DNA of 64,000 nt from an uncultured Acidobacteriota bacterium (GCA_963791145.1 CAWBRT010000004.1:11217-75216); one strand, 5' to 3'. Shown: positions 1 through 64,000, counted from the stretch's first letter. The notes: generated by a model from the letters alone, not told the origin. Program-made: numbers and translations.

Positions 1-2
1 CC

Positions 3-179
3 GAGCTGCGTCGAGTCTATCGGATCAATCAAGGCACCAAAGTAAGATTCGAGCGCATCAAGGGCGGGATCGCCGTCTACCCCAACTACGAGGACAGCAT
101 CAGCCAGGCGCGCGGCATTGCGGCAGGCCTTGGACTTCCTAATTGTGTTGATCGTGATCCCGAGCGTGAACTGGGATGA
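3..179 (+). CDS. Partial antitoxin (C-terminal end), runs off the window start; partner of the downstream PIN toxin
   Basis: Frame-3 translation reads ...VRFERIKGGIAVYPNYEDSISQARGIAAGL... and ends at a TGA that overlaps the ATG of the next gene (ATGA coupling). Confidence 0.45.
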   Translation, partial: ELRRVYRINQGTKVRFERIKGGIAVYPNYEDSISQARGIAAGLGLPNCVDRDPERELG

Positions 180-598
180 GACAGTACGTACTCGACGCCA
201 ATGCCTTGCTCCGATTCATCATCAACGCCGACGGCGCCGAGATGGTTGAAAAGGTCCTCAAAGAGGCCAGTGCCAGCGAAACGCGGGTCATGATGTCCGT
301 GGTGAACTGGGGCGAAGTGTATTACACAATGGCTCGCCGGATCGGACTAGCCAAAACCGATCAGCTATTGACCGAAACCTTGGAGAAGACACACTTGTGG
401 TTGATTCAAGTCGATCAGGAAAGTATCGCCAAGGTCGCTCGCCTGAAGGCACAAAATCACGACGTCCCATATGCAGATTGCTTCGCGGCAGCGCTCGCCG
501 GCAGCCGGCACGTCCTGGTCACCGCCGACGTCAAGCACTTCGAGCGAGTCCGAACCCCGAAACTACGCCTTCTGAAGTTGCCTCCGGCCAAGCAATAG
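176..598 (+). CDS. vapC: PIN-domain toxin (VapC family)
   Basis: 140 aa; N-terminal VLDANAL motif, later acidic residues and C-terminal LVTAD motif typical of a PIN fold; translationally coupled to the upstream small ORF. Confidence 0.75.
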   Translation: MRQYVLDANALLRFIINADGAEMVEKVLKEASASETRVMMSVVNWGEVYYTMARRIGLAKTDQLLTETLEKTHLWLIQVDQESIAKVARLKAQNHDVPYADCFAAALAGSRHVLVTADVKHFERVRTPKLRLLKLPPAKQ

Positions 599-879
599 GT
601 TTTCAACGCAATTGCGGAACGAGGGCTCGAGTGCGGCCCGCGGCTCGAGCGGCTGCAGCGCCGGCGCCAAGGGGAAGCAGTGCCGCCACCCGTCAACGCT
701 CACCTCTCGGTCGAACGACAGTAATCGGGATCAAGTCCCGCGTGGCAATCGCCCACTAGCGGTTGCCCGCGGGGCTGGCCAGCGTCATCAGTCCGTACCC
801 CGGCCCCGCAGCAACGCACATCTAAATCACCTCTGGGGTTACGGATTTACATGATTTGGGAGCAGCAGCATACGAGAGC

Positions 880-920
880 AGGAGCATTGTAATACAAGAT
901 ATTATTTTGTATTATTATGA
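880..920 (+). promoter_or_regulatory. Inverted-repeat operator immediately upstream of the RHH antitoxin gene
   Basis: tgtAATACAAgatattattTTGTATTattatgacatATG: AATACAA/TTGTATT inverted repeat spanning the -10 region to the start codon. Confidence 0.4.
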
Positions 921-923
921 CAT

Positions 924-1175
924 ATGAGCAGCACCGAAAAAACCATCAGCTTCCGTGCCGTCGCCGAAAAGATCACCGCGCTTGATTCGCTGGCCGCCGC
1001 GCAGAACCGTCCGCGTAGCTATCTCATCAATGAGGCGATCACCAACTACATCGAACTGCACGCCTACCAGGACGAGCTGGTGCGCAAGGGGTTGGAAGAG
1101 ATGCGGAAAGGCCACGTCTTAAGCCATGAGGAGATCATCAAGCGTCTCAAGCGAACGGGGCGAGCACGTAAATGA
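924..1175 (+). CDS. Ribbon-helix-helix antitoxin (ParD/CopG-like)
   Basis: 83 aa; N-terminal beta-strand followed by helices (KTISFRAVAEKITALDSLAAAQNRPRSYLINEAI); start of the next gene overlaps its stop codon. Confidence 0.7.
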   Translation: MSSTEKTISFRAVAEKITALDSLAAAQNRPRSYLINEAITNYIELHAYQDELVRKGLEEMRKGHVLSHEEIIKRLKRTGRARK

Positions 1176-1456
1176 TCGAATGGACCGAGCAGGCGGCCCG
1201 ACAACTGGATCAAGCTCACGATTACATCGCTCTCTCCAACAGCGAGGCGGTCGCCGCCCAGATTACGATGCGGATCGTAACTGGCATTCAACGGCTCGCT
1301 GCCTTCCCGATGTCGGGCAGACCAGGCCGGGTTCCGGGCACCCGTGAGCTGATCATCTCGGATAAGCCTTTTATCGCCGCCTACGCCATCAAAAAAGCCC
1401 GCATTGTGGTCCTCGCCATCTACCACGGCGCACAGCAATGGCCTGAATCCTTCTAA
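1172..1456 (+). CDS. RelE/ParE-family toxin
   Basis: 94 aa; size and position after the RHH gene; IIYRI-like IVVLAIYHGAQ C-terminus. Confidence 0.75.
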   Translation: MIEWTEQAARQLDQAHDYIALSNSEAVAAQITMRIVTGIQRLAAFPMSGRPGRVPGTRELIISDKPFIAAYAIKKARIVVLAIYHGAQQWPESF

Positions 1457-1678
1457 ACACAGGAATTGCCCCAGGAGCACGTTCCCCCAGCTCCGTTCTG
1501 CCACCCGTCAGCTCACCTCACGGTTGTAGGCCTGCTTCGCGCCTTAGTCATGCAGCCGGACATCCCTGACGCGCAAGCCATCGAACGTGCATCCTTCGCT
1601 ACGAACCCATGTTGCAGCGCCAACTATATCGAGCCATGGACGCACTGAGCGGATGCAGCGCCGGCGCCAAAATGCGGC

Positions 1679-1951
1679 TCAGCCTCCGCCCGCAACGGCC
1701 GCGACCAGCACCACTTGATCGCCAGATTTGACAGGCGCTTCCAACCTATCGGGTCCGATCAACTCGTCGTTCAGAAATACCGCCATAATCGGGTTGACAA
1801 CGCCATCCCGGATCCAAATCGAGCGTGCCAGTTGGGGGTGTCTGTCAGTCAGCGTTTCCAGAGCTTTCCTCACCGTATCCGCGGAAACGTAGACGCAGCT
1901 AACCCCGCCGATTCGCTCTTCAAGAAAGTGGGAAAGGCGGATTTGCACCAT
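1679..1951 (-). CDS. MoaD/ThiS-family sulfur-carrier protein
   Basis: Ends ...VAAVAGGG (C-terminal Gly-Gly); an AAGGAG RBS lies before the internal Met (MVQIRLSHF...); positioned immediately downstream of the AOR gene. Confidence 0.55.
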   Translation of the reverse strand: MVQIRLSHFLEERIGGVSCVYVSADTVRKALETLTDRHPQLARSIWIRDGVVNPIMAVFLNDELIGPDRLEAPVKSGDQVVLVAAVAGGG

Positions 1952-3774
1952 CGAGTGCCGCAATCTCCTTGTCAAAAACGGACCAGACCTGTTCGCTCAT
2001 GCTCGAGAAGAACTCGCGGGTAATGAATGGCCCCAGACCCAGGGTCTGATTGGGACGGTCGAAAACTTCGGAGGGTAGCGTGTAATCCGATCGCTCGAAG
2101 CCCTGCTTACGTTCCAGCCACAAGCCCCGCATGTAGGCGCGACGAACGGTGGCCAGCAATTCCGCGGCGGTGATCTCAAGTCCTATCTCATGCTTGAGAG
2201 CGTTGACCAGCAAATCGGGGCTTGTCCCATTGAAACTTGCAAAGTCCCGTCATGTCATCCCGCATCTGGTAGAGGCCGCGTTCGGTGATGGCCTTGACCC
2301 AATACTCCAAGGACATGTCTCGCTCAGCCAGCGGCAAAAGGAGAGTGGCCATCGACATGTGGCCGCCGGCGATGGCAAATGGATATCCCGGATTGGTATC
2401 GGGCAGGTAGGCCGGCAATTCCACTCCCTTGCAGTGCATGGCGTAACCGGTTTCTCCCACTTGCTCGGATAAGCCGTTTACGCCATGCCCGATCTCGGGA
2501 TACCGGCCCGCCGCCGTACCTTGAATCAGGTCCTTGACCTTTTCGACTTCGCCAAAGGTGGCCCCGTTGCAGATTGGTTTTTCGGGATGCCGCTCATTGT
2601 AGTCGAGCACATAGGAAATCGTGGCCCCGAGTGAGATCTGGTCCATTCCGTTGTGGTCGACCATGGAAAGAGCTCACATGCCTGGTTGGGATCGTGAATT
2701 CCCAGATTAGTCGACAGCAGATTCACGGGTTCATAATCGAACTTGGAGAGGAAGCGCCCGCGCTCGCCGGGCGCGGTCTTTTCGTAAAGTTCTTGTGGCA
2801 GTGGATGCCGCAACGGAAACACGATTCCGCCTTAATGTCGAATTGCGGCTCGACCTCGGGACGCGACATCAGCTCGGGTTTGCCGTCCCCCTTCGGCCTG
2901 AAATTGTTCTGCGGTAATAAGTTGACCGGCCCCAACATTTCGTTGCCGCTCCAGGTGCCGCCGAGCCCGCCTTTGTCCTTCTCGCGAAACTTGCGCGAGC
3001 CGGGGCCCGTGCCGATTTCGCGGTTGATGTCGCGGATCTCCGGCTTTACCCTCTAGCTGGTCGTGCGCCTGCGCCACGATGGCGATCACGTTCTTGTAGC
3101 CCAGCACGCTTCCCATGCCGCCGCGGCCCGCGAAGCGGCACTTGTCATCGCCCGATTTCAGAAGGTTTTCGGTGCTCAGCGCCACGGCGCCGAAATAGCA
3201 ACTCTGATAGTGTTCGCCGGCCGGCCCGATTACCGCAAAATGCGCATCGGCATATTCCTGCTTCAGAAGGTTAATTTTCTTGTAGCACGCAAGACCCAGC
3301 AGATGGCGGGCCGGCTTGAATTCCACCTTGGGTCCGTCGCCGCCACCGCGAATTACGATCATGATCGGCTCACTGGCGCGTCCCTCAAAAATCAGTTCGT
3401 CGAGCCCGGTCCATTTCAGTTTGGATCCGAACTTGTCGCTGCCTGCCGACCACATAGCGCCGGGCAGTCCCTTGTTGGAAACTTTCAGTGGACTGTAGGC
3501 CGAAAAGTAGGTCCGTAGCCCTGTCATGAGGCTCGAACCCGTCAGGATGCCGGTGTTCACGATAACGGGGTTTTCCGGTGAATAAGCCCGGGTAACAGTG
3601 CGCGCAGCCAGAAATTGAAGGGAGCGGCCCACCCCACCCAGAACCTCTTCCAGATTTTGGCAAGCAACCTCTGCGATGCGTATACCACGGGAAGACAAGT
3701 CAATCGTGCAGCGAGAATAAAAAACTGCCTTGGGATCGTTTCGTGTTTCGTTGAAAGATAAGCGCACGGCGCAT
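1920..3774 (-). pseudogene. Tungsten-type aldehyde:ferredoxin oxidoreductase (AOR) gene split over at least four frames
   Basis: AOR-like segments in the ORFs 2832-3857 (N-terminal domain: GIRIAEV...LGGVGRSLQFLAAR...IVIRGGGDGPK), 2526-2822, 2188-2664 and 1920-2213 (C-terminal domain); a poly-T tract sits near the N-terminus. Confidence 0.65.
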
Positions 3775-4421
3775 CGTCTCCTTCTCAATCGCAGCAAGGT
3801 CGCGCCCTGGGCTGGACGCTTTGTTGTCAAGAAACGAGACGACGATACTTCGACCACTTAGGCATGTCAAGCCGCTTGAGGGGGCGCGTCCTTATGATCT
3901 GCGGAACCGGCTTGATGCGCACCGGATTTTCAATTCGACACACCTGGCGGAGCAAACACCTGATCAGGCAAAGTCCAGGGTCCGTAAGCCAGCAAGGGCA
4001 ACCAAAGCAGCGAAAGGTGGGAAAAGGCCGGCGAGCGGTTGCCCGCGATTGCAGCTCCTGAGGCCGTGATAGCGCGAGGACTCACAGGATGTCGTGACAT
4101 ACGTCACATTCTGTATCACGCGCTCGCATGTATTATCGCGCAACTTTTGATTGTGTGTGGAAAATTGTGCTCTGAATATTCTTTGTTTTCGACCAACATG
4201 TCGTTTCGGGGTGATCGCCTGTCTAAGGGGCGCTGGCAATTCTGAAAAAGCGCTGGTTTTCCACGTGGACTGATCAAGAGAGGCAACAGACTTGGTCTGC
4301 GGGACATATTGGCGAATTCGCATGAACCGCGATCACGAACGGGTTTACGATCAGAGCTTTCCGACCAGTCTGCAGGGGATAAAGATCAAGCAATATCTAG
4401 CTCACAAAATAAGGGGGAAGT

Positions 4422-5648
4422 ATGTTCAATAGTAGGTTGAGGATCTTTGCCCTCGTATTGCTCATGGGTATTTTGGCTTTGAGTTCGACCATGGCTGAGG
4501 GTCAAAGCATCAAGGTTGGAGCGCTGTATCCTTTCAGCGGCCCGCTTGCCCTGCTTGGGGACGAGAGCTTCCGCGGGCTGGAAATTGCGATCGACGAGAT
4601 CAACGCCGCCGGCGGCATTCAAGGCGGCAAGAAAATCGAGATCGTGAAAGCAGATGGAGTTGACCCGAACGCCGCTGTGGGCGAGGCGCGGCGCCTTACC
4701 TCGGTCGCCGGCGTAAAGGTGATATTTGGGACGTATGCATCAACCATTGCCTTTGCCGCCAGCCAGGTGGCTGAATTGGCGGGCGTTCCCTACTTTGAAC
4801 TCGGCGCTATCTCTGATCCGATTACAGAACGCAAGTTCAAGTACACCTTCCGGACGAATCCCACCTCCAAAATGTTTGCCGCCACCATCGTCGATGTGAT
4901 TAACGATGCCATTGCTCCGGCTCTGAAGGTGAAGGCAAAGGACTTGAAGATCGCCATTATCCATGAGGACAGCCTCTATGGCACAACCGTCGCCGGCTAC
5001 CAAAAAGAGAGAGCCAAGGAAAAAGGTCTGAACGTTGTTGAGATTCTGCCCTACTCGAAGGACACGGTAGATATGTCGTCGCTCATCCTCCGGCTAAAAG
5101 GAGCTGGCGTCGACATCGTGCTGCAGACTTCTTACCTGAACGACTCGGTCCTTTTTTTCCGTCAGATGCACGAAGCTGGTTTTAAGCCGAAAGCCGTAAT
5201 CGGGGCTGGCGGTGGCTATTCGATGATAGACACTGTCAAAGCTGTAGGCGCCAAGAATGTTGAAGGCGCCTTCGATGTTGACTTCACCCAGTACCGCACC
5301 AATCCCAAGGCAGCCCCCGGCATCGCCGACTTTCTCAAGAAGTACAGGGCCAAGTACGGCACCGAGCCCAGGTCCGGGCACAGCCTTACCAACTACTTCG
5401 GTGCAAAAGCCATCTTCGCCGCCATCAACAAGGCCGGTTCCATGGACAAGGATGCCATTCGCACCCAGGTCATGAGCCTTGATATTCCGGCTGGAACCAC
5501 GGCCACCGGTTGGGGAGTGAAGTTCGGTCCTGATGGACAGAATACCCGCTGTGCGCCGTTCCTGATGCAGTGGCAGAACGGCGAACTGGTCACCGTGTAC
5601 CCGCCATCTGCGGCGGTTGCCAAGCTTAAGACCGGTGTGGGCATATAG
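4422..5648 (+). CDS. livK: Branched-chain amino-acid ABC transporter substrate-binding protein (LivK/LivJ family) with signal peptide
   Basis: 408 aa; N-terminal hydrophobic signal; type-I periplasmic binding fold motifs (GALYPFSGPLALLG, VKVIFGTYAS); AAGGGGGAAG RBS. Confidence 0.8.
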   Translation: MFNSRLRIFALVLLMGILALSSTMAEGQSIKVGALYPFSGPLALLGDESFRGLEIAIDEINAAGGIQGGKKIEIVKADGVDPNAAVGEARRLTSVAGVKVIFGTYASTIAFAASQVAELAGVPYFELGAISDPITERKFKYTFRTNPTSKMFAATIVDVINDAIAPALKVKAKDLKIAIIHEDSLYGTTVAGYQKERAKEKGLNVVEILPYSKDTVDMSSLILRLKGAGVDIVLQTSYLNDSVLFFRQMHEAGFKPKAVIGAGGGYSMIDTVKAVGAKNVEGAFDVDFTQYRTNPKAAPGIADFLKKYRAKYGTEPRSGHSLTNYFGAKAIFAAINKAGSMDKDAIRTQVMSLDIPAGTTATGWGVKFGPDGQNTRCAPFLMQWQNGELVTVYPPSAAVAKLKTGVGI

Positions 5649-5716
5649 TTTTCGCCGACGCTCCCGGGGGGACGCTAACGCGTCCCCTTTTCTCCTGACC
5701 GCAACGTCCAACAATT

Positions 5717-6589
5717 ATGGAAATTCTACTGCAGCTTGTGGTCAACGGCCTGTTACTGGGCGGCATGTATGCCATTGTGAGTGTCGGTCTGACCCTCATT
5801 TTTGGCGTGATTCGGGTGGCCAACTTCGCCCATGGCGAGCTGCTGATGATCGGTATGTACGCCGTTTATCTGCTGAATAAGTACCTGGGCCTTCATCCCT
5901 ATGTCGCGGCAGGCCCGGTGATTGTGCTGCTGTTTATCATCGGCGCTGCGATCCAGCGTTTTATCATTCAACCGCTGTTGAATTCCGATCCCGAAATCCA
6001 GATCTTCGCCACCGTCGGATTATCCACCGCACTGATGAACCTGGCGCTGCTGTTATTTGGCGCCAACATGGTTTCCGTGGGAGCTACGGGACTGCGCGAG
6101 GGCCTCAAGGTTGGACCGGTGCAGCTGATCTACGCGAATATCGTAATGTTCTTCATGGCCGTCCTGCTGGTCATCGGGTTGAACCTGTTTCTTACCCGGA
6201 CATACATGGGCCGCGCCATCCGCGCCACCTCCCAGAATCGCTTCGCAGCTCCGCTGATGGGTATTAACGTGAAGAAGGTGTATATCCTCACCTTCGGCAT
6301 CGGCGCCGCCTGCGTCGGGCTGGCTGCCGCGTTGGTGTCGCCGACGTATCCGGCTTTTCCCACGATCGGCACCTACTTCGTTCTCACCGCCTTTGTCGTC
6401 GTGGTTCTGGGAGGAATGGGGAGTCTGTACGGCGCCTTCGCCGGGTCCATGATTATTGGCGTGGTTGACTCGCTGAGCGGGTTCTACATTGCTCCGAACC
6501 TCAGGGAGGTCGTTTACTTCCTGATTTTCATCGTCATCCTTGTCGCACGACCCACAGGATTATTCGGTCTCGGCCGGGGAGCGGAATGA
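5717..6589 (+). CDS. livH: Branched-chain amino-acid ABC permease LivH
   Basis: 290 aa polytopic membrane protein; LivH-like ANFAHGELLMIG motif. Confidence 0.8.
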   Translation: MEILLQLVVNGLLLGGMYAIVSVGLTLIFGVIRVANFAHGELLMIGMYAVYLLNKYLGLHPYVAAGPVIVLLFIIGAAIQRFIIQPLLNSDPEIQIFATVGLSTALMNLALLLFGANMVSVGATGLREGLKVGPVQLIYANIVMFFMAVLLVIGLNLFLTRTYMGRAIRATSQNRFAAPLMGINVKKVYILTFGIGAACVGLAAALVSPTYPAFPTIGTYFVLTAFVVVVLGGMGSLYGAFAGSMIIGVVDSLSGFYIAPNLREVVYFLIFIVILVARPTGLFGLGRGAE

Positions 6590-6680
6590 CGAAACTCGAT
6601 TCTGTACTGTTTCCCAATTGCCATTCCCAAGGCAGATGCGCACGGATGCGGGTCGAGTTACAAAGAGGGACGTCGAACAA

Positions 6681-8519
6681 ATGAAGCAGGAAACTGTTGT
6701 CGGCGAGCGCTCCGTCCGTTCAAGCTGGGAGCTGCTGCGGACTCTCGTGGAGCCCAGGGTCTATCTCAGCGTAGTCGCTCTCTTAGTGCTGCTGGCGATT
6801 CCGATTGCGGTGGACTCTTCGTTTGTCTACCACGTTTTTGTCACCATCTGTTTGTATGGCGCGCTGGCCATCGCCTGGAATATTGTTGGCGGTTACGTGG
6901 GGCAGCTCTCGCTTGGCCATGCCAGTTTTTACGGCATCGGCGGATACACGTCGGTACTTTTGCTGGATCATTATCAGATTTCTCCTTGGCTCAGCATGTG
7001 GATTGGGGCTGCTTTGGCAGCATTAGTTGGGGTGGCCATCAGCTATCCATGCTTCCGGTTGCGCGGGCCATTCTTTGCTCTGGGCTCAATCGCCTTCCTG
7101 CAGGTCTTTCGGCTTCTGGTCGTGCATGAAAGCGCTCTGACCGGCGGAGCATCGGGCTTGATCGTGCCGCTGAATCTCGGATGGAAGTGGATGATCTTTC
7201 AGGAAAAGGAGCCGTACTTACTGATCGCCTTTGGATTCCTGTCCGTCAATCTTCTGATCTCGTTGGCCATCAGGAAATCGCGTTTCGGCTACCAAGCGCT
7301 GGCGGTTCGCGAGCGGGAAGATGCCGCCATGGCTGCCGGGATCAACACCGTCCGGGTCAAAGTCTTTGCCGTGCTGATCTCAGCAGCGCTCACGGCCATG
7401 GTGGGCTCGTTCCACGCCATGTACATGACCTTCATCGACCCTCCGACGATGTTTTCGCTGGAATTTTCCATACAGATCACCATGTTTGCCCTCATCGGCG
7501 GACTCGGCACGGTCGCCGGTCCGCTGGCCGGCACACTCTTGGTGGTTCCGCTGACCGAGTTGGCCCGAGGATGGTTGGGCGGTGCTGCCGGTGGGTTGCA
7601 CGGCTTCGTGTACGGAGTAGTGCTGCTGATCATCGTGTTGCTGCTGCCGGCGGGAATCGTTGGCCGCTTTGGACCTGCTATTTCAAGGTTAGTCAATCGC
7701 TTCCCGGGTACGCGCCCGATCGGTGAACCGGAGGTGATGGCGGACTTTCCCCGGATTGTGACCCATGTTGCCGAGGGCCAGCCTATGCTGTCGGCGAAGA
7801 ACATCGTCAAGCGCTTTGGCGGCTTGGCCGCGACCGACAACGTCACTATGGATTTGCGCAAAGGAGAGATTCTGGGACTGATCGGGCCGAACGGGGCGGG
7901 AAAGACAACGATCTTCAACCAGTTGTCGGGGTTTATCGTTCCGGACTCGGGGACGGTCGAGGTGATTAACGAGGCTGGCCATAAGGTCTCTCCCACGGCA
8001 CCCCACGAATTCGCCAAAGCAGGAATCGGGCGAACCTTTCAAATTGTTCAGCCCTTCGGCAAGCTCACAGTTTTGGAAAACATCGTGATCGGGGCGCTCC
8101 ACAAATGTCGCTCCACTTCCGACGCTCGTCTAAAGGCGCTCAAAGTTGCCCGGCAAGTGGGGCTTTACGAAGACCGGTACACGGTCGCCAACAACTTGAC
8201 CATCGGTGGCCTAAAGCGCCTTGAGGTGGCTCGGGTTCTGGCAATGGAGCCGCAGATTCTGCTTCTGGATGAGGTCATGGCCGGTCAGAATCTCACCGAT
8301 GTCAACCTCTCAGTGGAGATGATTCGCAAGATCCGCGACAAGGGTGTCACCGTCATCGCCATTGAGCACAACATGCATGCCATCATGAGGATATCCGATC
8401 GGGTTATCGTCTTTAACTCTGGGCGCATTATCGCCGAAGGGACTCCCGGGGAAGTGGCCCGAGATCCGGCAGTTATTGAAGCTTATTTGGGCGAGGAATA
8501 CATCCATGCTCAAGCTTAA
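6681..8519 (+). CDS. Fused LivM-type permease and LivG-type ATPase
   Basis: N-terminal ~330 aa polytopic permease; C-terminal Walker A GPNGAGKTT, signature LTIGGLKRLEVAR and Walker B LLLDEV; AGAGGGA RBS before the ATG at 6681. Confidence 0.75.
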   Translation: MKQETVVGERSVRSSWELLRTLVEPRVYLSVVALLVLLAIPIAVDSSFVYHVFVTICLYGALAIAWNIVGGYVGQLSLGHASFYGIGGYTSVLLLDHYQISPWLSMWIGAALAALVGVAISYPCFRLRGPFFALGSIAFLQVFRLLVVHESALTGGASGLIVPLNLGWKWMIFQEKEPYLLIAFGFLSVNLLISLAIRKSRFGYQALAVREREDAAMAAGINTVRVKVFAVLISAALTAMVGSFHAMYMTFIDPPTMFSLEFSIQITMFALIGGLGTVAGPLAGTLLVVPLTELARGWLGGAAGGLHGFVYGVVLLIIVLLLPAGIVGRFGPAISRLVNRFPGTRPIGEPEVMADFPRIVTHVAEGQPMLSAKNIVKRFGGLAATDNVTMDLRKGEILGLIGPNGAGKTTIFNQLSGFIVPDSGTVEVINEAGHKVSPTAPHEFAKAGIGRTFQIVQPFGKLTVLENIVIGALHKCRSTSDARLKALKVARQVGLYEDRYTVANNLTIGGLKRLEVARVLAMEPQILLLDEVMAGQNLTDVNLSVEMIRKIRDKGVTVIAIEHNMHAIMRISDRVIVFNSGRIIAEGTPGEVARDPAVIEAYLGEEYIHAQA

Positions 8520-9210
8520 TCACGTTCAGGCCGGATACGGCAAAGTCACGATTCTTAATGACGTGTCCATTGAGGTCGGAGAAGGCCAGGTGGTTACCAT
8601 CATCGGCGCAAATGGCGCCGGCAAGACAACGACGCTGCGCGCCATCTCGGGGCAAATTCCGATCACCGCCGGCGAGATTATCTTTGATGGCAAAGTCATC
8701 AGCGGATTGCCGGCGCATGAGGTGGTGAACCGCGGAATTACCATGGTGCCGGAAGCTCGCCAGTTGTTCCCCTTCATGAGTGTTTTGGATAACCTGATGC
8801 TTGGGGCATTTAAGCCCAGCGCACGGGATACGGCTGGCGAACGGCTTGAAGAAGTATTACAGCTTTTCCCCAGGGTGAAAGAGCGATTGAGATTGCAGGC
8901 AGGCGTCTTATCAGGAGGAGAGCAGCAGATGGTGGCCATTGCCCGGGGGCTTATGGCGAATCCCAAGCTGCTGATGTTTGACGAACCATCGCTTGGACTG
9001 TCGCCGCTGCTGGTGAAACAGGTTTTCGAAATCATTGACAAGATCGTGAGCATCGGCAAGACGGTCTTAATCGTCGAGCAGAATGTTTTCCACACGCTGA
9101 GAATTGCTGAGCGCGGTTACGTCATCGAAAATGGCCGGATCGTGATGGAAGACACAGGCGCCGCGTTGTTGGGCAATCCTCATGTAAAGACCGCTTACCT
9201 GGGGATATAG
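8505..9210 (+). CDS. livF: Branched-chain amino-acid ABC transporter ATP-binding protein LivF
   Basis: Walker A GANGAGKTT, signature LSGGEQQMVAIARGL and Walker B LMFDEPS. Confidence 0.85.
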
Positions 9211-9575
9211 CAGGTTACTGAAGAACGCGCCTCGGCACCGAGCGAGGCGCTCCGGAATGTGGAACTCAAAGGAAATCTCCGCAACCGCCGGCGATCTGAA
9301 CCTGCCAGAAATTCGTTTTCAGCAACCTGTTAGAGCAGTTCTTCTGCAAGGTGCATGCCCAATTCGACACCTAATCCTGAGCGACCGGCGGCCTACGTCC
9401 GGCGTGAGGAAGTTCAAGGATTACGCGGGCATGCTTGGTCGAAGGTAGTAGAATTTGGTCGCGCAAGAACAGCTCGACCTCGGGATGACCGCCTGGGGCT
9501 TTTCGACAGGGTTTGCACTCGGGCCTAAACGCAGCAAGCATCAGCAACCGGTCAGACACTCCGTCGTGTAGCAGG

Positions 9576-10400
9576 ATGAATATGCCCATCACGATAAACG
9601 GCGATACCCAACTCTACGCGATCATCGGCGACCCGATTTTCCAGGTCCATACCCCGGAGATGATGAACGGGCTTTTTGCGCGGGAGGGACTTAATGCCGT
9701 CATGGTCGCCATTCACGTTGCGCCGCAAGGATTCCAAGCGGCAGTGAAGGCGTTTCGTGTCATGAAGAACATGCGCGGCTTTATTGCGACCGTACCGCAC
9801 AAGCCAGCCGCTGCCGCCCTGTGCGATGAAATCGGAGAGACGGGCCGCGCCATCGGTGCAGTCAACGCTGTGCGGCGGGAAGCCGATGGAAGGCTGGTGG
9901 GGGAAATGTTTGACGGCGCCGGCTTTGTCGCTGGCCTGCGGGAGCACGGGCACTATCCTGCCGGCCTTCGCGTGCTGCTCCTGGGCGCGGGAGGCGCCGC
10001 CGCCGCTATGGCCTTCGCGCTGGCACAGGCCGGGGTGGCTTCTCTGACCATCGCCAATCGCACGCGTTCGAAGGCAGAGAGCATTCAGGCGCTGGTGAGG
10101 AAGTCTTTCCCCGACCGGATCGTCAAGGTAGGGGAGGCCGATCCCACCGGCCACGATCTGATCATCAATGCTACCTCTTTAGGAATGAAGCCCGACGATC
10201 CGCTGCCGCTCGATGCTTCTCTATTGACACCCGACATGAAGGTTGCCGAAGCCATTGCCAAGCCGGAGTTCACGCCGCTTTTGACTACGGCCAGGACCAA
10301 GGGCTGTATCGTGCACTCCGGGCGTCACATGCTCGAGATACAAGCAAACATGTGGATGGACCATTGGTGGCCGAAACAATCCGCGAAAAGCAAGGAATAA
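9576..10400 (+). CDS. Shikimate/quinate 5-dehydrogenase family oxidoreductase
   Basis: Substrate-domain motifs (NGDTQLYAIIGDPI, ATVPHK) and the Rossmann motif LLGAGGAAAAMAFAL. Confidence 0.65.
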   Translation: MNMPITINGDTQLYAIIGDPIFQVHTPEMMNGLFAREGLNAVMVAIHVAPQGFQAAVKAFRVMKNMRGFIATVPHKPAAAALCDEIGETGRAIGAVNAVRREADGRLVGEMFDGAGFVAGLREHGHYPAGLRVLLLGAGGAAAAMAFALAQAGVASLTIANRTRSKAESIQALVRKSFPDRIVKVGEADPTGHDLIINATSLGMKPDDPLPLDASLLTPDMKVAEAIAKPEFTPLLTTARTKGCIVHSGRHMLEIQANMWMDHWWPKQSAKSKE

Positions 10401-10473
10401 GAGAGGTGTTTTCCGAATGGTTGCTTAGAAGGACTGCTACGAACTTTATCCAAGTAAGGGAGGGATTTCAGCC

Positions 10474-11580
10474 ATGAAAAGAGAAGCTTGTGCCGTATTG
10501 CTGGAAGAGTTCAATAAGCCATTTCGCGTTAAGACATTTGAGATACCGGAGGTGAAGAAGGGGTGTGCCCTGGTCAAGGTCGAGTTCGGAGGCATTTGCG
10601 GAACCGATGGTCACCTCCAGCAGGGCAAGCTGCCGATTCCTCTACCTATCATTCTGGGCCACGAGGCTGTCGGAATCATCGCCGAACTCGGCGAGGGGGT
10701 GACCCAGGACGTTACCGGAAATCCGATTGCGGTGGGCGATCGAGTCATATGGGCGTCGAGTATTCCCTGCGGCCAATGCTACTGGTGTAAAATCGTCCGC
10801 GAACGCAATCTTTGCGCAACCCGCAAGGTTTACGGCATCAATCAGCCCGCTGACAAGTGGCCATTCATCTCCGGAAGTTGGGGAGAGTATGCCTATCTTC
10901 AGGAAGGATCCTGCATTATCAAGGTGCCCGAGGGGCTCACCGGCGAAGACGTGATTGCGCTCGGCTGCGCCGGTCCTACGGCTGTCAACGGCGTTATCTA
11001 TAACACAAAAGTAAGCCTGGGTGACACCGTGGTTGTCCAGGGATCAGGACCGGTGGGAGTCGCAGCGGCCATCTACGCCAGAATCTGCGGCGCCAAGAAG
11101 ATCATTATGGTCGGCGGGCCCGAGAACCGTCTCAAGGTTGCCAAAGACATGGGCATTGCCGATGTGACGTTCGACATTTTCACCATGACCGATGGAGCTG
11201 AGCGGATCAAGAGCGTTCTGGCGGAGACAACGGACAACCGGGGCGCGGACGTATGTCTGGAGTGTACCGGCACCCCGGCTGCGGTCCCGGAAGGTTTTGA
11301 AATGGTCCGGCGGAAAGCCCACTACCTGGTGCTTGGCCAGTACACTGACAAGGGGTCTACCCCAATCAATCCACATGTCATTACGAGAAAGGAATTGATC
11401 GTTACTGGTTCTTGGGCGAGGGCTGAGGTCCACGACGTGAAATACGTCGAGTCTCTTCCCGAAATAAAGAAACGAATCAACTTGGGCAGCCTGGTAACGT
11501 CATTTGCCATGAAGGATATCAACGAGGCGGTCGAAAGTGTCCGGGCAGGCAAGGTGATCAAGGCCGCTTTGAAATTCTGA
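10474..11580 (+). CDS. Zinc-dependent alcohol dehydrogenase (MDR superfamily)
   Basis: GHEAVG catalytic-zinc motif, a structural-zinc cysteine cluster (CGQCYWC) and the Rossmann motif VQGSGPVG. Confidence 0.8.
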   Translation: MKREACAVLLEEFNKPFRVKTFEIPEVKKGCALVKVEFGGICGTDGHLQQGKLPIPLPIILGHEAVGIIAELGEGVTQDVTGNPIAVGDRVIWASSIPCGQCYWCKIVRERNLCATRKVYGINQPADKWPFISGSWGEYAYLQEGSCIIKVPEGLTGEDVIALGCAGPTAVNGVIYNTKVSLGDTVVVQGSGPVGVAAAIYARICGAKKIIMVGGPENRLKVAKDMGIADVTFDIFTMTDGAERIKSVLAETTDNRGADVCLECTGTPAAVPEGFEMVRRKAHYLVLGQYTDKGSTPINPHVITRKELIVTGSWARAEVHDVKYVESLPEIKKRINLGSLVTSFAMKDINEAVESVRAGKVIKAALKF

Positions 11581-11673
11581 TCCGTTTCGAAAAGCTGCCG
11601 GGAGATTGCGGTTGTAGTTCTCGTCGCAGGAGCTATAACCGCGACGAATTACTCTTGGAGAAAGGAGGGCCAT

Positions 11674-12672
11674 TTGCATTCACAGCAGATGACCTACGTC
11701 AAGCTTAGGCAATACGGTCCGCCGGAGGGCTTGGTTGCCGACTATGCTGAAGTTCCCGCTCCCCGCGAAGGCGAGGTGTTGATCAAAGTGGCCGCCGCGG
11801 GCGTGAATCGGCCGGATGTGTTGCAGAGGCTCGGCATTTATGCGCCTCCGCCCGGAGCTTCCGATGTCTTGGGGCTGGAAGTGTCCGGCACCGTGGCTGC
11901 GCTCGGAGAGCATGTCCAAACGTGGAAGATCGGTGACAAGGTCTGTGCGCTGGTAGCTGGAGGCGGTTACGCTGAGTATTGTCTGGCCCCCGCTCCGCAG
12001 TGCCTCTCCGTGCCCAAAAGGCTCAGCATGGTTGAAGCAGCAGGCATTCCGGAAACGTTCTTCACCGTATGGACGAATGTTTTTGAACGTGGAAGGCTTC
12101 AGGCGGGAGAGAAGATCCTGATCCATGGAGGATCGAGCGGCATTGGCACCACCGCAATCCAGCTTGCGAAGCAGTTCGGGGCAGAGGTGTTCACCACCGC
12201 GGGCAGCGAAGATAAGTGCCTCTTTTGCAAGAAGCTGGGCGCCGACGTGGCGATCAACTATCGCACCAGCGATTTCGTCGAGGAGGTCAAGAAGCGCACT
12301 GGCGGAGATGGGGTCGATCTGATTCTCGATATGGTGGGTGGTCCCTACATCGAGAAGAACATCAAGTCGCTTAAGGTTGAAGGGCGCCTGGTGCAGATCG
12401 CCTTTTTGCAGGCGAGCAGGGTTACACTCGATTTCATGCCGATCATGTTGAAGCGCTTGACCTTCACCGGTTCCACGCTCCGTCCGCGCACGGTCGAGCA
12501 GAAATCCGAAATTGCGAAAGCGCTGAGGCAGAAGGTGTGGCCGCTTCTGGAAGCAGGGAAGGTGAAGCCGATCATCCACTCAACCTTTCCGCTCGCCGAG
12601 GCCGCCGCGGCGCATCGGCTGATGGAAAGCAGCCAGCACATCGGGAAAATCATACTGACGGTGGAATCATGA
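11674..12672 (+). CDS. NAD(P)H:quinone oxidoreductase (zeta-crystallin/Qor family, MDR)
   Basis: No zinc ligands; Rossmann motif IHGGSSGIGTTAIQLAK; typical Qor length and layout. Confidence 0.75.
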   Translation: MHSQQMTYVKLRQYGPPEGLVADYAEVPAPREGEVLIKVAAAGVNRPDVLQRLGIYAPPPGASDVLGLEVSGTVAALGEHVQTWKIGDKVCALVAGGGYAEYCLAPAPQCLSVPKRLSMVEAAGIPETFFTVWTNVFERGRLQAGEKILIHGGSSGIGTTAIQLAKQFGAEVFTTAGSEDKCLFCKKLGADVAINYRTSDFVEEVKKRTGGDGVDLILDMVGGPYIEKNIKSLKVEGRLVQIAFLQASRVTLDFMPIMLKRLTFTGSTLRPRTVEQKSEIAKALRQKVWPLLEAGKVKPIIHSTFPLAEAAAAHRLMESSQHIGKIILTVES

Positions 12673-13433
12673 AAAGCCATGCAAACAGGGTCGTACTGGT
12701 TACGGGCGCCGCCAGCGGCATCGGTCAAAGTATCGCCGAAGCGTTCGCTCAACATGGCGCGGCGGTCGGCGCGCTCGATTGCAACCTGGAGAGTCTGGAA
12801 CGCACGGTTGCCCGCTTGCGGTCGTGCGGATTGGCAGTTCACGGATGCCAGGCCAGCGTTGAAGATTTCGATTCGGTGAGTTCCGCCTGCGCCGAACTGG
12901 AAAAAGTCCTGGGCCCCATCGACACGATCATCAATAACGCGGGAATTTCACCCAAGCGCAACGGAGTCCGTGTAGCGACCTGGGACATGGACGTCGAGGA
13001 GTGGAAGCGGGTAGTTGATGTGAATCTTTCCGGTTGCTTCCACACGGTCCGGGTGGTGGCGCCCGGTATGGTCAAGCGGCGTTTCGGGCGCATCGTCAAC
13101 ATGTCGTCGGTCGCCGCCAAAGCTTATCTGACTATGGCAGCGGTGCATTACAGCACGACCAAGGCAGCCTTGATCGGCTTTACCCGACATCTGGCCGGCG
13201 AACTCGGTCCCTATGGAATCACGGCGAACGCCATGGCCCCTGGCCGCATCGATACTCCAATGATGCGCATGGTGGCGGACGAGGTCAATCAGAAAATCCT
13301 CTCGGAGACACCTCTGGGGCGTTTCGGCTTACCCCAGGACGTGGCTAGCCTCGCCCTGTTTCTGACCTCGGCCGATGCCGCTTTTATCACCGGCCAGGTG
13401 ATTGACGTTGCCGGCGGATGGTATATGACCTAA
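12669..13433 (+). CDS. Short-chain dehydrogenase/reductase (SDR family)
   Basis: TGAASGIG cofactor motif, NNAG, and a YSTTK catalytic Tyr-x3-Lys; ATGA overlap with the preceding gene. Confidence 0.85.
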   Translation: MKSHANRVVLVTGAASGIGQSIAEAFAQHGAAVGALDCNLESLERTVARLRSCGLAVHGCQASVEDFDSVSSACAELEKVLGPIDTIINNAGISPKRNGVRVATWDMDVEEWKRVVDVNLSGCFHTVRVVAPGMVKRRFGRIVNMSSVAAKAYLTMAAVHYSTTKAALIGFTRHLAGELGPYGITANAMAPGRIDTPMMRMVADEVNQKILSETPLGRFGLPQDVASLALFLTSADAAFITGQVIDVAGGWYMT

Positions 13434-13446
13434 GCCCCCTTGGATT

Positions 13447-13550
13447 GTAGGAGAGCGAGAGGAAGCCGCCTAAAGCCGGGCGGCTTTATTTTCCGGTATG
13501 TATCTCTGTGGTGGAGTGCTGAACCGAAGGTAAACCGCTGGATCCCACTG
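13447..13550. repeat. ~100-bp direct repeat, copy A (terminator hairpin plus conserved downstream segment)
   Basis: agcgagaggaagccgccNaaagcNgggcggcttt ... ctgaaccNNaggtaaaccgctgga, shared with 14505-14615 at roughly 75% identity. Confidence 0.5.
13458..13495 (+). terminator. Rho-independent terminator after the SDR gene
   Basis: GCCGCCtaaagccGGGCGGC hairpin followed by TTTATTTTCC. Confidence 0.55.
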
Positions 13551-13563
13551 TGTTCCTCGCAAG

Positions 13564-14222
13564 CTATTGATTAAGCCCGCGTTCGTTATAGGTCGCAAGT
13601 TGCAGCTCGAAAACAGCTTTGCGAATCCGACGCAGGTAGATTTCTCTGTTGTCCATAAATTCAAGGCCTACAGCATAGTTCGTCTTCTCAGCGCGGCACC
13701 GGCGGACCACTCCGTTTATGTAGACCATTTGCCCATGAAAATACATCTCCAAGACGATAAGTTCACCGAGGGCAGGCCTATCGCGCGCGATCAGACAAGC
13801 ACCCGATTTGGATAAATCTCGCAAAATGGCCGTTCGCCAAAGCTGACTATCCAGTTGGGAGTATCGTATTTCCACATCACCCATGAGTACGCGAACGGAA
13901 GCGCGGCGCTGAATCTTTTCACCTGCGGTAAGAGGTCTGAGCACGATTCTTGGGGGGCATGGGAGAGAATAGCAGTGATAACGGCTCTGCAAATTGTGAC
14001 CCCGGAGCTGCCCGGCTTCTGCAAGAGGGCTTTTGTGCCGACCTTGCAGCTCGATAAAAAGCTACCCGTCGAGTCTGTGATCATCAGTACAACCTTGTCA
14101 TTTCGAAGCTCGTTGATCACTGCGGTGTGCAAGTTTCCTGCATCGTCCTTTATGGACGCAAAGTCTCCCCCAGCTTTGGTACGAATTGCAACACGGTCAT
14201 TGATCTTAACTTGGCTCAGCAC
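13564..14222 (-). CDS. PilZ-domain protein; coding sequence spans two frames, so a probable frameshift near 13990
   Basis: C-terminal frame (13564-13992) carries the PilZ motifs RRASVRV ... DLSKSGACL; the N-terminal ~85 aa lie in the overlapping ORF 13791-14222. Confidence 0.5.
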
Positions 14223-14299
14223 TTGCTTGCGCCTTTTCTTTATCTCAGCAGTAACGGGAAGTATGACCTTTCTGCCAAAGAGTATTATCGGCAGCTGAC

Positions 14300-14464
14300 A
14301 TGGTTTCCATCACTCGGAGCGATTATTTTGGATACGAGCAGGAGGAAGCGCGAAAGATCCCGGGTGATGATCGCATACTCGCGGCCCAAGCCATCGTGGA
14401 GGGCATTACGCTGCTTACGAATGACCGTAAGCTTCGCGATTACCCAGGCCCAATACGGAAGGGG
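14300..14464 (+). pseudogene. C-terminal stub of a PIN-domain (VapC) toxin
   Basis: ...PGDDRILAAQAIVEGITLLTNDRKLRDYP matches the C-terminal helix/strand of PIN toxins (compare D-IAATA-LVT-D-F); no N-terminal half and no antitoxin are present. Confidence 0.4.
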
Positions 14465-14504
14465 TGATCGAATCTCAGGACCCCGGACACTCGGGTTTCA
14501 TTTT

Positions 14505-14615
14505 ATTCTAGCGAGAGGAAGCCGCCCAAAGCTGGGCGGCTTTTCCATTTGCGGTATTCCTCTTCCTGGGAGGCTGCTGAACCACAGGTAAACCGCTGGA
14601 CCTCAGACGTTGATG
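14505..14615. repeat. ~100-bp direct repeat, copy B (includes a perfect 8-bp-stem terminator hairpin GCCGCCCAaagcTGGGCGGC followed by TTTT)
   Basis: Shares the hairpin and downstream tail with copy A; lies just after the VapC stub. Confidence 0.5.
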
Positions 14616-15024
14616 GGTTCAGCTGGGCCTGCACTGCGGAGGTACGCTGGCCCAGCGAGGAAACTGTCGGTCCTATTGCTCGAATTGCGACTCGGGCGGT
14701 TAGCGGCGGCACCAGTTCACCTTGGCGTCGAGGCCGCAGGCGCTTGAGCTGACCATGGCGCCACACAGACGCAGAAGGTGGCTTTCACACGGAGGGTTCG
14801 GTCCCCAGCCTCGGGGCTGGCCATGTCTGGACGAGCTACTAGAGCGCGATGCTCAGGACTGCGCTGCAGCACTAAGCATGTCCTTCTGAACCAACTCCGG
14901 ACTGCGGTGGAGGTTGAACACCTCTTCGCCCGATCACGACGAAGCTGCTGAAGAATCGTCCATACTGGCCATCAAATTCTTCTTGCGTACTTACTTCGAA
15001 GGAGTGTACCTTATACGGTACATT

Positions 15025-15423
15025 GTGAAAACGAAGCGTCCAATTGCGGTACTCGGCAGTCGTGACGCTCCGCAGAAGCGGATCAGTGCCATCTTCTATC
15101 GAGCGGAGTCCGGAGGCGAGCCCGTTCGCGATTGGCTCAGGAGTCTTCGCAAGGAAGAGCGGAAATTGATAGGCAAGGACATTATGACTGTCGAGTTTGG
15201 GTGGCCCGTCGGGATGCCTGTGTCGCGGCCGCTTGGGCAAGGATTGCACGAAGTCAGAACGAATTTGCCGGGAAACAGGACTGCGCGAGTGTTGTTCTAC
15301 ATCGACCGACTCAACCGGATGGTGTTGCTCCACGGGTTTATCAAGAAGACGGCGGTAACGCCAGCGGACGATCTGAAGCTGGCACGCAGCAACAAAGCGA
15401 AACACCAGCGAGGACTGAAATGA
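15025..15423 (+). CDS. HigB-like toxin of the RelE/ParE superfamily (phage Gp49-like)
   Basis: GTG start; ...VLFYIDRLNRMVLLHGFIKKT motif typical of Gp49/HigB-type toxins; ATGA overlap with the downstream XRE gene. Confidence 0.6.
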   Translation: MKTKRPIAVLGSRDAPQKRISAIFYRAESGGEPVRDWLRSLRKEERKLIGKDIMTVEFGWPVGMPVSRPLGQGLHEVRTNLPGNRTARVLFYIDRLNRMVLLHGFIKKTAVTPADDLKLARSNKAKHQRGLK

Positions 15424-15827
15424 GCAGCACCAAGAGATTCGATCACAGTGGATCAGCGTTCGATAGCTTTCTCGAAGAAGAGGGTGTTCTTGCGGAGACT
15501 GAGGCCGTCGCGCTGAAGAGAGTGATCGCCTGGCAGATCGAGCAGGTAATGGCAGCCAAGAGAATCACCAAGAACGTCATGGCTAAGCGCCTCTTCACAA
15601 GCCGAACGCAGATTGATCGACTGCTCAACCCCTCTCACGTAGGCGTGAGCATCGAGACCATAGCGCGCGCAGCGAAGGCTGTCGGGAAACGAGTAATATT
15701 CCAGATTGTAGATGCAGAGATTGTTCACCACCGGTTCAAGGAGACCAAGAGTGGTGCAAAACTGACGCGCGGAAAGTCTGTAAGACCTGCGAAAACTCAG
15801 CGCAAGAATGTTGCCCGAGCCGGTTAG
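15420..15827 (+). CDS. XRE-family helix-turn-helix antitoxin (HigA-like)
   Basis: HTH segment ITKNVMAKRLFTSRTQIDRLLNPSHVGVSIETIARAAKAVG; coupled to the upstream toxin. Confidence 0.65.
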   Translation: MSSTKRFDHSGSAFDSFLEEEGVLAETEAVALKRVIAWQIEQVMAAKRITKNVMAKRLFTSRTQIDRLLNPSHVGVSIETIARAAKAVGKRVIFQIVDAEIVHHRFKETKSGAKLTRGKSVRPAKTQRKNVARAG

Positions 15828-16897
15828 CGGTTCTCGGCGCGACACGACTACAGATGGCTATCGACGCCAGCTTACCGAGCCAACAGAGCGGTGCGGAAAG
15901 GCACGCGCGGCTAAGCTTACACCTGAGCAGCGAAGTGAGAGCGCAAGGAAGGCAGCAATGGCCCGTTGGGAAGCTAAGCGTCGAGACAGGCAATAGCTGT
16001 ATTTTTGTGCAGGTGCGATGGAGCCGCCCATGTCTGGGAGGCTCTTTCCATTTATGGCCGCTTTTTCCCAGCAGGCCCTACGGAACGATCGCCCAATAGA
16101 TATTCATCTGGGCCAGTGCTTTGATGGCATGCCGATCTCGCTGCCAAAGAGCGACCTATTGGCGCCTACGCTGCAAGCGCTCAAGCCGGCTACGTCCTGT
16201 TCTTATTTAGAAAACCAAAACCACCTCGGCTACACCGTGCCGGCGCGACAAACCGAGATAGTGCGAAGCGCCGTGCTGCCGGGGCGGGCGTTCGAGCTGA
16301 CCCACAGCCGGTACAGCTGACGACACGAAACGACCTTCATGCCACAGCATCAGGTCTGTAGCCTCCCAGCCGGGTAAACGCGCCTAGGCAATTTGCAAGG
16401 CGGAAGCGGTGCGGGGATTGTAATCTCCTTATCCCAAGTGAAATCTGTTTTCCACAGCCTTCTATATTGACAAGCAATGTTACGCTTGTACCAGCTACGT
16501 GCTCCTTTTCGCCTGCGGCGACGCCCATCGTCCCGTTAAAGTGGAGGTCGCGAAGAGGTCACTGGTTCCTGGCGGCTCGGGGAGCCACCCGGGAAACAAA
16601 GGCTGAAGTTCCGTCCCCGGTGCGGATGAAGTCGACCGGTGAAATGCTCCCCCCATCCGATCTCGGTTGGTCTACACCAGTAGACTGCGCAAAATCCGAA
16701 AAACCTTAATTTAGCGTCCTGCTCGCAACCGCTGCGCAGCAGGTGAGCGCATTTCTCTGCCTAAAAAGGCAGAAGGGAGAAAATATGGACCCGCATGATG
16801 AATACCTGAGCTGAATGCTGACGCACAACCCAAGAACCCCGAGCAAAACGGGTCCTCAAATGGAGCAAACGGGAGCAAACCGAAGCGGCGACATACG

Positions 16898-17674
16898 ATG
16901 ACCGAAAAGCGGCTCAAGGCAAACCGCGAGAATGCGAAATGTTCGACAGGGCCACGCACTCCAGAAGGGAAGAGGGCCGCGTGTTTCAACGCCGTCAAGG
17001 ATGGCATCCTCGCAAAAGATGTTATCGGTTCGGGCCGAATCGTGGGCGAATCTTTGGAGGGAAATGTGGCCTTTGTTTCCGAGCTGGTTGAAGATTGCGA
17101 GCCGGTCGGGAAATTCGAGCGAGCATTAGCCGTGGATATTGCGGGCTACTTCATTTGTAAGCAGCGCGCTGATCGGGCTGAGCAGGCCGCAATCGAAATT
17201 GCACAGCGCGAGTCTGACTCAATGGAAACCATAGAATCATTGCAACGTAGTGCACTAGCGGCGAAGTTTCCAAAATCGTTGTCGGCCAGGGGGGATGTCC
17301 TTCGCTCACTAGTTGCGGTTCAGTACCTCATTAATCGTTGCGCAGAGGCCTTGCAGCAATTGGAATCGGGCCAGATTAACAAACATACATTGGGCGAACT
17401 GGACCGGTTCTTGGGGACTGATTTCGTCGATAGGATTGCGACACCTTCAGAGTTGCCCGGACTCTTCGCGGAGCTCAAGTCCGCATTGGAACAATCGGCG
17501 GCGGGGCTTCAAAAGAAGCGAGCCTTGCTCAAGTTGAGTAAGAGCCTACCTGAAGCTCTTGATCGCATCATCAGATACAAATCGATGGTCCATCGTCACC
17601 TAATGCAGACCATGCAACAGCTAGCCACACTACAACAATGCCGGCGGCAGCGGAAGGAGGAGCAAAATGACTGA
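16898..17674 (+). CDS. Hypothetical protein (258 aa, helical); no family recognised
   Basis: Long ORF with coding-like composition; stop overlaps the start of the next gene (ATGACTGA). Confidence 0.5.
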   Translation: MTEKRLKANRENAKCSTGPRTPEGKRAACFNAVKDGILAKDVIGSGRIVGESLEGNVAFVSELVEDCEPVGKFERALAVDIAGYFICKQRADRAEQAAIEIAQRESDSMETIESLQRSALAAKFPKSLSARGDVLRSLVAVQYLINRCAEALQQLESGQINKHTLGELDRFLGTDFVDRIATPSELPGLFAELKSALEQSAAGLQKKRALLKLSKSLPEALDRIIRYKSMVHRHLMQTMQQLATLQQCRRQRKEEQND

Positions 17675-18365
17675 CTCGCAAAAGGAAGTTAATGCAGATG
17701 AATTGGCGGTGCTTGAATGGCTTACGGATCATCTCCTAGCTAGTTTTGACCTTGAGGCCGAGATCGAGTATTTGAAGGTCAAGCACGAGCTTCAATCGTA
17801 CTCGCAAATGCCAAAATCACAACGGCCACAGCCGAGGTCAGCGGGCCAAGAATTTTCTGGGATCGATAGCAAACCAAAATATGATGGCATTCAGCGGTTC
17901 GAAATGACTGGCGAGGAGTGGCAGGCGTTAGCTGAAAGAGTACGAAAGAAGTGGGAGAAAAAACGAGATGAGGAGTTAGCCAAGAAAGCCAAGCAGGTGG
18001 AGCAGCAAGAAAATTCGTATACCACGGCTTCGGTTCCGGTGCCTACACTGCCTCCCGGACACGTAACCTGGGCGGAAGGACCTGTTCCCCCGCGGAGAGA
18101 CGGACCACCGGATACTAATAATTCGGCCATTCAGAAGCCAGCTTCTACACCACCTGCTTCGGAACCGAACACAACCAAGTCGTCGTTGCAACCAGCTACT
18201 CCCGAGTCGACTGGAAGGAGTGCTCCGGCGAGCCCCGAACTTCGGCCGCGAAACCCCCTCTTCGACGGACCAATTCGGTGGCGCCATTCGGATGAAACGC
18301 GCCGCGAACGCCTTTATGAGCGAGCACCGAATGGCGAAATTCGTGAACTTGATCCCCAGAATTAA
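17667..18365 (+). CDS. Hypothetical protein (232 aa) with a charged coiled-coil centre and Pro/Ser/Thr-rich tail
   Basis: Translationally coupled to 16898-17674. Confidence 0.45.
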   Translation: MTDSQKEVNADELAVLEWLTDHLLASFDLEAEIEYLKVKHELQSYSQMPKSQRPQPRSAGQEFSGIDSKPKYDGIQRFEMTGEEWQALAERVRKKWEKKRDEELAKKAKQVEQQENSYTTASVPVPTLPPGHVTWAEGPVPPRRDGPPDTNNSAIQKPASTPPASEPNTTKSSLQPATPESTGRSAPASPELRPRNPLFDGPIRWRHSDETRRERLYERAPNGEIRELDPQN

Positions 18366-18713
18366 GCTTGATTGATTTCGTACAGAGGGAGCCGAAAAAG
18401 GATTTTTCGGCCCCTCCTATTCCTGACACATACGAGCACAGGCCGCAAATGGGAAGCTGCGGCCGTGTTCGAGGCTACCCGTGATCCGGTTGCGAGTGCC
18501 GTTTTGATGGCGGCTATCGCCAGAAAACCAAGAGGAGTACAACAGTCCAAAGAGGCAAAGCGACCCACCAGCTTTGGGCGCGGGGCTGGCCAGCAGCATC
18601 TGTCCACAACCAGGAAAGCGAGAGAGAGGAGCTGTAAGACTGCTGCGAGGAGAAGAGCGTAGCCACGTGCTAGCCTCTTTGGGAGTCCACCGCAGTCGGT
18701 CGCGGAAAGTGGC

Positions 18714-19115
18714 CTACCAGATGGTGTCCACGACCTTTGCTGCCCGAATACACTCGTCGGCCGTGACCAATGGGCACCCTTCGATGATGGCGGTAGAACC
18801 GATCAAACGGTCGGCGGGGTCTTTCGGATAGTTTGCCGGGAGCCGTACAGCCAGGGCGGCAATTTCGGGGGTCAAGGGGCGGAGAATGACCCTTGAAACG
18901 GTTTCGCGGACAAACGACTCCACCGTGCCGGCAACATGGATGCGCCCATGCTGCGCGAGCCAGGCCAGCTCCCATAGTGTGATCGTCGCTACGGCGAGAG
19001 CGCTGCTCTGGCGTGCCTTGCGGATTGCTTCCCGGGCCTTCCTGGAGAGCCGTTTCGGCTCGGCAGCCATCCAGATGAGGGTGTGAGTGTCGAGCAGGAT
19101 CATTTGTTCTCCCAA
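18714..19115 (-). CDS. vapC: PIN-domain toxin VapC
   Basis: ILLDTHTLIW ... PADRLIGSTAIIEGCPLVTADE; classic PIN acidic residues. Confidence 0.8.
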   Translation of the reverse strand: MGEQMILLDTHTLIWMAAEPKRLSRKAREAIRKARQSSALAVATITLWELAWLAQHGRIHVAGTVESFVRETVSRVILRPLTPEIAALAVRLPANYPKDPADRLIGSTAIIEGCPLVTADECIRAAKVVDTIW

Positions 19116-19330
19116 TCTTCCAGCGGCGTGACGGGCGCGACGATGTCACCGAGAATCGTCACTTTTCCAGCCATATAGCCAAAAACCTCATCCCCGGTCG
19201 ATTCGGCCGGGACGAGCTTTGCCACCGGCTTGCCGTGCTTTGTAATCAGCACCGGCTCGCCGCTCTGCTGCACCTGGTTCATGATGGCAAGGCATTGAGA
19301 TTTGAAGTGACCTGCGGGTATTTCCTTCAT
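19100..19330 (-). CDS. Phd/YefM-family antitoxin
   Basis: 76 aa; ...GEPVLITKHGKPVAKLVP... is the Phd/YefM signature; overlaps the vapC start. Confidence 0.8.
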   Translation of the reverse strand: MKEIPAGHFKSQCLAIMNQVQQSGEPVLITKHGKPVAKLVPAESTGDEVFGYMAGKVTILGDIVAPVTPLEDWENK

Positions 19331-19380
19331 AAGTGGCGTACCTCAGGATAATGGCCATGGTCATAATATTATGGCCATAG
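19331..19380. promoter_or_regulatory. Palindromic operator upstream of phd-vapC
   Basis: ATAATGGCCATggtcATAATATTATGGCCATagCCAT: repeated self-complementary ATGGCCAT half-sites centred on an AATATT core. Confidence 0.45.
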
Positions 19381-19643
19381 CCATAAAGCAAGCATTTAAC
19401 GCGTCAGGCTGCTAAGTCACCGCAGGGACGTCTGCGCGAAGACGTCGGATAGTTCTTCTCCGGAGATTGGAGGCTGGGAAGACCGGTCTGCGGGATTCTG
19501 CGGATTCCTACTTGTGGCCGAGTCGCTCATTGATCGGGCTGTTTGATACGGTCGGCGATGGCTGTGGGCAGCAGTTCGTTGATTCAACCTCGCAGCCATT
19601 ATCGCGTGGCATTCAGCTTCTTGGCCACGAATCACCTTCAGTT

Positions 19644-19900
19644 TCAGTGATAATCCACGATTTCTACTTCGTAGGTGTCGCTCGCCCGACATTCAAAACA
19701 GATCTGCCATTGGTCATTGATGCGAACGCTGTGCTGTCCTTCCCGGTTGCCGTGCAGTTTCTCCAATAGCCCAATAAGCAGGGAAACCGCCACCGCAAAA
19801 GTAGTGGGTTATTCCCCAGCCCAGCACTCAATGCCTTCTTCAACGGAATGAATAACCCGGAAAGCTCTCCGTAGCGTTCATAAAAGGAAAAGGCCAGCAT
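19644..19900 (-). pseudogene. HigB-type (RelE-family killer) toxin gene with an internal frameshift; the downstream antitoxin is decayed
   Basis: C-terminus ...KLHGNREGQHSVRINDQWQICFECRASDTYEVEIVDYH* is the canonical HigB end; the N-terminal part (MLAFSFYERYG...GLGNNP) sits in another frame, joining near a TTTT run (~19770). Confidence 0.45.
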
Positions 19901-19937
19901 TGCCGCTGGCCTCCATCCCGGGAAAGAAGAATCCTGC

Positions 19938-20234
19938 CTACTTCTTCGGCGGCACGATTGCCTCCTTCGTCGCCTTCGCCAAATAGAATTTCGCCACCGT
20001 CTTCGCCTTAATCTTAATCGGCTCGCCGGTCCGGGGGTTACGACCCATCCGGGCTTTCCGCTGTACCTTCTTCAACCGCCCTAGGCCGGGAAGAACGAAT
20101 ACCCCGGTCTTCTTAGCCTGTGCTACCGCCAGTTCCGCCAGATAATTCAAAAAAGCCGCAGACTGCTTGTTGGTGATTTCGTTTTTCTCGGCCAGAAACC
20201 GAATCAACTGGGTCTTGGTCATTGTTGCTGCCAT
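19938..20234 (-). CDS. HU/IHF-family DNA-binding protein
   Basis: ...GRNPRTGEPIKIKAKTVAKF... is the HU arm motif; a lysine-rich C-terminal tail is present. Confidence 0.85.
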   Translation of the reverse strand: MAATMTKTQLIRFLAEKNEITNKQSAAFLNYLAELAVAQAKKTGVFVLPGLGRLKKVQRKARMGRNPRTGEPIKIKAKTVAKFYLAKATKEAIVPPKK

Positions 20235-20264
20235 TCAGGTGTCCTCCTTGTAGATCAAGCGAGA

Positions 20265-20519
20265 CTATTGTTTATTGAGCTTGTTTTTCCGTTCCTGCAG
20301 AGCCTGACGCTCTTTTTGCGCCTGTGCGGCTTGCGCGGAGTTTAGCTGTTTACCGCCGTACTGGGCATTGTGCCGGGCCACATCGTTCTTGAGTTGCTGC
20401 TGTTGCGCTTGTTTCGCGGCTTTCTGCTGCGTGTTATTCTTATCTTCAGCCAGCAGCATGGAAGCGCCTAGGAACAGAACGATCAGCAGCAGGAATGATG
20501 TGGCCTTCCCTCTGGTCAT
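20265..20519 (-). CDS. Small secreted Gln/Ala/Lys-rich protein of unknown function
   Basis: 84 aa; N-terminal signal peptide (FLLLIVLFLGASMLLA); low-complexity remainder. Confidence 0.4.
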   Translation of the reverse strand: MTRGKATSFLLLIVLFLGASMLLAEDKNNTQQKAAKQAQQQQLKNDVARHNAQYGGKQLNSAQAAQAQKERQALQERKNKLNKQ

Positions 20520-20989
20520 CTCCCCTCCTTCGTGAGGCGCTTTTGTGTAAACCGGCTAGGGGCCGCTTGCTTTAAAGTTTCACAAGTGCCACAACTCCGC
20601 AAGTGTATTTCTCGGCAGCCCTTTCCGACATGGGACCGAGTCGAAACCAGAAGGCGGGGGAGTGATTCCGAATCTATAGCTGTTTCCCACTCTTCTTCTC
20701 AAGACGGGCACTGAGCGGCGAAAGACCTTTCGTTGAAATCTGGTGGCACTGGCTTGAGGGAACTGTGAATCAGAAACTGCCACAAAAGCCCTGTGTGCGC
20801 TTGATGTTTTAACCTCCAAGCGACGGGATGGGCACCCCATCTGCCTACGATGTAGGGTTCGGCTAACCGAAGACGCCGACTACCTCGCACAAGCCGGGCA
20901 ACGCTTTCGGTAGGGCGTGAATCGATCTCGAAGATACCTACTACGCAGCGTTGCGGCTCTTGAACGGGAGCATGTCAGACCTTCGAGGT

Positions 20990-21175
20990 CGGACCGATCT
21001 CGGGGCTCGGCGAGTTTGAAACTAAGCCGATTCAGGCTGTATCTGCGAAGCACACGATCGCAGACCATCTCGATTGAGCTGCCTGGTCTTCAGGTGACCT
21101 TTGCCGGGGGCGAACGAATCCATACGGAGAATAGCTACAAGTACACCCCATGCCATGGTCTGCTCTCTCCTGCAG
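20990..21175 (+). pseudogene. Possible C-terminal remnant of an EgtD-type SAM-dependent histidine N-methyltransferase
   Basis: ...LQVTFAGGERIHTENSYKYTP resembles the EgtD C-terminal L-V-F--GE-I-TE-S-KF-PE motif; no intact upstream ORF. Confidence 0.25.
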
Positions 21176-21660
21176 GACGGAGGATTTGACTGGAACATAC
21201 CTGTGGACGGACTGGCGGAAAGGGCGGCACAGTCGGGGTCGTGACGATGAACCGTCCTGTATTTCATGAATGCGTCCGCCAGAAGGGCAGCGTGAGGGTA
21301 ATACACGAATACGAACTCGAAAGGCACACACAACGAACAAAGGAGAAGGAACATGAAGATCTTGATGGTGCTACGGCGGATTCTGGAGAGCATCAGAAGC
21401 GATTAATGCCTTCGAGCCAATGCTGGCAATTGAGAACAGCGCTCCAGCGGCTTTCGAATGGATAGTCCTCTGTGGGCCCAGGAACCCCAGGCAGTACAGG
21501 AGGAGGGACTGCTTGCAGTAAGTGGTCGTGCTGCACAAAGATTCGAGACTACGCCAGAGCAGGCGGGAGGTTCTGTTAATTAATGCAACCATTCTTTTGC
21601 AATTGCTATCGACAGAGTCAACACTTTGGCAAAATCTAGCATTAGTCAGGAGACCAAAGC

Positions 21661-21993
21661 ATGAAACAAATCGGTTGCTTATTGTTGCTCATTCTGTGTT
21701 TGAGTGTATGGATGTACGCGGCAGACTCAGACACGTCAATGGAGACCAGCGGCACGATCTGCAACACCCATTGCGTCATATACGGGCGAGACCTTTCCAG
21801 TTGCGACTCCAGCTGCACGGTCACCAGCGGTGAGGCTGTGCTTATTAACGATGCCGGCGAAGTCAAGAAGATCAAGAACCAGGAAATGTGTACAAGCCAC
21901 ATGGGCAAGCATGTAAAGATGACGGCTGTCCCAACAGAAAAGGACGGTGAGCAGTGGCTCCAAGTTAAGCAGCTCAACGATGATGCTCGCTAG
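21661..21993 (+). CDS. Small secreted Cys-rich protein (110 aa, 7 Cys after the signal peptide)
   Basis: AGGAGA RBS 8 nt before the ATG; signal peptide LLLLILCLSVWMYAADS; lower-GC region. Confidence 0.5.
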   Translation: MKQIGCLLLLILCLSVWMYAADSDTSMETSGTICNTHCVIYGRDLSSCDSSCTVTSGEAVLINDAGEVKKIKNQEMCTSHMGKHVKMTAVPTEKDGEQWLQVKQLNDDAR

Positions 21994-22387
21994 TTCGTAG
22001 CCACCGGGACTGCTTCTCCACGGGTTGTCTTCGTACTGATTGCAGTTGAACTCTTTCATCGTTGCAAGCTGCACGCGTTGGGACTGATGGGTTAGTCTCC
22101 CGGCCAGGTCAACGTGTCGCCCCAAGCGTTGACTGAAATCACCGAGTTCCTTATCGACATTCGCAATCGGCCCCCGGTCGGACTGTCGTCTGAAAAGACG
22201 TTGAGTTCAATCGGACGTGCCCAAAGGGGGGACACCGTGACCCAACCTGGTGCTACACAACGAGGCAGCGAGTTGGCAACTGACGCCGTGCCTTGGGAGG
22301 CTTTTCCTAAGCCAAAGACGCCTGGGTTTACTCGATCCGCGCGTCATTCAGGCCGCTGTGCTAACTGAGATAGGTAGGAGTCGAATC

Positions 22388-22999
22388 ATGCGCTTTGGCA
22401 TTGTGCCCGGAGGTACCTTTCCCGACTACGAGCTGCCCGATCACACGAGCAGACTGCGCAGGCTCAGCGAACTGCAGGGCGATGACCCGCTGATCCTCAC
22501 CCTCGCGCGCGGCAACTACTGCCCGAAGGAGCACCAGCAGCACCTGGAACTGGCCGCGTTCTACCCGAAGATCGCCGTGGCCTACACCCAGATCGCCACG
22601 ATCTCCACCGATGACCATCACACGCTCCAGGAGTTCCGTGCGTCGGTCGGCGCCCAGTGGACCTTCCTCTCCGACCCTGACCGAACGGTGCAGAAGGACC
22701 TCGACATCCAGGAGTACACCGACCCCGAGCACAACCCGATGATCCCGCACACGCTGGTGCTCAAGCCGGGCCTCGTGATCCACAGCATCTACAACGGCTA
22801 CTGGTTCTGGGGCCGCCCGTCGTTCATCGACCTCTGGCACGACCTGCGCGCCGTCACGCAGCGAGATCCGCCCCGACTGGGACCTGAGCACCCCGGGCTC
22901 CGCGAGGCTTGGAACGCGGGCGACTTCTCGCGCTTCCACGGGTGGAACAAACGGGCCGATGCGAAAGCGGCCCCGGTTGGACTGAAGAAGGAACGGTGA
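22388..22999 (+). CDS. AhpC/TSA (redoxin) family thioredoxin-fold protein
   Basis: GGAG RBS; CPKE-type active-site cysteine; thioredoxin-fold layout. Confidence 0.65.
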   Translation: MRFGIVPGGTFPDYELPDHTSRLRRLSELQGDDPLILTLARGNYCPKEHQQHLELAAFYPKIAVAYTQIATISTDDHHTLQEFRASVGAQWTFLSDPDRTVQKDLDIQEYTDPEHNPMIPHTLVLKPGLVIHSIYNGYWFWGRPSFIDLWHDLRAVTQRDPPRLGPEHPGLREAWNAGDFSRFHGWNKRADAKAAPVGLKKER

Positions 23000-23187
23000 C
23001 CGTAAGCCGCGAACCGGAACTCGCCTGCCAGACCGTCGTCGTACTCGGCGGTAGATTGGAGTCCGCATGGCAAAACTGACATATGTCAGGAAATCATTGC
23101 ACTGCTGGTCATCGGCCCCCACAACGATTTCATTTCCGAGAGAGGCAAGGTATTGGATCGCTTGAAGACTGCTACAGACGCAGATGA

Positions 23188-25013
23188 TTGTGTTCCTCAT
23201 ATGTTGCAAATCCTGAATACAGCGCGTCCAAGCGGAACGGGATGGCTAAACTACTGTCGGTGAACGTCGGACTTCCACGCGATATCGCAGTGGAAAGGCC
23301 GCACTGTGCACACCGGGATCTGGAAGAATCCGGTGCACGGCCGCTGTCGGGTCGGCCGGTTGAATCTGGCGGGAGACGGTCAAGGCGACTTGGCCGGGCA
23401 CGGGGGCGAGCATCGAGCCGTCTTCGTCTACCAGATTGAATCGTATCGCTATTGGCAGGAGCAGCTGAAGAGGACCGACTTCGTCCACGGACAGTTCGGC
23501 GAGAATTTCACGATCGAAGAGGATTGCCCGACGATGCGGTATGCATCGGCGACCGTTATCAGATCGGCAGCGCGCTGTTCGAGGTCACTCAACCTCGCGT
23601 CACTTGCTATCGCGTCGGCATTCGGATGAACGAGCCCCGGATGGCGGCATTGCTGACCTCCAGCGGACGGCCGGGGTTCTACTTCCGCGTTCTGCAGGAA
23701 GGCGAGGTGGGTGCGGGCGACGAAATCGTGAAGGTGGGAGAGGCGGAGGAGCGAATGACCGTCGCGGAGATCAACGCGCTCCTCTATTTGCCCAATCATG
23801 CACGCGATCGGCTGGAGCGCGCATTGCGGATCGAAGCGCTTTCGCCCGGATGGCGCTGGTTCGTTTGAGGCGTTACTGCAGAGCCCAACAACTGCCGCGG
23901 GAAGTGGAAACGCGGGGCTCGCGCCGGCAGCAGCCGCGCATCCGGCTGCACCAGGATTTCGGCCGCTCGCGGTGACGGCAATCGATCGCGAGTCTGCGGA
24001 CGTGCTCTCGTTGACGATGCAGAGCCCGGACGGTCATCCGCTGCCGACGGCTCTGCCGGGCCAGTACGTGGTTGTGCGTCTTCAGCCGACCGACCGGCGG
24101 CGCGCCGTTCTTTCGCAGCTACTCGCTCTCGGGTCCTCTCTCGGCGGAGCGCTATCGAATCAGCGTGAAGATCGAGCCGAATGGAGCGGCCGGAACCTAC
24201 CTGCGGGAGCATGTCCGTGTGGGCGATGCTCTCGACGTCAGCTCGCCGCGCGGAAGCTTCATTCTTGCAGTCGGGAGAGCGGCCGGTCGTGCTGCTCAGC
24301 GCGGGAATCGGGGCGACGCCTGTTCTGGCGATGCTGCACGCGCTGGCGGAGTCCCGCTCAGCACGGCAGGTCCTGTGGCTGCACGCCGCTCGCGATCGGC
24401 AACATCATCCATTCGCCGCCGAAGTCCGCCGCCTCATGCTCGCGCTCCCGCAACGGCCGCAGCTACGTTTGTTACAGCAGGCCGGGCCCCAACGACAAGA
24501 AGGGTGAGGATTTCGACGCTGCCGGTCACCTGTCGCGACCGGTGTTCGACGAGGTCGGTGTTCCACGAGAGGCGGACGTCTACCTCTGCGGGCCCAACTC
24601 GCTTCATGGCAGACATGAAAGAGGCGCTCACTACTATGGGTGTCGCGCCGGAGCGGATTCACGTCGAAATCTTCAACGGCAGCGAGTCGATGACTCCGGG
24701 CGTCGTCGGCGCAGCGAAGGCGAACTCCGCATGTGCCGCGTGACGACGGCAACACCGGTCCGCTGGTATCGTTCGCGCGCAGTGGCATCGCCGCACACTG
24801 GAAGGCGTCGGCTACCAGAGCATTTTAGAGCTGGCCGAGGCGTGTGATGTTCCGGTCCGTTGGTCGTGCCGGACCGGTGTTTGTCACAGCTGTGAGAGTG
24901 GTTTGGTTTCGGGGGCGGTCGTCTACGGGCCGGAGCCCCTCGAAAAGCCCGCCGACGGCAACCTTCTCATTTGCTGCTCGCAACCGGCCGGCGACGTCGT
25001 CATCGATTTGTGA
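23188..25013 (+). pseudogene. MOSC domain + FAD/NAD(P)-binding reductase + 2Fe-2S ferredoxin fusion gene, split over at least six frames
   Basis: MOSC motifs in 23188-23868 across three frames (GDGQGDLAGHGGEHRAVFVY; FEVTQPRVTCYRVG); FNR-like segments (RPLAVTAIDRESADV; RYRISVKIEPNGAAGTYL; VVLLSAGIGATPVLAML); ferredoxin CRTGVCHSCESG...LICCSQP at the end. Confidence 0.6.
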
Positions 25014-25149
25014 GCCTGACCGGGGTTCGGAAGAATCACACCTCTAACTTCCCATAACGCGGTTTTGGGCCCCTGCCCGTAGTGGAAGGAGAGGCTGACA
25101 AACGCCAGAGGCCGATAGCGGCCAGAGGGTCTCAGGCGGAGAATGATGG

Positions 25150-25947
25150 TCAACCTCGTGGCTGTGCCTGCCGTACCATCTCTACTAGAACGTCTCTGGT
25201 TTCCGCCGGACTGTTCACCTCCCGCAACAGCGCGATGCGGGCGCCACGCACGCCATCCGGAGTCTTCAGCCGCAGATGAAAGCCCAGGCGGTCGATCGAA
25301 GTCATGATTGCTTCCTGCGACTCGACGCCGGCGAAACTCCGCGCCAGCAGAATGAGCGCGTCTTTATGCTCGGCATTCATGTGTTGCGCGATTCCAGATG
25401 CGGCGTCAGCCAGCGGGTCGGGTTGGGCACGTTCATAGTCGTGTGCGGTGATCCAGCCCATTACGCCGAAGCCGCCCACGTAGTAAACGTCCACGACTTC
25501 CATGCGGTAAAAAGAAAAGTCTTCGTAATCTACCCAGTATTTGCTGTTCTCGTAGCGGGCCAGGTAGAGCTTGCGAGCTTCCGCAATCTCTGGCTGTTCT
25601 ATTGTTAGAACCCTGCCCAGTAGAGTAACCCTGGACGCGCCCAGCGGATCGCCGCTCGCGTCAGGTTGTGTTACCAGCAAACTGGCATGCGGGTTCGCCA
25701 ACAGATTGTGGGTGTGCATGGCCATCGTACTGATAAGAAAGATGGGGCGCCCCCGCTGGTCGGCTCCGTAGGGCATAACCGAACCGAAGGGAAAGCCCGG
25801 CTGCTTGCGTGAGAGGGTTGAGAGGCTCCCGATACGGCCCAAGTAGGCGAGGGTGCGAGCGCGCTCGGCGAACGAAGGCTCAGGCATAGCAGGCTGGCCA
25901 GTTGCCGGGCCACCGCCTGCGTGCTTTCCGGCCGATGAAGATGACAC
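25150..25947 (-). CDS. Pyridoxamine-5'-phosphate-oxidase-like FMN-binding protein with a DUF2470-type C-terminal domain (HugZ-like)
   Basis: GFPFGSVMPYGADQRGRPIFLIS...SLLV split-barrel motif. Confidence 0.55.
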   Translation of the reverse strand: MSSSSAGKHAGGGPATGQPAMPEPSFAERARTLAYLGRIGSLSTLSRKQPGFPFGSVMPYGADQRGRPIFLISTMAMHTHNLLANPHASLLVTQPDASGDPLGASRVTLLGRVLTIEQPEIAEARKLYLARYENSKYWVDYEDFSFYRMEVVDVYYVGGFGVMGWITAHDYERAQPDPLADAASGIAQHMNAEHKDALILLARSFAGVESQEAIMTSIDRLGFHLRLKTPDGVRGARIALLREVNSPAETRDVLVEMVRQAQPRG

Positions 25948-26059
25948 CTGACGATCTCCTGATCAACTCAACTTGGTCATTGTGAATAGATGCGCGAATG
26001 GGCCGCGGAGAACACCAAATGACGGGAACCCGTTTCGTTCCGCCCAGGTTAGTGAGTAC

Positions 26060-27226
26060 TTACAGCGCCGATCCCGCACATGCACCCGAGGCCCACGCCC
26101 ACTGGAAATTGAACCCTCCCAAGTGGCCGGTCACATCCACGACTTCTCCGATGAAGAATAGGCCGCGAACTTTGCGGCTCTCCATCGTCTTGGCCCACAG
26201 CTCGCCAGTATCCACTCCTCCGGCTGTTACCTCGGCTTTGTCATAGCCCTCGGTATCGGCCGGTGTGATCGCCCATTGATGTGCCTGAAGCTCCAGCGCC
26301 TCAAGTGCGGCGTTCGTCCAGTTCGCAGGGGTGTGCAGCTCAAGCCAGCGTTCCGCCAGCCGGTTCGGCAGAGCAGCGCGGAAAGCTCTCTTCGCCGCGC
26401 TTAGATCTCTGGACGAGTTTGAGTTGCGAAGCATCGCCGTAACATTCCTCTCGGGGGCCAGGTCAATCAGGATCGGCTGCAGCTTATTCCAATACGATGA
26501 GATTTGCAGGATAGCTGGCCCACTCAAGCCTCGATGCGTGATGAGCATCTTCTCGCGAAAACCCTGTTTGCCGGAGGACGCCACCACATCGGCCGCGACC
26601 CCAGCCAGGTCGCAGTAGCGCTCGCGGTCTTCGTCCCCTAGCACCAGCGGGACCAGCGCCGGCCGCATGGGACGAATCACCAACCCAAACTGACGTGCCA
26701 GCTCATATCCGAAGCCGGTAGCCCCCATCTTGGGAATAGATAGCCCGCCGGTTGCGACCACAACTGCTGGCGCATGAAACTCCTTCTCCCCCGCGCGCAC
26801 CACGAAGCGGGTATCGCGCCGAACCTCGTCGATCGCCGTATTTAGAAACAGTTGGACACCGGTGGTGCGGCACTCGCACTCCAGCATGCTCAAGATATCC
26901 TGGGACGAGCGGTCGCAAAATAACTGTCCCAATGTCTTTTCGTGGTAAGGAATACGGTGCTTCTCGACCAGGGCAATAAAGTCCGAAGGTGTGTATCGGG
27001 CCAGCGCGGATTTTGCGAAATGCGGGTTGTGAGAGATGAAATGCTCCGGTTGGCAGTAGATGTTGGTGAAGTTACAGCGGCCTCCGCCGGAAATAAGAAT
27101 CTTCTTGCCCGCCCGCTCGGCGCGCTCAAGCACGGCCACGCGCCGTCCGCGTTTGCCGGCTTCCACCGCGCACATTAAGCCGGCAGCTCCCGCGCCCAGA
27201 ACGATAGCATCAAAATTGTGAGTCAA
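26060..27226 (-). CDS. HI0933/BaiN-family FAD-dependent flavoprotein
   Basis: N-terminal FDAIVLGAGAAGLMCA and GGGRCNFTN motif. Confidence 0.8.
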   Translation of the reverse strand: MTHNFDAIVLGAGAAGLMCAVEAGKRGRRVAVLERAERAGKKILISGGGRCNFTNIYCQPEHFISHNPHFAKSALARYTPSDFIALVEKHRIPYHEKTLGQLFCDRSSQDILSMLECECRTTGVQLFLNTAIDEVRRDTRFVVRAGEKEFHAPAVVVATGGLSIPKMGATGFGYELARQFGLVIRPMRPALVPLVLGDEDRERYCDLAGVAADVVASSGKQGFREKMLITHRGLSGPAILQISSYWNKLQPILIDLAPERNVTAMLRNSNSSRDLSAAKRAFRAALPNRLAERWLELHTPANWTNAALEALELQAHQWAITPADTEGYDKAEVTAGGVDTGELWAKTMESRKVRGLFFIGEVVDVTGHLGGFNFQWAWASGACAGSAL

Positions 27227-27464
27227 GGAAACCTCAGCCGCTCAGGCCAGACCGTCGTCTTCAGTCTGTATTTTGCAACCGATAGCGCAAAACAGCAAAG
27301 GCACGAGCGCTAGTTACTTGCTCCACGGGATTTTAGTGTACCGGATACGGCGAGTGAAATGCTGGAGGATAGCTTTCTAGCGACCAAGAACAAACGCAAC
27401 GATGGTGTCACCACTCTTCCCGGTAGCAGCTTCCGCCCGCGCGAGAAGCTTTGCTTCGAGATCG

Positions 27465-27985
27465 TCAGTGTCTGCGTGGAGTTCGCACGCGGCGATCTGT
27501 TCCGTGGTCGCACCATGGAAGCAAAGTTCGCAAACACCGAAGCCGCCTTCCGAGGCGTAGCGGTGGTCCGAAGACGCGGCATGTCATCGGGACGCGCCGT
27601 ATACAGATCGCATGTGCCGGTCTTGGGATCAAGCACCGGGCAAGGTTCGTCATTGGCGAAGTCTTCGAAATCTTTGCCGATCCTCGTCGAGTATTCCTGT
27701 GGATGGGTCTCCCGGAAAGCCAGCGCGTAGGCGGCGTACTGCAGCACGGGCGCGCTGGCGCACCCGCTTCGCCCGCTCGGGATCCTGCTGCTCCAGTTCA
27801 GCCAGACCGTCTTGTAACCTGATGGCGTCCAGTTGCGTGATAGCGAACACCCCAATGCAGCACTGAGTACAGCCTGGGCGACACACCAGCCAGGGGCCGC
27901 TCCTGCGAGCGGAGTCTTCGAGCGCAGCGTCCACGATCTGCACCAGTTCACGGTCGGCACCGCGGAGTGACTCAGGGCTGCGCAT
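27465..27985 (-). pseudogene. YkgJ-family (UPF0153, CxxCxxCC) Fe-S/zinc cluster protein gene split over three frames
   Basis: CRPGCTQCC in the ORF 27650-27985, CPVLDPKTGTCDLYTARP in the 27310-28041 frame, and MTCRVFGP in the ORF 27465-27653. Confidence 0.45.
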
Positions 27986-28283
27986 GTCGACATCCTATCC
28001 CACCCACCCGCACAATGCGAGTGACCGCACGCCAGCAGCACACGTCACTCCATACGTTTAGGATGGGCCCATTGTGCGTTCCCCAAAAAACATACGGCCA
28101 CTTACTCCCGACGCATGTCGTGTCCATCTGCGCAGGCACCTCATTCCTGATTGACACCGTCAACAACACTTTCAGAAGCCGGGCCAGAAGTCAGGTTCTG
28201 GGAAGTCAGCCTTGGTCAGGAGGCGACAGCTCTGATTTCGCAAAATGCAGTCTCGGGATATCCCAGTACTGCTGCCAATGTCT

Positions 28284-29483
28284 TTACTTACTTATGGCCG
28301 CGATCGACTTGCCGGTTGGCAGAAGCCTGCGATAGATGCTCTCAATCTGTTGGTGGCTCAGCTTCTTGGGATTGTTCACTAAGAGCCTGGTTACTTTAAG
28401 GGCCGCCCGTGCGAGTCCATCGATGTCCTTGTCTTCGACACCATAGTCCCCCAAGTTCTGCGGTATTCTCAATTCGGCGATCCATTCCTGAATACGCCCA
28501 ATTACTGCTGAACCAAGGGTCGATGTATCCCCGTGCACACCCATTGCCTTCGCCACCTCGGCCATCCGTGGCTGAATCGCGTCGGCATTGAATTCCGTGA
28601 CATGCGGGAACAGCATCGAGTTGGAAACGCCGTGCGGAATCCCGAACTTCCCTCCCAATGGGTAAGCCAACGCGTGAACGGCGGCGGTGCCTGCCGACGT
28701 TATTGCCATTCCTCCATAAAGCGCTCCCAGCATCATTCCTTCTCTGGCCTCGAGGTTGTCGGGCTGTTTGTACGCGATCAAGATATTCCGGGAGACCAGC
28801 CGCATGCCCTCGATGGCGAACAGATCGGCGATAGGGTTCGCCTTCGTCGAGATAAAGGATTCGAACGAGTGGATGAACGCGTCCATGCCGGTGAATGCCG
28901 TCACGAACGGCGGGAGTCCTACGGTGACCAGCGCATCGATCAGGACGAGCGCGGGAAGGAGATACCGGCTGACAACACCGATCTTCAGTTCCTGTTCCGG
29001 CAGGGTAACAATAGCATTCGGGGTTGCTTCCGATCCGGTTCCCGCGGTGGTCGGGATGAGTACGGTCGGGATCCCGGGCTTTGCAACCAGGTTTACACCC
29101 AGCATGTCTTCCAGCTTTTGGCTGTTGGTGCGCAATACTGCCACCAGTTTCGTGGCATCCATGACACTGCCGCCGCCAAAGCCAATCAAGACATCGTAAT
29201 TCTCGCCCGCGGTCTGCCGGTGGACCTCTGTAACGTTCGCGGCGGTCGGTTCAGACAGAACACTATCAACTACGCTCACCGCAATGCCGGAGTTGCTCAA
29301 CTGCTGGACAATCTGATCCACCATGCCACTGTCTCTGAGTGACGGCTGCGTCAGAAGCAACACGCTTCTGGCACCCAGTGCAGATTGCAGTTCATGGCTT
29401 AACGTGGCCAAGCACCCCGAGCCCGCAACAATCTCGCTCGCCGTAGCAAACTTATACGGCTTCGATACGTTCTTGATCGACAT
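28284..29483 (-). CDS. Iron-containing alcohol dehydrogenase (Fe-ADH family)
   Basis: GFGGGSVMDATK and later histidine motifs (HGVSNSMLFPHVTEFN). Confidence 0.85.
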   Translation of the reverse strand: MSIKNVSKPYKFATASEIVAGSGCLATLSHELQSALGARSVLLLTQPSLRDSGMVDQIVQQLSNSGIAVSVVDSVLSEPTAANVTEVHRQTAGENYDVLIGFGGGSVMDATKLVAVLRTNSQKLEDMLGVNLVAKPGIPTVLIPTTAGTGSEATPNAIVTLPEQELKIGVVSRYLLPALVLIDALVTVGLPPFVTAFTGMDAFIHSFESFISTKANPIADLFAIEGMRLVSRNILIAYKQPDNLEAREGMMLGALYGGMAITSAGTAAVHALAYPLGGKFGIPHGVSNSMLFPHVTEFNADAIQPRMAEVAKAMGVHGDTSTLGSAVIGRIQEWIAELRIPQNLGDYGVEDKDIDGLARAALKVTRLLVNNPKKLSHQQIESIYRRLLPTGKSIAAISK

Positions 29484-29974
29484 CTCTCTGATCCTTCCCC
29501 GATCCTTCAGGCTTTCACAACAGTTTCCAGTAACCCGATCGGCAACACGTCATTCGGAGTGTCAGTTTGTCGCTTTGGCGAACCCTCCCAGCCCCTGATG
29601 AAACATTATTAGCGTCTTGGCGTTGTGATCAAGTATCAGGTGAACGCCAGGCAGGGGGTATTCAAACCCCGATACGGTTCTCCTATGCCGGTTTCGCAAA
29701 CCGCCGCCCCCTACCCTAAGCCACTCGGACATGTCTCGTCGGCGGCAGCCACCAGCCTTTGCACCGGTCAGGGAGGCCAGGTGCGGTAATGATGTGCCTG
29801 TCCAGTTCCTCAACTCCAACCGCTGCGGCCGCTGCTCCTGTAAGGCACCCCGATATTGTAACGGAAGCCATCCATCATGTCGGCGGCAAATCCTCAGCCG
29901 GAATCAGTCTGGTGCTACGAAAACGACAAGAGACGAACCTGGGTCAAGCGGCTTCGAGACAGCCGCTTGGAGGA

Positions 29975-30055
29975 CGCGATCCCGAAGTCGGCTTCTGGGA
30001 ACTCAGCCTCTGGCTTCCCAGAACGCGGTTTCGGGGTCCCGAAACCGAACCGCTT
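29975..30055. repeat. REP/MITE-like palindromic element, compact copy
   Basis: cccgaagtcggcttctgggaACTCAGcctctggCTTCCCAGAACGCGGTTTCGGGgtcccgaaaccg: two nested hairpins. Confidence 0.55.
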
Positions 30056-30176
30056 TATCGGCTTTGGCCCATGGCCAACGTCCATATCCTGACGTTTCGG
30101 TGCAACTGTCTGCGGGCAAAGGAAATTCAGGTCTTGACATATCACAATATGCAATTATAATATCGCAATCTGTTAT

Positions 30177-30725
30177 ATGAAACTAGGCGACAAGCTTCGC
30201 TACCTGCGCCTGATGGAAGGTACGCTTCGCGGCCTGGGCCGGGAGATGACCCAGCAGGAATTGGCGCGGGCTCTGAAGGCTGAGTCAGGCAAGAGCCTAA
30301 GCCAGTCATACTTGTCACAAATAGAAAATGGCGCTCGCCCCCACTTGACGAACTCTTCGCGTATGCTGCTCGCCAGGTTTTTCAAAGTGCATCCGGGATA
30401 TCTCGTGGACGACCCCGACGGGTATCACGCCGAGTTGTTGTCGGATTTGCGCGTCCTGGAAGACACCCTCGATCTGTGGCTAATCGCGGGCGCCGAACGT
30501 TTCCGCCGCGATCCGGAGATCCGCCACGCGCTGTTGCAGTTGGCCAAGCATGATGATTCGCGCAAATGCCTGGTCCTGCTGGCGGCAATCCTTGAGACTC
30601 CCAAACTCGTGGATCGCTTGATGGAAGTGCTGAAACCGGAGAGAGCGGTCGGGATGAGGGCAAACGCGCGCCAACCGAGTCAGAGCATCAGCGGCGCTAT
30701 CGTAGGGCCTGGGGGGAACCCATGA
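30177..30725 (+). CDS. XRE-family HTH transcriptional regulator with an uncharacterised C-terminal domain
   Basis: HTH segment TQQELARALKAESGKSLSQSYLSQIENGARPH; ATGA coupling to the next gene. Confidence 0.65.
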   Translation: MKLGDKLRYLRLMEGTLRGLGREMTQQELARALKAESGKSLSQSYLSQIENGARPHLTNSSRMLLARFFKVHPGYLVDDPDGYHAELLSDLRVLEDTLDLWLIAGAERFRRDPEIRHALLQLAKHDDSRKCLVLLAAILETPKLVDRLMEVLKPERAVGMRANARQPSQSISGAIVGPGGNP

Positions 30726-31363
30726 CGATTACTGACATGTACCTAATCTGCTTCATCGTGGGCCTGCTGTTGAGTCTGATCTCCTTTATCTTTGGCACGC
30801 TGCATCTCCACGCACAACTTCCGCTCATCGGACATGCTCCCCACCTGCCTCATGTTGGCCATACGGGTCCGCAATCTCCGCATGGCAGTGGCGGGTCAGA
30901 GGTGCCGCTGTTCAACTTCGGGACGGTAACCGCTTTTCTTGCCTGGTTTGGAGGTGTCGGGTACCTGTTGACACGGCACACCAGCCTGTATGCAGTTACG
31001 GCCGTTGTGCTCTCGTCGCTGGCAGGCGTCGTTGGTGCGGCTTTTGTCTTCCTGTTCGTCGCCAAGGTGCTGATGAAGCATGAGAAGAACCTGGACCCGG
31101 CGGACTACTCAATGATCGGCGTTCTCGGATTAGTAGTTAGCCCCATTCGTCAGGGTGGCACAGGTGAGATTGTTTACTCGCAGGAGGGCGTGCGGTGCGT
31201 AACTGGCGCACGAAGTGATGCGGAAGCGACGATTTCGAGGGGCGTGGAGGTAGTGGTGACGCGGTACGAAAAGGGAATTGCCTACGTTCGGCCATGGGAG
31301 GAGCTTTCCGCTTCGGGGCAGGGCGCCTCGAAGAACGATTCGGTACAAGTAAGGAGCGACTAG
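30722..31363 (+). CDS. NfeD-like membrane protein (short YuaF type)
   Basis: N-terminal TM helices and a C-terminal OB-like soluble domain (GTGEIVYSQEGVRCVTGARSDAEATISRGVEVVVTRYEKGIAYVRP); sits before an SPFH gene as in yuaF-floT. Confidence 0.55.
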   Translation: MTITDMYLICFIVGLLLSLISFIFGTLHLHAQLPLIGHAPHLPHVGHTGPQSPHGSGGSEVPLFNFGTVTAFLAWFGGVGYLLTRHTSLYAVTAVVLSSLAGVVGAAFVFLFVAKVLMKHEKNLDPADYSMIGVLGLVVSPIRQGGTGEIVYSQEGVRCVTGARSDAEATISRGVEVVVTRYEKGIAYVRPWEELSASGQGASKNDSVQVRSD

Positions 31364-31381
31364 CTCGCATCAAGGAGGCAC

Positions 31382-32852
31382 ATGCCATTCCAGATTCCAA
31401 TCGATGTCTGGATCATAGCTGGACTTTTGGTACTGGTTGTTCTAGCTCTCTTCGGGGTATTTGCGAAGCTGTACCGGAAAGCCGGCCCGCACGAGGCGCT
31501 GGTCGTCTTCGGCTTCCGCGGCACACGAATTGTGAAGGGGCACGGCACAGTTATTGTTCCGATGATTGAAAACGCCCTTCAGCTTTCGCTTGAACTGATG
31601 TCGTTCGACGTGGCGCCAAAACAGGACCTCTACACCAAGCAGGGCGTTGCCGTCACTGTGGAAGCGGTCGCGCAGATAAAGGTGAAGTCCGACCCCGAAT
31701 CGATATTAACCGCAGCCGAGCAATTCCTGACAAAAGATTCCGACCAACGGGAAGGCCTTATCCGCCTGGTGATGGAAGGCCACTTGCGCGGCATCATCGG
31801 GCAGCTGACGGTCGAAGAGATAGTCAAGCAACCCGAAATGGTCTCCGACCGCATGCGGTCCACCTGTGCTGATGACATGAGCAAGATGGGCCTGGAGGTG
31901 ATCTCGTTCACCATCAAGGAAGTCCGCGACAAGAATGAGTACATCACGAACATGGGCCGTCCCGACATCGCACGCATCAAGCGCGATGCCGATGTGGCCG
32001 GCGCGGAAGCGGAGCGTGACACAGCCATCAAGCGTGCCAATGCTCAGCGTGAGTCTGCCGTCGCCAAGGCGCAGGCGGATCAGGAACGAGTGATGGCCGA
32101 GACTGCTCTCGCTAGCCAAACAGGCGAAGCGCAGCGCGATCTCGACGATCAAGAAGGCTCAATACCTCGAGAGATCACGCAAGCGCCAACAGGCGCAGGC
32201 CGACAAGGCTTACGAGATCGCAGACTAACGTCATGCAGCAGCAGGTGGTGGTTGAGGCAGGTGAAGGTGCAGCAGGTGGAGAAGGAGCAGCAGATCAAGG
32301 TGCAGGAGGCCGAGATCGCGCGCCGCGAAAAGGAACTGATCGCAACGGTGCTGAAGGAGGCGGAGATCGAGCGCCAGCGCATCGAGACCCTGGCGCAAGC
32401 CGAGAAGCAACGCTTGACGATGGAGGCCGAAGGTAAGGCCGCATCGATTCGCGACCAGGGCGAAGCCGAAGCCGAGATCATCTTCAAGAAAGGTGAGGCC
32501 GAAGCGAAGGCCATGAACGTGAAGGCGGAAGCTTTCCAGGAGTACAACCAGGCGGCGGTCATCGATAAGCTGCATCACCGGCATGCCGGAAGTGGCTGCG
32601 CGCCTTGGCGACACCGCTGAGTCAAGTGGATCAAGCATCACCATGGTTTCCACAGGAAATGGAGCATCGGCAGGAGTGAACAAGATCACCGGTGACATTG
32701 CGCAAATGGCTGCGCAGGTTCCTGCGCTGTTCGAGGCGCTTTCCGGCATGAGCGTGCAGGAAATGCTCTCGAAGGTACGACTAATCGGAGACAAGTCTCC
32801 AAAGCCGGGGCGGGGCGATGACACGCCCGCATCCGGCGATTCGAAGAGATAA
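31382..32852 (+). pseudogene. Flotillin (SPFH/band-7, FloT-like) gene with several frameshifts
   Basis: SPFH domain intact in 31382-32100; the EA-repeat region (VKVQQVEKEQQIKVQEAEIARREKEL...) and the C-terminal VSTGNGASAGVNKITGDIAQM segment are in other frames, with three frame changes within ~130 bp around 32120-32240 and one near 32575. Confidence 0.65.
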
Positions 32853-32955
32853 CAATCACCCCAACAGACGTAAAGTAGCGCCTGTCGGGGACCCGGCCGT
32901 CGGGCGCACTCCTCGTCGAGGTTTTTCGGGGAAAGGCGCAGTAGAAGGAGGTTCT

Positions 32956-33627
32956 ATGGCACTGCTGGAAAGAGTCGCAACCCTGATTCGCGCAAACCTG
33001 AATGATCTGGTGGATCGTGCGGAAAACCCAGAGAAGATGATCAAGCAGATTATCCTCGACATGCAAAATCAGTTTATACAGGTGAAAACACAGGTGGCGA
33101 TTGCACTGGCCGACCTGCACCTGCTGGAGAAGAAAAAGCAGGAGTACGAGGCCGGCAATCTGGAATGGATGCACAAGGCCGAGTTGGCGGTGGAAAAACA
33201 GAGAGATGATCTGGCGCGGGGGGCGCTAGAACGAGCAATGTCTTTGTCCCAACTGGCAAAGAGCTTTGACGAGCAAATTGGCGACCAGAGGACACAAGTC
33301 GATCTCTTGAAGAGTGCGCTCCGTGATCTCGACCGCAAGATTACCGAAGCGCAGGCGAAAAGCGACCTGCTGATCGCTCAGCATAGACGTTCACGGGCCG
33401 TGAGCCGCGCCGCTGATGCCAACTTCAAGGCCGCGAATAAAAGCAAGTCGGGAGCACTCGACCGCTTGAAGACGACTATTCAGCAGGAGGAGGCAATCGG
33501 CCAGGCGAAAGTCGAGCTTTCTGGCCAGGAGATCGAGGAGAAATTCGCATCCCTGGAAAGGGAAGAGGAGATCGAGCGGCTACTGCGGGAAATCAAGACG
33601 AAGGCTCGCAAGGGCCTTACGGCGTAG
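32956..33627 (+). CDS. pspA: PspA/IM30-family protein (phage-shock protein A / Vipp1-like)
   Basis: GAAGGAGG RBS; N-terminus MALLERVATLIRANLNDLVDRAENPEKMIKQIILDM is the PspA signature; coiled-coil remainder. Confidence 0.8.
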   Translation: MALLERVATLIRANLNDLVDRAENPEKMIKQIILDMQNQFIQVKTQVAIALADLHLLEKKKQEYEAGNLEWMHKAELAVEKQRDDLARGALERAMSLSQLAKSFDEQIGDQRTQVDLLKSALRDLDRKITEAQAKSDLLIAQHRRSRAVSRAADANFKAANKSKSGALDRLKTTIQQEEAIGQAKVELSGQEIEEKFASLEREEEIERLLREIKTKARKGLTA

Positions 33628-33870
33628 GCGGTGAGTCTCACTCTTGGTCGGTTATTAGGCTTTTCTTATCCCGGATTCGGAGCGAACGGAAGAGATAGAA
33701 TGGGCCACTCGCGAGTGTTCGAAGGCGCATGGTTTGGTTGCCTGTCACGTAGCAGCTTGGCTATGCAGTCAGGTGTCGGCTGGTGAAAGATGTTGAGCCG
33801 CATTAACCGGTTACGACTCAGTGGGGGCTTTTGTCGTTTGATCCCTCAGGCCGAACTTTGGCGAGAAGTT

Positions 33871-34150
33871 GTCCCGAAGTCGGATTCTGGGAAGTTAGAA
33901 GATCTGGTGGCAGTTGCTGTCAATTGTGGGCAAGTGGCGCCAATCCGGGAACTGATCGAGAGCCGCCCGGATCAGTACCGATAAACGCCCCTTGATCCAT
34001 CTATTCGCGGCGGCCCGCGCGGTTCTGGATTCGCGGATGCCTAACCGACTTTTCGGTACTGATCAGCTTGGTCCCGGACTATACCTGGATCGACGACCAT
34101 CCGTCCAGCACCGTCGTTCCTAACTTCCCAGAACGCGGTTTCGGTGTCCC
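33871..34150. mobile_element. MITE-like element: same arms as the REP-like family, but separated by ~220 bp of unrelated sequence
   Basis: Left arm gtcccgaagtcggattctgggaagttag (33871-33898) and right arm cctaacttcccagaacgcggtttcggtgtccc (34119-34150) form an imperfect inverted repeat. Confidence 0.45.
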
Positions 34151-34329
34151 TGGAGATCATCAGCTTCCGCGCGAAGGGAGTACTTCAACAATTACTTCCG
34201 AGTTGTCGACTACTCAGACATGATTATCGCGTTTGCGATGTCATCGGAACGATCCGATAATGACTATTCGCCTGAAGGTTAGCTGGTCGGCGAGCCGATT
34301 CAACGGCCGATGAGCACGCGATCAGGCCC

Positions 34330-35106
34330 TTGACTATGAAGAAGCTCCCACGAAAAGCTCGACGCACGGGAAAGCCAGATCTGGGTTCAGCCCACGCGGA
34401 CCGGCATCCGCCTCATTTCTCCCGAGAGATTTCCGTCCTTTACGACGATGATGCCGTGGTCGCTCTCAACAAACCGCCCGGACTCTTATCTGTACCCATC
34501 AAAGGCTCCAAGGCTCCGTCCGCTTTGTCTCTGCTTAATGCAGATCTCAAGCTGAAGAGAGAACGGGCATTGGTGGTGCATCGAATCGATCGGTTCGTCT
34601 CCGGCGTTCTGCTGTTTGCTAAGACCAAGCGGGATCGCGATGCGCTGGTAAAACAGTTTCTCGACCATACTCCAGCACGGCACTATCTCGCGGTAGTGCG
34701 CGGGCGACTCGACGCTCCAACGGGGACGCTCGTACATTATTTTCGACGTGCAGGAGTCTTTCAACAGTTGCGAACGGCGAGAGATCCTCAAGCTGCTCGT
34801 GCCGAACTTCGATATTCCGTCGAACGCCTTTATGCCGATACTTCGCTTGTTCGGATTGAGTTGGGGACGGGACTGCAGAATCAGATCCGAGCACAATTCT
34901 CGGCCATGGGGCACCCGGTCATTGGTGATAGAAAATACCATCCGACGGAATCGTCAGAGCCGCTCATTGCTCGCGTTGCTCTTCATGCTGCGCATCTTCA
35001 GTTTGTTCATCCACGTTCTGGAGAGAGTATCTCGATCGATTGCAAATTGCCCGCCGACTTTCGGTATCTGCTTCGAGAATTGTCCCAATCAAACCGTGCG
35101 CACTGA
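34330..35106 (+). CDS. RluA-family pseudouridine synthase
   Basis: HRIDRFVSGVLLFAK catalytic-Asp motif (HRLD-type). Confidence 0.8.
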   Translation: MTMKKLPRKARRTGKPDLGSAHADRHPPHFSREISVLYDDDAVVALNKPPGLLSVPIKGSKAPSALSLLNADLKLKRERALVVHRIDRFVSGVLLFAKTKRDRDALVKQFLDHTPARHYLAVVRGRLDAPTGTLVHYFRRAGVFQQLRTARDPQAARAELRYSVERLYADTSLVRIELGTGLQNQIRAQFSAMGHPVIGDRKYHPTESSEPLIARVALHAAHLQFVHPRSGESISIDCKLPADFRYLLRELSQSNRAH

Positions 35107-35180
35107 TAGCTCTCGTATCAGCGGGTGGCGAGATGAGAATCGTGCCCCCGTCACGGGCAATCGGGAGGCTGTTTCGGACC

Positions 35181-35233
35181 CTGAAGCCTGGTTCAGGAAA
35201 GTTAGACCCAATCTTCCCAGAACGCGGTTTCTG
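35181..35233. repeat. REP-like palindromic element, compact copy
   Basis: ctgaagcctggttcaggaaagttag-acccaat-cttcccagaacgcggtttctg. Confidence 0.5.
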
Positions 35234-35347
35234 CAGTTCGCCATCATGCAGCAGGCAGGACAGGTGGAGAGATCGTTGGGATTGGTCGCGATCGCCGGAA
35301 AACTTCCAACCGGCGCCGACGAACCGCGTCCAGCGCAGCGTACCTGG

Positions 35348-36631
35348 TCACTGTGGCGGCATGAGCGGTTGCGTCACGCCATCCACGCCAGCCAGGCCGG
35401 CAATGACCAGAAACGCCCTTTGTGGTCCGAGGTAGGCGTTCGTGGGATCAAACCACTCGGCGGGTGAATGGCCAAGTCCGTCCGTCCCGCCGCAGCAAAG
35501 GGTAACTGCGGGTACCCCGATGCTGATTGGCAGGTTGGCGTTGGTGCTGCTCGCCGGGGCCAGTCGCGGCTCTTGCCCTATCATCCGTGTAGCCACCCAC
35601 GCGGCTTGAACTGCGGTTGCGTCCGGTAACTGCCCGCCGGCAGGGCGATCACCGACCAATTTCGCTTCAACCGTGACTCTCAGGTCGCTATTCCAGCGAG
35701 CGTTCTCCTCCTCTACGGCTTTTTCTAAGAACGGTAACATCTCGCTTTCGATCTTCAGCAGTTGTTGCGGACTGTTGGAACGGATATCGAGCAGCATGGT
35801 GGCATCCGCCGCAATCGCATTGACCGACGTCCCGCCCTTTACAATGCCCACCGTAAACGTCGTCTTCGGGTCAATGGGGGGGCGCACGTCCGCGATCTTG
35901 GCGATAGCGCGACCCATTGCATGAATGGCGCTCGGAATGCCAAACGCGCTAAAGCTATGGCCGCCCGGTCCGCTGAAGTGTACCTCATAGCGGTGACTGC
36001 CAGTCGCGAGATATCTAATGGTCTGCACTCCCGTGCCGTCCAGGCTTAGCGATGCCGCAATGTCCTTATGATCCCGAAAGAACGCCTTCATTCCCCGCAG
36101 ATCCCCCAACCCTTCTTCTCCGACTGTTCCGCAGAAGATAACGTCGCCAACCGTCCGGATGCCCGTAGCCTTGAACGCCCTGATGACCGAGAGCATCTCA
36201 GCCAACCCCCGCGAATTATCGGCGATTCCGGGGGCAAAGACCTTGCCGTCCTTCTCAACCGGGTTGGTGTTGGTGCCTTCGGGGAAGACCGTATCCAGAT
36301 GGGCTTCGACGAAGATCTTCGGGCCTTTTCCCGTTCCTGGAAGGAGGCCATACGCATTTCCTTCGCTGTCCACGCGGACATCTTTCAGGCCTAGCGCCAG
36401 CAATCGCTTCATATAATCCGCAGCGCGAGCGCCCTCCTTGAATGGCGGAGCCGGGATTGCGGCAATTTCTTTCTGCTCTGCCAGCGTCTTCGCATCGTCG
36501 TTCTTAAGAAACTCCAATCCTTGCTTGACCAGGGTGTTTGCCTGGAGCGCGGAAAACACGCTTTCAGTTTCGGCAGATATTGCCGGAGTGATTGTGTCGA
36601 GCGTCGAGCGGCCCACAACTGGGTCCTTCAT
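35348..36631 (-). CDS. M20-family metallopeptidase (peptidase T / deacylase-like)
   Basis: GGAGAGGA RBS before the ATG at 36631; metal-ligand motifs HLDTV, GIADNSRG, GEEG. Confidence 0.75.
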   Translation of the reverse strand: MKDPVVGRSTLDTITPAISAETESVFSALQANTLVKQGLEFLKNDDAKTLAEQKEIAAIPAPPFKEGARAADYMKRLLALGLKDVRVDSEGNAYGLLPGTGKGPKIFVEAHLDTVFPEGTNTNPVEKDGKVFAPGIADNSRGLAEMLSVIRAFKATGIRTVGDVIFCGTVGEEGLGDLRGMKAFFRDHKDIAASLSLDGTGVQTIRYLATGSHRYEVHFSGPGGHSFSAFGIPSAIHAMGRAIAKIADVRPPIDPKTTFTVGIVKGGTSVNAIAADATMLLDIRSNSPQQLLKIESEMLPFLEKAVEEENARWNSDLRVTVEAKLVGDRPAGGQLPDATAVQAAWVATRMIGQEPRLAPASSTNANLPISIGVPAVTLCCGGTDGLGHSPAEWFDPTNAYLGPQRAFLVIAGLAGVDGVTQPLMPPQ

Positions 36632-36733
36632 GGGAATCCTCTCCAGATCTGAATGAGAGCGTCCTTCATAGATTGGCTCCCACAATGCGTAACCGAGTGA
36701 ACCAGCGGAGTCGACAGGTTTTTCAGCAGCCTG

Positions 36734-37984
36734 TTAGAACAGCATGAACATGGCGACAATGACGGCGATGATCATGCCGGGAGCATTGCGTTTGGCTACC
36801 TCCATCGGGCTGATCCCGGCAATGGACGCGCAAATGATCGCCGATCCGGAGACAGGCGACATGGTTCGTCCAAGAGCGCCGCTCAGGGTGGCGAGGCTAC
36901 CCATGTTCACTATGCTGGTGCCGAACTGAGGGGCATGGGGCGATACCGCCTGATTGAACGCGAGGGCGCTGGCATCGCCTGAACCGGCGACAACCGAAAG
37001 CACAAAGGGACCGAAGCCGGCGGCGAGCTTTGCCATGGGGCCGGAATTGATCAGTAGATTGGTGAACGCCTTTACCAGGCCGATGGCTTCCATGCCGCCG
37101 ACGAAAACCCCGGCGGCGATAATGATTCCGATAATGCTGCCATAAGAGGAACCCATGCCCTCGAAGAAAATCTTGGTTACCTGGGTGGGGCTCTTGCGGG
37201 TGGCGGCAAGACCAATGAGCGCTCCGATCAGCATTGCGGGAGGCACGCCGATCTTCAGCGGGATTACACCAGTTGCCCCTGATAGCAGAATCAGCACCGG
37301 CAAAGCAGGTATGACAGCATAAAGCACGTTGGGTTTGAAACGCTCTCCGCCGGCGGCGGCACCGGGCTCAGCCACATACCCTTTGTTTTCTTTCAGCAGA
37401 TAAGCCATAACCGTTACGGACGTGGCCCCGATCAAGACAGCGACCATATCGGCCTTGGCGTGTACCCTGATGACGTCCATTACAGGTATTCCGGCGATGT
37501 TGGCCACAAACGGATTGTGCGCCAAGCCGGGGCTCAGCATGCTGCCGAACGTGCCGCAATAAACGGCGGCAGCCGCGGTCGCCGGATTAACGCCGGCGGC
37601 TATGAGGATCGGGATGAAGATCGTTCCTACCGCCGCGGAAACGCCGGCGGCGCTGGGCAAAGCGATATTAATGGCAAAGGTGCCCAGGGTTGCGCCGGGA
37701 ATCAGCAGCAGTCTCACTTTCCTCAGGCCATTGCCCACCAGATGAATTAGATGCTTGTCGCATCCGGTGTAATTCATGACCAACGCAAAGCCCATCACCG
37801 AGCAGATAGCCTGAATCAGGCCGGTGATAACCATGCTTTTGCTGAAAGCGTTAAGAGCGGCAAGAGGATTGCGTGCCAAGGTCGCCATCACGAGTCCGGC
37901 AGTGAACAAAACCATTCTCGTTTCGTAACGTTTGACCAGCAGGTAGATAGCGGCAAGCACGACGACAATACCGAGGAGAACCAT
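36734..37984 (-). CDS. Polytopic membrane transporter, DcuC-like anaerobic C4-dicarboxylate carrier family
   Basis: ~12 predicted TM segments, Gly/Ala-rich; GGAG RBS before the internal Met. Confidence 0.5.
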   Translation of the reverse strand: MVLLGIVVVLAAIYLLVKRYETRMVLFTAGLVMATLARNPLAALNAFSKSMVITGLIQAICSVMGFALVMNYTGCDKHLIHLVGNGLRKVRLLLIPGATLGTFAINIALPSAAGVSAAVGTIFIPILIAAGVNPATAAAAVYCGTFGSMLSPGLAHNPFVANIAGIPVMDVIRVHAKADMVAVLIGATSVTVMAYLLKENKGYVAEPGAAAGGERFKPNVLYAVIPALPVLILLSGATGVIPLKIGVPPAMLIGALIGLAATRKSPTQVTKIFFEGMGSSYGSIIGIIIAAGVFVGGMEAIGLVKAFTNLLINSGPMAKLAAGFGPFVLSVVAGSGDASALAFNQAVSPHAPQFGTSIVNMGSLATLSGALGRTMSPVSGSAIICASIAGISPMEVAKRNAPGMIIAVIVAMFMLF

Positions 37985-38470
37985 GCGCAATATCTCCGTC
38001 AAGACAGCGCCTCTCCACAAGTCTGTGCTGTAGGGCGTGACACTCCACCCACTCACGGCAGCGGCCAGAGCGGATTGGGTCCGCTTGCATATCAACGGGT
38101 AAGGCGCTTGGAACGCAATGATTACATGAATGGGTCTTGAGTAAAAGGAAGAATTGTTCCCGAATCGCGCCCCGGGCTTGATTACCTGTATTGAACACGC
38201 CCGATTCCGCGCATTCGACTACGATGCGCTTCCACGCCAAGCCCCGCCGCCCCGCCAGGCCTGTTCCCGGGCGGGTCGGGCCGTTGTTTGCGCAGAAACT
38301 GCGCGGGGATCAGAACGTAGTTTCGACAGAAGAGGCCTGCTTGATTGGCGCGAACTACAGGTATGATAAGTGGGAGTTTCCCAACACTGAAGGAATCACC
38401 GATACTCTAACTTCAGAGATGTGAGCCGCATTCTTTTTGGCGATTCAAGCTTCACGATTAAGGTCGGGAC

Positions 38471-40819
38471 ATGGTTGATACATCGCGTCGGAGCTTTTTC
38501 GAACGCGTTGGCTTGCGGGCACTTCCGTTTTTCGGCAAGGAATTCGCGACGTCGACCGCGGCACCGGCCAATGGGGAGGTGGCAGACTCGCCGGAACGCG
38601 TGGTGCGGACCTGCTCGACATTCGATTGCGGTGGCAACTGTGCCATTAAAGCGCACATCAAGGACGGCGTTCTAACGCGGATCAGCACCCGCCGCGACGA
38701 CGAAGTGGACGAGGACATGCCAGTCATGCGCGCCTGCGTGCGCGGCCGCGGCTATCGGCGATTCCTCTACAATCCGGATCGCCTCAAGTATCCGATGAAG
38801 CGGGTGGGCAGGCGCGGCGAAGGCAAGTTCGAGCGCATCTCGTGGGACGAAGCGACGGACATCATCGCCCGTGAATGGAAGCGCATCGGCGACAAGTACG
38901 GCCCAGCCTCACGCTTCTGCACCGTCAACACCGCCGAGAACGGCGGCGCCTATTCGGGCGTAATGATGACGAAACGCCTGCTCAACCTCACAGGAGGCCA
39001 TCTCGAACGCTACCACTCCGTCAGCCAAGGCAATTCGCTCGCCGCAACGCCCTACACCTACGGTGTCGCTGCCACGGGTAACAGCCTTGACACGCTGCTG
39101 GACACCAAGCTCGTCATCCTCTGGGGCCACAATCCGGTCGAGACGATCTTCGGTCACACGAACCACTATTTGCAGGAGATGAAGCGGCGCGGCATCAAGT
39201 TTATCGTCGTCGATCCGCGCTATTCGGATACGGTTGCCTCCTATGCCGACCAGTGGGTGCCGCTCCTGCCCACTACCGACAACGCCCTGATGGACGCGAT
39301 GGCGCACGTAATCGTCTCCGAGAACCTGCACGACAAGGCTTTCGTCGATACCTATTGCCTCGGGTTCGACGAGGACCACATGCCCGACGGTGTCCCGGCG
39401 GGCGAGTCGGTTGTCTCCTACCTGATGGGCAAAAAGGACGGCACGCCCAAGACGCCCGAGTGGGCGGAACGGATCTGCCGGGTTCCCGCCAACACCATCC
39501 GCCAGCTTGCCCGCGACTACGCTTCGGCCAAACCGGCCGCTCTCATGCAGGGCTGGGGTCCGCAGCGGCACGGCTGCGGCGAGCGTGCTGCCCGCGGTGC
39601 GACGCTGCTGGCGGCCATCACCGGCAACGTCGGCAAGCGCGGGGGCTGGGCATCCGGCCACGGCGGCTGCGCCCTCCGCAAGTTCACGGTCGAACCCGAC
39701 GTCGTTACCAATCCGGTCAAGGCATCCATCTCGATCATGAACTGGATGCAGGCGATCGAAGACGCGAGCAAGATCACGCCGGCGATAGGGCTGAAGGGCG
39801 CGCAGCAGCTCGACACCAATATCAAGATGATCTTCTCTGTGTCCGGGAACTACCTGGTTAATCAGAACCCCGACGTCAACGCCGCAGCCAGGCTTCTTGC
39901 TGACGAGAGCAAAGTCGAGTTCATTCTGTGCGCCGATCTCTACTTGACCCCGAGCGCCAAGTATGCCGATGTCCTCTTACCTGCCACCTCTTTTCTGGAA
40001 CAATGGAATCTGGGGATGGCTTGGATCATCGGAAATTATCTGACGCTCTCGGAAAAGCTGATCGAACCCCTCCATGAATGCCGCAACGCCTACGACTGGC
40101 TCACCGACGTCGCCCGCAAGCTCGGCGTCGAACAGCAGTTCACGCTTGGCCGCACGCAAAAGCAGTGGGTCGAGGCGATCGTGGCCGAGACGCGCGAGAA
40201 AATGCCCGACGAAGACATCCCGACCTTCGACGAATTCCTGACCAAGCGGGTGCACTACTTCAAGAACTCCACCAACTACATCGCCTTTCAGAAGCAGATC
40301 GAAGATCCGGCTCATCACAAGTTCCCGACGCCCTCCGGCAAGATCGAGCTGTTCTCGAAGCGGCTGTACGACATGAACGATCCCGAGATTCCGGCAATCC
40401 CCCACTATGTCGCCTCGTGGGAGGGACCGGAGGATCCGCTTACCAAGGCCTATCCGTTGCAGCTCATCACCTGGAAGGGACGAAACCGCGCCAACTCGAG
40501 CTTCCAGCTCAATCCCTGGGAGCAGGCGGTGCAGCCGCAGCAACTGTGGATTAATCCCCTCGATGCCGGCCGGCGCGGTTTGAAGAAGGGCGATCTCGTC
40601 CGCGTCTTCAACGGCCGCGGCGAGATGGAGATCGGTATTAATATCACACCACGCATCGTTCCTGGCGTCGTCGCGCTGCAGTCGGGCGCGTGGTGGCGTC
40701 CCGACAAGCACGGAATCGACCGCGGCGGATGCGCCAATGTCCTCACGTCGACACGCATGACGCCCCTGGCGCACGGAAACTCGCACCAGACCGTGCTGGT
40801 CGAGGTGAGGAAGGCCTGA
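38471..40819 (+). CDS. Molybdopterin oxidoreductase catalytic subunit (DMSO-reductase family, DmsA-like) with Tat signal
   Basis: N-terminal RRSFFERVGL Tat motif, Cys cluster (CSTFDCGGNC), and an MGD-family C-terminal domain. Confidence 0.85.
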   Translation: MVDTSRRSFFERVGLRALPFFGKEFATSTAAPANGEVADSPERVVRTCSTFDCGGNCAIKAHIKDGVLTRISTRRDDEVDEDMPVMRACVRGRGYRRFLYNPDRLKYPMKRVGRRGEGKFERISWDEATDIIAREWKRIGDKYGPASRFCTVNTAENGGAYSGVMMTKRLLNLTGGHLERYHSVSQGNSLAATPYTYGVAATGNSLDTLLDTKLVILWGHNPVETIFGHTNHYLQEMKRRGIKFIVVDPRYSDTVASYADQWVPLLPTTDNALMDAMAHVIVSENLHDKAFVDTYCLGFDEDHMPDGVPAGESVVSYLMGKKDGTPKTPEWAERICRVPANTIRQLARDYASAKPAALMQGWGPQRHGCGERAARGATLLAAITGNVGKRGGWASGHGGCALRKFTVEPDVVTNPVKASISIMNWMQAIEDASKITPAIGLKGAQQLDTNIKMIFSVSGNYLVNQNPDVNAAARLLADESKVEFILCADLYLTPSAKYADVLLPATSFLEQWNLGMAWIIGNYLTLSEKLIEPLHECRNAYDWLTDVARKLGVEQQFTLGRTQKQWVEAIVAETREKMPDEDIPTFDEFLTKRVHYFKNSTNYIAFQKQIEDPAHHKFPTPSGKIELFSKRLYDMNDPEIPAIPHYVASWEGPEDPLTKAYPLQLITWKGRNRANSSFQLNPWEQAVQPQQLWINPLDAGRRGLKKGDLVRVFNGRGEMEIGINITPRIVPGVVALQSGAWWRPDKHGIDRGGCANVLTSTRMTPLAHGNSHQTVLVEVRKA

Positions 40820-40829
40820 GGGTGGCGAC

Positions 40830-41402
40830 ATGGCAAGACAGCTTGGTTTTTACATCGAATCGAACATCTGCAGCGGCTGCAGCGCCTGCCAGGTCGCCTG
40901 CAAGGATAAGAACACCCTCGACGACGGTCGCGCCTTCCGCCGCGTCTTCGAGGTGAGCGGTGGCGGCTTCGCCAAATCGGGCGAGGGCTACGTCAACAAC
41001 GTGTTTGCCTACACCCTATCGATCTCGTGCAACCACTGCACGGATGCGATTTGCGTGCGCAATTGCCCGACCACCGCGATGACGAAACGCGCCGAGGACG
41101 GCGGCGTTTTCGTCGACACCAACAAGTGCGTCGGCTGCGGCTACTGTGCCTGGTCGTGTCCGTACGGCGCCCCGCAGATGAATACGGTCACCGGGCTGAT
41201 GTCGAAATGCGACTTCTGCGTCGAACTTCTCGCGAAGGGCGAGGATCCGGTCTGCGTTGCGACTTGTCCTCTCCACGCCATCAAGTACGGCGACATCGAG
41301 GAGCTTCGCGCCAGGTACGGAACGCTCGCCGATGCGCGCGGGCTGCCGTCCTCGACTATCACCAAGCCGAACCTGGTCATCAGACCCCATCTGGGCGCTT
41401 GA
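40830..41402 (+). CDS. 4Fe-4S ferredoxin subunit (DmsB-like)
   Basis: Four Cys clusters (CSGCSACQVAC, CNHCTDAICVRNC, CVGCGYCAWSC, CDFC...C). Confidence 0.85.
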   Translation: MARQLGFYIESNICSGCSACQVACKDKNTLDDGRAFRRVFEVSGGGFAKSGEGYVNNVFAYTLSISCNHCTDAICVRNCPTTAMTKRAEDGGVFVDTNKCVGCGYCAWSCPYGAPQMNTVTGLMSKCDFCVELLAKGEDPVCVATCPLHAIKYGDIEELRARYGTLADARGLPSSTITKPNLVIRPHLGA

Positions 41403-41415
41403 GGAGGCGACCGAC

Positions 41416-42288
41416 ATGCGCGATTGGTCCATCCTGATCTTCACGATCCTGTTCTCAACCGCCGTCGGACTGATCGGATTCGTGGTCTTATCCGGCGTCC
41501 TGCTGAAAGACGAACTCGATGCCGCTCACCAATATGCTGTCATGCTGAACCCGATGCTGATGGCCTGCGTTCTCGGGATTGTCGGCTTCACCGCTTCATT
41601 CCGGCATTTGGGCTATCCGTTCAACGCCCGCCACGCCCTGCGAGGTGTGGCATCGTCGGCGCTCAGCCGCGAGATCGCGATGGCCTGCTCCTTCGTGGCC
41701 GCCGTCGGCCTGACAACGTTGGTCGCGCTGCGATCCGGACGCGTCTCGCTGGCCGCCGTCGCCGGCTGCTTCCTGATTGGGCTGTGCGCCGTCTGGTTCA
41801 TGGGCGAGGTCTACCGCAAAACGTCGGTGCTGACTTGGACGCACGCCAACACCCACGTGATGTTCTTCGGCGGCTTGGTGGTGATGGGAGCCGTGCTCGG
41901 TCTCGCACTGGTCGGTCTAGCGGCCGGCCACATCGTCGGCCTCGTCAGCTTGCGCACGCTGTTCGGGTGGACGGCGGTCCTCGTCCTCATTGGCCTCGCC
42001 GCCCAGCTCGCTGTCATGCCGTCCTATGTGACGGCCATCGACACGAACCGGATGAATGCTGTGGTGAGCTATCCGCTGGAGCCGTTGGAGGTGTTTCGGA
42101 CGCATGCGGGTACTCGCTGCGTGCGCTGGATTATCAGCCTAGCTGGTGCTGCGACGCTGCTCTGCGCGGTCTGGAGGACGATCCGGTTCGGCGAGCCGGC
42201 CGGCTTCCCGTTGACGTTCGTCGCAGGGGTTCTGCTGTTCGGTGGCGAGATCCTCGGGCGTTACGTTTTCTATGCGATCCACGACTGA
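41416..42288 (+). CDS. Membrane anchor subunit (DmsC-like, ~8 TM)
   Basis: GAGGAGG RBS; hydrophobic throughout; third gene of the DmsABC-type operon. Confidence 0.65.
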   Translation: MRDWSILIFTILFSTAVGLIGFVVLSGVLLKDELDAAHQYAVMLNPMLMACVLGIVGFTASFRHLGYPFNARHALRGVASSALSREIAMACSFVAAVGLTTLVALRSGRVSLAAVAGCFLIGLCAVWFMGEVYRKTSVLTWTHANTHVMFFGGLVVMGAVLGLALVGLAAGHIVGLVSLRTLFGWTAVLVLIGLAAQLAVMPSYVTAIDTNRMNAVVSYPLEPLEVFRTHAGTRCVRWIISLAGAATLLCAVWRTIRFGEPAGFPLTFVAGVLLFGGEILGRYVFYAIHD

Positions 42289-42945
42289 GGACGCGCCGGC
42301 GTGGCTCGGATAGAGCTTCTTTTCAGTGATCTCCACGGAGCGTTCGGCCTTGATGGCCGCGAGCGTCGTCGACGCCAGGTCCGCGGCCGCCGCGTAGAAC
42401 ACGGCGGCATGATTGTCCGGCGCCATCGCCATCGCCGCCGTCTTCAGTTCGGCGAGATACAGAAATGCCCACGGCAGGACGTGCTCGCTCATAAGTTCAT
42501 CGAACACGTCCATGCGGTCCTTCGAGGCGAGCCATGCGCCGATCCAGCACAGCGTGCCGAAATGGTCTTTCGGGCCGTTGTCGGGATCGCGGAGCGTGAT
42601 CGCGTTCCGATCGAGGAACGTGTTTAGCGAGAATGTCGAGGCACCAAACAGGACCTTTTCCTGATCGAGGTAGACCGAGCCCCACGGTGGCGCCGGCAAC
42701 GCGGCCGGGCCGACGAAGAGATCCCGGAAAGCGGCGTGGAGGGCAGCACGCGCCTCGGCACTGTCCGCTGCCAACGGCGCCATCGCGTCGAATGCCGGTC
42801 CGACCTCGCCAGGACACGGCCAATCGCTAGCGCAGTCGCCATGAGCAAAGTCTGCCAAGGCCGGTTTCAGCGTCGGGTCGATGGGATCGAGGCGGAACAG
42901 GGCTCCCATGAGGTTGAGAGCTACGGCAATATCGGCGTTAGTCAT
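42139..42945 (-). CDS. TorD/DmsD-family redox-enzyme maturation chaperone
   Basis: TorD-like N-terminal helices (ALNLMGALFRLDPIDP...); the ORF as drawn overlaps dmsC by ~150 bp, so the C-terminus may be frameshifted. Confidence 0.55.
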   Translation of the reverse strand: MTNADIAVALNLMGALFRLDPIDPTLKPALADFAHGDCASDWPCPGEVGPAFDAMAPLAADSAEARAALHAAFRDLFVGPAALPAPPWGSVYLDQEKVLFGASTFSLNTFLDRNAITLRDPDNGPKDHFGTLCWIGAWLASKDRMDVFDELMSEHVLPWAFLYLAELKTAAMAMAPDNHAAVFYAAAADLASTTLAAIKAERSVEITEKKLYPSHAGASSVVDRIENVTPEDLATEQQNPCDERQREAGRLAEPDRPPDRAEQRRSTS

Positions 42946-42959
42946 CGCAGTGACTAGGG

Positions 42960-44762
42960 TCAGCGTACCTTCTGGGTGAACGCAGGAAGAGGCGAAGGCA
43001 CGATCGGTGCGGTCGGCGCCACTAGGTTCGCCTTCTTTAGAGAGAGTTCTTCGAACAGGATAGACGGAGCCACGAACGAACCTAACGCGAGAACATCTCC
43101 ACTGAAACTAGTCCCTCCGAAACCCGAGAAGATGGCAGTCATCATCGGGATATGCGGTCCCTGATAAACGGTAGCCTTGTCGCCTACAGCGCTGATGTCT
43201 TTGAACGACCTCGGCGTTAGAGAACTGATTTCCACCCCGCGCACGCGTTCCTCGTGTCCATCGGCAAAGAGTTTGTAGATTTCTATGCTGGAGCTGTTCA
43301 GAGCATCGGGGGTGCTGGCACCCCGAGTCCCCATACTGCTGGCAAAACGGGCAATCCAACTCAGCCCGCCTTCACTCACGCGCCGAACGACAATGCCGAA
43401 ATCGAAACCGCGCGCCTTCGCAAGCTGAAGTAAATGTTGTCGAAGCTCCGCGGGCGTTTCGCTCTTTTTCACGTTCAGAAACAGGTTTGAAGGCACAGCA
43501 CCGAACAATCCTTTACTGCCAGTGCTAGTTTTCGCTTCGGGTGTGGGTGTTCGTGTCGCAAGCAAGTTCTTGAGTATGCCAGCCTCTACTATGGTTACGT
43601 CCTGAGTGGGCACACCTTCATCATCGATAGCGTGGGTACCCAGCAAACTCACACCCGCAAAGGATTGCAGGTGTGGTTTATCGATGACATCCATAAACTC
43701 GGGCATCACACGTCCACCCAACTGATCGGTCAGCGGAGTTCCACCCATCTGCCCGAACAGCTGCGTCATCGCAGTCTCAAACTGCGGCTGATCGGTAAGC
43801 GGGAAGCGGGCAGCACCGATTGCAGGCGCGAATACATCTGCAAGAACTTCCCCTGCCGCTTCGCCTTCAAAGAGTACCGGACCATTGTATCTGTCGACCG
43901 TCGTGGCAATACGAAGGCTTAACAACCCGGTAGCCATGCTTTTTGCGCGTTCGACCAGTTCACTGGATCGGATTACGTCCATGCTGCGGCCGAAGACCGA
44001 AAACGAGTCTTCCACAGGGCTGTCGTCCGTAGCCCTGGTTATGGCTCGCACACGGACCGAGAAAATAGGTTCCGAACGGATAAAATTCGTACCTTCGCTG
44101 TTCAGGTACCGCGTGTAGAGATCGCGAAAAACGACATTGACCTCCGCGTCGATGATGTCTGGAGTGTTGCGGAACACCGCGGAAACATCCCGGGCCAGCT
44201 TTTCGGCGGCCGGACGGTCGAACTTTGCCTCCCGGCGCGGCTCGACCACCGAAATGGGTCCTTGTGGAGTAAAATCCGGCAGGCTGGTTTTGTACTTGCG
44301 ACTCTGTAGGACTGATCGTTTTGCCGCGAGTTCACCGGCTGCCTGCTTGTAGGCTTGGTCGGTTGCCAACCATATCTCCCGCCTGATCTGGTCGTAGTCG
44401 TCGTCCAGTGGAAGTGTGCGCGCCTGCGCCAACCTTCCCAAACGCGATCCGAAGCTCTGAACTGCCAGGAAATTTGTGTTATCGAATGCATAATCACCGG
44501 CACGAACCTGCACGTTCAGGGTTCGAGAATGCGCAGTGTTGCTGCTGGCCAGCGCGCCTAAAACCGCTTTAATGCTGATGATCGTGCTGTCATCCACGCG
44601 ATAGTCGATGTAGTAGGGCTTCTCCATGCCTGCCAGACGGAGTTGAGTCTTCGAACGCGCCATCTCGTCCGCCATGGCTTTAGCTACCATGTCATTTTGG
44701 GCAAACATATTTGGAACGGACGCCAGCAGCACGAATATCAGTGTCGCGATCGCAGATCCCAT
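42960..44762 (-). CDS. TldD/PmbA-family metallopeptidase with signal peptide
   Basis: CAGGAG RBS before the internal Met; signal peptide IATLIFVLLASVPNMFAQ; TldD/PmbA length and conserved C-terminal domain. Confidence 0.7.
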   Translation of the reverse strand: MGSAIATLIFVLLASVPNMFAQNDMVAKAMADEMARSKTQLRLAGMEKPYYIDYRVDDSTIISIKAVLGALASSNTAHSRTLNVQVRAGDYAFDNTNFLAVQSFGSRLGRLAQARTLPLDDDYDQIRREIWLATDQAYKQAAGELAAKRSVLQSRKYKTSLPDFTPQGPISVVEPRREAKFDRPAAEKLARDVSAVFRNTPDIIDAEVNVVFRDLYTRYLNSEGTNFIRSEPIFSVRVRAITRATDDSPVEDSFSVFGRSMDVIRSSELVERAKSMATGLLSLRIATTVDRYNGPVLFEGEAAGEVLADVFAPAIGAARFPLTDQPQFETAMTQLFGQMGGTPLTDQLGGRVMPEFMDVIDKPHLQSFAGVSLLGTHAIDDEGVPTQDVTIVEAGILKNLLATRTPTPEAKTSTGSKGLFGAVPSNLFLNVKKSETPAELRQHLLQLAKARGFDFGIVVRRVSEGGLSWIARFASSMGTRGASTPDALNSSSIEIYKLFADGHEERVRGVEISSLTPRSFKDISAVGDKATVYQGPHIPMMTAIFSGFGGTSFSGDVLALGSFVAPSILFEELSLKKANLVAPTAPIVPSPLPAFTQKVR

Positions 44763-44785
44763 TTTCGTACTCCTGTCGGTAGTGC

Positions 44786-46513
44786 TCACTTCGACGCTCC
44801 CGGTGGTGGTGGCAATATCGGCTTAGAGTCTTCGGATTTTTCTTTTCGCTGAACCTCGATCTGTTCGATCAGCAATCCAGGGGCGCTGGCCGAAACCGGT
44901 ACCCACCCGGATCTCGCACCGCAGACCCCGTTGAAAACTTCGGGACTGTCATCGGCCGCGGCAATCCGGCTGAAAGCGGTCAAGGGAGTCCCTATGAGAT
45001 CGAGGCCACGAACAAGTTCCTCGTGGCCGTCAGCGTAGATCCTGTACACGATTGTGGGCAGAACAGTAAAGGCGTTAGGTATCGTGCGGGATGTGAAGGT
45101 AAAACCACCCTCGATGTCGTCGAACAGCAGTCCATACGGATTTCCGGATTTCTTAAGCCGCTCGATTAACATCTTCTTCAGTGTTGCGCGAGACACCGCT
45201 TGTGACGCTTCGACAAGTAGGTTGGATTGCCGCGCTGACACTTGATATCCCTGTTGCCGGCGTCCGTGCGCGTTCGATTTTGTGAAACCGGCAACTGGCG
45301 AGCGTGATAAAAGGAAACTCTTGAATATCCCGTTCTCCACAATCGCTATACGGCTTGATTTCACGCCCTCATCATCGAAAGCATAGTATCCGACCAGATC
45401 GGTGCCGCGGAGCTGTTGCAAACTGGGATCAGAATAGACGGACAGGAACTTCGGCAGCACCGGCTGATTGATCTTATCTTTAAATGTCTGCGCGTCGTCG
45501 TCATCCTTCAGGCGGTCCCTCTCGATCCGATGTCCGAATATCTCGTGAAAAAAGACGGCGCTGGCTCGTCCTGAAAGAATTGCCGGCCCTGTATATGGCT
45601 CTACGACTGGCGCCTTCTGTAACGCGACGAGCGTTCGCAACATTTCCTTGATCGTCTTGAGGACCGTCTCCTCAGGCGGTATTCTCTCCGGCGTGAATGA
45701 CATAAAAATACGGTGTAGCGGAAGCACCTCACCGTCACTTGCCCGTATAGACGCCGAGATCGTGAGCCGGTACAAAGGCGTGGAAATCCTTATCGCGCTG
45801 CCGTCACTGCTAACATACCGCCGTGTTTCGAGTTCGCCGCTGGCTGAAACATCTGCGTTCAGAATGTCAGGGTTTCCGCGAAAAAGCTGCCCGAACCGCC
45901 GGACCTTGTCTTCCCACAGCTTTTGATCAAACGAGAACGGCGCATCCGGCTCAAGAAATCGCTGTGGCGGCGCCTTGGAGAAGTCCGGTGACCTGTCGCC
46001 GCCAGAAGACTTGATCTGGCGGTCAGCTTTCACGGCTTCCAATCGCTGTACGGCATTCCGGTAATAATTATCGGTCTCCAGCCACAAGGCCACCGATAAG
46101 CTTGCGGGATCGTTCTCCACCGGAACTGTGCCGGGAGTTTGGCCGAAGTTTGAGGTAACCACGGCACCGCGGGATACAGGATGAGTATTGTCCAGTTGGT
46201 AGTCGCCAACTCGCAGGTCGATATCAAGCAGTCTCGTCTCAATATCAGTGCTGGACGTGAGCGCACCAAAAGATGAGCGAACTGAGATCGCACGATTATC
46301 GGTCAACTGGTACGACAAGAAGTATGGCGGAACCGGCGTTTTTTTCAAGGTTTCGAACGAGCGGTTCAATTCCCGCGTCATGGTGACAAGCACAGGGTCA
46401 GACAGCTTGTGATCCTGCGCCTCGCCTGCAAGCGCGAACAATAGAACAGCAATTAGTCCTGCGGCACAGGTTCGCAAGCGCACCTCACAAACGCAAACTT
46501 TGAGAACTCGCAT
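44786..46513 (-). CDS. TldD/PmbA-family metallopeptidase with signal peptide (paralogue of the downstream gene)
   Basis: Paralogous layout; ...HEIFGHRIERD... carries a HExxxH-like motif. Confidence 0.7.
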   Translation of the reverse strand: MRVLKVCVCEVRLRTCAAGLIAVLLFALAGEAQDHKLSDPVLVTMTRELNRSFETLKKTPVPPYFLSYQLTDNRAISVRSSFGALTSSTDIETRLLDIDLRVGDYQLDNTHPVSRGAVVTSNFGQTPGTVPVENDPASLSVALWLETDNYYRNAVQRLEAVKADRQIKSSGGDRSPDFSKAPPQRFLEPDAPFSFDQKLWEDKVRRFGQLFRGNPDILNADVSASGELETRRYVSSDGSAIRISTPLYRLTISASIRASDGEVLPLHRIFMSFTPERIPPEETVLKTIKEMLRTLVALQKAPVVEPYTGPAILSGRASAVFFHEIFGHRIERDRLKDDDDAQTFKDKINQPVLPKFLSVYSDPSLQQLRGTDLVGYYAFDDEGVKSSRIAIVENGIFKSFLLSRSPVAGFTKSNAHGRRQQGYQVSARQSNLLVEASQAVSRATLKKMLIERLKKSGNPYGLLFDDIEGGFTFTSRTIPNAFTVLPTIVYRIYADGHEELVRGLDLIGTPLTAFSRIAAADDSPEVFNGVCGARSGWVPVSASAPGLLIEQIEVQRKEKSEDSKPILPPPPGASK

Positions 46514-46842
46514 ACTGTCCGCCAGTGCCTGCAAGACGCAGTCGACTACGCTCGCCAGGCGCGAGAAACTCTCGCACGCATGATACGCGGTGTTCCCGTG
46601 TAGAGGAAGTGAATTTCATGCTCGTTTTCGCGGGACCATTCAACGACCGCACCGTCCATTCGCCCCTTCCGCGAGCATCGTGTCGAGCCGGTCGCGTCGG
46701 ACGAAGGGGCCTGAAGTCTTAGGGCCTGTCGGAAGTTTTGCAGCGCTTGCGAGTGAGCGGGCAAAATCTGCAGCAATTGCGCAGCAAGCGAGAGGTTCCA
46801 GACAATGTTGGAGTCAGTACGTGATCGGAGGAGAATAATATC

Positions 46843-46871
46843 TCCCTCCCTTGAAAGGGAGGGAGGGATAA
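46843..46871 (-). terminator. Hairpin terminator after the hydrolase gene
   Basis: CTCCCTCCCttgaaaGGGAGGGAG perfect 9-bp stem. Confidence 0.5.
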
Positions 46872-46882
46872 AATCTATTTTG

Positions 46883-48166
46883 TTAGCTTCTTACGAGCTT
46901 CTCGACGAACCAGTCGGAGATGTAGGCCATCCCAATTGTCATGTTGTCGCCCATAGTATGCTCGCTGCCGCCTTCTTCGCGAGTAAAGATCTTTAGGGTT
47001 TTGTCTTTACTGCCCACGGCCGCAAACTCCTTGCGAGCGGTTTCCATTGAGATCTGTGCATCCGCCTCGCCATGCGTCAGGAGGAACGGGCACTCGATCT
47101 TCTGGGCAACACCTTCCAGGGTAAATGGCTCGAGCTTCTTTAGCGCCTGATCCAGTGTATCTACCCCCATAAACCAGGTAATGTGTTCGCCAGGGACCGA
47201 TAGTGAGGTCTTGAATGCCGCGTCTATGCGGCTCTTCCACACAGCATGGTAGTCGTACTGGGCTCCCCAGGCAACGCACGCCTTGAACCGTTTTTCGAAG
47301 GCAGCGGCACGGGGCGCAAAGTATCCACCCAGACTAATGCCCACGACGCCGATTCTGCCTTTGTTCACGTCAGCCCTCTTCTCCAGGTAGTCGATTGCCG
47401 CACCACCTGCGACTTCGGAATCGTGCCGGGCCGGCATCCCGCGAAAACGGATGGCTTCGCCGTTGCCGGGTGCGTCGATAATCAGGCAGGCCATACCGCG
47501 TTTGGCAAACTCCGGCACGCCTCGGAAATACTGGAGCTCTTTGGTAATATCCAGGCCATCAAAGAAGACAATGGTTGGCAATTTGGCGTCCGCGTCCCGC
47601 CTTTTCACGAAATAGGCTGGCAGGCTTTTGCCGCCCTCGAAGGGGACCTCTACTGCCTCGATTGAAAGGAAGGAAACGTCGGGAATTCCTTTCTTGAAGA
47701 GTTCCACCGCCCGGGCATAGGCTCGCTGCGTTTCCTGGGTCCGGGGCTGCCGCAACCTTTCTCCGATCTGAATGTAGTTAGCGGCGCGCATATAAGCGTT
47801 TGAGGCAGTTTGTATGTTTCTCTTCTCTTTTGCCTGTTCGGCTAGCAGAGCGACGCGCTCTCCCATCTTGTTCCATTCGGCGAACCAGGCGGCATTGTCG
47901 CCCGCCTTGCCATGCAGGGCAGAGCAAACTTTATAGACTTCACCCATGTCACCTCCGCCCCACGCGAAGCCACCGATTGTACTGCGGACAGAAGAGGACC
48001 AAGTATAGTTCCCCGGAAACATCATGAAGGTCTCAGGTGGAGTTTTTACTTCGGCCGCCTTGGCGAAGGGCGAAGCTCCTGCTAGAGTGGCTCCCGCGAC
48101 GGTGGCTGCCCCTAGGGCCAGAAAATCTCTCCTTTTAATTTTCTTTCCATTTTTGCCGTGGTTCAT
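46883..48166 (-). CDS. Tat-exported alpha/beta-hydrolase-fold protein
   Basis: GAGGGAGGGAAGG RBS; RRDFLALGAATVAGA Tat signal; nucleophile elbow GISLGG. Confidence 0.65.
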   Translation of the reverse strand: MNHGKNGKKIKRRDFLALGAATVAGATLAGASPFAKAAEVKTPPETFMMFPGNYTWSSSVRSTIGGFAWGGGDMGEVYKVCSALHGKAGDNAAWFAEWNKMGERVALLAEQAKEKRNIQTASNAYMRAANYIQIGERLRQPRTQETQRAYARAVELFKKGIPDVSFLSIEAVEVPFEGGKSLPAYFVKRRDADAKLPTIVFFDGLDITKELQYFRGVPEFAKRGMACLIIDAPGNGEAIRFRGMPARHDSEVAGGAAIDYLEKRADVNKGRIGVVGISLGGYFAPRAAAFEKRFKACVAWGAQYDYHAVWKSRIDAAFKTSLSVPGEHITWFMGVDTLDQALKKLEPFTLEGVAQKIECPFLLTHGEADAQISMETARKEFAAVGSKDKTLKIFTREEGGSEHTMGDNMTIGMAYISDWFVEKLVRS

Positions 48167-48329
48167 ACGGTTCCTTCCCTCCCTCGAAACAAACGATATG
48201 CTGACAATTTGCAAATGCCTCGATGAACATATTGCACTCATCGACGTAGCTGAATCAATGGCAGCAGGCTCCTGAGGTCCCTGCTGTGAACTCATCTCAT
48301 GCTTTTCGCAGCCATTCCGATGGCCTTAA

Positions 48330-48635
48330 TTATCTTTGTATAGCGGTGCAGCGACATAGATTTCCCGAAATAGCATCTTTAATCTCATCTTCTGACGGCT
48401 TTGGATTCTTATCCAACAAAACCTTCGCGGTCAAAACCATGCCCGGCGTACAGTACCCGCACTGTATGGCGCCAGCTTCGGTAAAGGCCTGCTGAATAGG
48501 ATGAAGATGCTGCTCGTCCCCCAGCCCTTCGATGGTCAGCACTTTCTTGCCGGCGACGGTTGCCGTCAGCAGGATGCAAGTGCGCACCGATTTGCCGTCA
48601 ATTATGACAGTGCAGGTTTGCCGGGCCTTGGGCAA
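48330..48635 (-). pseudogene. C-terminal two-thirds of a CoxS-type [2Fe-2S] small subunit of molybdo-hydroxylases; the N-terminal ~45 aa are missing
   Basis: ...QTCTVIIDGKSVRTCILLTATVAGKKVLTIEGL...QCGYCTPG...GNLCRCT matches CoxS from the CGAC motif onward; no ATG (begins at TTG); no large-subunit gene adjacent. Confidence 0.55.
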
Positions 48636-48790
48636 AGGTGATACCGCACTCCAGAAGGAAACCGCGGATCTGGTTGATCAGCGCTGTGCGACGATGTACC
48701 AGCCAGTCTCGCACCGTGATGAAGCGCTGCAACTCGCGGGGACACCTTCCGCTGGTACCAAGAAAAGAGGTGTCGCCGGAGTCTTCGTTA
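48636..48790 (-). mobile_element. IS110-family transposase fragment (~45 aa) fused in frame upstream of the CoxS stub
   Basis: Minus-strand translation ...ELQRFITVRDWLVHRRTALINQIRGFLLECGITFAQGPA matches the conserved RTxLINQLRGLLxEFGI region of IS110 transposases. Confidence 0.45.
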
Positions 48791-49720
48791 TTACCAGACC
48801 GTCAATGTCATGTTGTCGATCCATTCGTGGATTGCTGTCCCCGAAGAATTCCCGTCAAGCTGGGCTTCAGTCCCTATTGTCGGCCCCCAGCCATTACTCA
48901 GGGCGGAATACGTGGCATTTAGCACAGTGGGATTTCCGTCGATCACTAGCGTCTGATAGGTATAAGTGTGATTCGCGAGACTGCTGGTGACGTACAGTTG
49001 GACGTGATGCCACGTGTTTACCGTCCAACCGCAAGGCAGGGCTGGAGAGACGGCTACCCATCTATTGCCAGCAGAGTCCCACAACCGCCAAATCTTGCCA
49101 TCGGCGTAATCACACTGGATGGACATATCGTATTTGTAGCCGTTTACATACCAGTCGGGATCATATTCAAAAGCCTGAACGCCATCAGTGTTGTCTGTAT
49201 AAATCCAGAAATCCTCTAGCAAATGCGAGATCGAGTTTACCAAGGCTGCATCGGTACTGTTGTGCCACCAAAAAAGAGCGTTGGCACCAGCGCCTGCCGA
49301 AGAAATCTCCATGCTCGCCCCGCTCAAAGAGGGGGTAGTCTGGTTTAAAGCAGCAAAGTACGAGCTATTTCCTGAGCCGCCAGCGCAACTCGATGCGTTA
49401 CAGCTACCTGTGAGAGCAACTGATTGAAGATTAGAGAACACGCTTGCATTCGCCGGGGGAGTCGGCAAAACGGACGCCGCTCCCGAGGCACCGGAGGTCG
49501 TCGCCGTTGAGCCCGAAGTTGTCGTAGCGGGCGTCGTAGGTGACGAGGCTGGACTACTTGGAGTTGACGAGCCAGAACTCGACGCTGGTGTCAGTGCCGC
49601 CGAAGCTGGATTATTTTGCGACGAGGAAACTGCATTTGGGCTTCCACCGCAACCCACCAAATACATCGATAAACCAACTATCAAGCCGACTAGAAGGAGT
49701 CGAACTGCTGCTCTGCTCAC
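48791..49720 (-). CDS. Lipoprotein with a Ser/Thr/Pro-rich linker and an uncharacterised C-terminal domain
   Basis: AGGAGG RBS then GTG start; lipobox LVGC; long S/T/P-rich linker. Confidence 0.55.
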   Translation of the reverse strand: MSRAAVRLLLVGLIVGLSMYLVGCGGSPNAVSSSQNNPASAALTPASSSGSSTPSSPASSPTTPATTTSGSTATTSGASGAASVLPTPPANASVFSNLQSVALTGSCNASSCAGGSGNSSYFAALNQTTPSLSGASMEISSAGAGANALFWWHNSTDAALVNSISHLLEDFWIYTDNTDGVQAFEYDPDWYVNGYKYDMSIQCDYADGKIWRLWDSAGNRWVAVSPALPCGWTVNTWHHVQLYVTSSLANHTYTYQTLVIDGNPTVLNATYSALSNGWGPTIGTEAQLDGNSSGTAIHEWIDNMTLTVW

Positions 49721-49886
49721 TAAGACCCTCCTGAGAAGTTCTGGAGTGAACAGAGAGTACGGGTCTGTTTAGCTTCTTAACATCGGTACTTGTATTTAGA
49801 ACTGCTGGGGTTGCACCCCTAGCATGCGATTTATCGCCATTATCTGTCTCTAGGTGGCGCTCTTAGCGGTCACGACCCATTGCAAC

Positions 49887-50258
49887 TCATAAGAGATTTG
49901 ATTGCATGTGCGCATACAGGCGGTACGATTTTGGAACGCACGCCAAGAAAGGTTGGCCATATACCACCGGGTGATGTCGCGGCTGGCATCCGGACACGAA
50001 CTTGGTTGCAGATTGGTCGTTGAGTGTTGGCGACCTCGTAGGCAACTCCCGAAAGTGGATCTGGGAATAATGTTCCGGGTGCAGGATGATCTGGTGACCT
50101 GTTGGTGTATGTACTATGTACTCGGGCGACAATGCCACATAGGTGCCTTTCCCGTGCCGATAACCATTAATTTTGCAAAATGAAGCCATTGAGCTCTCCG
50201 CCGTCAAATACTCGCCATTGAGATCCATCAGACGCGGAGCGACCAATCGCCGGAGCAA
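49887..50258 (-). CDS. Hypothetical protein (123 aa)
   Basis: ORF only; no recognisable motif. Confidence 0.25.
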   Translation of the reverse strand: MLRRLVAPRLMDLNGEYLTAESSMASFCKINGYRHGKGTYVALSPEYIVHTPTGHQIILHPEHYSQIHFRELPTRSPTLNDQSATKFVSGCQPRHHPVVYGQPFLACVPKSYRLYAHMQSNLL

Positions 50259-50529
50259 CTGCTTTTGCGCGCGACTTCGGACGTCTTCGCGATATCTACT
50301 GTAGAACGCTGATCAAAAGTAAAACAGGTAGACGGTGGTTCGCGGCACAGAAGATCCAATGCGAGTGCAAGCACTCACACGCACTTCGCGGAAGATGCGC
50401 TTCCAGTGCGGTATTTGTTGCAATACTGTTGTGCCAGATTGAAATTTTCCGGCGTCGTTGTTTGTCAAAAACACTTGCTAATTCAGAGTCACTCATTCAA
50501 AATCTTCGTACCGAGAGGAGTCCATCGAG

Positions 50530-51213
50530 ATGATGCGGAAAGTAGTGTCGCTCGTAATGTGTCTGCTTCTTCCAGGCTTGCTTCTGGCCGGGAATCCAGG
50601 CGCCGGAATCGGCAATTTCGTTGGCGATGTTGCCTTGAATGGTCGCTCTGTGCCGCCGAGTACCGCTGTTTTTCCCGGAGACAAACTCGTCACGGGACGT
50701 AATGCTTCCGCGTACATTACTCGCCCGGGCTTCACCATGGCGGTTGATAGTGAATCCTCGGCGCAGTTGCTGGCCGAAGGTGCGCGAGTGCTCAGCGGGA
50801 GCTCGGTGGTCACCCTGAAGCCGGGGAACGTAGTTGAATATGATGACCTTCATATCAGCGCTGCTTCTGATAGCGCGAGGGTGCGAATTGTGTCGCGTCC
50901 AGGCTCGCAGATGATCGCCTCGCTCCAAGGCACTCTGAAGGTCAGCGACACCTCCGGAATGATCACCGTTCCACAGGGTCATGCGCTTTTGGCGAAGCCC
51001 TTGGATCCGCCTCCTAACTTGGGGGATCAGCCCGACAAATCCTCGCCGCCGGCGGGCGCCATAAAAAAAGGTGTTGCGCTTAAGAAATGGGTAATGATCT
51101 TTGGATCGGCCGGTGCCGCAGGTGGTGTCGGCGCATGGGCTGCGGTTCAGTCCTCGAACAAGAACACCAATATCAACAACATTAATTCGTCGATTAGTCC
51201 TTCCGTGCCGTGA
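50530..51213 (+). CDS. Secreted hypothetical protein (227 aa)
   Basis: GAGAGGAG RBS; signal peptide VVSLVMCLLLPGLLLAG; followed by a terminator. Confidence 0.5.
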   Translation: MMRKVVSLVMCLLLPGLLLAGNPGAGIGNFVGDVALNGRSVPPSTAVFPGDKLVTGRNASAYITRPGFTMAVDSESSAQLLAEGARVLSGSSVVTLKPGNVVEYDDLHISAASDSARVRIVSRPGSQMIASLQGTLKVSDTSGMITVPQGHALLAKPLDPPPNLGDQPDKSSPPAGAIKKGVALKKWVMIFGSAGAAGGVGAWAAVQSSNKNTNINNINSSISPSVP

Positions 51214-51227
51214 GTTTGTAAACGCTC

Positions 51228-51262
51228 TCGACCAAAAGCCCTCGCTTCGGCGAGGGTTTCTG
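51228..51262 (+). terminator. Rho-independent terminator
   Basis: aaagCCCTCGCttcgGCGAGGGtttctgctttct. Confidence 0.6.
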
Positions 51263-51290
51263 CTTTCTGAAGAGATTTTCGCGAATCCTT

Positions 51291-51322
51291 AATTAGGGGA
51301 TGTGAGAATTAGGGGATGTGAG
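51291..51322. repeat. 16-bp tandem direct repeat, two units
   Basis: aattaggggatgtgag aattaggggatgtgag. Confidence 0.6.
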
Positions 51323-51556
51323 CACCGCATTCGCAAGCGCTGCCCCGCCAGATAGTGGAACCGAGCGTGGCGGGACACCAGCAGCTTAGCTCATGTCCCG
51401 GCCATCTCGCCTTCGAATCAGCGTAAGCTCTTCTTCGTCAGTCGATTATGATGTGGATAGTAACTAAGCCAGTGGCGGAAAAGCTTAACTGTGTGATGGG
51501 CGCCTAATTAGTGCACAAGCGTAAAAGATCTGAGTATTAATGAATTTTGCTTAATA

Positions 51557-51585
51557 AACCCTCGCACTGCGAGGGTTTTTGCATT
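51557..51585 (+). terminator. Second terminator with the same stem as 51228-51262
   Basis: aaaCCCTCGCactGCGAGGGtttttgcattt. Confidence 0.55.
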
Positions 51586-51779
51586 TCGGCCGCAACGCGA
51601 GGATCAACCAGTTCTCCTTGCGCTTCGTTCAATTCATCATTAACGTACTGGTAACGAGGTCGTGGGGCATAAGCAAGAGAATTTGTGCTCGGCGTTGTTG
51701 CATCCAACAACTCGACGTACCCTTCGGCTTCGACGCGCTACTCAATTTTGTATGGACCCTGGTTAATAGGAGAGGCCCT

Positions 51780-53456
51780 GTGCGTCGTTTGGGGATCGGA
51801 TTGTTGTTGCTGTGCAGTATGAGCGCTGTTGCAGCGCCCCCGCCGCCGAACCGCGGCGAGCTCTCACCCGCCTTGCAGCAAATCGTTGACCGAATCATCA
51901 GCCGTGAGCACGCGCTTATGGTCGCCTTGAAGTCCTTTTCGCCGTTGGCGGAAACCTATATCCAGGAAATGCGCCCGGACAGGGACCTGGGTTACGCCCC
52001 TGCGCGTGACTATTACTTCATGGCCAAGCTCGACCTGCGGAACGGATTGCGGGAAGAATCGTTTGAGAAGCGGAAAGGAGCATTCACTCTCCAGGGCTTC
52101 TGGAAGCCTCTGGAAAAGCCGTTCAACCTCCGCACGGCGAATTTGAACAGCGTGGGAATTGCCATTCAGCCGCTGGTGATCGACCTCAAGGCGTTCGATA
52201 GGGCGCATTACGACTTCAGTTTCGTGGGGCGGGAGTTCCTGGGCAAAGTTCGCACCCTGGTATTCGATGTCGCGCCCCGTAAGCACGCAGGCAACGGGCG
52301 CTTTGTTGGCCGCATTTGGGTCGAAGACGTTGATTACAACGTGGTGCGCTTTAACGGAACCTACAAAGGAGCGCCGCATTTCACCAGCTATGTGCATTTC
52401 GACAGCTGGAGGGCAAACGTCAACGGGCGGCAGTGGCTCCCGGCCTATGTCTACCTGGAAGAATCGGATCTCGTGGCGGGATTCCGTCATGTGCGCATCA
52501 AGGGGGAGACAACGGTCTGGGGTTACGGCCTGCAGTCGGGACGCAAACAGCAGGAGTTGACCGATATCATCGCCGATTCGAGCATTGATGACCGCAGCGA
52601 AAGCGCGCCGGACTATTCGCCCGTGCAGCGCCAACGGCTATGGGAAAGACAGGCCGAGGACAACGTCATCGAGCGGTTGCAGAAGGCCGGGCTGGTGGCC
52701 CCCAGCGGCGATGTCAGTAAAGTTCTGGAAACGGTCATCAACAACCTGGAAGTTACCAACAATCTGAACATTGAGCCGCCGGTGCGTGCCCGCGTTCTGC
52801 TGACCTCGCAACTGGAGACGTTTACCGTCGGCCATACCATCGTCATCAACCGTGGACTGGTGGACGTTCTGCCGGATGAAGCGAGTCTGGCCATGATGTT
52901 GGCGCACGAACTTGCGCATATCGTGCTCGGCCATCAACTGGAGACCAAGTACGCATTCAGTGACCGCCTGCAGTTTCCCGATTGGGAGGCGTTTCGCCGG
53001 TTACAGCTGAAACGCGACAGAAGAGAGGAAGACGAGGCCGACGGCAAAGCGATGGCCCTGCTCAAGAACTCGCCCTACGCCGACAGGCTGGCCAGCGTCG
53101 GGCTGTTCTTGCGTGAGCTGTCCAACGAGGCGCCGCGGCTGAGCAATCTGTTGAGCCCGCATTTGGGAAATCGCCTGGTCAAGGGGCGCGAGTTGCCGCG
53201 ACTGGCCGAAATCATGCGTTCGGCGCCTCCGCTGCGCCGGCAGGACGTGGCTCAGGTCGCCGCCCTTCCCCTGGGCAGCCGCCTCAAGGTGGATCCCTGG
53301 GACGCGCACATCGAATTGATGAAAACTGCTCCCACCGCGCTGCTGGCGGCGCGTGAGAAAAGGCCGTTCGAGGTAACTCCAGTAATTCAGAACTTAACGC
53401 GAAAGACCGAACCCTCTCAAAAGAACGAGGTCGTCGTCGGCCAGGGAGGCGAATGA
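51780..53456 (+). CDS. Secreted zinc metallopeptidase (HExxH, M48-like) with a large N-terminal domain of unknown function
   Basis: AGGAGA RBS then GTG start; signal peptide LGIGLLLLCSMSAVAAP; MMLAHELAHIVLGH zinc-binding motif. Confidence 0.55.
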   Translation: MRRLGIGLLLLCSMSAVAAPPPPNRGELSPALQQIVDRIISREHALMVALKSFSPLAETYIQEMRPDRDLGYAPARDYYFMAKLDLRNGLREESFEKRKGAFTLQGFWKPLEKPFNLRTANLNSVGIAIQPLVIDLKAFDRAHYDFSFVGREFLGKVRTLVFDVAPRKHAGNGRFVGRIWVEDVDYNVVRFNGTYKGAPHFTSYVHFDSWRANVNGRQWLPAYVYLEESDLVAGFRHVRIKGETTVWGYGLQSGRKQQELTDIIADSSIDDRSESAPDYSPVQRQRLWERQAEDNVIERLQKAGLVAPSGDVSKVLETVINNLEVTNNLNIEPPVRARVLLTSQLETFTVGHTIVINRGLVDVLPDEASLAMMLAHELAHIVLGHQLETKYAFSDRLQFPDWEAFRRLQLKRDRREEDEADGKAMALLKNSPYADRLASVGLFLRELSNEAPRLSNLLSPHLGNRLVKGRELPRLAEIMRSAPPLRRQDVAQVAALPLGSRLKVDPWDAHIELMKTAPTALLAAREKRPFEVTPVIQNLTRKTEPSQKNEVVVGQGGE

Positions 53457-54013
53457 GAAAGAAATCATGGTGTGGAGCAGGGCCGGCGGCGCTATTACTT
53501 GCGTGCTCCGTCTGCTTTGGTCAAGCCATCCCCTCGGCAGAAACTCCGGGAAGGCACTATGAAGCGTGGGGGGGATTCTCCAAATTACGCGGCGATTTTG
53601 GCACCGATCACAAGGCGACAGGCTGGATCGGTGGATTCACCCTGCGCCTGAACCCGTACCTTGGTTTCGATGCGACTGCCACCGGCAACTACGCCACGGC
53701 CAATGACGGACGCCCCACGAATGTGCACACGGTTCTGCTGACGCCGCGCTTCAGCGTGCCGGTCTGGCGCATCTCACCTTTCATTCACGCCGGACTTGGC
53801 GTGGCCCGCTGGAAAGAGGCGGGGTTTGGCAACGTCGGCGGCCCGCTGCCGGATCGGGCGCCGCTGAGTATCGCCAAAACCGTTGGGGTGGGCATCGACT
53901 TGCGAATCAACAAGCACTTCAGCCTGCGGGGCGAAGGCGACTACATCAAGACAACTTTTCTGAGCGGAGATAACGGCCTGGTTTCAGGCGGCATTGTGTA
54001 CCGCTTCCGCTGA
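53453..54013 (+). CDS. Outer-membrane beta-barrel protein (OmpW/OmpA-like small barrel)
   Basis: Signal peptide, alternating amphipathic strands, C-terminal ...GGIVYRFR aromatic end. Confidence 0.6.
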   Translation: MRKKSWCGAGPAALLLACSVCFGQAIPSAETPGRHYEAWGGFSKLRGDFGTDHKATGWIGGFTLRLNPYLGFDATATGNYATANDGRPTNVHTVLLTPRFSVPVWRISPFIHAGLGVARWKEAGFGNVGGPLPDRAPLSIAKTVGVGIDLRINKHFSLRGEGDYIKTTFLSGDNGLVSGGIVYRFR

Positions 54014-54136
54014 AGAAACCACGGAGGCAGGAATATGTCCGCCGCAAAAACAGAATCCAGATCGGAGGACCAGAAGGCGTGAGGGATCGCTCCAGGCGGA
54101 TCCCCGGACCGGGTTAAGTCATCTGATCTCTTCTTC

Positions 54137-54535
54137 TTATCGGGCAAGGTGAGGCAAATGCGCGAGCAACCTCCGCAAGGGCTGCAAACGCCCGCCCTGA
54201 GCGGATTGCGCACAAGGACCCGAGGAAGCAGCTGTAGACTTGAGCTGCTCGAGTTTGGATGCCGCGGGCGGGTAATCCTGCGCGGCGCAACGCTGGTACC
54301 ATTCAAGCGCATGCTCGAGATCGCCTCGTTTTTCGAGGCTGGCCCCAACGATGTACTGTGCCGGAGCCCATCCCTCCAGCGCCAGTGCAGCGATTGCATC
54401 CCAATCATGCGATTCCAGCAAAGTACGCTTCGAAGGCGTTGCTCCGGCGCCCAACTCATCCAGACAGGCTTGTTCCGCTAAGAAAGGGTTGGCGGACTCT
54501 GCTCCAGCCAAGGGATTACCGACACCACTGGCCAT
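54137..54535 (-). CDS. Possible Sel1/TPR-like repeat protein
   Basis: Sel1-like stretch YIVGASLEKRGDLEHALEWYQRCAAQDYPPAASKL; weak call. Confidence 0.3.
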   Translation of the reverse strand: MASGVGNPLAGAESANPFLAEQACLDELGAGATPSKRTLLESHDWDAIAALALEGWAPAQYIVGASLEKRGDLEHALEWYQRCAAQDYPPAASKLEQLKSTAASSGPCAQSAQGGRLQPLRRLLAHLPHLAR

Positions 54536-54869
54536 TGGGGTTCCTCCGAATACATCATCGGCAGAGTCTACAGTTTTCTTTAATCACCGAACCAGTTACG
54601 AAGGTAATGGCGACGGAGGGACATGTCCTTTATCCGTGGCGGTCCGGAATCTGCCGTAGAAGAACCGCTTCCCGGCTCGATATTCATTGGCTAAACGCTT
54701 GTTTTCCTCGGCCTCCAGTTGTGGCAGTGCTCCCCGCAGCAACCGGCCAGCTTGACACTTTTCCACAGCCCGGTTATTTCCCCGATTCCAGTTGTCGCGA
54801 AATTCGTAGTTATGCGAAGCAACCCGGCTACAATAAGTGGTATTTTACCCGATAAGGGGAGTTTTACCG

Positions 54870-55898
54870 ATGGCAGGAGTCTGGGCAAGACGGTGGCTGT
54901 TGTGCGTGTCATTAGTCCTGAGTGGGTCCGTGTTGGCTGGAGCGGATGTCGCCGTGCTGCTGGAAGAGCCCTTTGGAGACCTTGGAAAGGTCAGCCCTAT
55001 GGGCCACGCGGCCATTTACATGGCCCGCGTCTGCGCCAGCTCCCCCGTAGTTCTACGCCGCTGCGAGGCCGGTGAAACTGGCGTGGTGATCAGCCGGTAT
55101 CACAGAGTCGGCGGATACGACTGGATTGCCATTCCGCTGCTGCCTTATCTATACGCGGTTGACGATGCCAAACAGATTCCGCAGTCAGTCACGCCGGACT
55201 CTGTAGAGGCGCTGCGGGATGGATACCGGAGAAGTCATCTGCGGGAAATCGTGCCGGACGCTTCGGGCGGCGGAATGCCCCGCGGCGACTGGATTCAGCT
55301 AGTCGGTTCCTCCTATGATCGCAAGATTTACGGCTTCCTGGTGGAGACCAGCGTAGAACAGGACGAGGAGTTCATCCACGAGTTCAATACCAGAAAGAAC
55401 AAGAGGCGCTTCAACCTTCTCTTCCACAATTGCGCTGATTTCTCCGCGGGTGTGCTGAACTTCTACTATCCCCACGCGGTGCACCGTAGTTTCCTCGCCG
55501 ATGCCGGCATCATGACCCCCAAGCAGGTCGCGCGATCGCTGGTGCGCTATAAACGCCGTCATCCGGATCTGTTGTTTTCAACTTTTGAGATTCCACAAAT
55601 TCCGGGCAGCATGCGGCGGAGCCGCTCGGTCGACGGCGTACTGGAGGCCTTTATTAAGACCAAGAAGTACTCGTTGCCGCTCGCCGTGCTGCACCCGTTC
55701 GTGATTTCCGGCGTGGCGGCGGCGTATCTGACCGAAGGGCGTTTTAAGCCGGGACGCAATGCCCTGGTTCTTGACCTCACGCCTGGGGCGCAGGTTCCGC
55801 TATTGGCGGAGAACTTGGAGTCCGTTCAGGGGTTGAATCTCGCTGAGATTCAAAGGGTCGGGAACGCATGCCGCCGTCCTCACGTCCTCTCACCATGA
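54870..55898 (+). CDS. Secreted protein with an LRAT/NlpC-P60-type H...NCxxF motif (DUF4105-like)
   Basis: Signal peptide WLLCVSLVLSGSVLAGA; SPMGHAAIY and LLFHNCADFSAGVLNF motifs. Confidence 0.4.
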   Translation: MAGVWARRWLLCVSLVLSGSVLAGADVAVLLEEPFGDLGKVSPMGHAAIYMARVCASSPVVLRRCEAGETGVVISRYHRVGGYDWIAIPLLPYLYAVDDAKQIPQSVTPDSVEALRDGYRRSHLREIVPDASGGGMPRGDWIQLVGSSYDRKIYGFLVETSVEQDEEFIHEFNTRKNKRRFNLLFHNCADFSAGVLNFYYPHAVHRSFLADAGIMTPKQVARSLVRYKRRHPDLLFSTFEIPQIPGSMRRSRSVDGVLEAFIKTKKYSLPLAVLHPFVISGVAAAYLTEGRFKPGRNALVLDLTPGAQVPLLAENLESVQGLNLAEIQRVGNACRRPHVLSP

Positions 55899-55984
55899 AG
55901 AACATGATTGAGGGTTAGCAGGCTTTCCACTATCGTCTTTCAGGGACGTGGCAGCAGGGAAGCGTCCACCCTGGAGCAGCAAAT

Positions 55985-57490
55985 ATGGAAATAAAAAATG
56001 TTGGCAGGTCAACGCTGACCCGGCGCAGCCTTTTGCAGCAGGCCGGCGGCGTAATCGCCGCGGTAACGATTTCGCCGGTCGTGGGCAGCGCCGCCGAACC
56101 AACAATCGCGGCGGCAAGCAAAACGGCGGGGCAGAGCGCGGCCATGGAAAAGCTCAGCAGTTACATGGGCAAAGCGCAGGCGCGCGCCCTGCCTGCCGAA
56201 GTCGTCGAGAAGGCGAAGCACCACATCCTCGATACCTTCGCCGCCATGGTTTCCGGCATCGAACTGCCGCCGGGGCAGGTGGCACTCAAGTTTGCCCGCG
56301 CCCAGGCGGGCGCGACGACTGCGACGGTTGTCGGTTCCAACATCGTCTGCGGCCCGATCGAGGCGGCGATGGTCAACGGAATGCTCGCCCACTCGGACGA
56401 AACCGACGACTCGCACGCCCCTTCTCACTGCCATCCCGGCTGCGGCATCGTTCCCGCAGCCTTGGCCACCGGCGAACAGTTTGGCATCAGCGGTACGCAC
56501 TTCCTGCGCGCCGTCATGCTGGGCTGGGACGTGGGAACACGCGTCACCATGAACCTCGGCGGCGTCGATTGGGAAAAGCAGACGCACCGCAGCACGCACA
56601 GCATTGCCAACACGTTCGGCGCATCGGCTGCCGCCGGTTGTGCCGCCGGGCTTAACGCCAGGCAGATGCGCTGGCTGCTCGACTACGCCGCCCAACAGGC
56701 TTCGGGGTTGCTGGCCTGGCAGCGCGACAGCGACCATATCCAGAAATCTCTGGTCTTTGGCGGCTTTCCGGCCCGTAACGGGGTCAGCGCCGCTCTCATT
56801 ATCCAGTTGGGCGGCACCGGCGTAAGCGACATCTTCACCGGGGCCGACAATTTCCTGCTCGGGCAGGCTTCCAAAGGCGGACCGGATGGATTGATCGACA
56901 AACTGGGCGAGCGCTATGAAGTAACGCGCACGAATATCAAGAAGTGGACGGTCGGGTCGCCCATTCAAGCGGTGCTGGATGCGATCGAGATTCTGCAGAA
57001 ACGGCACTCGTTCGATGCCGGCCAGGTACGTTCGGTGGTGGTGCGCCTGGGCACCAGCGCAGCCAAGACGGTGAACAACCGGGAGATTCCCGACATCAAC
57101 GTGCAGCACCTGACGGCCATCATGCTGCTCGACAAGACGGTTTCATTCCGGGCGGCGCATGATCTGGCCCGTGTGCACGATCCGGCGGTGATGCGCGAAC
57201 GCGCCAAGGTACAGCTTGTTCCGGATGAAGAGATGGAGCGTAATCTTCCGCGGCGTGATGCCTCGGTCGAAATCACTCTGAATGACGGAACAAAACTCAA
57301 GGAACTCGTGACGGCCGTGCGCGGCACCGCCCAGAATCCCATGACTCGCGAAGAGGTTGTCGCCAAAGCGCGCGACCTTATAACGCCCGTGCTCGGGGCG
57401 GCTGCATCCTCAGGGCTAATTGACAAGGTTATGGCAATCGATGAGGTGAAGAACATCCGCGAACTGCGTCCGTTGCTGCAGCAGGCATGA
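55985..57490 (+). CDS. MmgE/PrpD-family protein with a twin-arginine (Tat) signal
   Basis: N-terminus TRRSLLQQAGGVIAAVTISPVVGSAA; MmgE/PrpD motifs (AHSDETDDSH..HPGCGIVPAALA). Confidence 0.8.
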   Translation: MEIKNVGRSTLTRRSLLQQAGGVIAAVTISPVVGSAAEPTIAAASKTAGQSAAMEKLSSYMGKAQARALPAEVVEKAKHHILDTFAAMVSGIELPPGQVALKFARAQAGATTATVVGSNIVCGPIEAAMVNGMLAHSDETDDSHAPSHCHPGCGIVPAALATGEQFGISGTHFLRAVMLGWDVGTRVTMNLGGVDWEKQTHRSTHSIANTFGASAAAGCAAGLNARQMRWLLDYAAQQASGLLAWQRDSDHIQKSLVFGGFPARNGVSAALIIQLGGTGVSDIFTGADNFLLGQASKGGPDGLIDKLGERYEVTRTNIKKWTVGSPIQAVLDAIEILQKRHSFDAGQVRSVVVRLGTSAAKTVNNREIPDINVQHLTAIMLLDKTVSFRAAHDLARVHDPAVMRERAKVQLVPDEEMERNLPRRDASVEITLNDGTKLKELVTAVRGTAQNPMTREEVVAKARDLITPVLGAAASSGLIDKVMAIDEVKNIRELRPLLQQA

Positions 57491-57667
57491 CACGGCAGCA
57501 CGGTGATTTTCCGCGTAATCGAGGGCTCTGCAGCGGATTCAAAGTGGCTGTACCCTCGCTATCACCGCCGGGCTGATCGCCCGGCTACGGCACGGGGTAT
57601 ACCTGCCGCGAATCCGGTCTAAGCACCCACCGGGTAGCTGTGACGACGGCGGGATAGTTGTTGTGCA

Positions 57668-58882
57668 TTACTCCTCGGCGGGATAGGCTCCATTCCAGAC
57701 AATCCTTCGATAATTCTCGGGGTCGGTAGCTCCCTCCGTGCTGAAGAGCAGGACGCGGGAGTTCCGGTCAAGCCGCAGGGCGGCGCGCGCATCCCGCAGG
57801 GTATCCGCCGTCAACAATGCGGCCAGCAACCCGGCAGTAACCGCGCCGGATTCGCCCGAGATAATGCGCGGGTCTTCAGCGAGAGGATTCCCCAACAGGC
57901 GCATCCCGTTAGCAGCCACCCAATCCGGGCAAGAGAAGAACATCTCGCTGTAGTCTCGCAGAAGCTCCCAGGCAGGCGGGCTCGGCTCGCCGCAGGCGAG
58001 ACCGGCCATGATGGTTGCCATCTCTCCCCGCACAGCCCTGGGGCGGCCGTCGCTCGCCGCGGCCGAGCGATAGAAGCAGTTGGCTTCGTTGGGCTCGACA
58101 ATGACGGTCGTCGGACGCTCGCCGCCGAATACCTCGACGAAATAGCCCTGGATAGCGGCGGCAAACGATCCCACTCCCGCCTGCAGGAAAACGTGCGTTG
58201 GCTTCTCGACACCAAGGCTGTGCAATTGCTCCATCGCTTCCGCAGCCATGGTTCCGTAGCCTTGCATGATCCAGGTTGGAATCTCACGGTACCCATCCCA
58301 TGCCGTGTCCTGCACTTGAATCCAGCCGCGGTTGTGGGCGTTTTCCGCGGCCAGGCGCACGGCGTCATCGTAGTTGCCTTCGATGATGGAAGCCAATGCA
58401 CCTTCGGCGCGTATATTTTCCAGCCGGGCGGACGCCGTACCCTTCGGCATGTAAATCACCGCCGCCTGCTGCAACTGCCGCGCCGTCCACGCGACGCCTC
58501 GGCCGTGGTTGCCATCGGTAGCCGCGATGAAGGTGATCTCGCCCAGCTTCCGGCGCAGCTCCGGCGAGACCAGCCGGCTGTAATCAAGCTCGCTGAGATC
58601 GATCCCCAGGCGGCTCGACAGATGCTTGGCGAGGGCATACGACGCGCCCAGAACTTTGAAGGCATTAAGGCCGAAGCGAAAGGATTCGTCTTTGACAAAG
58701 ATGCCGGCGATTCCCAACCGTCCGGCCAGGGCTGCCAGGCTGCGAAGCGGGGTTTCGGCATATTGCGGGAAACTGCGGTGGAACGACCGTGCAGCCTCCG
58801 CCTCACGCGCACTGAAAAGCGAGGTGCGCGCTCCGCTGGGCTTGCGCATCGTGTTTGCGGTCCAAGCTATACGGTTATCCAT
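57668..58882 (-). CDS. Diaminopropionate ammonia-lyase (PLP-dependent, fold type II)
   Basis: PLP lysine region FKVLGASYA; DpaL-like length; glycine loop GVGSFAAA. Confidence 0.7.
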   Translation of the reverse strand: MDNRIAWTANTMRKPSGARTSLFSAREAEAARSFHRSFPQYAETPLRSLAALAGRLGIAGIFVKDESFRFGLNAFKVLGASYALAKHLSSRLGIDLSELDYSRLVSPELRRKLGEITFIAATDGNHGRGVAWTARQLQQAAVIYMPKGTASARLENIRAEGALASIIEGNYDDAVRLAAENAHNRGWIQVQDTAWDGYREIPTWIMQGYGTMAAEAMEQLHSLGVEKPTHVFLQAGVGSFAAAIQGYFVEVFGGERPTTVIVEPNEANCFYRSAAASDGRPRAVRGEMATIMAGLACGEPSPPAWELLRDYSEMFFSCPDWVAANGMRLLGNPLAEDPRIISGESGAVTAGLLAALLTADTLRDARAALRLDRNSRVLLFSTEGATDPENYRRIVWNGAYPAEE

Positions 58883-58984
58883 AGATGTGTTTGTATTTGG
58901 CTTTATCCGGAATCCCCTACGCACATCTTTCTTCGTGTGCCTGAGGGGGAGCCATGCCGCTCGCAACCGGGCAGGCGGCCCGAA

Positions 58985-60262
58985 TTAGCGGTACAGATCC
59001 TCCCTGGTCAGCGGCAGCTCTGTTTGTCCGCGCTCGGGCTTGCTGAGCAGCAATTGATATATGCTCAAGCGGCCGCGCCGGAAGCCGTGCGCCGAACCCG
59101 CCATGTAGATACGCCAGGTACGATAGACGACGTCATCGGTGAGGCGGCGCGCATCATCGACCCGCGCCTCCAACCGGTTCACCCAATGGCGAAGCGTCAT
59201 AGCATAATGCAGGCGCAGGTTCTCGACGTCAATTACCTCGAATCCGCAGCTTTCGGCCGCGCTTACGGTAGCGAGCAGCGGCACCAGTTCGCCGTCTGGA
59301 AAAACGTATTTCTCTACAAACGACGGACCCCTTCGCCGGTAGGTTGCCGAAGCCGCAATGCCGTGATTGAGGAATAGGCCTTGCGGGCGCAGCAAGCGCC
59401 AGGCTTGCTCGAAATACTCCAGCAGCAGCGATTCGCCAACATGCTCGAACATGCCAACGCTGACCAGTTTGTCAAAGGATTCGGATTGAGGAACTTCCCT
59501 GTAGTCGCACAAATCTACCTGGCAGCGGTCGGCCACTCCCGCCTCGTGAATGCGCCGGCGAGCCAGTTCGACTTGAGAGGAGCTCAAGGTGATGCCGTGG
59601 GCATAGACGCCGTAATTTTTGGCTGCGTAAATGAGCAGACCGCCCCATCCGCAGCCGACATCAAGCAGACGCTCTCCCGGCTTGAGGCGCAATTTGCGGC
59701 AGATGTGATCCAGCTTCTGCTCCTGCGCGGTGTCGAGGTCGTCGTCGAGAGAGCGGAAATAGGCGCAGGAATACGTCATGGACCGGTCGAGGAAGAGAGC
59801 GTAAAAATCATTGGAAAGGTCGTAGTGATAGGAAATGGCGGCCCGGTCGCGCTCCCTGGAATGGATGCTGCCGGCCAGCTCCGCCGCTCCGCGTTTGGCG
59901 GTGAAACGCGCCGGCACGGCTGCAAGGGCGCGCAACTTCAGCTTGGCACTTAGGGGCAAGGGTTCGGCCAGCAAGCCCTCGACGAACTCGAAGGCGGCTT
60001 CGATGTCGCCTTCAATATCGAAATCGTCGTAGATATAGGCTTCGCCGAGTGACAGCTCGCTGGGAGAGAGCAGCAATTCCCGCAGCGCGCCTGGGTTCTT
60101 CAGCACAATGGTGAAGCGGGGCCGCTCCGCCTTACCCCACAGGGTTCCGTCCCAAAGCCGCACACAATAGCCGTTGCCGGAGACTCTGCAGGCCAGTCGT
60201 TCAAGATATCGAATGGCAGTTCCGACAGTCTCGCTGTTCGGAGCCGTCGCGTTAGAGGTCAT
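58985..60262 (-). CDS. Cyclopropane-fatty-acyl-phospholipid synthase family SAM-dependent methyltransferase
   Basis: YDLSNDFYALFLDRSMTYSCAYF and SAM-binding motif LLDVGCGWGGL. Confidence 0.8.
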   Translation of the reverse strand: MTSNATAPNSETVGTAIRYLERLACRVSGNGYCVRLWDGTLWGKAERPRFTIVLKNPGALRELLLSPSELSLGEAYIYDDFDIEGDIEAAFEFVEGLLAEPLPLSAKLKLRALAAVPARFTAKRGAAELAGSIHSRERDRAAISYHYDLSNDFYALFLDRSMTYSCAYFRSLDDDLDTAQEQKLDHICRKLRLKPGERLLDVGCGWGGLLIYAAKNYGVYAHGITLSSSQVELARRRIHEAGVADRCQVDLCDYREVPQSESFDKLVSVGMFEHVGESLLLEYFEQAWRLLRPQGLFLNHGIAASATYRRRGPSFVEKYVFPDGELVPLLATVSAAESCGFEVIDVENLRLHYAMTLRHWVNRLEARVDDARRLTDDVVYRTWRIYMAGSAHGFRRGRLSIYQLLLSKPERGQTELPLTREDLYR

Positions 60263-60537
60263 GGTATTCCTCCTCTATCGCAAGCTCGAATTGAGAAACT
60301 CTCAACATCTATGCTAGCGAAAAATACCGCCGGGGAAAAGCCTTAAGCAGGTTAATACCGGCATGGAACGGGTTGCCAACCACGAATGGCGAGTGACTGA
60401 GAGGATAGGTAGTGCCGCAGCGTGCGCTAAAGCAGGCAGGCAAGCAGTGAGTTACGGGCGGCAGATGCAGGTTGCTGTTGGTGTAAACTGATTTCGCCCC
60501 AGCAGACGCAGAGAGAGCTGCCTGGGACCCCATAGTG

Positions 60538-60575
60538 GCCCTGTAGCTCAGATGGATAGAGCAGCGGTTTCCTAA
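60538..60575 (+). pseudogene. 5' half of tRNA-Arg(CCT): acceptor 5' strand, D-arm, anticodon stem 5' strand and anticodon loop only
   Basis: GCCCTGTAGCTCAGATGGATAGAGCAGCGGTTTCCTAA then non-pairing AAACTATAACC; no T-arm (GGTTCGAATCC-like) within the next 400 nt. Confidence 0.5.
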
Positions 60576-60735
60576 AAACTATAACCCTCGCTGGCTCAAT
60601 CATTTACAACGAGTTACAACTGTCAATGTGAACCAATTACGGGTCAAACTGGAGCGTTTTGGGCACGTCTGAAAACTACTGTGTACCGGATCGTGTACTA
60701 GATTGTGCGCTGTGAGATCATGCGGTTGGTGAAAC

Positions 60736-62037
60736 ATGACTGACCCCCAAAAAGGTGCGCGGCAGGAGAACAAACTCTCAAAGCAAGAGATCAGTCCGCA
60801 CGAGAGTATCGCGGAGAACATCGATCAACTCTTGCATGTGCCGGAAACAAACGCCGACGTTCATCTTGGGGATGTGAACGACGTTTTGTCGGAAGGTAAT
60901 TCGATCAGCGCAAAGATCAAGACTCTCCAAGCGACGAACGAAATTGCGGCACAACGGCTAAAGGAATGCTTGGGAAGCGACCCAAATGCGACCATGCCGT
61001 TGACACAACAACTCCAGCGCCTCATTGCCGATCAGGCCCAGGAAATCAAAGAATTGGAACGGGCTGAATTCCGAAGTCGTGTTCTTTCAACTCTGCGACA
61101 GCCTCAATACAGCGCATTGCGGGATGTTTTTGGCTCAGTTGTTGAGATGCGGCTAAAGTCCTCGACTTCAGAGTCCTCTTTAATCCGGCTTTTAGCCTCA
61201 AACTTGGCCCATTTGCTGCGATCGATTAACGATCTGTGCGCCTCGTACATTCGGGCTTTGGGAGATAGCGAAAAGGCGCGAGGAAAGTGCGAAGCTGATT
61301 TGCGAAAACGGGCTAAGAAGGACGCAGATTCCAAGTTCAGTGGAGCTTTTGGCGATTTCTTCGCGGAGATGGCAGCGGTTTCTGAACTCAGCAAAATGGG
61401 CGTCACTGAGTTTGAGCCTGTATTAACAGGCGTAAACGAATCAGTCGATTATCGGGCGAAGCGTGCGGGAAAGGATGTGTGTATCGAAGTCAAAAACATC
61501 CGCGCACCTATTACGATCTTTGACTTTTGCGCAGACGAGCTTCGACGGCTTCATGCTGAAGCTCCAACTGATTATCCATTCCGACTCACGGTTCGCTGTG
61601 AAACGGATAACACCATTACGGCGGCACAACAGGATGCAATCACTACATATCTTGCTTCTGTGAAGGGCCGCAAGGTTCCGTTTGAGGATTCGCTTAAACT
61701 TGAGCATGGCGTTAGGGTCGTACTCACGGTTAGGGCTGGATCGGGACAGGCGATGCAACTCAGGGCAATGCGAGTGGATGCTCCCGATACACTGAACATC
61801 GAAGGCTTCTTGAACAAGGTGCACGATAAAACGATTAAAGCAATGCAGCAGTTCGACAGCTCAGGTTGTTCAACACAACTGCTGGTCCTGAATATTATGA
61901 CCCCGATGGCGAGTCTGGATCAGACCTATGTTGACGCGGCCAGAGAACAGGTCCGGCAGGATTCAAACTCGACTGTCGAACCTGTGATCCTTTTCTATCA
62001 TGCCTTGATTCTCGATGAAGGAACCGACTCCGATTAG
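60736..62037 (+). CDS. Hypothetical protein (433 aa): helical/coiled-coil N-terminal half and a possible PD-(D/E)xK nuclease-like core
   Basis: Lower GC than surroundings; motif pattern E(AEMAAV)...D(SVDYR)...E-V-K(CIEVKN) in residues ~215-260. Confidence 0.45.
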   Translation: MTDPQKGARQENKLSKQEISPHESIAENIDQLLHVPETNADVHLGDVNDVLSEGNSISAKIKTLQATNEIAAQRLKECLGSDPNATMPLTQQLQRLIADQAQEIKELERAEFRSRVLSTLRQPQYSALRDVFGSVVEMRLKSSTSESSLIRLLASNLAHLLRSINDLCASYIRALGDSEKARGKCEADLRKRAKKDADSKFSGAFGDFFAEMAAVSELSKMGVTEFEPVLTGVNESVDYRAKRAGKDVCIEVKNIRAPITIFDFCADELRRLHAEAPTDYPFRLTVRCETDNTITAAQQDAITTYLASVKGRKVPFEDSLKLEHGVRVVLTVRAGSGQAMQLRAMRVDAPDTLNIEGFLNKVHDKTIKAMQQFDSSGCSTQLLVLNIMTPMASLDQTYVDAAREQVRQDSNSTVEPVILFYHALILDEGTDSD

Positions 62038-62067
62038 CCCCGCTAGATATGAATTGATGCACTTCTG

Positions 62068-62229
62068 TTAGCCATTGTCTCTCGGTGGAGGCGGTGGCCA
62101 AGGTTCGGGCCGGTCAATCTTTTCGATTCGGTCCCTAGTTCTTCCGGGAGGTTCGCTTCGAGGGGGTTGCGACGGCGGTGGTGGTGGCGGTGGTGGTGGT
62201 GGCTCCGGTGGTTTGCGTCTATCATTCAT
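62068..62229 (-). CDS. Small Pro-rich ORF encoded over a GGT/GGC microsatellite; may be non-coding
   Basis: Poly-Pro run from (GGT/GGC)n at 62160-62215; start abuts the stop of the upstream gene. Confidence 0.2.
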   Translation of the reverse strand: MNDRRKPPEPPPPPPPPPPSQPPRSEPPGRTRDRIEKIDRPEPWPPPPPRDNG

Positions 62230-62714
62230 TGTAAGCCTCGCATCCGTTTGACTTCCGCTGCCGCTTTCCATCGCAGTCTCTCACTGTACGGAAGTCGTGT
62301 TTCATCAACCTTGGCCTGCCTATCGCGGATTGCCTCGAATTGCTTCCAGTTCCTCAGCTCCCTCAAATCGTTGTCCTGTTCCCAAAGAAGCTCGTATTTG
62401 TTGAGAAGCTCTTTCCAGGTACCGACCAGCGATGACATCTTTTTGAGCTTTTCTGACGAACACAAGAGCGGATACGCAATGGAAGCAATGCACGCGACAG
62501 CAGAGAATACCTTCCAATAGAGCGGATGAGCAGACCAGATGCTCCAGCCCGCAACAGTACCCGAAGCAGAAACGGCGATTAGAACCCTGAAAGCAATGTC
62601 AAACCGCACGTACCGGCGCGACAATGCCAACCAGTAGCAAACATTAAGATGTGCGTCAAGCATCGCGTTCCAAAGCGCGATTCGATGATCGGGGGCTGGC
62701 GTTGCGGAACTCAA
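62226..62714 (-). CDS. Small membrane protein with two N-terminal TM helices and a charged cytoplasmic tail
   Basis: Hydrophobic segments LIAVSASGTVAGWSIW and VFSAVACIASIAYPLL, followed by a charged helical C-terminus. Confidence 0.4.
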   Translation of the reverse strand: MSSATPAPDHRIALWNAMLDAHLNVCYWLALSRRYVRFDIAFRVLIAVSASGTVAGWSIWSAHPLYWKVFSAVACIASIAYPLLCSSEKLKKMSSLVGTWKELLNKYELLWEQDNDLRELRNWKQFEAIRDRQAKVDETRLPYSERLRWKAAAEVKRMRGLQ

Positions 62715-62736
62715 TGGTACAGCCTCTCGCTACCTG

Positions 62737-63156
62737 TCATTCGCAGTGACCAGTAAACCAAGGGTAATTCGGCTGAATATTACTATTAAAGCATTGTAAT
62801 TCGTATAAGAGAAATTCAGCAGTATCCACTTCGTCAGGTTCAAAGAACGCGACGAGCCCGGCCCGCTGTCGGTCTAATGCCGCGAACAGCAAGCGTTCCA
62901 CAAACAGCGATTGCTCTTCGGTAATTTCAAACGTCATTATTGAATCGGTATTGCGGGCCGCGTACTGATCCAGCAGCGGAATCCAGATATTCACCCATTC
63001 GTGCTCGGAAAATGTGAGATCGGTTTTTGTTTCACGCGCTACGCCGAAAACACAGGCAAGCACACACGCCTCTTCGCTATTGGGGTTAAGCTCAAGACTT
63101 CGGGGAGGGGGCATACAATCCGGCCTCGTATCTGCGCTGAACGCAATCGGATTCAT
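62737..63156 (-). CDS. Hypothetical protein (~140 aa)
   Basis: Start inferred at MNPIAF..., 3 nt after the stop of the upstream small ORF. Confidence 0.3.
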   Translation of the reverse strand: MNPIAFSADTRPDCMPPPRSLELNPNSEEACVLACVFGVARETKTDLTFSEHEWVNIWIPLLDQYAARNTDSIMTFEITEEQSLFVERLLFAALDRQRAGLVAFFEPDEVDTAEFLLYELQCFNSNIQPNYPWFTGHCE

Positions 63157-63323
63157 TCTGCCGATTTCTTGCGCTGGGCAATCGCCCTTTCGTGCTTGAT
63201 GCTGATTTCGTGGATGGGGCGTTTCGCGGCCCACTCCGCCCGCGTCAACGGAGCACTGATGAATCCGCAATCTGGGCACGTGTAGTGCATTGCGCCTGCG
63301 GGGTGCTTCTTTCTTCTCGCCAT
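63153..63323 (-). CDS. Small basic protein with a C-P-D-C putative zinc-ribbon motif (56 aa)
   Basis: MARRKKHPAGAMHYTCPDCGF...; first gene of a four-gene minus-strand string. Confidence 0.3.
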   Translation of the reverse strand: MARRKKHPAGAMHYTCPDCGFISAPLTRAEWAAKRPIHEISIKHERAIAQRKKSAE

Positions 63324-63858
63324 GCCGGAAGCATACAACGACCCCGCCGAATGCCAAGTATCAAGAATGTGACTGTTCAATTTAGGTGCAATAGCGCCCT
63401 TCCTTGGGCACAGGCGAGCGATGTTTACCATTAAGACTCCACTTTGATTTTTGCTGAGCGTGCGCTGATCCATCGACCATGATCTAGCCAGCCCTGCCCT
63501 CCCCCGCCGTCCACACCCGGCTGGTGCGATCCTAACGCAGCCTTTCCCTGAGAAAGTGAAAAACCGATGTACATAATTTGTTCTGTCCCTAAGCGGCCAA
63601 GACCCGCACCCAGAGCAGGTGAGGCAAGCTGGCCAACGCAACAGGTGGTTGTTGGAATCGCACAGGTTTTTTTGAAACTTGCTGCTAAGAAGCCGACAAA
63701 AAGAGGGCTGGACGCTGATGAGGTCGTTGGGCTTCTCAAGGACATGTTCGGCCCGCTCTTCAAAATCTGACCGCTCACCATGAGCCTCCGCAGAGTGTTG
63801 GCGGGGGCTTTTTATTGCGCTGTATTGGCGAGAAAATCTGGTGTAAGCTCCTGAGAAC

Positions 63859-64000
63859 ATGGCCAATTCTGAGGCAGGCACAAAGCGGGCGGGGCGGCCC
63901 TCATCGCTTCTGGATACGCGGGTAATCTACTGCGGCGACAATCTGGAGCAGTTGCGAAACTGCCCGACGCCTGCATTGACCTGATCTACATCGATCCGCC
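63859..64000 (+). CDS. N-terminus of an N6-adenine/N4-cytosine DNA methyltransferase; runs off the window and contains one homopolymer frameshift
   Basis: ...VIYCGDNLEQLR then, after a -1 shift at CGAAACTG (~63935), KLPDACIDLIYIDPP, the canonical MTase N-terminal motif. Confidence 0.55.

What the first reader, a model, noticed from the sequence alone, without database searches (positions are those of the whole stretch)
60538..64000. Orphan 5' half of tRNA-Arg(CCT) marks the edge of a lower-GC island of unknowns next to a DNA methyltransferase
The tRNA sequence is intact through the anticodon loop and then diverges, with no T-arm downstream. A 5'-half stub is the less common relic. It implies an element whose attachment site carried the 5' portion, so an intact tRNA-Arg copy and any integrase should lie at the far end, beyond 64000. 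The first gene inside (60736-62037) has a coiled-coil N-terminal half and a motif pattern compatible with a PD-(D/E)xK nuclease core. Further in there is a tight minus-strand string: a CPDC small protein, a 140-aa unknown, a 2-TM membrane protein and a Pro-rich microsatellite ORF. Facing it is the start of a DNA methyltransferase. The layout resembles a defence or mobile island, and none of the four-plus unknowns matches a family I recognise. This is the best candidate in the window for an undescribed system.
Basis: partly seen in the sequence, partly recalled or inferred. Interest (0 to 1): 0.75.

Follow-up and report, generated by a model that had tools for sequence, protein, structure and literature searches.

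The report
Genomic island junction in tRNA-Arg gene
The half tRNA gene is most likely the scar left where a mobile element inserted into an acidobacterial tRNA-Arg gene through a known but less common "mirror-image" attachment site, and the genes behind it look like separate cargo genes of unknown function, not a demonstrable new defence system.

Summary
Window 60537-60576 is an exact copy of the first 39-40 nt of tRNA-Arg(CCT), cut right after the anticodon loop. There is no 3' half, intron or other tRNA in the window. A related Acidobacteriota genome (L013) has the intact tRNA at the same place beside the same CFA-synthase gene. The DNA to the right has the lowest GC of any 3.4-kb stretch in the window.

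Stubs cut at the same base are common: 75 of 80 metagenome loci and 4 viral contigs. In nine loci a tyrosine integrase reads into the stub. Three contigs show the layout "5' stub ... intact tRNA", and one of these (L178) keeps an integrase remnant next to the intact tRNA. This class is already known: 159 of 3919 Islander islands carry a 5' fragment.

The cargo is not a co-conserved system:
- The 433-aa protein belongs to an uncharacterised PD-(D/E)xK-like family (invariant D238, E251, K253).
- The 162-aa 2-TM protein is a solitary mobile gene.
- The two small ORFs have no relatives in other loci that carry the 2-TM gene.
- The Pro-rich ORF is probably not coding.
- The methyltransferase start carries a frameshift.

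Verdict: an ordinary kind of feature, with modest interest.

The parts
60537..60576 (+). 5' half of tRNA-Arg(CCT), positions 1-39, ending with the anticodon loop (anticodon 60571-60573). Read as the host-derived half of the left junction (attL).
   Evidence: Sequence. 41-nt 100% match to the intact syntenic tRNA in L013. No tRNA called by ARAGORN or Rfam. Logan unitig L001 starts at 60547, where the read graph would be expected to branch between this junction and an intact tRNA copy (inference).
60577..60735 (.). Element arm next to the junction. It contains AATCATTTAC at 60598-60607, a motif found at +22 to +33 after stubs of acidobacterial type and resembling an IHF site (WATCAANNNNTTR).
   Evidence: The motif occurs after the stub in the window and in 7 other stub loci, against 8 of 5132 background 90-nt windows. 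The IHF reading is inference. No terminator-like site on the + strand here.
60736..62037 (+). 433-aa protein: an N-terminal long helical hairpin (about 1-120, absent from relatives), a helical domain, and a PD-(D/E)xK-like alpha/beta core.
   Evidence: 81 relatives, typically about 320 aa, align to residues 108-425. D238, E251 and K253 are invariant in 36 sequences. AF2 pLDDT is 88.7 with helix 198-220, strands 223-228, 239-243 and 246-255, helix 261-275, strand 282-288. The codon model favours this frame, including the N-terminal 105 codons. No Pfam, PDB, PADLOC or PHROG hit.
62174..62212 (.). (GGT)n / (ACC)n microsatellite between the convergent genes. It is the source of the 'Pro-rich ORF' 62068-62271, which is probably not a gene.
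   Evidence: TRF. The codon model scores the ORF worst in its own frame. It was not called as a gene in L001 or L002. Both Logan unitigs break here.
62226..62714 (-). 162-aa protein with an N-terminal helix, a two-helix membrane hairpin (about 38-62 and 65-88) and a C-terminal helical region. It is a solitary mobile cargo gene.
   Evidence: 31 homologues at 43-69% identity. Hydropathy. AF2 pLDDT 87.5. Contexts are prophage-like or integrated elements and a site next to a Gp49/HTH toxin-antitoxin pair. A distant relative on a plasmid lies two genes from an AbiEii toxin gene. Only sub-threshold hits to 2TM/SLATT models.
62737..63114 (-). 125-aa acidic ORF of unknown function (net charge -14).
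   Evidence: Gene call in L002. The codon model favours this frame. Not found next to the 2-TM gene in other loci. Its 90% cluster has 2 members.
63153..63431 (-). 92-aa basic ORF with a single CPDC motif. Coding status uncertain.
   Evidence: Gene call in L002. The codon model is ambiguous. Its cluster has 1 member. Only sub-threshold family hits.
63859..64000 (+). 5' end of a beta-class N6/N4 DNA methyltransferase gene (…IYCGDNLEQL… / …DLIYIDPP). The reading frame is broken by a 1-nt deletion at 63954/63955.
   Evidence: Sequence and three-frame translation. The in-frame variant from unitig L002 hits type II MTase models (PADLOC 2.9e-20, PHROG 1.9e-21).

Best explanation
The stub is the left junction (attL) of an integrative element that inserted into the host tRNA-Arg(CCT) gene by tyrosine-integrase recombination at the anticodon loop. 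The element belongs to the minority class whose attachment site (attP) carries the 5' part of the tRNA gene, not the usual 3' part.

After integration, the host's own 5' half stays next to the CFA-synthase gene. The host tRNA promoter presumably stays with it. The 5' half is now followed by the element's arm and cargo. The element's copy of the 5' half, with the integrase gene reading into it, is fused to the host 3' half and rebuilds a working tRNA at the far end, beyond 64000.

The 3.4 kb visible here is the end of the element away from the integrase. It carries independently acquired accessory genes: a PD-(D/E)xK-type putative nuclease, a solitary 2-TM membrane protein, two orphan small ORFs and a frameshifted DNA methyltransferase.

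Shown:
- the exact stub and the synteny with an intact tRNA in a relative;
- the foreign composition;
- the existence and frequency of this junction type elsewhere;
- the catalytic-motif conservation.

Inferred:
- that this particular island still ends in an integrase plus an intact tRNA;
- that the crossover lies in the anticodon loop;
- any function of the cargo.
For: (1) Native locus. In L013 (CFA synthase 75% identical) the intact tRNA-Arg(CCT) lies about 250 nt from the CFA-synthase start, in the same orientation. It shares upstream sequence (GTTGGTGTAAACTG) and a 5' half identical to the window's.
(2) Same cut elsewhere. The closest relative L012 (78%) has a stub cut after ...CCTAA. So do 75 of 80 metagenome loci and 4 of 5 viral loci found with a pattern that excludes standard intact tRNAs (C at position 40).
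(3) Integrase geometry. ORFs matching a home-made integrase profile end 18-263 nt upstream of the stub and read toward it in L095, L096, L098, L109, L114, L163, L164, L171 and L176. Five were scanned against Pfam and match Phage_integrase: L095, L098, L109, L114 and L163. L109 and L114 carry the window's exact stub sequence.
(4) Whole islands in one contig. L178 has the stub at 244-282, an IS-interrupted integrase C-terminus at 2952-3380 (+) and the intact tRNA at 3402-3478. L160 and L110 show stub then intact tRNA 7.1 and 1.8 kb apart, with no integrase detected. L234 shows an integrase followed by an intact tRNA.
(5) Shared arm motif. AATCA[CT]TTA[CA] lies at +22 to +33 after the stub in the window and 7 stubs of acidobacterial type, against 8 of 5132 background windows.
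(6) Foreign composition.
(7) Junction supported by an independent assembly. Logan unitig L001, assembled from run ERR11523656, spans 29 nt of the tRNA plus the island.
(8) The class is documented. Islander lists 159 of 3919 islands with a 5' tDNA fragment lying upstream of the intact gene (PMC4383910).
Against: - The far end was not seen. No integrase and no intact tRNA-Arg lie in the window.
- No empty site is available from the same species.
- Some stub-bounded islands elsewhere have no detectable integrase (L160, L110), so this one may be a decayed relic.
- The stub pattern could only detect breaks at positions 38-40. 'Always the same base' is therefore partly a selection effect; longer stubs ending after the anticodon stem also exist.
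- The sequence right after the stub does not look like an inverted copy of the anticodon stem, so the exact crossover site is not established.
Confidence: 0.7

Rival explanations
1. Disruptive integration. The element shares only a short core in the anticodon loop with the host gene, so the tRNA is not rebuilt. The far end would carry an orphan 3' half. tRNA-Arg(CCU) would be either dispensable, with its codon read by another tRNA-Arg isoacceptor, or supplied by the element, as in 'tRNA-dependent lysogeny'.
For: - Such integration is documented for mycobacteriophages: about 10-bp cores at the anticodon loop, the host tRNA not reconstructed, and a phage tRNA that complements it (PMC10865867).
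- Its attL would look exactly like this stub.
- The window holds no other tRNA.
Against: - Where the attP or tandem form is visible in relatives, the element carries the whole 38-nt 5' half next to its integrase, not a short core. This includes L109 and L114, which have the window's exact stub.
- Intact tRNAs follow stubs in L178, L160 and L110.
Confidence: 0.12
2. Relic of a conventional island. An island like the one in L013 (intact tRNA, then an integrase gene converging on its 3' end) once sat here. A later deletion or rearrangement removed the tRNA 3' half and the integrase and fused the 5' half to unrelated cargo.
For: - The same tRNA in L013 carries a conventional island whose integrase is 42% identical to a stub-associated one.
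- No integrase is visible here.
- The methyltransferase is frameshifted, which suggests decay.
- L012 shows heavy remodelling at this locus, with an IS1595 transposase and a methyltransferase block inserted.
Against: - A random deletion would not be expected to end at the same base as about 80 independent stubs.
- Nor would it leave the arm motif at the usual distance.
Confidence: 0.1
3. Assembly chimera. The contig joins two genomes, or two places in one genome, through the shared 38-nt tRNA sequence. Host flank and island would then not be neighbours in any cell.
For: - The source is a metagenome-assembled contig.
- The tRNA 5' half is a repeat in the sample. Unitig L001 starts inside it, and a second haplotype exists further right.
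Against: - The repeat is only about 40 nt, shorter than typical short reads and than the larger k-mers assemblers commonly use.
- The stub-to-island join is present in k-mers of an independent assembly.
- The host flank matches the flank of the intact tRNA in L013 right up to the gene.
- The resulting structure is one seen many times elsewhere.
Confidence: 0.05
4. The visible genes form one new defence system: nuclease, membrane effector, small partner proteins and methyltransferase working together.
For: - Homologues of the nuclease-like family sit beside an HmaA-type helicase and a REase-ARP protein (L093), and beside a weak SIR2-like protein (L247).
- 2-TM homologues sit in prophage accessory positions, next to a toxin-antitoxin pair, and near an AbiEii toxin gene.
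- Ends of integrated elements are known hot spots for defence genes (PMC9122126; title and abstract only).
Against: - No two of the genes co-occur elsewhere.
- They lie on opposite strands with a microsatellite between them.
- There are no significant PADLOC hits.
- The methyltransferase is frameshifted.
- One ORF is likely non-coding and another is doubtful.
Confidence: 0.05

Closest known systems
Islands with a 5' tDNA fragment (Islander database class; tyrosine-integrase islands in tRNA genes, anticodon-loop sublocation)
   Same: - A 5' fragment of the tRNA gene at the upstream edge of foreign DNA.
- The break at the anticodon loop.
- Integrase genes next to the same fragment in related elements.
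- An intact gene downstream in complete examples.
   Different: - For this island the intact tRNA and the integrase were not seen.
- In the viral collection, 5'-type sites at tRNA-Arg(CCT) were about as frequent as the conventional type (10 versus 8 loci). In Islander overall they are about 4% of islands.
Conventional tRNA-Arg(CCT) island in relative L013 (intact tRNA followed by a convergent tyrosine integrase gene, HTH_17 and a 981-aa methyltransferase)
   Same: - Same host locus beside the CFA synthase.
- Same target tRNA.
- Its integrase is 42% identical to the stub-associated integrase of L114.
   Different: - Mirror orientation: there the element supplies the 3' half and the integrase gene lies on the tRNA's 3' side.
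- Here the 5' half is left behind and nothing resembling an integrase follows.
tRNA-dependent lysogeny of actinobacteriophages (PMC10865867)
   Same: Integration at the anticodon-loop region leaves a host 5' part joined to element DNA.
   Different: There attP shares only about 10 bp and the tRNA is lost, with a phage tRNA complementing it. Relatives of this element carry the full 5' half, which predicts that the gene is rebuilt.
PD-(D/E)xK nucleases (Hjc and RecU resolvases, type II restriction enzymes such as HincII)
   Same: - Invariant D...ExK on predicted strands 2 and 3.
- A conserved helix before the sheet.
- Alpha-beta-beta-beta-alpha-beta order in the model.
- Weak local Foldseek matches to Hjc, RecU and HincII.
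   Different: - No significant sequence or fold match (best Foldseek E 0.05; Hjc E 0.33, probability 0.6).
- Extra helical N-domain and a C-terminal alpha/beta domain with a conserved DNT motif.
- A further about 110-aa helical hairpin found only in this copy.
- No adjacent methyltransferase.
SLATT / CBASS-type 2-TM effectors
   Same: - Small protein with a cytoplasmic helix, a tight two-helix membrane hairpin and a helical tail.
- Found in mobile-element and defence neighbourhoods.
- Sub-threshold hits to PADLOC 2TM and RT-SLATT models in 7 of 31 family members.
   Different: - No Pfam SLATT hit in any of 31 members.
- No conserved partner enzyme (SMODS, SLOG, RT, TIR) nearby.

Membership tests
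tRNA-gene island with 5' tDNA fragment (tyrosine-integrase island) | An end fragment of a tRNA gene, identical to the full gene, ending at a recognised crossover sublocation (anticodon loop) | tested here: met
   40 nt identical to the intact orthologous tRNA of L013, ending right after the anticodon loop. The comparison is with a relative, not with a copy in the same genome.
tRNA-gene island with 5' tDNA fragment (tyrosine-integrase island) | Intact cognate tRNA gene downstream of the 5' fragment, in the same orientation | not testable with these tools
   None in the window. The source contig beyond 64000 was not retrievable. It is present in analogous contigs L178, L160 and L110.
tRNA-gene island with 5' tDNA fragment (tyrosine-integrase island) | Tyrosine integrase gene inside the island | not testable with these tools
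   None in 60577-64000. Expected at the far end, as in L178, L234 and L114.
tRNA-gene island with 5' tDNA fragment (tyrosine-integrase island) | Foreign composition, and different occupancy of the site in relatives | tested here: met
   Lowest GC of all 3.4-kb stretches; GC3 0.50-0.58 against 0.71-0.73. L013 has an intact tRNA with a different island. L012 has a stub with different DNA after it.
PD-(D/E)xK nuclease superfamily | Conserved acidic residue on strand 2 and (D/E)xK on strand 3 | tested here: met
   D238, E251 and K253 are invariant in 36 family members. In the model they fall at strands 239-243 and 246-255.
PD-(D/E)xK nuclease superfamily | Significant fold similarity to a solved member | tested here: inconclusive
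PD-(D/E)xK nuclease superfamily | Metal-dependent nuclease activity | not testable with these tools
   Needs biochemistry.
SLATT 2-TM effector domain | Two-helix membrane hairpin flanked by cytoplasmic helices | tested here: met
   Hydropathy peaks at 38-62 and 65-88. AF2 helices 9-54, 63-83 and 86-112.
SLATT 2-TM effector domain | Profile match to SLATT families | tested here: not met
   No Pfam SLATT hit at E<=1 in 31 members. PADLOC 2TM/SLATT hits only at E 0.003-0.02, in 7 of 31 members.
SLATT 2-TM effector domain | Genomic link to a signal-generating or sensing partner (SMODS, SLOG, RT, TIR) | tested here: not met
   Neighbours differ in every locus and none is such an enzyme.
Type II restriction-modification system | Adjacent, intact methyltransferase and endonuclease genes | tested here: not met
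   The nuclease-like gene and the methyltransferase start are 1.8 kb apart with three opposite-strand ORFs between them. The methyltransferase frame is broken.
Beta-class N6/N4 DNA methyltransferase (PF01555 type) | N-terminal region with the DPP[FY] catalytic motif matching family models | tested here: inconclusive
   The in-frame variant from L002 matches type II MTase models (2.9e-20). The window copy shows IYCGDNLEQL and DLIYIDPP in two different frames and is cut by the window end.
Group I intron in a tRNA anticodon loop | Intron RNA fold, with the 3' exon following within a few hundred nt | tested here: not met
   No Rfam intron match at E<=10 in 60000-64000. No 3' exon in the window.

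The most novel reading that the evidence does not exclude
The most novel reading not excluded has two parts.

(a) tRNA-Arg(CCT) may be a preferred target of one integrase clade that exists in both mirror orientations, with 5'-half-carrying elements far more common at this tRNA than the about 4% seen across all tRNAs.

(b) In this island the first cargo gene lies 160 nt downstream of the retained host tRNA 5' half (and presumably its promoter), on the same strand, with no terminator-like site between. It is an uncharacterised PD-(D/E)xK protein with a unique coiled-coil extension. It may therefore be switched on only by integration, and may act, alone or with the 2-TM protein, as a new defence or exclusion function.
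Probability: 0.1. Interest if true: 0.55.

Novelty: new member of a known kind. Interest (0 to 1): 0.3.

Why it matters
For annotation, a 5' tRNA half that ends at the anticodon loop can be read as a precise island boundary. It predicts where to find the integrase and the rebuilt tRNA. Tools that expect only 3' fragments would miss such islands, and at tRNA-Arg(CCT) they appear to be common in soil and other metagenomes.

For biology, the locus adds two unnamed protein families to the list of candidates for testing. One is a PD-(D/E)xK-like family seen beside Hma-type and SIR2-like genes. The other is a solitary 2-TM family seen in prophages and beside toxin-antitoxin genes. It does not by itself reveal a new kind of system.

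Tried and rejected
- Group I intron or split tRNA. Rejected: no Rfam match and no 3' exon.
- Fetching the rest of the contig. Exact 61-nt scans of genome and metagenome collections found nothing.
- Third homology search, with the family profile. It added nothing.
- Profile searches against PDB sequences for both families. No hits.
- Viral-contig searches for both families. No usable pattern, or no relatives.
- tblastn against annotated phages and plasmids. One distant 2-TM hit only.
- Conserved 3-gene operon (92 aa, 125 aa, 2-TM). Rejected: the upstream genes are not homologous in other loci.
- Cargo shared with other stub-bounded elements. None.
- Read-through from the tRNA promoter as a general design. 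No strand bias of the first gene after stubs, 22 on the same strand versus 19 opposite.
- Second copies of the att core in the window. None.

Full report
**1. The observation**

The window reads GGCCCTGTAGCTCAGATGGATAGAGCAGCGGTTTCCTAAA at 60537-60576 on the + strand. This is a tRNA from position 1 through the D arm, the 5' strand of the anticodon stem and the seven-base anticodon loop TTCCTAA, with anticodon CCT. The next bases (AACTATAACC...) do not pair back. ARAGORN finds no tRNA anywhere in the 64 kb. Rfam finds no tRNA and no intron, even at E<=10 in 60000-64000. Two searches for a T arm plus acceptor 3' strand give only chance-level matches. The stub is therefore real and truly lacks its 3' half.

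**2. Is it the host's own gene?**

The gene to the left (58985-60262, minus strand) is a cyclopropane-fatty-acid synthase. Its closest relatives are in Candidatus Korobacteraceae / Terriglobales MAGs. In L013 (75% identity) an intact tRNA-Arg(CCT) lies about 250 nt from the start of that gene, in the same orientation as the stub. Its first 40 nt are identical to the stub and there is a shared block upstream. So the stub is the host gene in its native place.

In L013 the tRNA is followed directly by a tyrosine integrase gene converging on its 3' end, an HTH_17 protein and an island with a 981-aa methyltransferase. This tRNA is therefore an integration site in the lineage.

**3. Is the right-hand DNA foreign?**

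GC of 60576-64000 is 0.521. All other 3.4-kb stretches average 0.574 (sd 0.023, minimum 0.529). Tetranucleotide distance is in the top 4%. Third-position GC is 0.50-0.58 in the island ORFs and 0.71-0.73 in the two host genes. The shift is modest but real.

**4. Why a 5' half?**

The closest relative, L012 (78%), also has a tRNA-Arg(CCT) stub that ends after ...CCTAA, followed by unrelated DNA. There a methyltransferase / DUF3800 / IS1595 block has additionally been inserted between the CFA-synthase gene and the stub.

I then scanned public collections with GGATAGAGCAGCGGTTTCCTAAND, a pattern that standard intact tRNAs (C at position 40) cannot match.
- Viral contigs: five loci, four of them stubs.
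Of the 80 loci returned, ARAGORN intact and 75 are stubs ending at the same base. Their acceptor stems come from many different lineages.

With a profile built from four integrases, I found ORFs that read toward the stub and end 18-263 nt before it in L095, L096, L098, L109, L114, L163, L164, L171 and L176. Five of these were scanned against Pfam and match Phage_integrase: L095, L098, L109, L114 and L163. The ORFs in L164, L171 and L176 are short fragments (126-132 aa), and L096 was not scanned. L109 and L114 carry exactly the window's stub sequence.

Three contigs contain both ends.
- L178: stub at 244-282, an IS-interrupted integrase C-terminus at 2952-3380 (+), and an intact tRNA-Arg(CCT) at 3402-3478 with the same 5' half.
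- L160: stub then intact tRNA 7.1 kb apart, no integrase detected.
- L110: stub then intact tRNA 1.8 kb apart, no integrase detected.

In viral contigs that carry the intact 5' sequence:
- 8 have the conventional layout, with the integrase gene downstream and convergent;
- 1 has an integrase upstream of the intact gene (L234);
- 5 are slightly longer stubs that end after the anticodon stem, three of them with an integrase upstream.

Together these describe the mirror image of the textbook arrangement. attP carries the 5' part of the tRNA gene with the integrase reading into it. Integration leaves the host 5' half behind as a stub and rebuilds the gene at the far end.

This class is known. The Islander paper lists 159 islands with a 5' fragment against 3760 with a 3' fragment, and requires a 5' fragment to lie upstream of the intact gene (PMC4383910).

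The integrase of L114 (mirror type) is 42% identical (E 1e-90) to that of L013 (conventional type). One integrase family therefore uses the same target in both orientations. That is plausible because the anticodon stem-loop is a dyad; this last point is inference.

**5. Does the window's junction belong to that class?**

The post-stub DNA of the window contains AATCATTTAC at 60598-60607. The motif AATCA[CT]TTA[CA] lies 22-33 nt after the stub in the window and in seven other stubs with the acceptor/D-arm sequence GCCC[CT]GTAGCTC[AG]GAT (L114, L123, L128, L161, L164, L168, L176). Three of these have an integrase ORF or fragment upstream. The motif occurs in only 8 of 5132 background 90-nt windows. 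In L114 and L128 it fits the IHF consensus WATCAANNNNTTR exactly; reading it as an arm site for a bending protein is inference.

An independent assembly of run ERR11523656 contains a unitig (L001) that starts at 60547 and runs into the island. So the stub-to-island join is supported by that assembly, and the unitig starts where a branch toward an intact tRNA copy would be expected (inference).

The far end could not be examined. I put 0.7 on the attL reading. The rest is shared among disruptive integration of the kind described for 'tRNA-dependent lysogeny' (PMC10865867), a decayed conventional island, and an assembly chimera.

**6. The cargo**

(a) 60736-62037 (+), 433 aa.
- A word-indexed search found one relative. 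The exhaustive HMMER search found 81 representatives, mostly about 320 aa, aligning to residues 108-425.
- In a 36-sequence alignment D238, E251 and K253 are invariant.
- The AlphaFold model (pLDDT 88.7) places them on consecutive strands after a conserved helix, the classic PD-(D/E)xK order.
- There is no Pfam, NCBIfam, PADLOC, PHROG or PDB-sequence match.
- The first about 110 residues, a long helical hairpin, are unique to this copy, yet score as coding.
- Homologues sit beside an HmaA-type SNF2 helicase (E 1.7e-169) and a REase-ARP protein (L093). Another sits beside a weak SIR2-like protein and a 1401-aa unknown (L247). This hints at a defence neighbourhood and nothing more.

(b) 62226-62714 (-), 162 aa.
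- It has 31 homologues with a conserved helix, membrane hairpin and helical tail.
- They occur in an integrated element with AAA_25, HTH_17 and a terminase (L003), in a prophage early region (L008-L011), and between ftsQ and a Gp49/HTH_37 pair (L005-L007). A distant relative lies two genes from an AbiEii toxin gene on a plasmid.
- The genes upstream of it are not homologous between loci.
- No Pfam SLATT match. Only sub-threshold PADLOC 2TM/SLATT matches, in 7 of 31 members.
- Most likely it is a stand-alone membrane-acting exclusion or abortive-infection protein. This is inferred from context only.

(c) The small ORFs.
- The 125-aa acidic ORF scores as coding. The 92-aa basic CPDC ORF is ambiguous. 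Their 90%-identity clusters hold only 2 and 1 sequences. No homology search was run on either.
- The Pro-rich ORF is a by-product of a (GGT)n microsatellite between convergent genes.

(d) The methyltransferase start.
- It matches type II beta-class enzymes in the variant unitig L002.
- In the window a 1-nt deletion splits IYCGDNLEQL and DLIYIDPP into different frames.

**7. Comparison, novelty and verdict**

The structure works like, and most probably is, an island of the known 5'-fragment class at an anticodon-loop site. Two of the class's four defining features were met and two could not be tested.

The cargo contains a new, unnamed branch of the PD-(D/E)xK fold and an unnamed 2-TM family. 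Neither is categorically new, and there is no evidence that they act together.

The finding is a correct and careful piece of reading. Its main structural prediction is supported by comparison. The claim of 'an undescribed system' is not supported. Interest 0.3; new member of a known kind.

Noticed in passing
In the viral collection, 5'-type sites (10 loci) were about as frequent as conventional 3'-type sites (8 loci) at this tRNA. Across all tRNAs in Islander they are about 4%.
   Followed up: partly
L013 8474-9625 versus L114 (integrase upstream of its stub): Integrases used in the conventional orientation and in the mirror orientation at the same tRNA are 42% identical over their full length (E 1e-90). 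The orientation of the att site relative to the tRNA has therefore flipped within one integrase family.
   Followed up: partly
L012 282-497 (contig JBEKQR010000068.1): Downstream of L012's stub lie two direct repeats of about 100 nt, 122-124 nt apart and 86-88% identical. Each ends in an anticodon-arm look-alike (TAGAGCAGCGG-TTTGACTG-ACCGCT and TAGAGCAGCGG-GTCGATTG-ACCGCT). They may be relic or secondary attachment cores. Unexplained.
   Followed up: partly
L012 687-5377: In the closest relative, a 4.7-kb block has been inserted between the CFA-synthase intergenic region and the tRNA stub. It holds an N6/N4 DNA methyltransferase (514 aa), a 298-aa unknown, a DUF3800 protein and an IS1595 transposase. 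This tRNA locus is remodelled repeatedly.
   Followed up: partly
window 63870-64000 versus L002: A unitig from the same sequencing run is identical to the window from 62174 to about 63870. It then diverges by about 12% inside the methyltransferase gene and is in frame there. The sample therefore holds two methyltransferase haplotypes on an otherwise identical backbone, and the window's copy has a 1-nt deletion at 63954/5.
   Followed up: partly
window 62174-62212: A (GGT)n microsatellite lies between the convergent 433-aa and 2-TM genes. Both Logan unitigs break inside it, which suggests repeat-length variation in the population.
   Followed up: no
L099, L125, L130, L143, L145, L154-L156, L163; and L102, L103, L110, L159, L161, L176: Two further families of conserved 50-60-nt sequence directly follow stubs in other lineages: TTCTAGGCTAGGTAT...TAGAACTTTTGTGT and TTCTTC..GAAGGC.ACGCGACGTAACCTCA. 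They are probably element-arm sequences of distinct integrase groups.
   Followed up: no
L093 599-6672; L247 9656-16656: Homologues of the 433-aa protein lie next to an HmaA-type SNF2/NOV_C helicase and a REase-ARP protein. In another contig a homologue lies next to a weak SIR2-like 408-aa protein and a 1401-aa protein with no family. Both settings may be defence islands.
   Followed up: partly
window 47000-52400: A second stretch of lower GC (0.533-0.538 per 3.4 kb) inside the window. Not examined.
   Followed up: no
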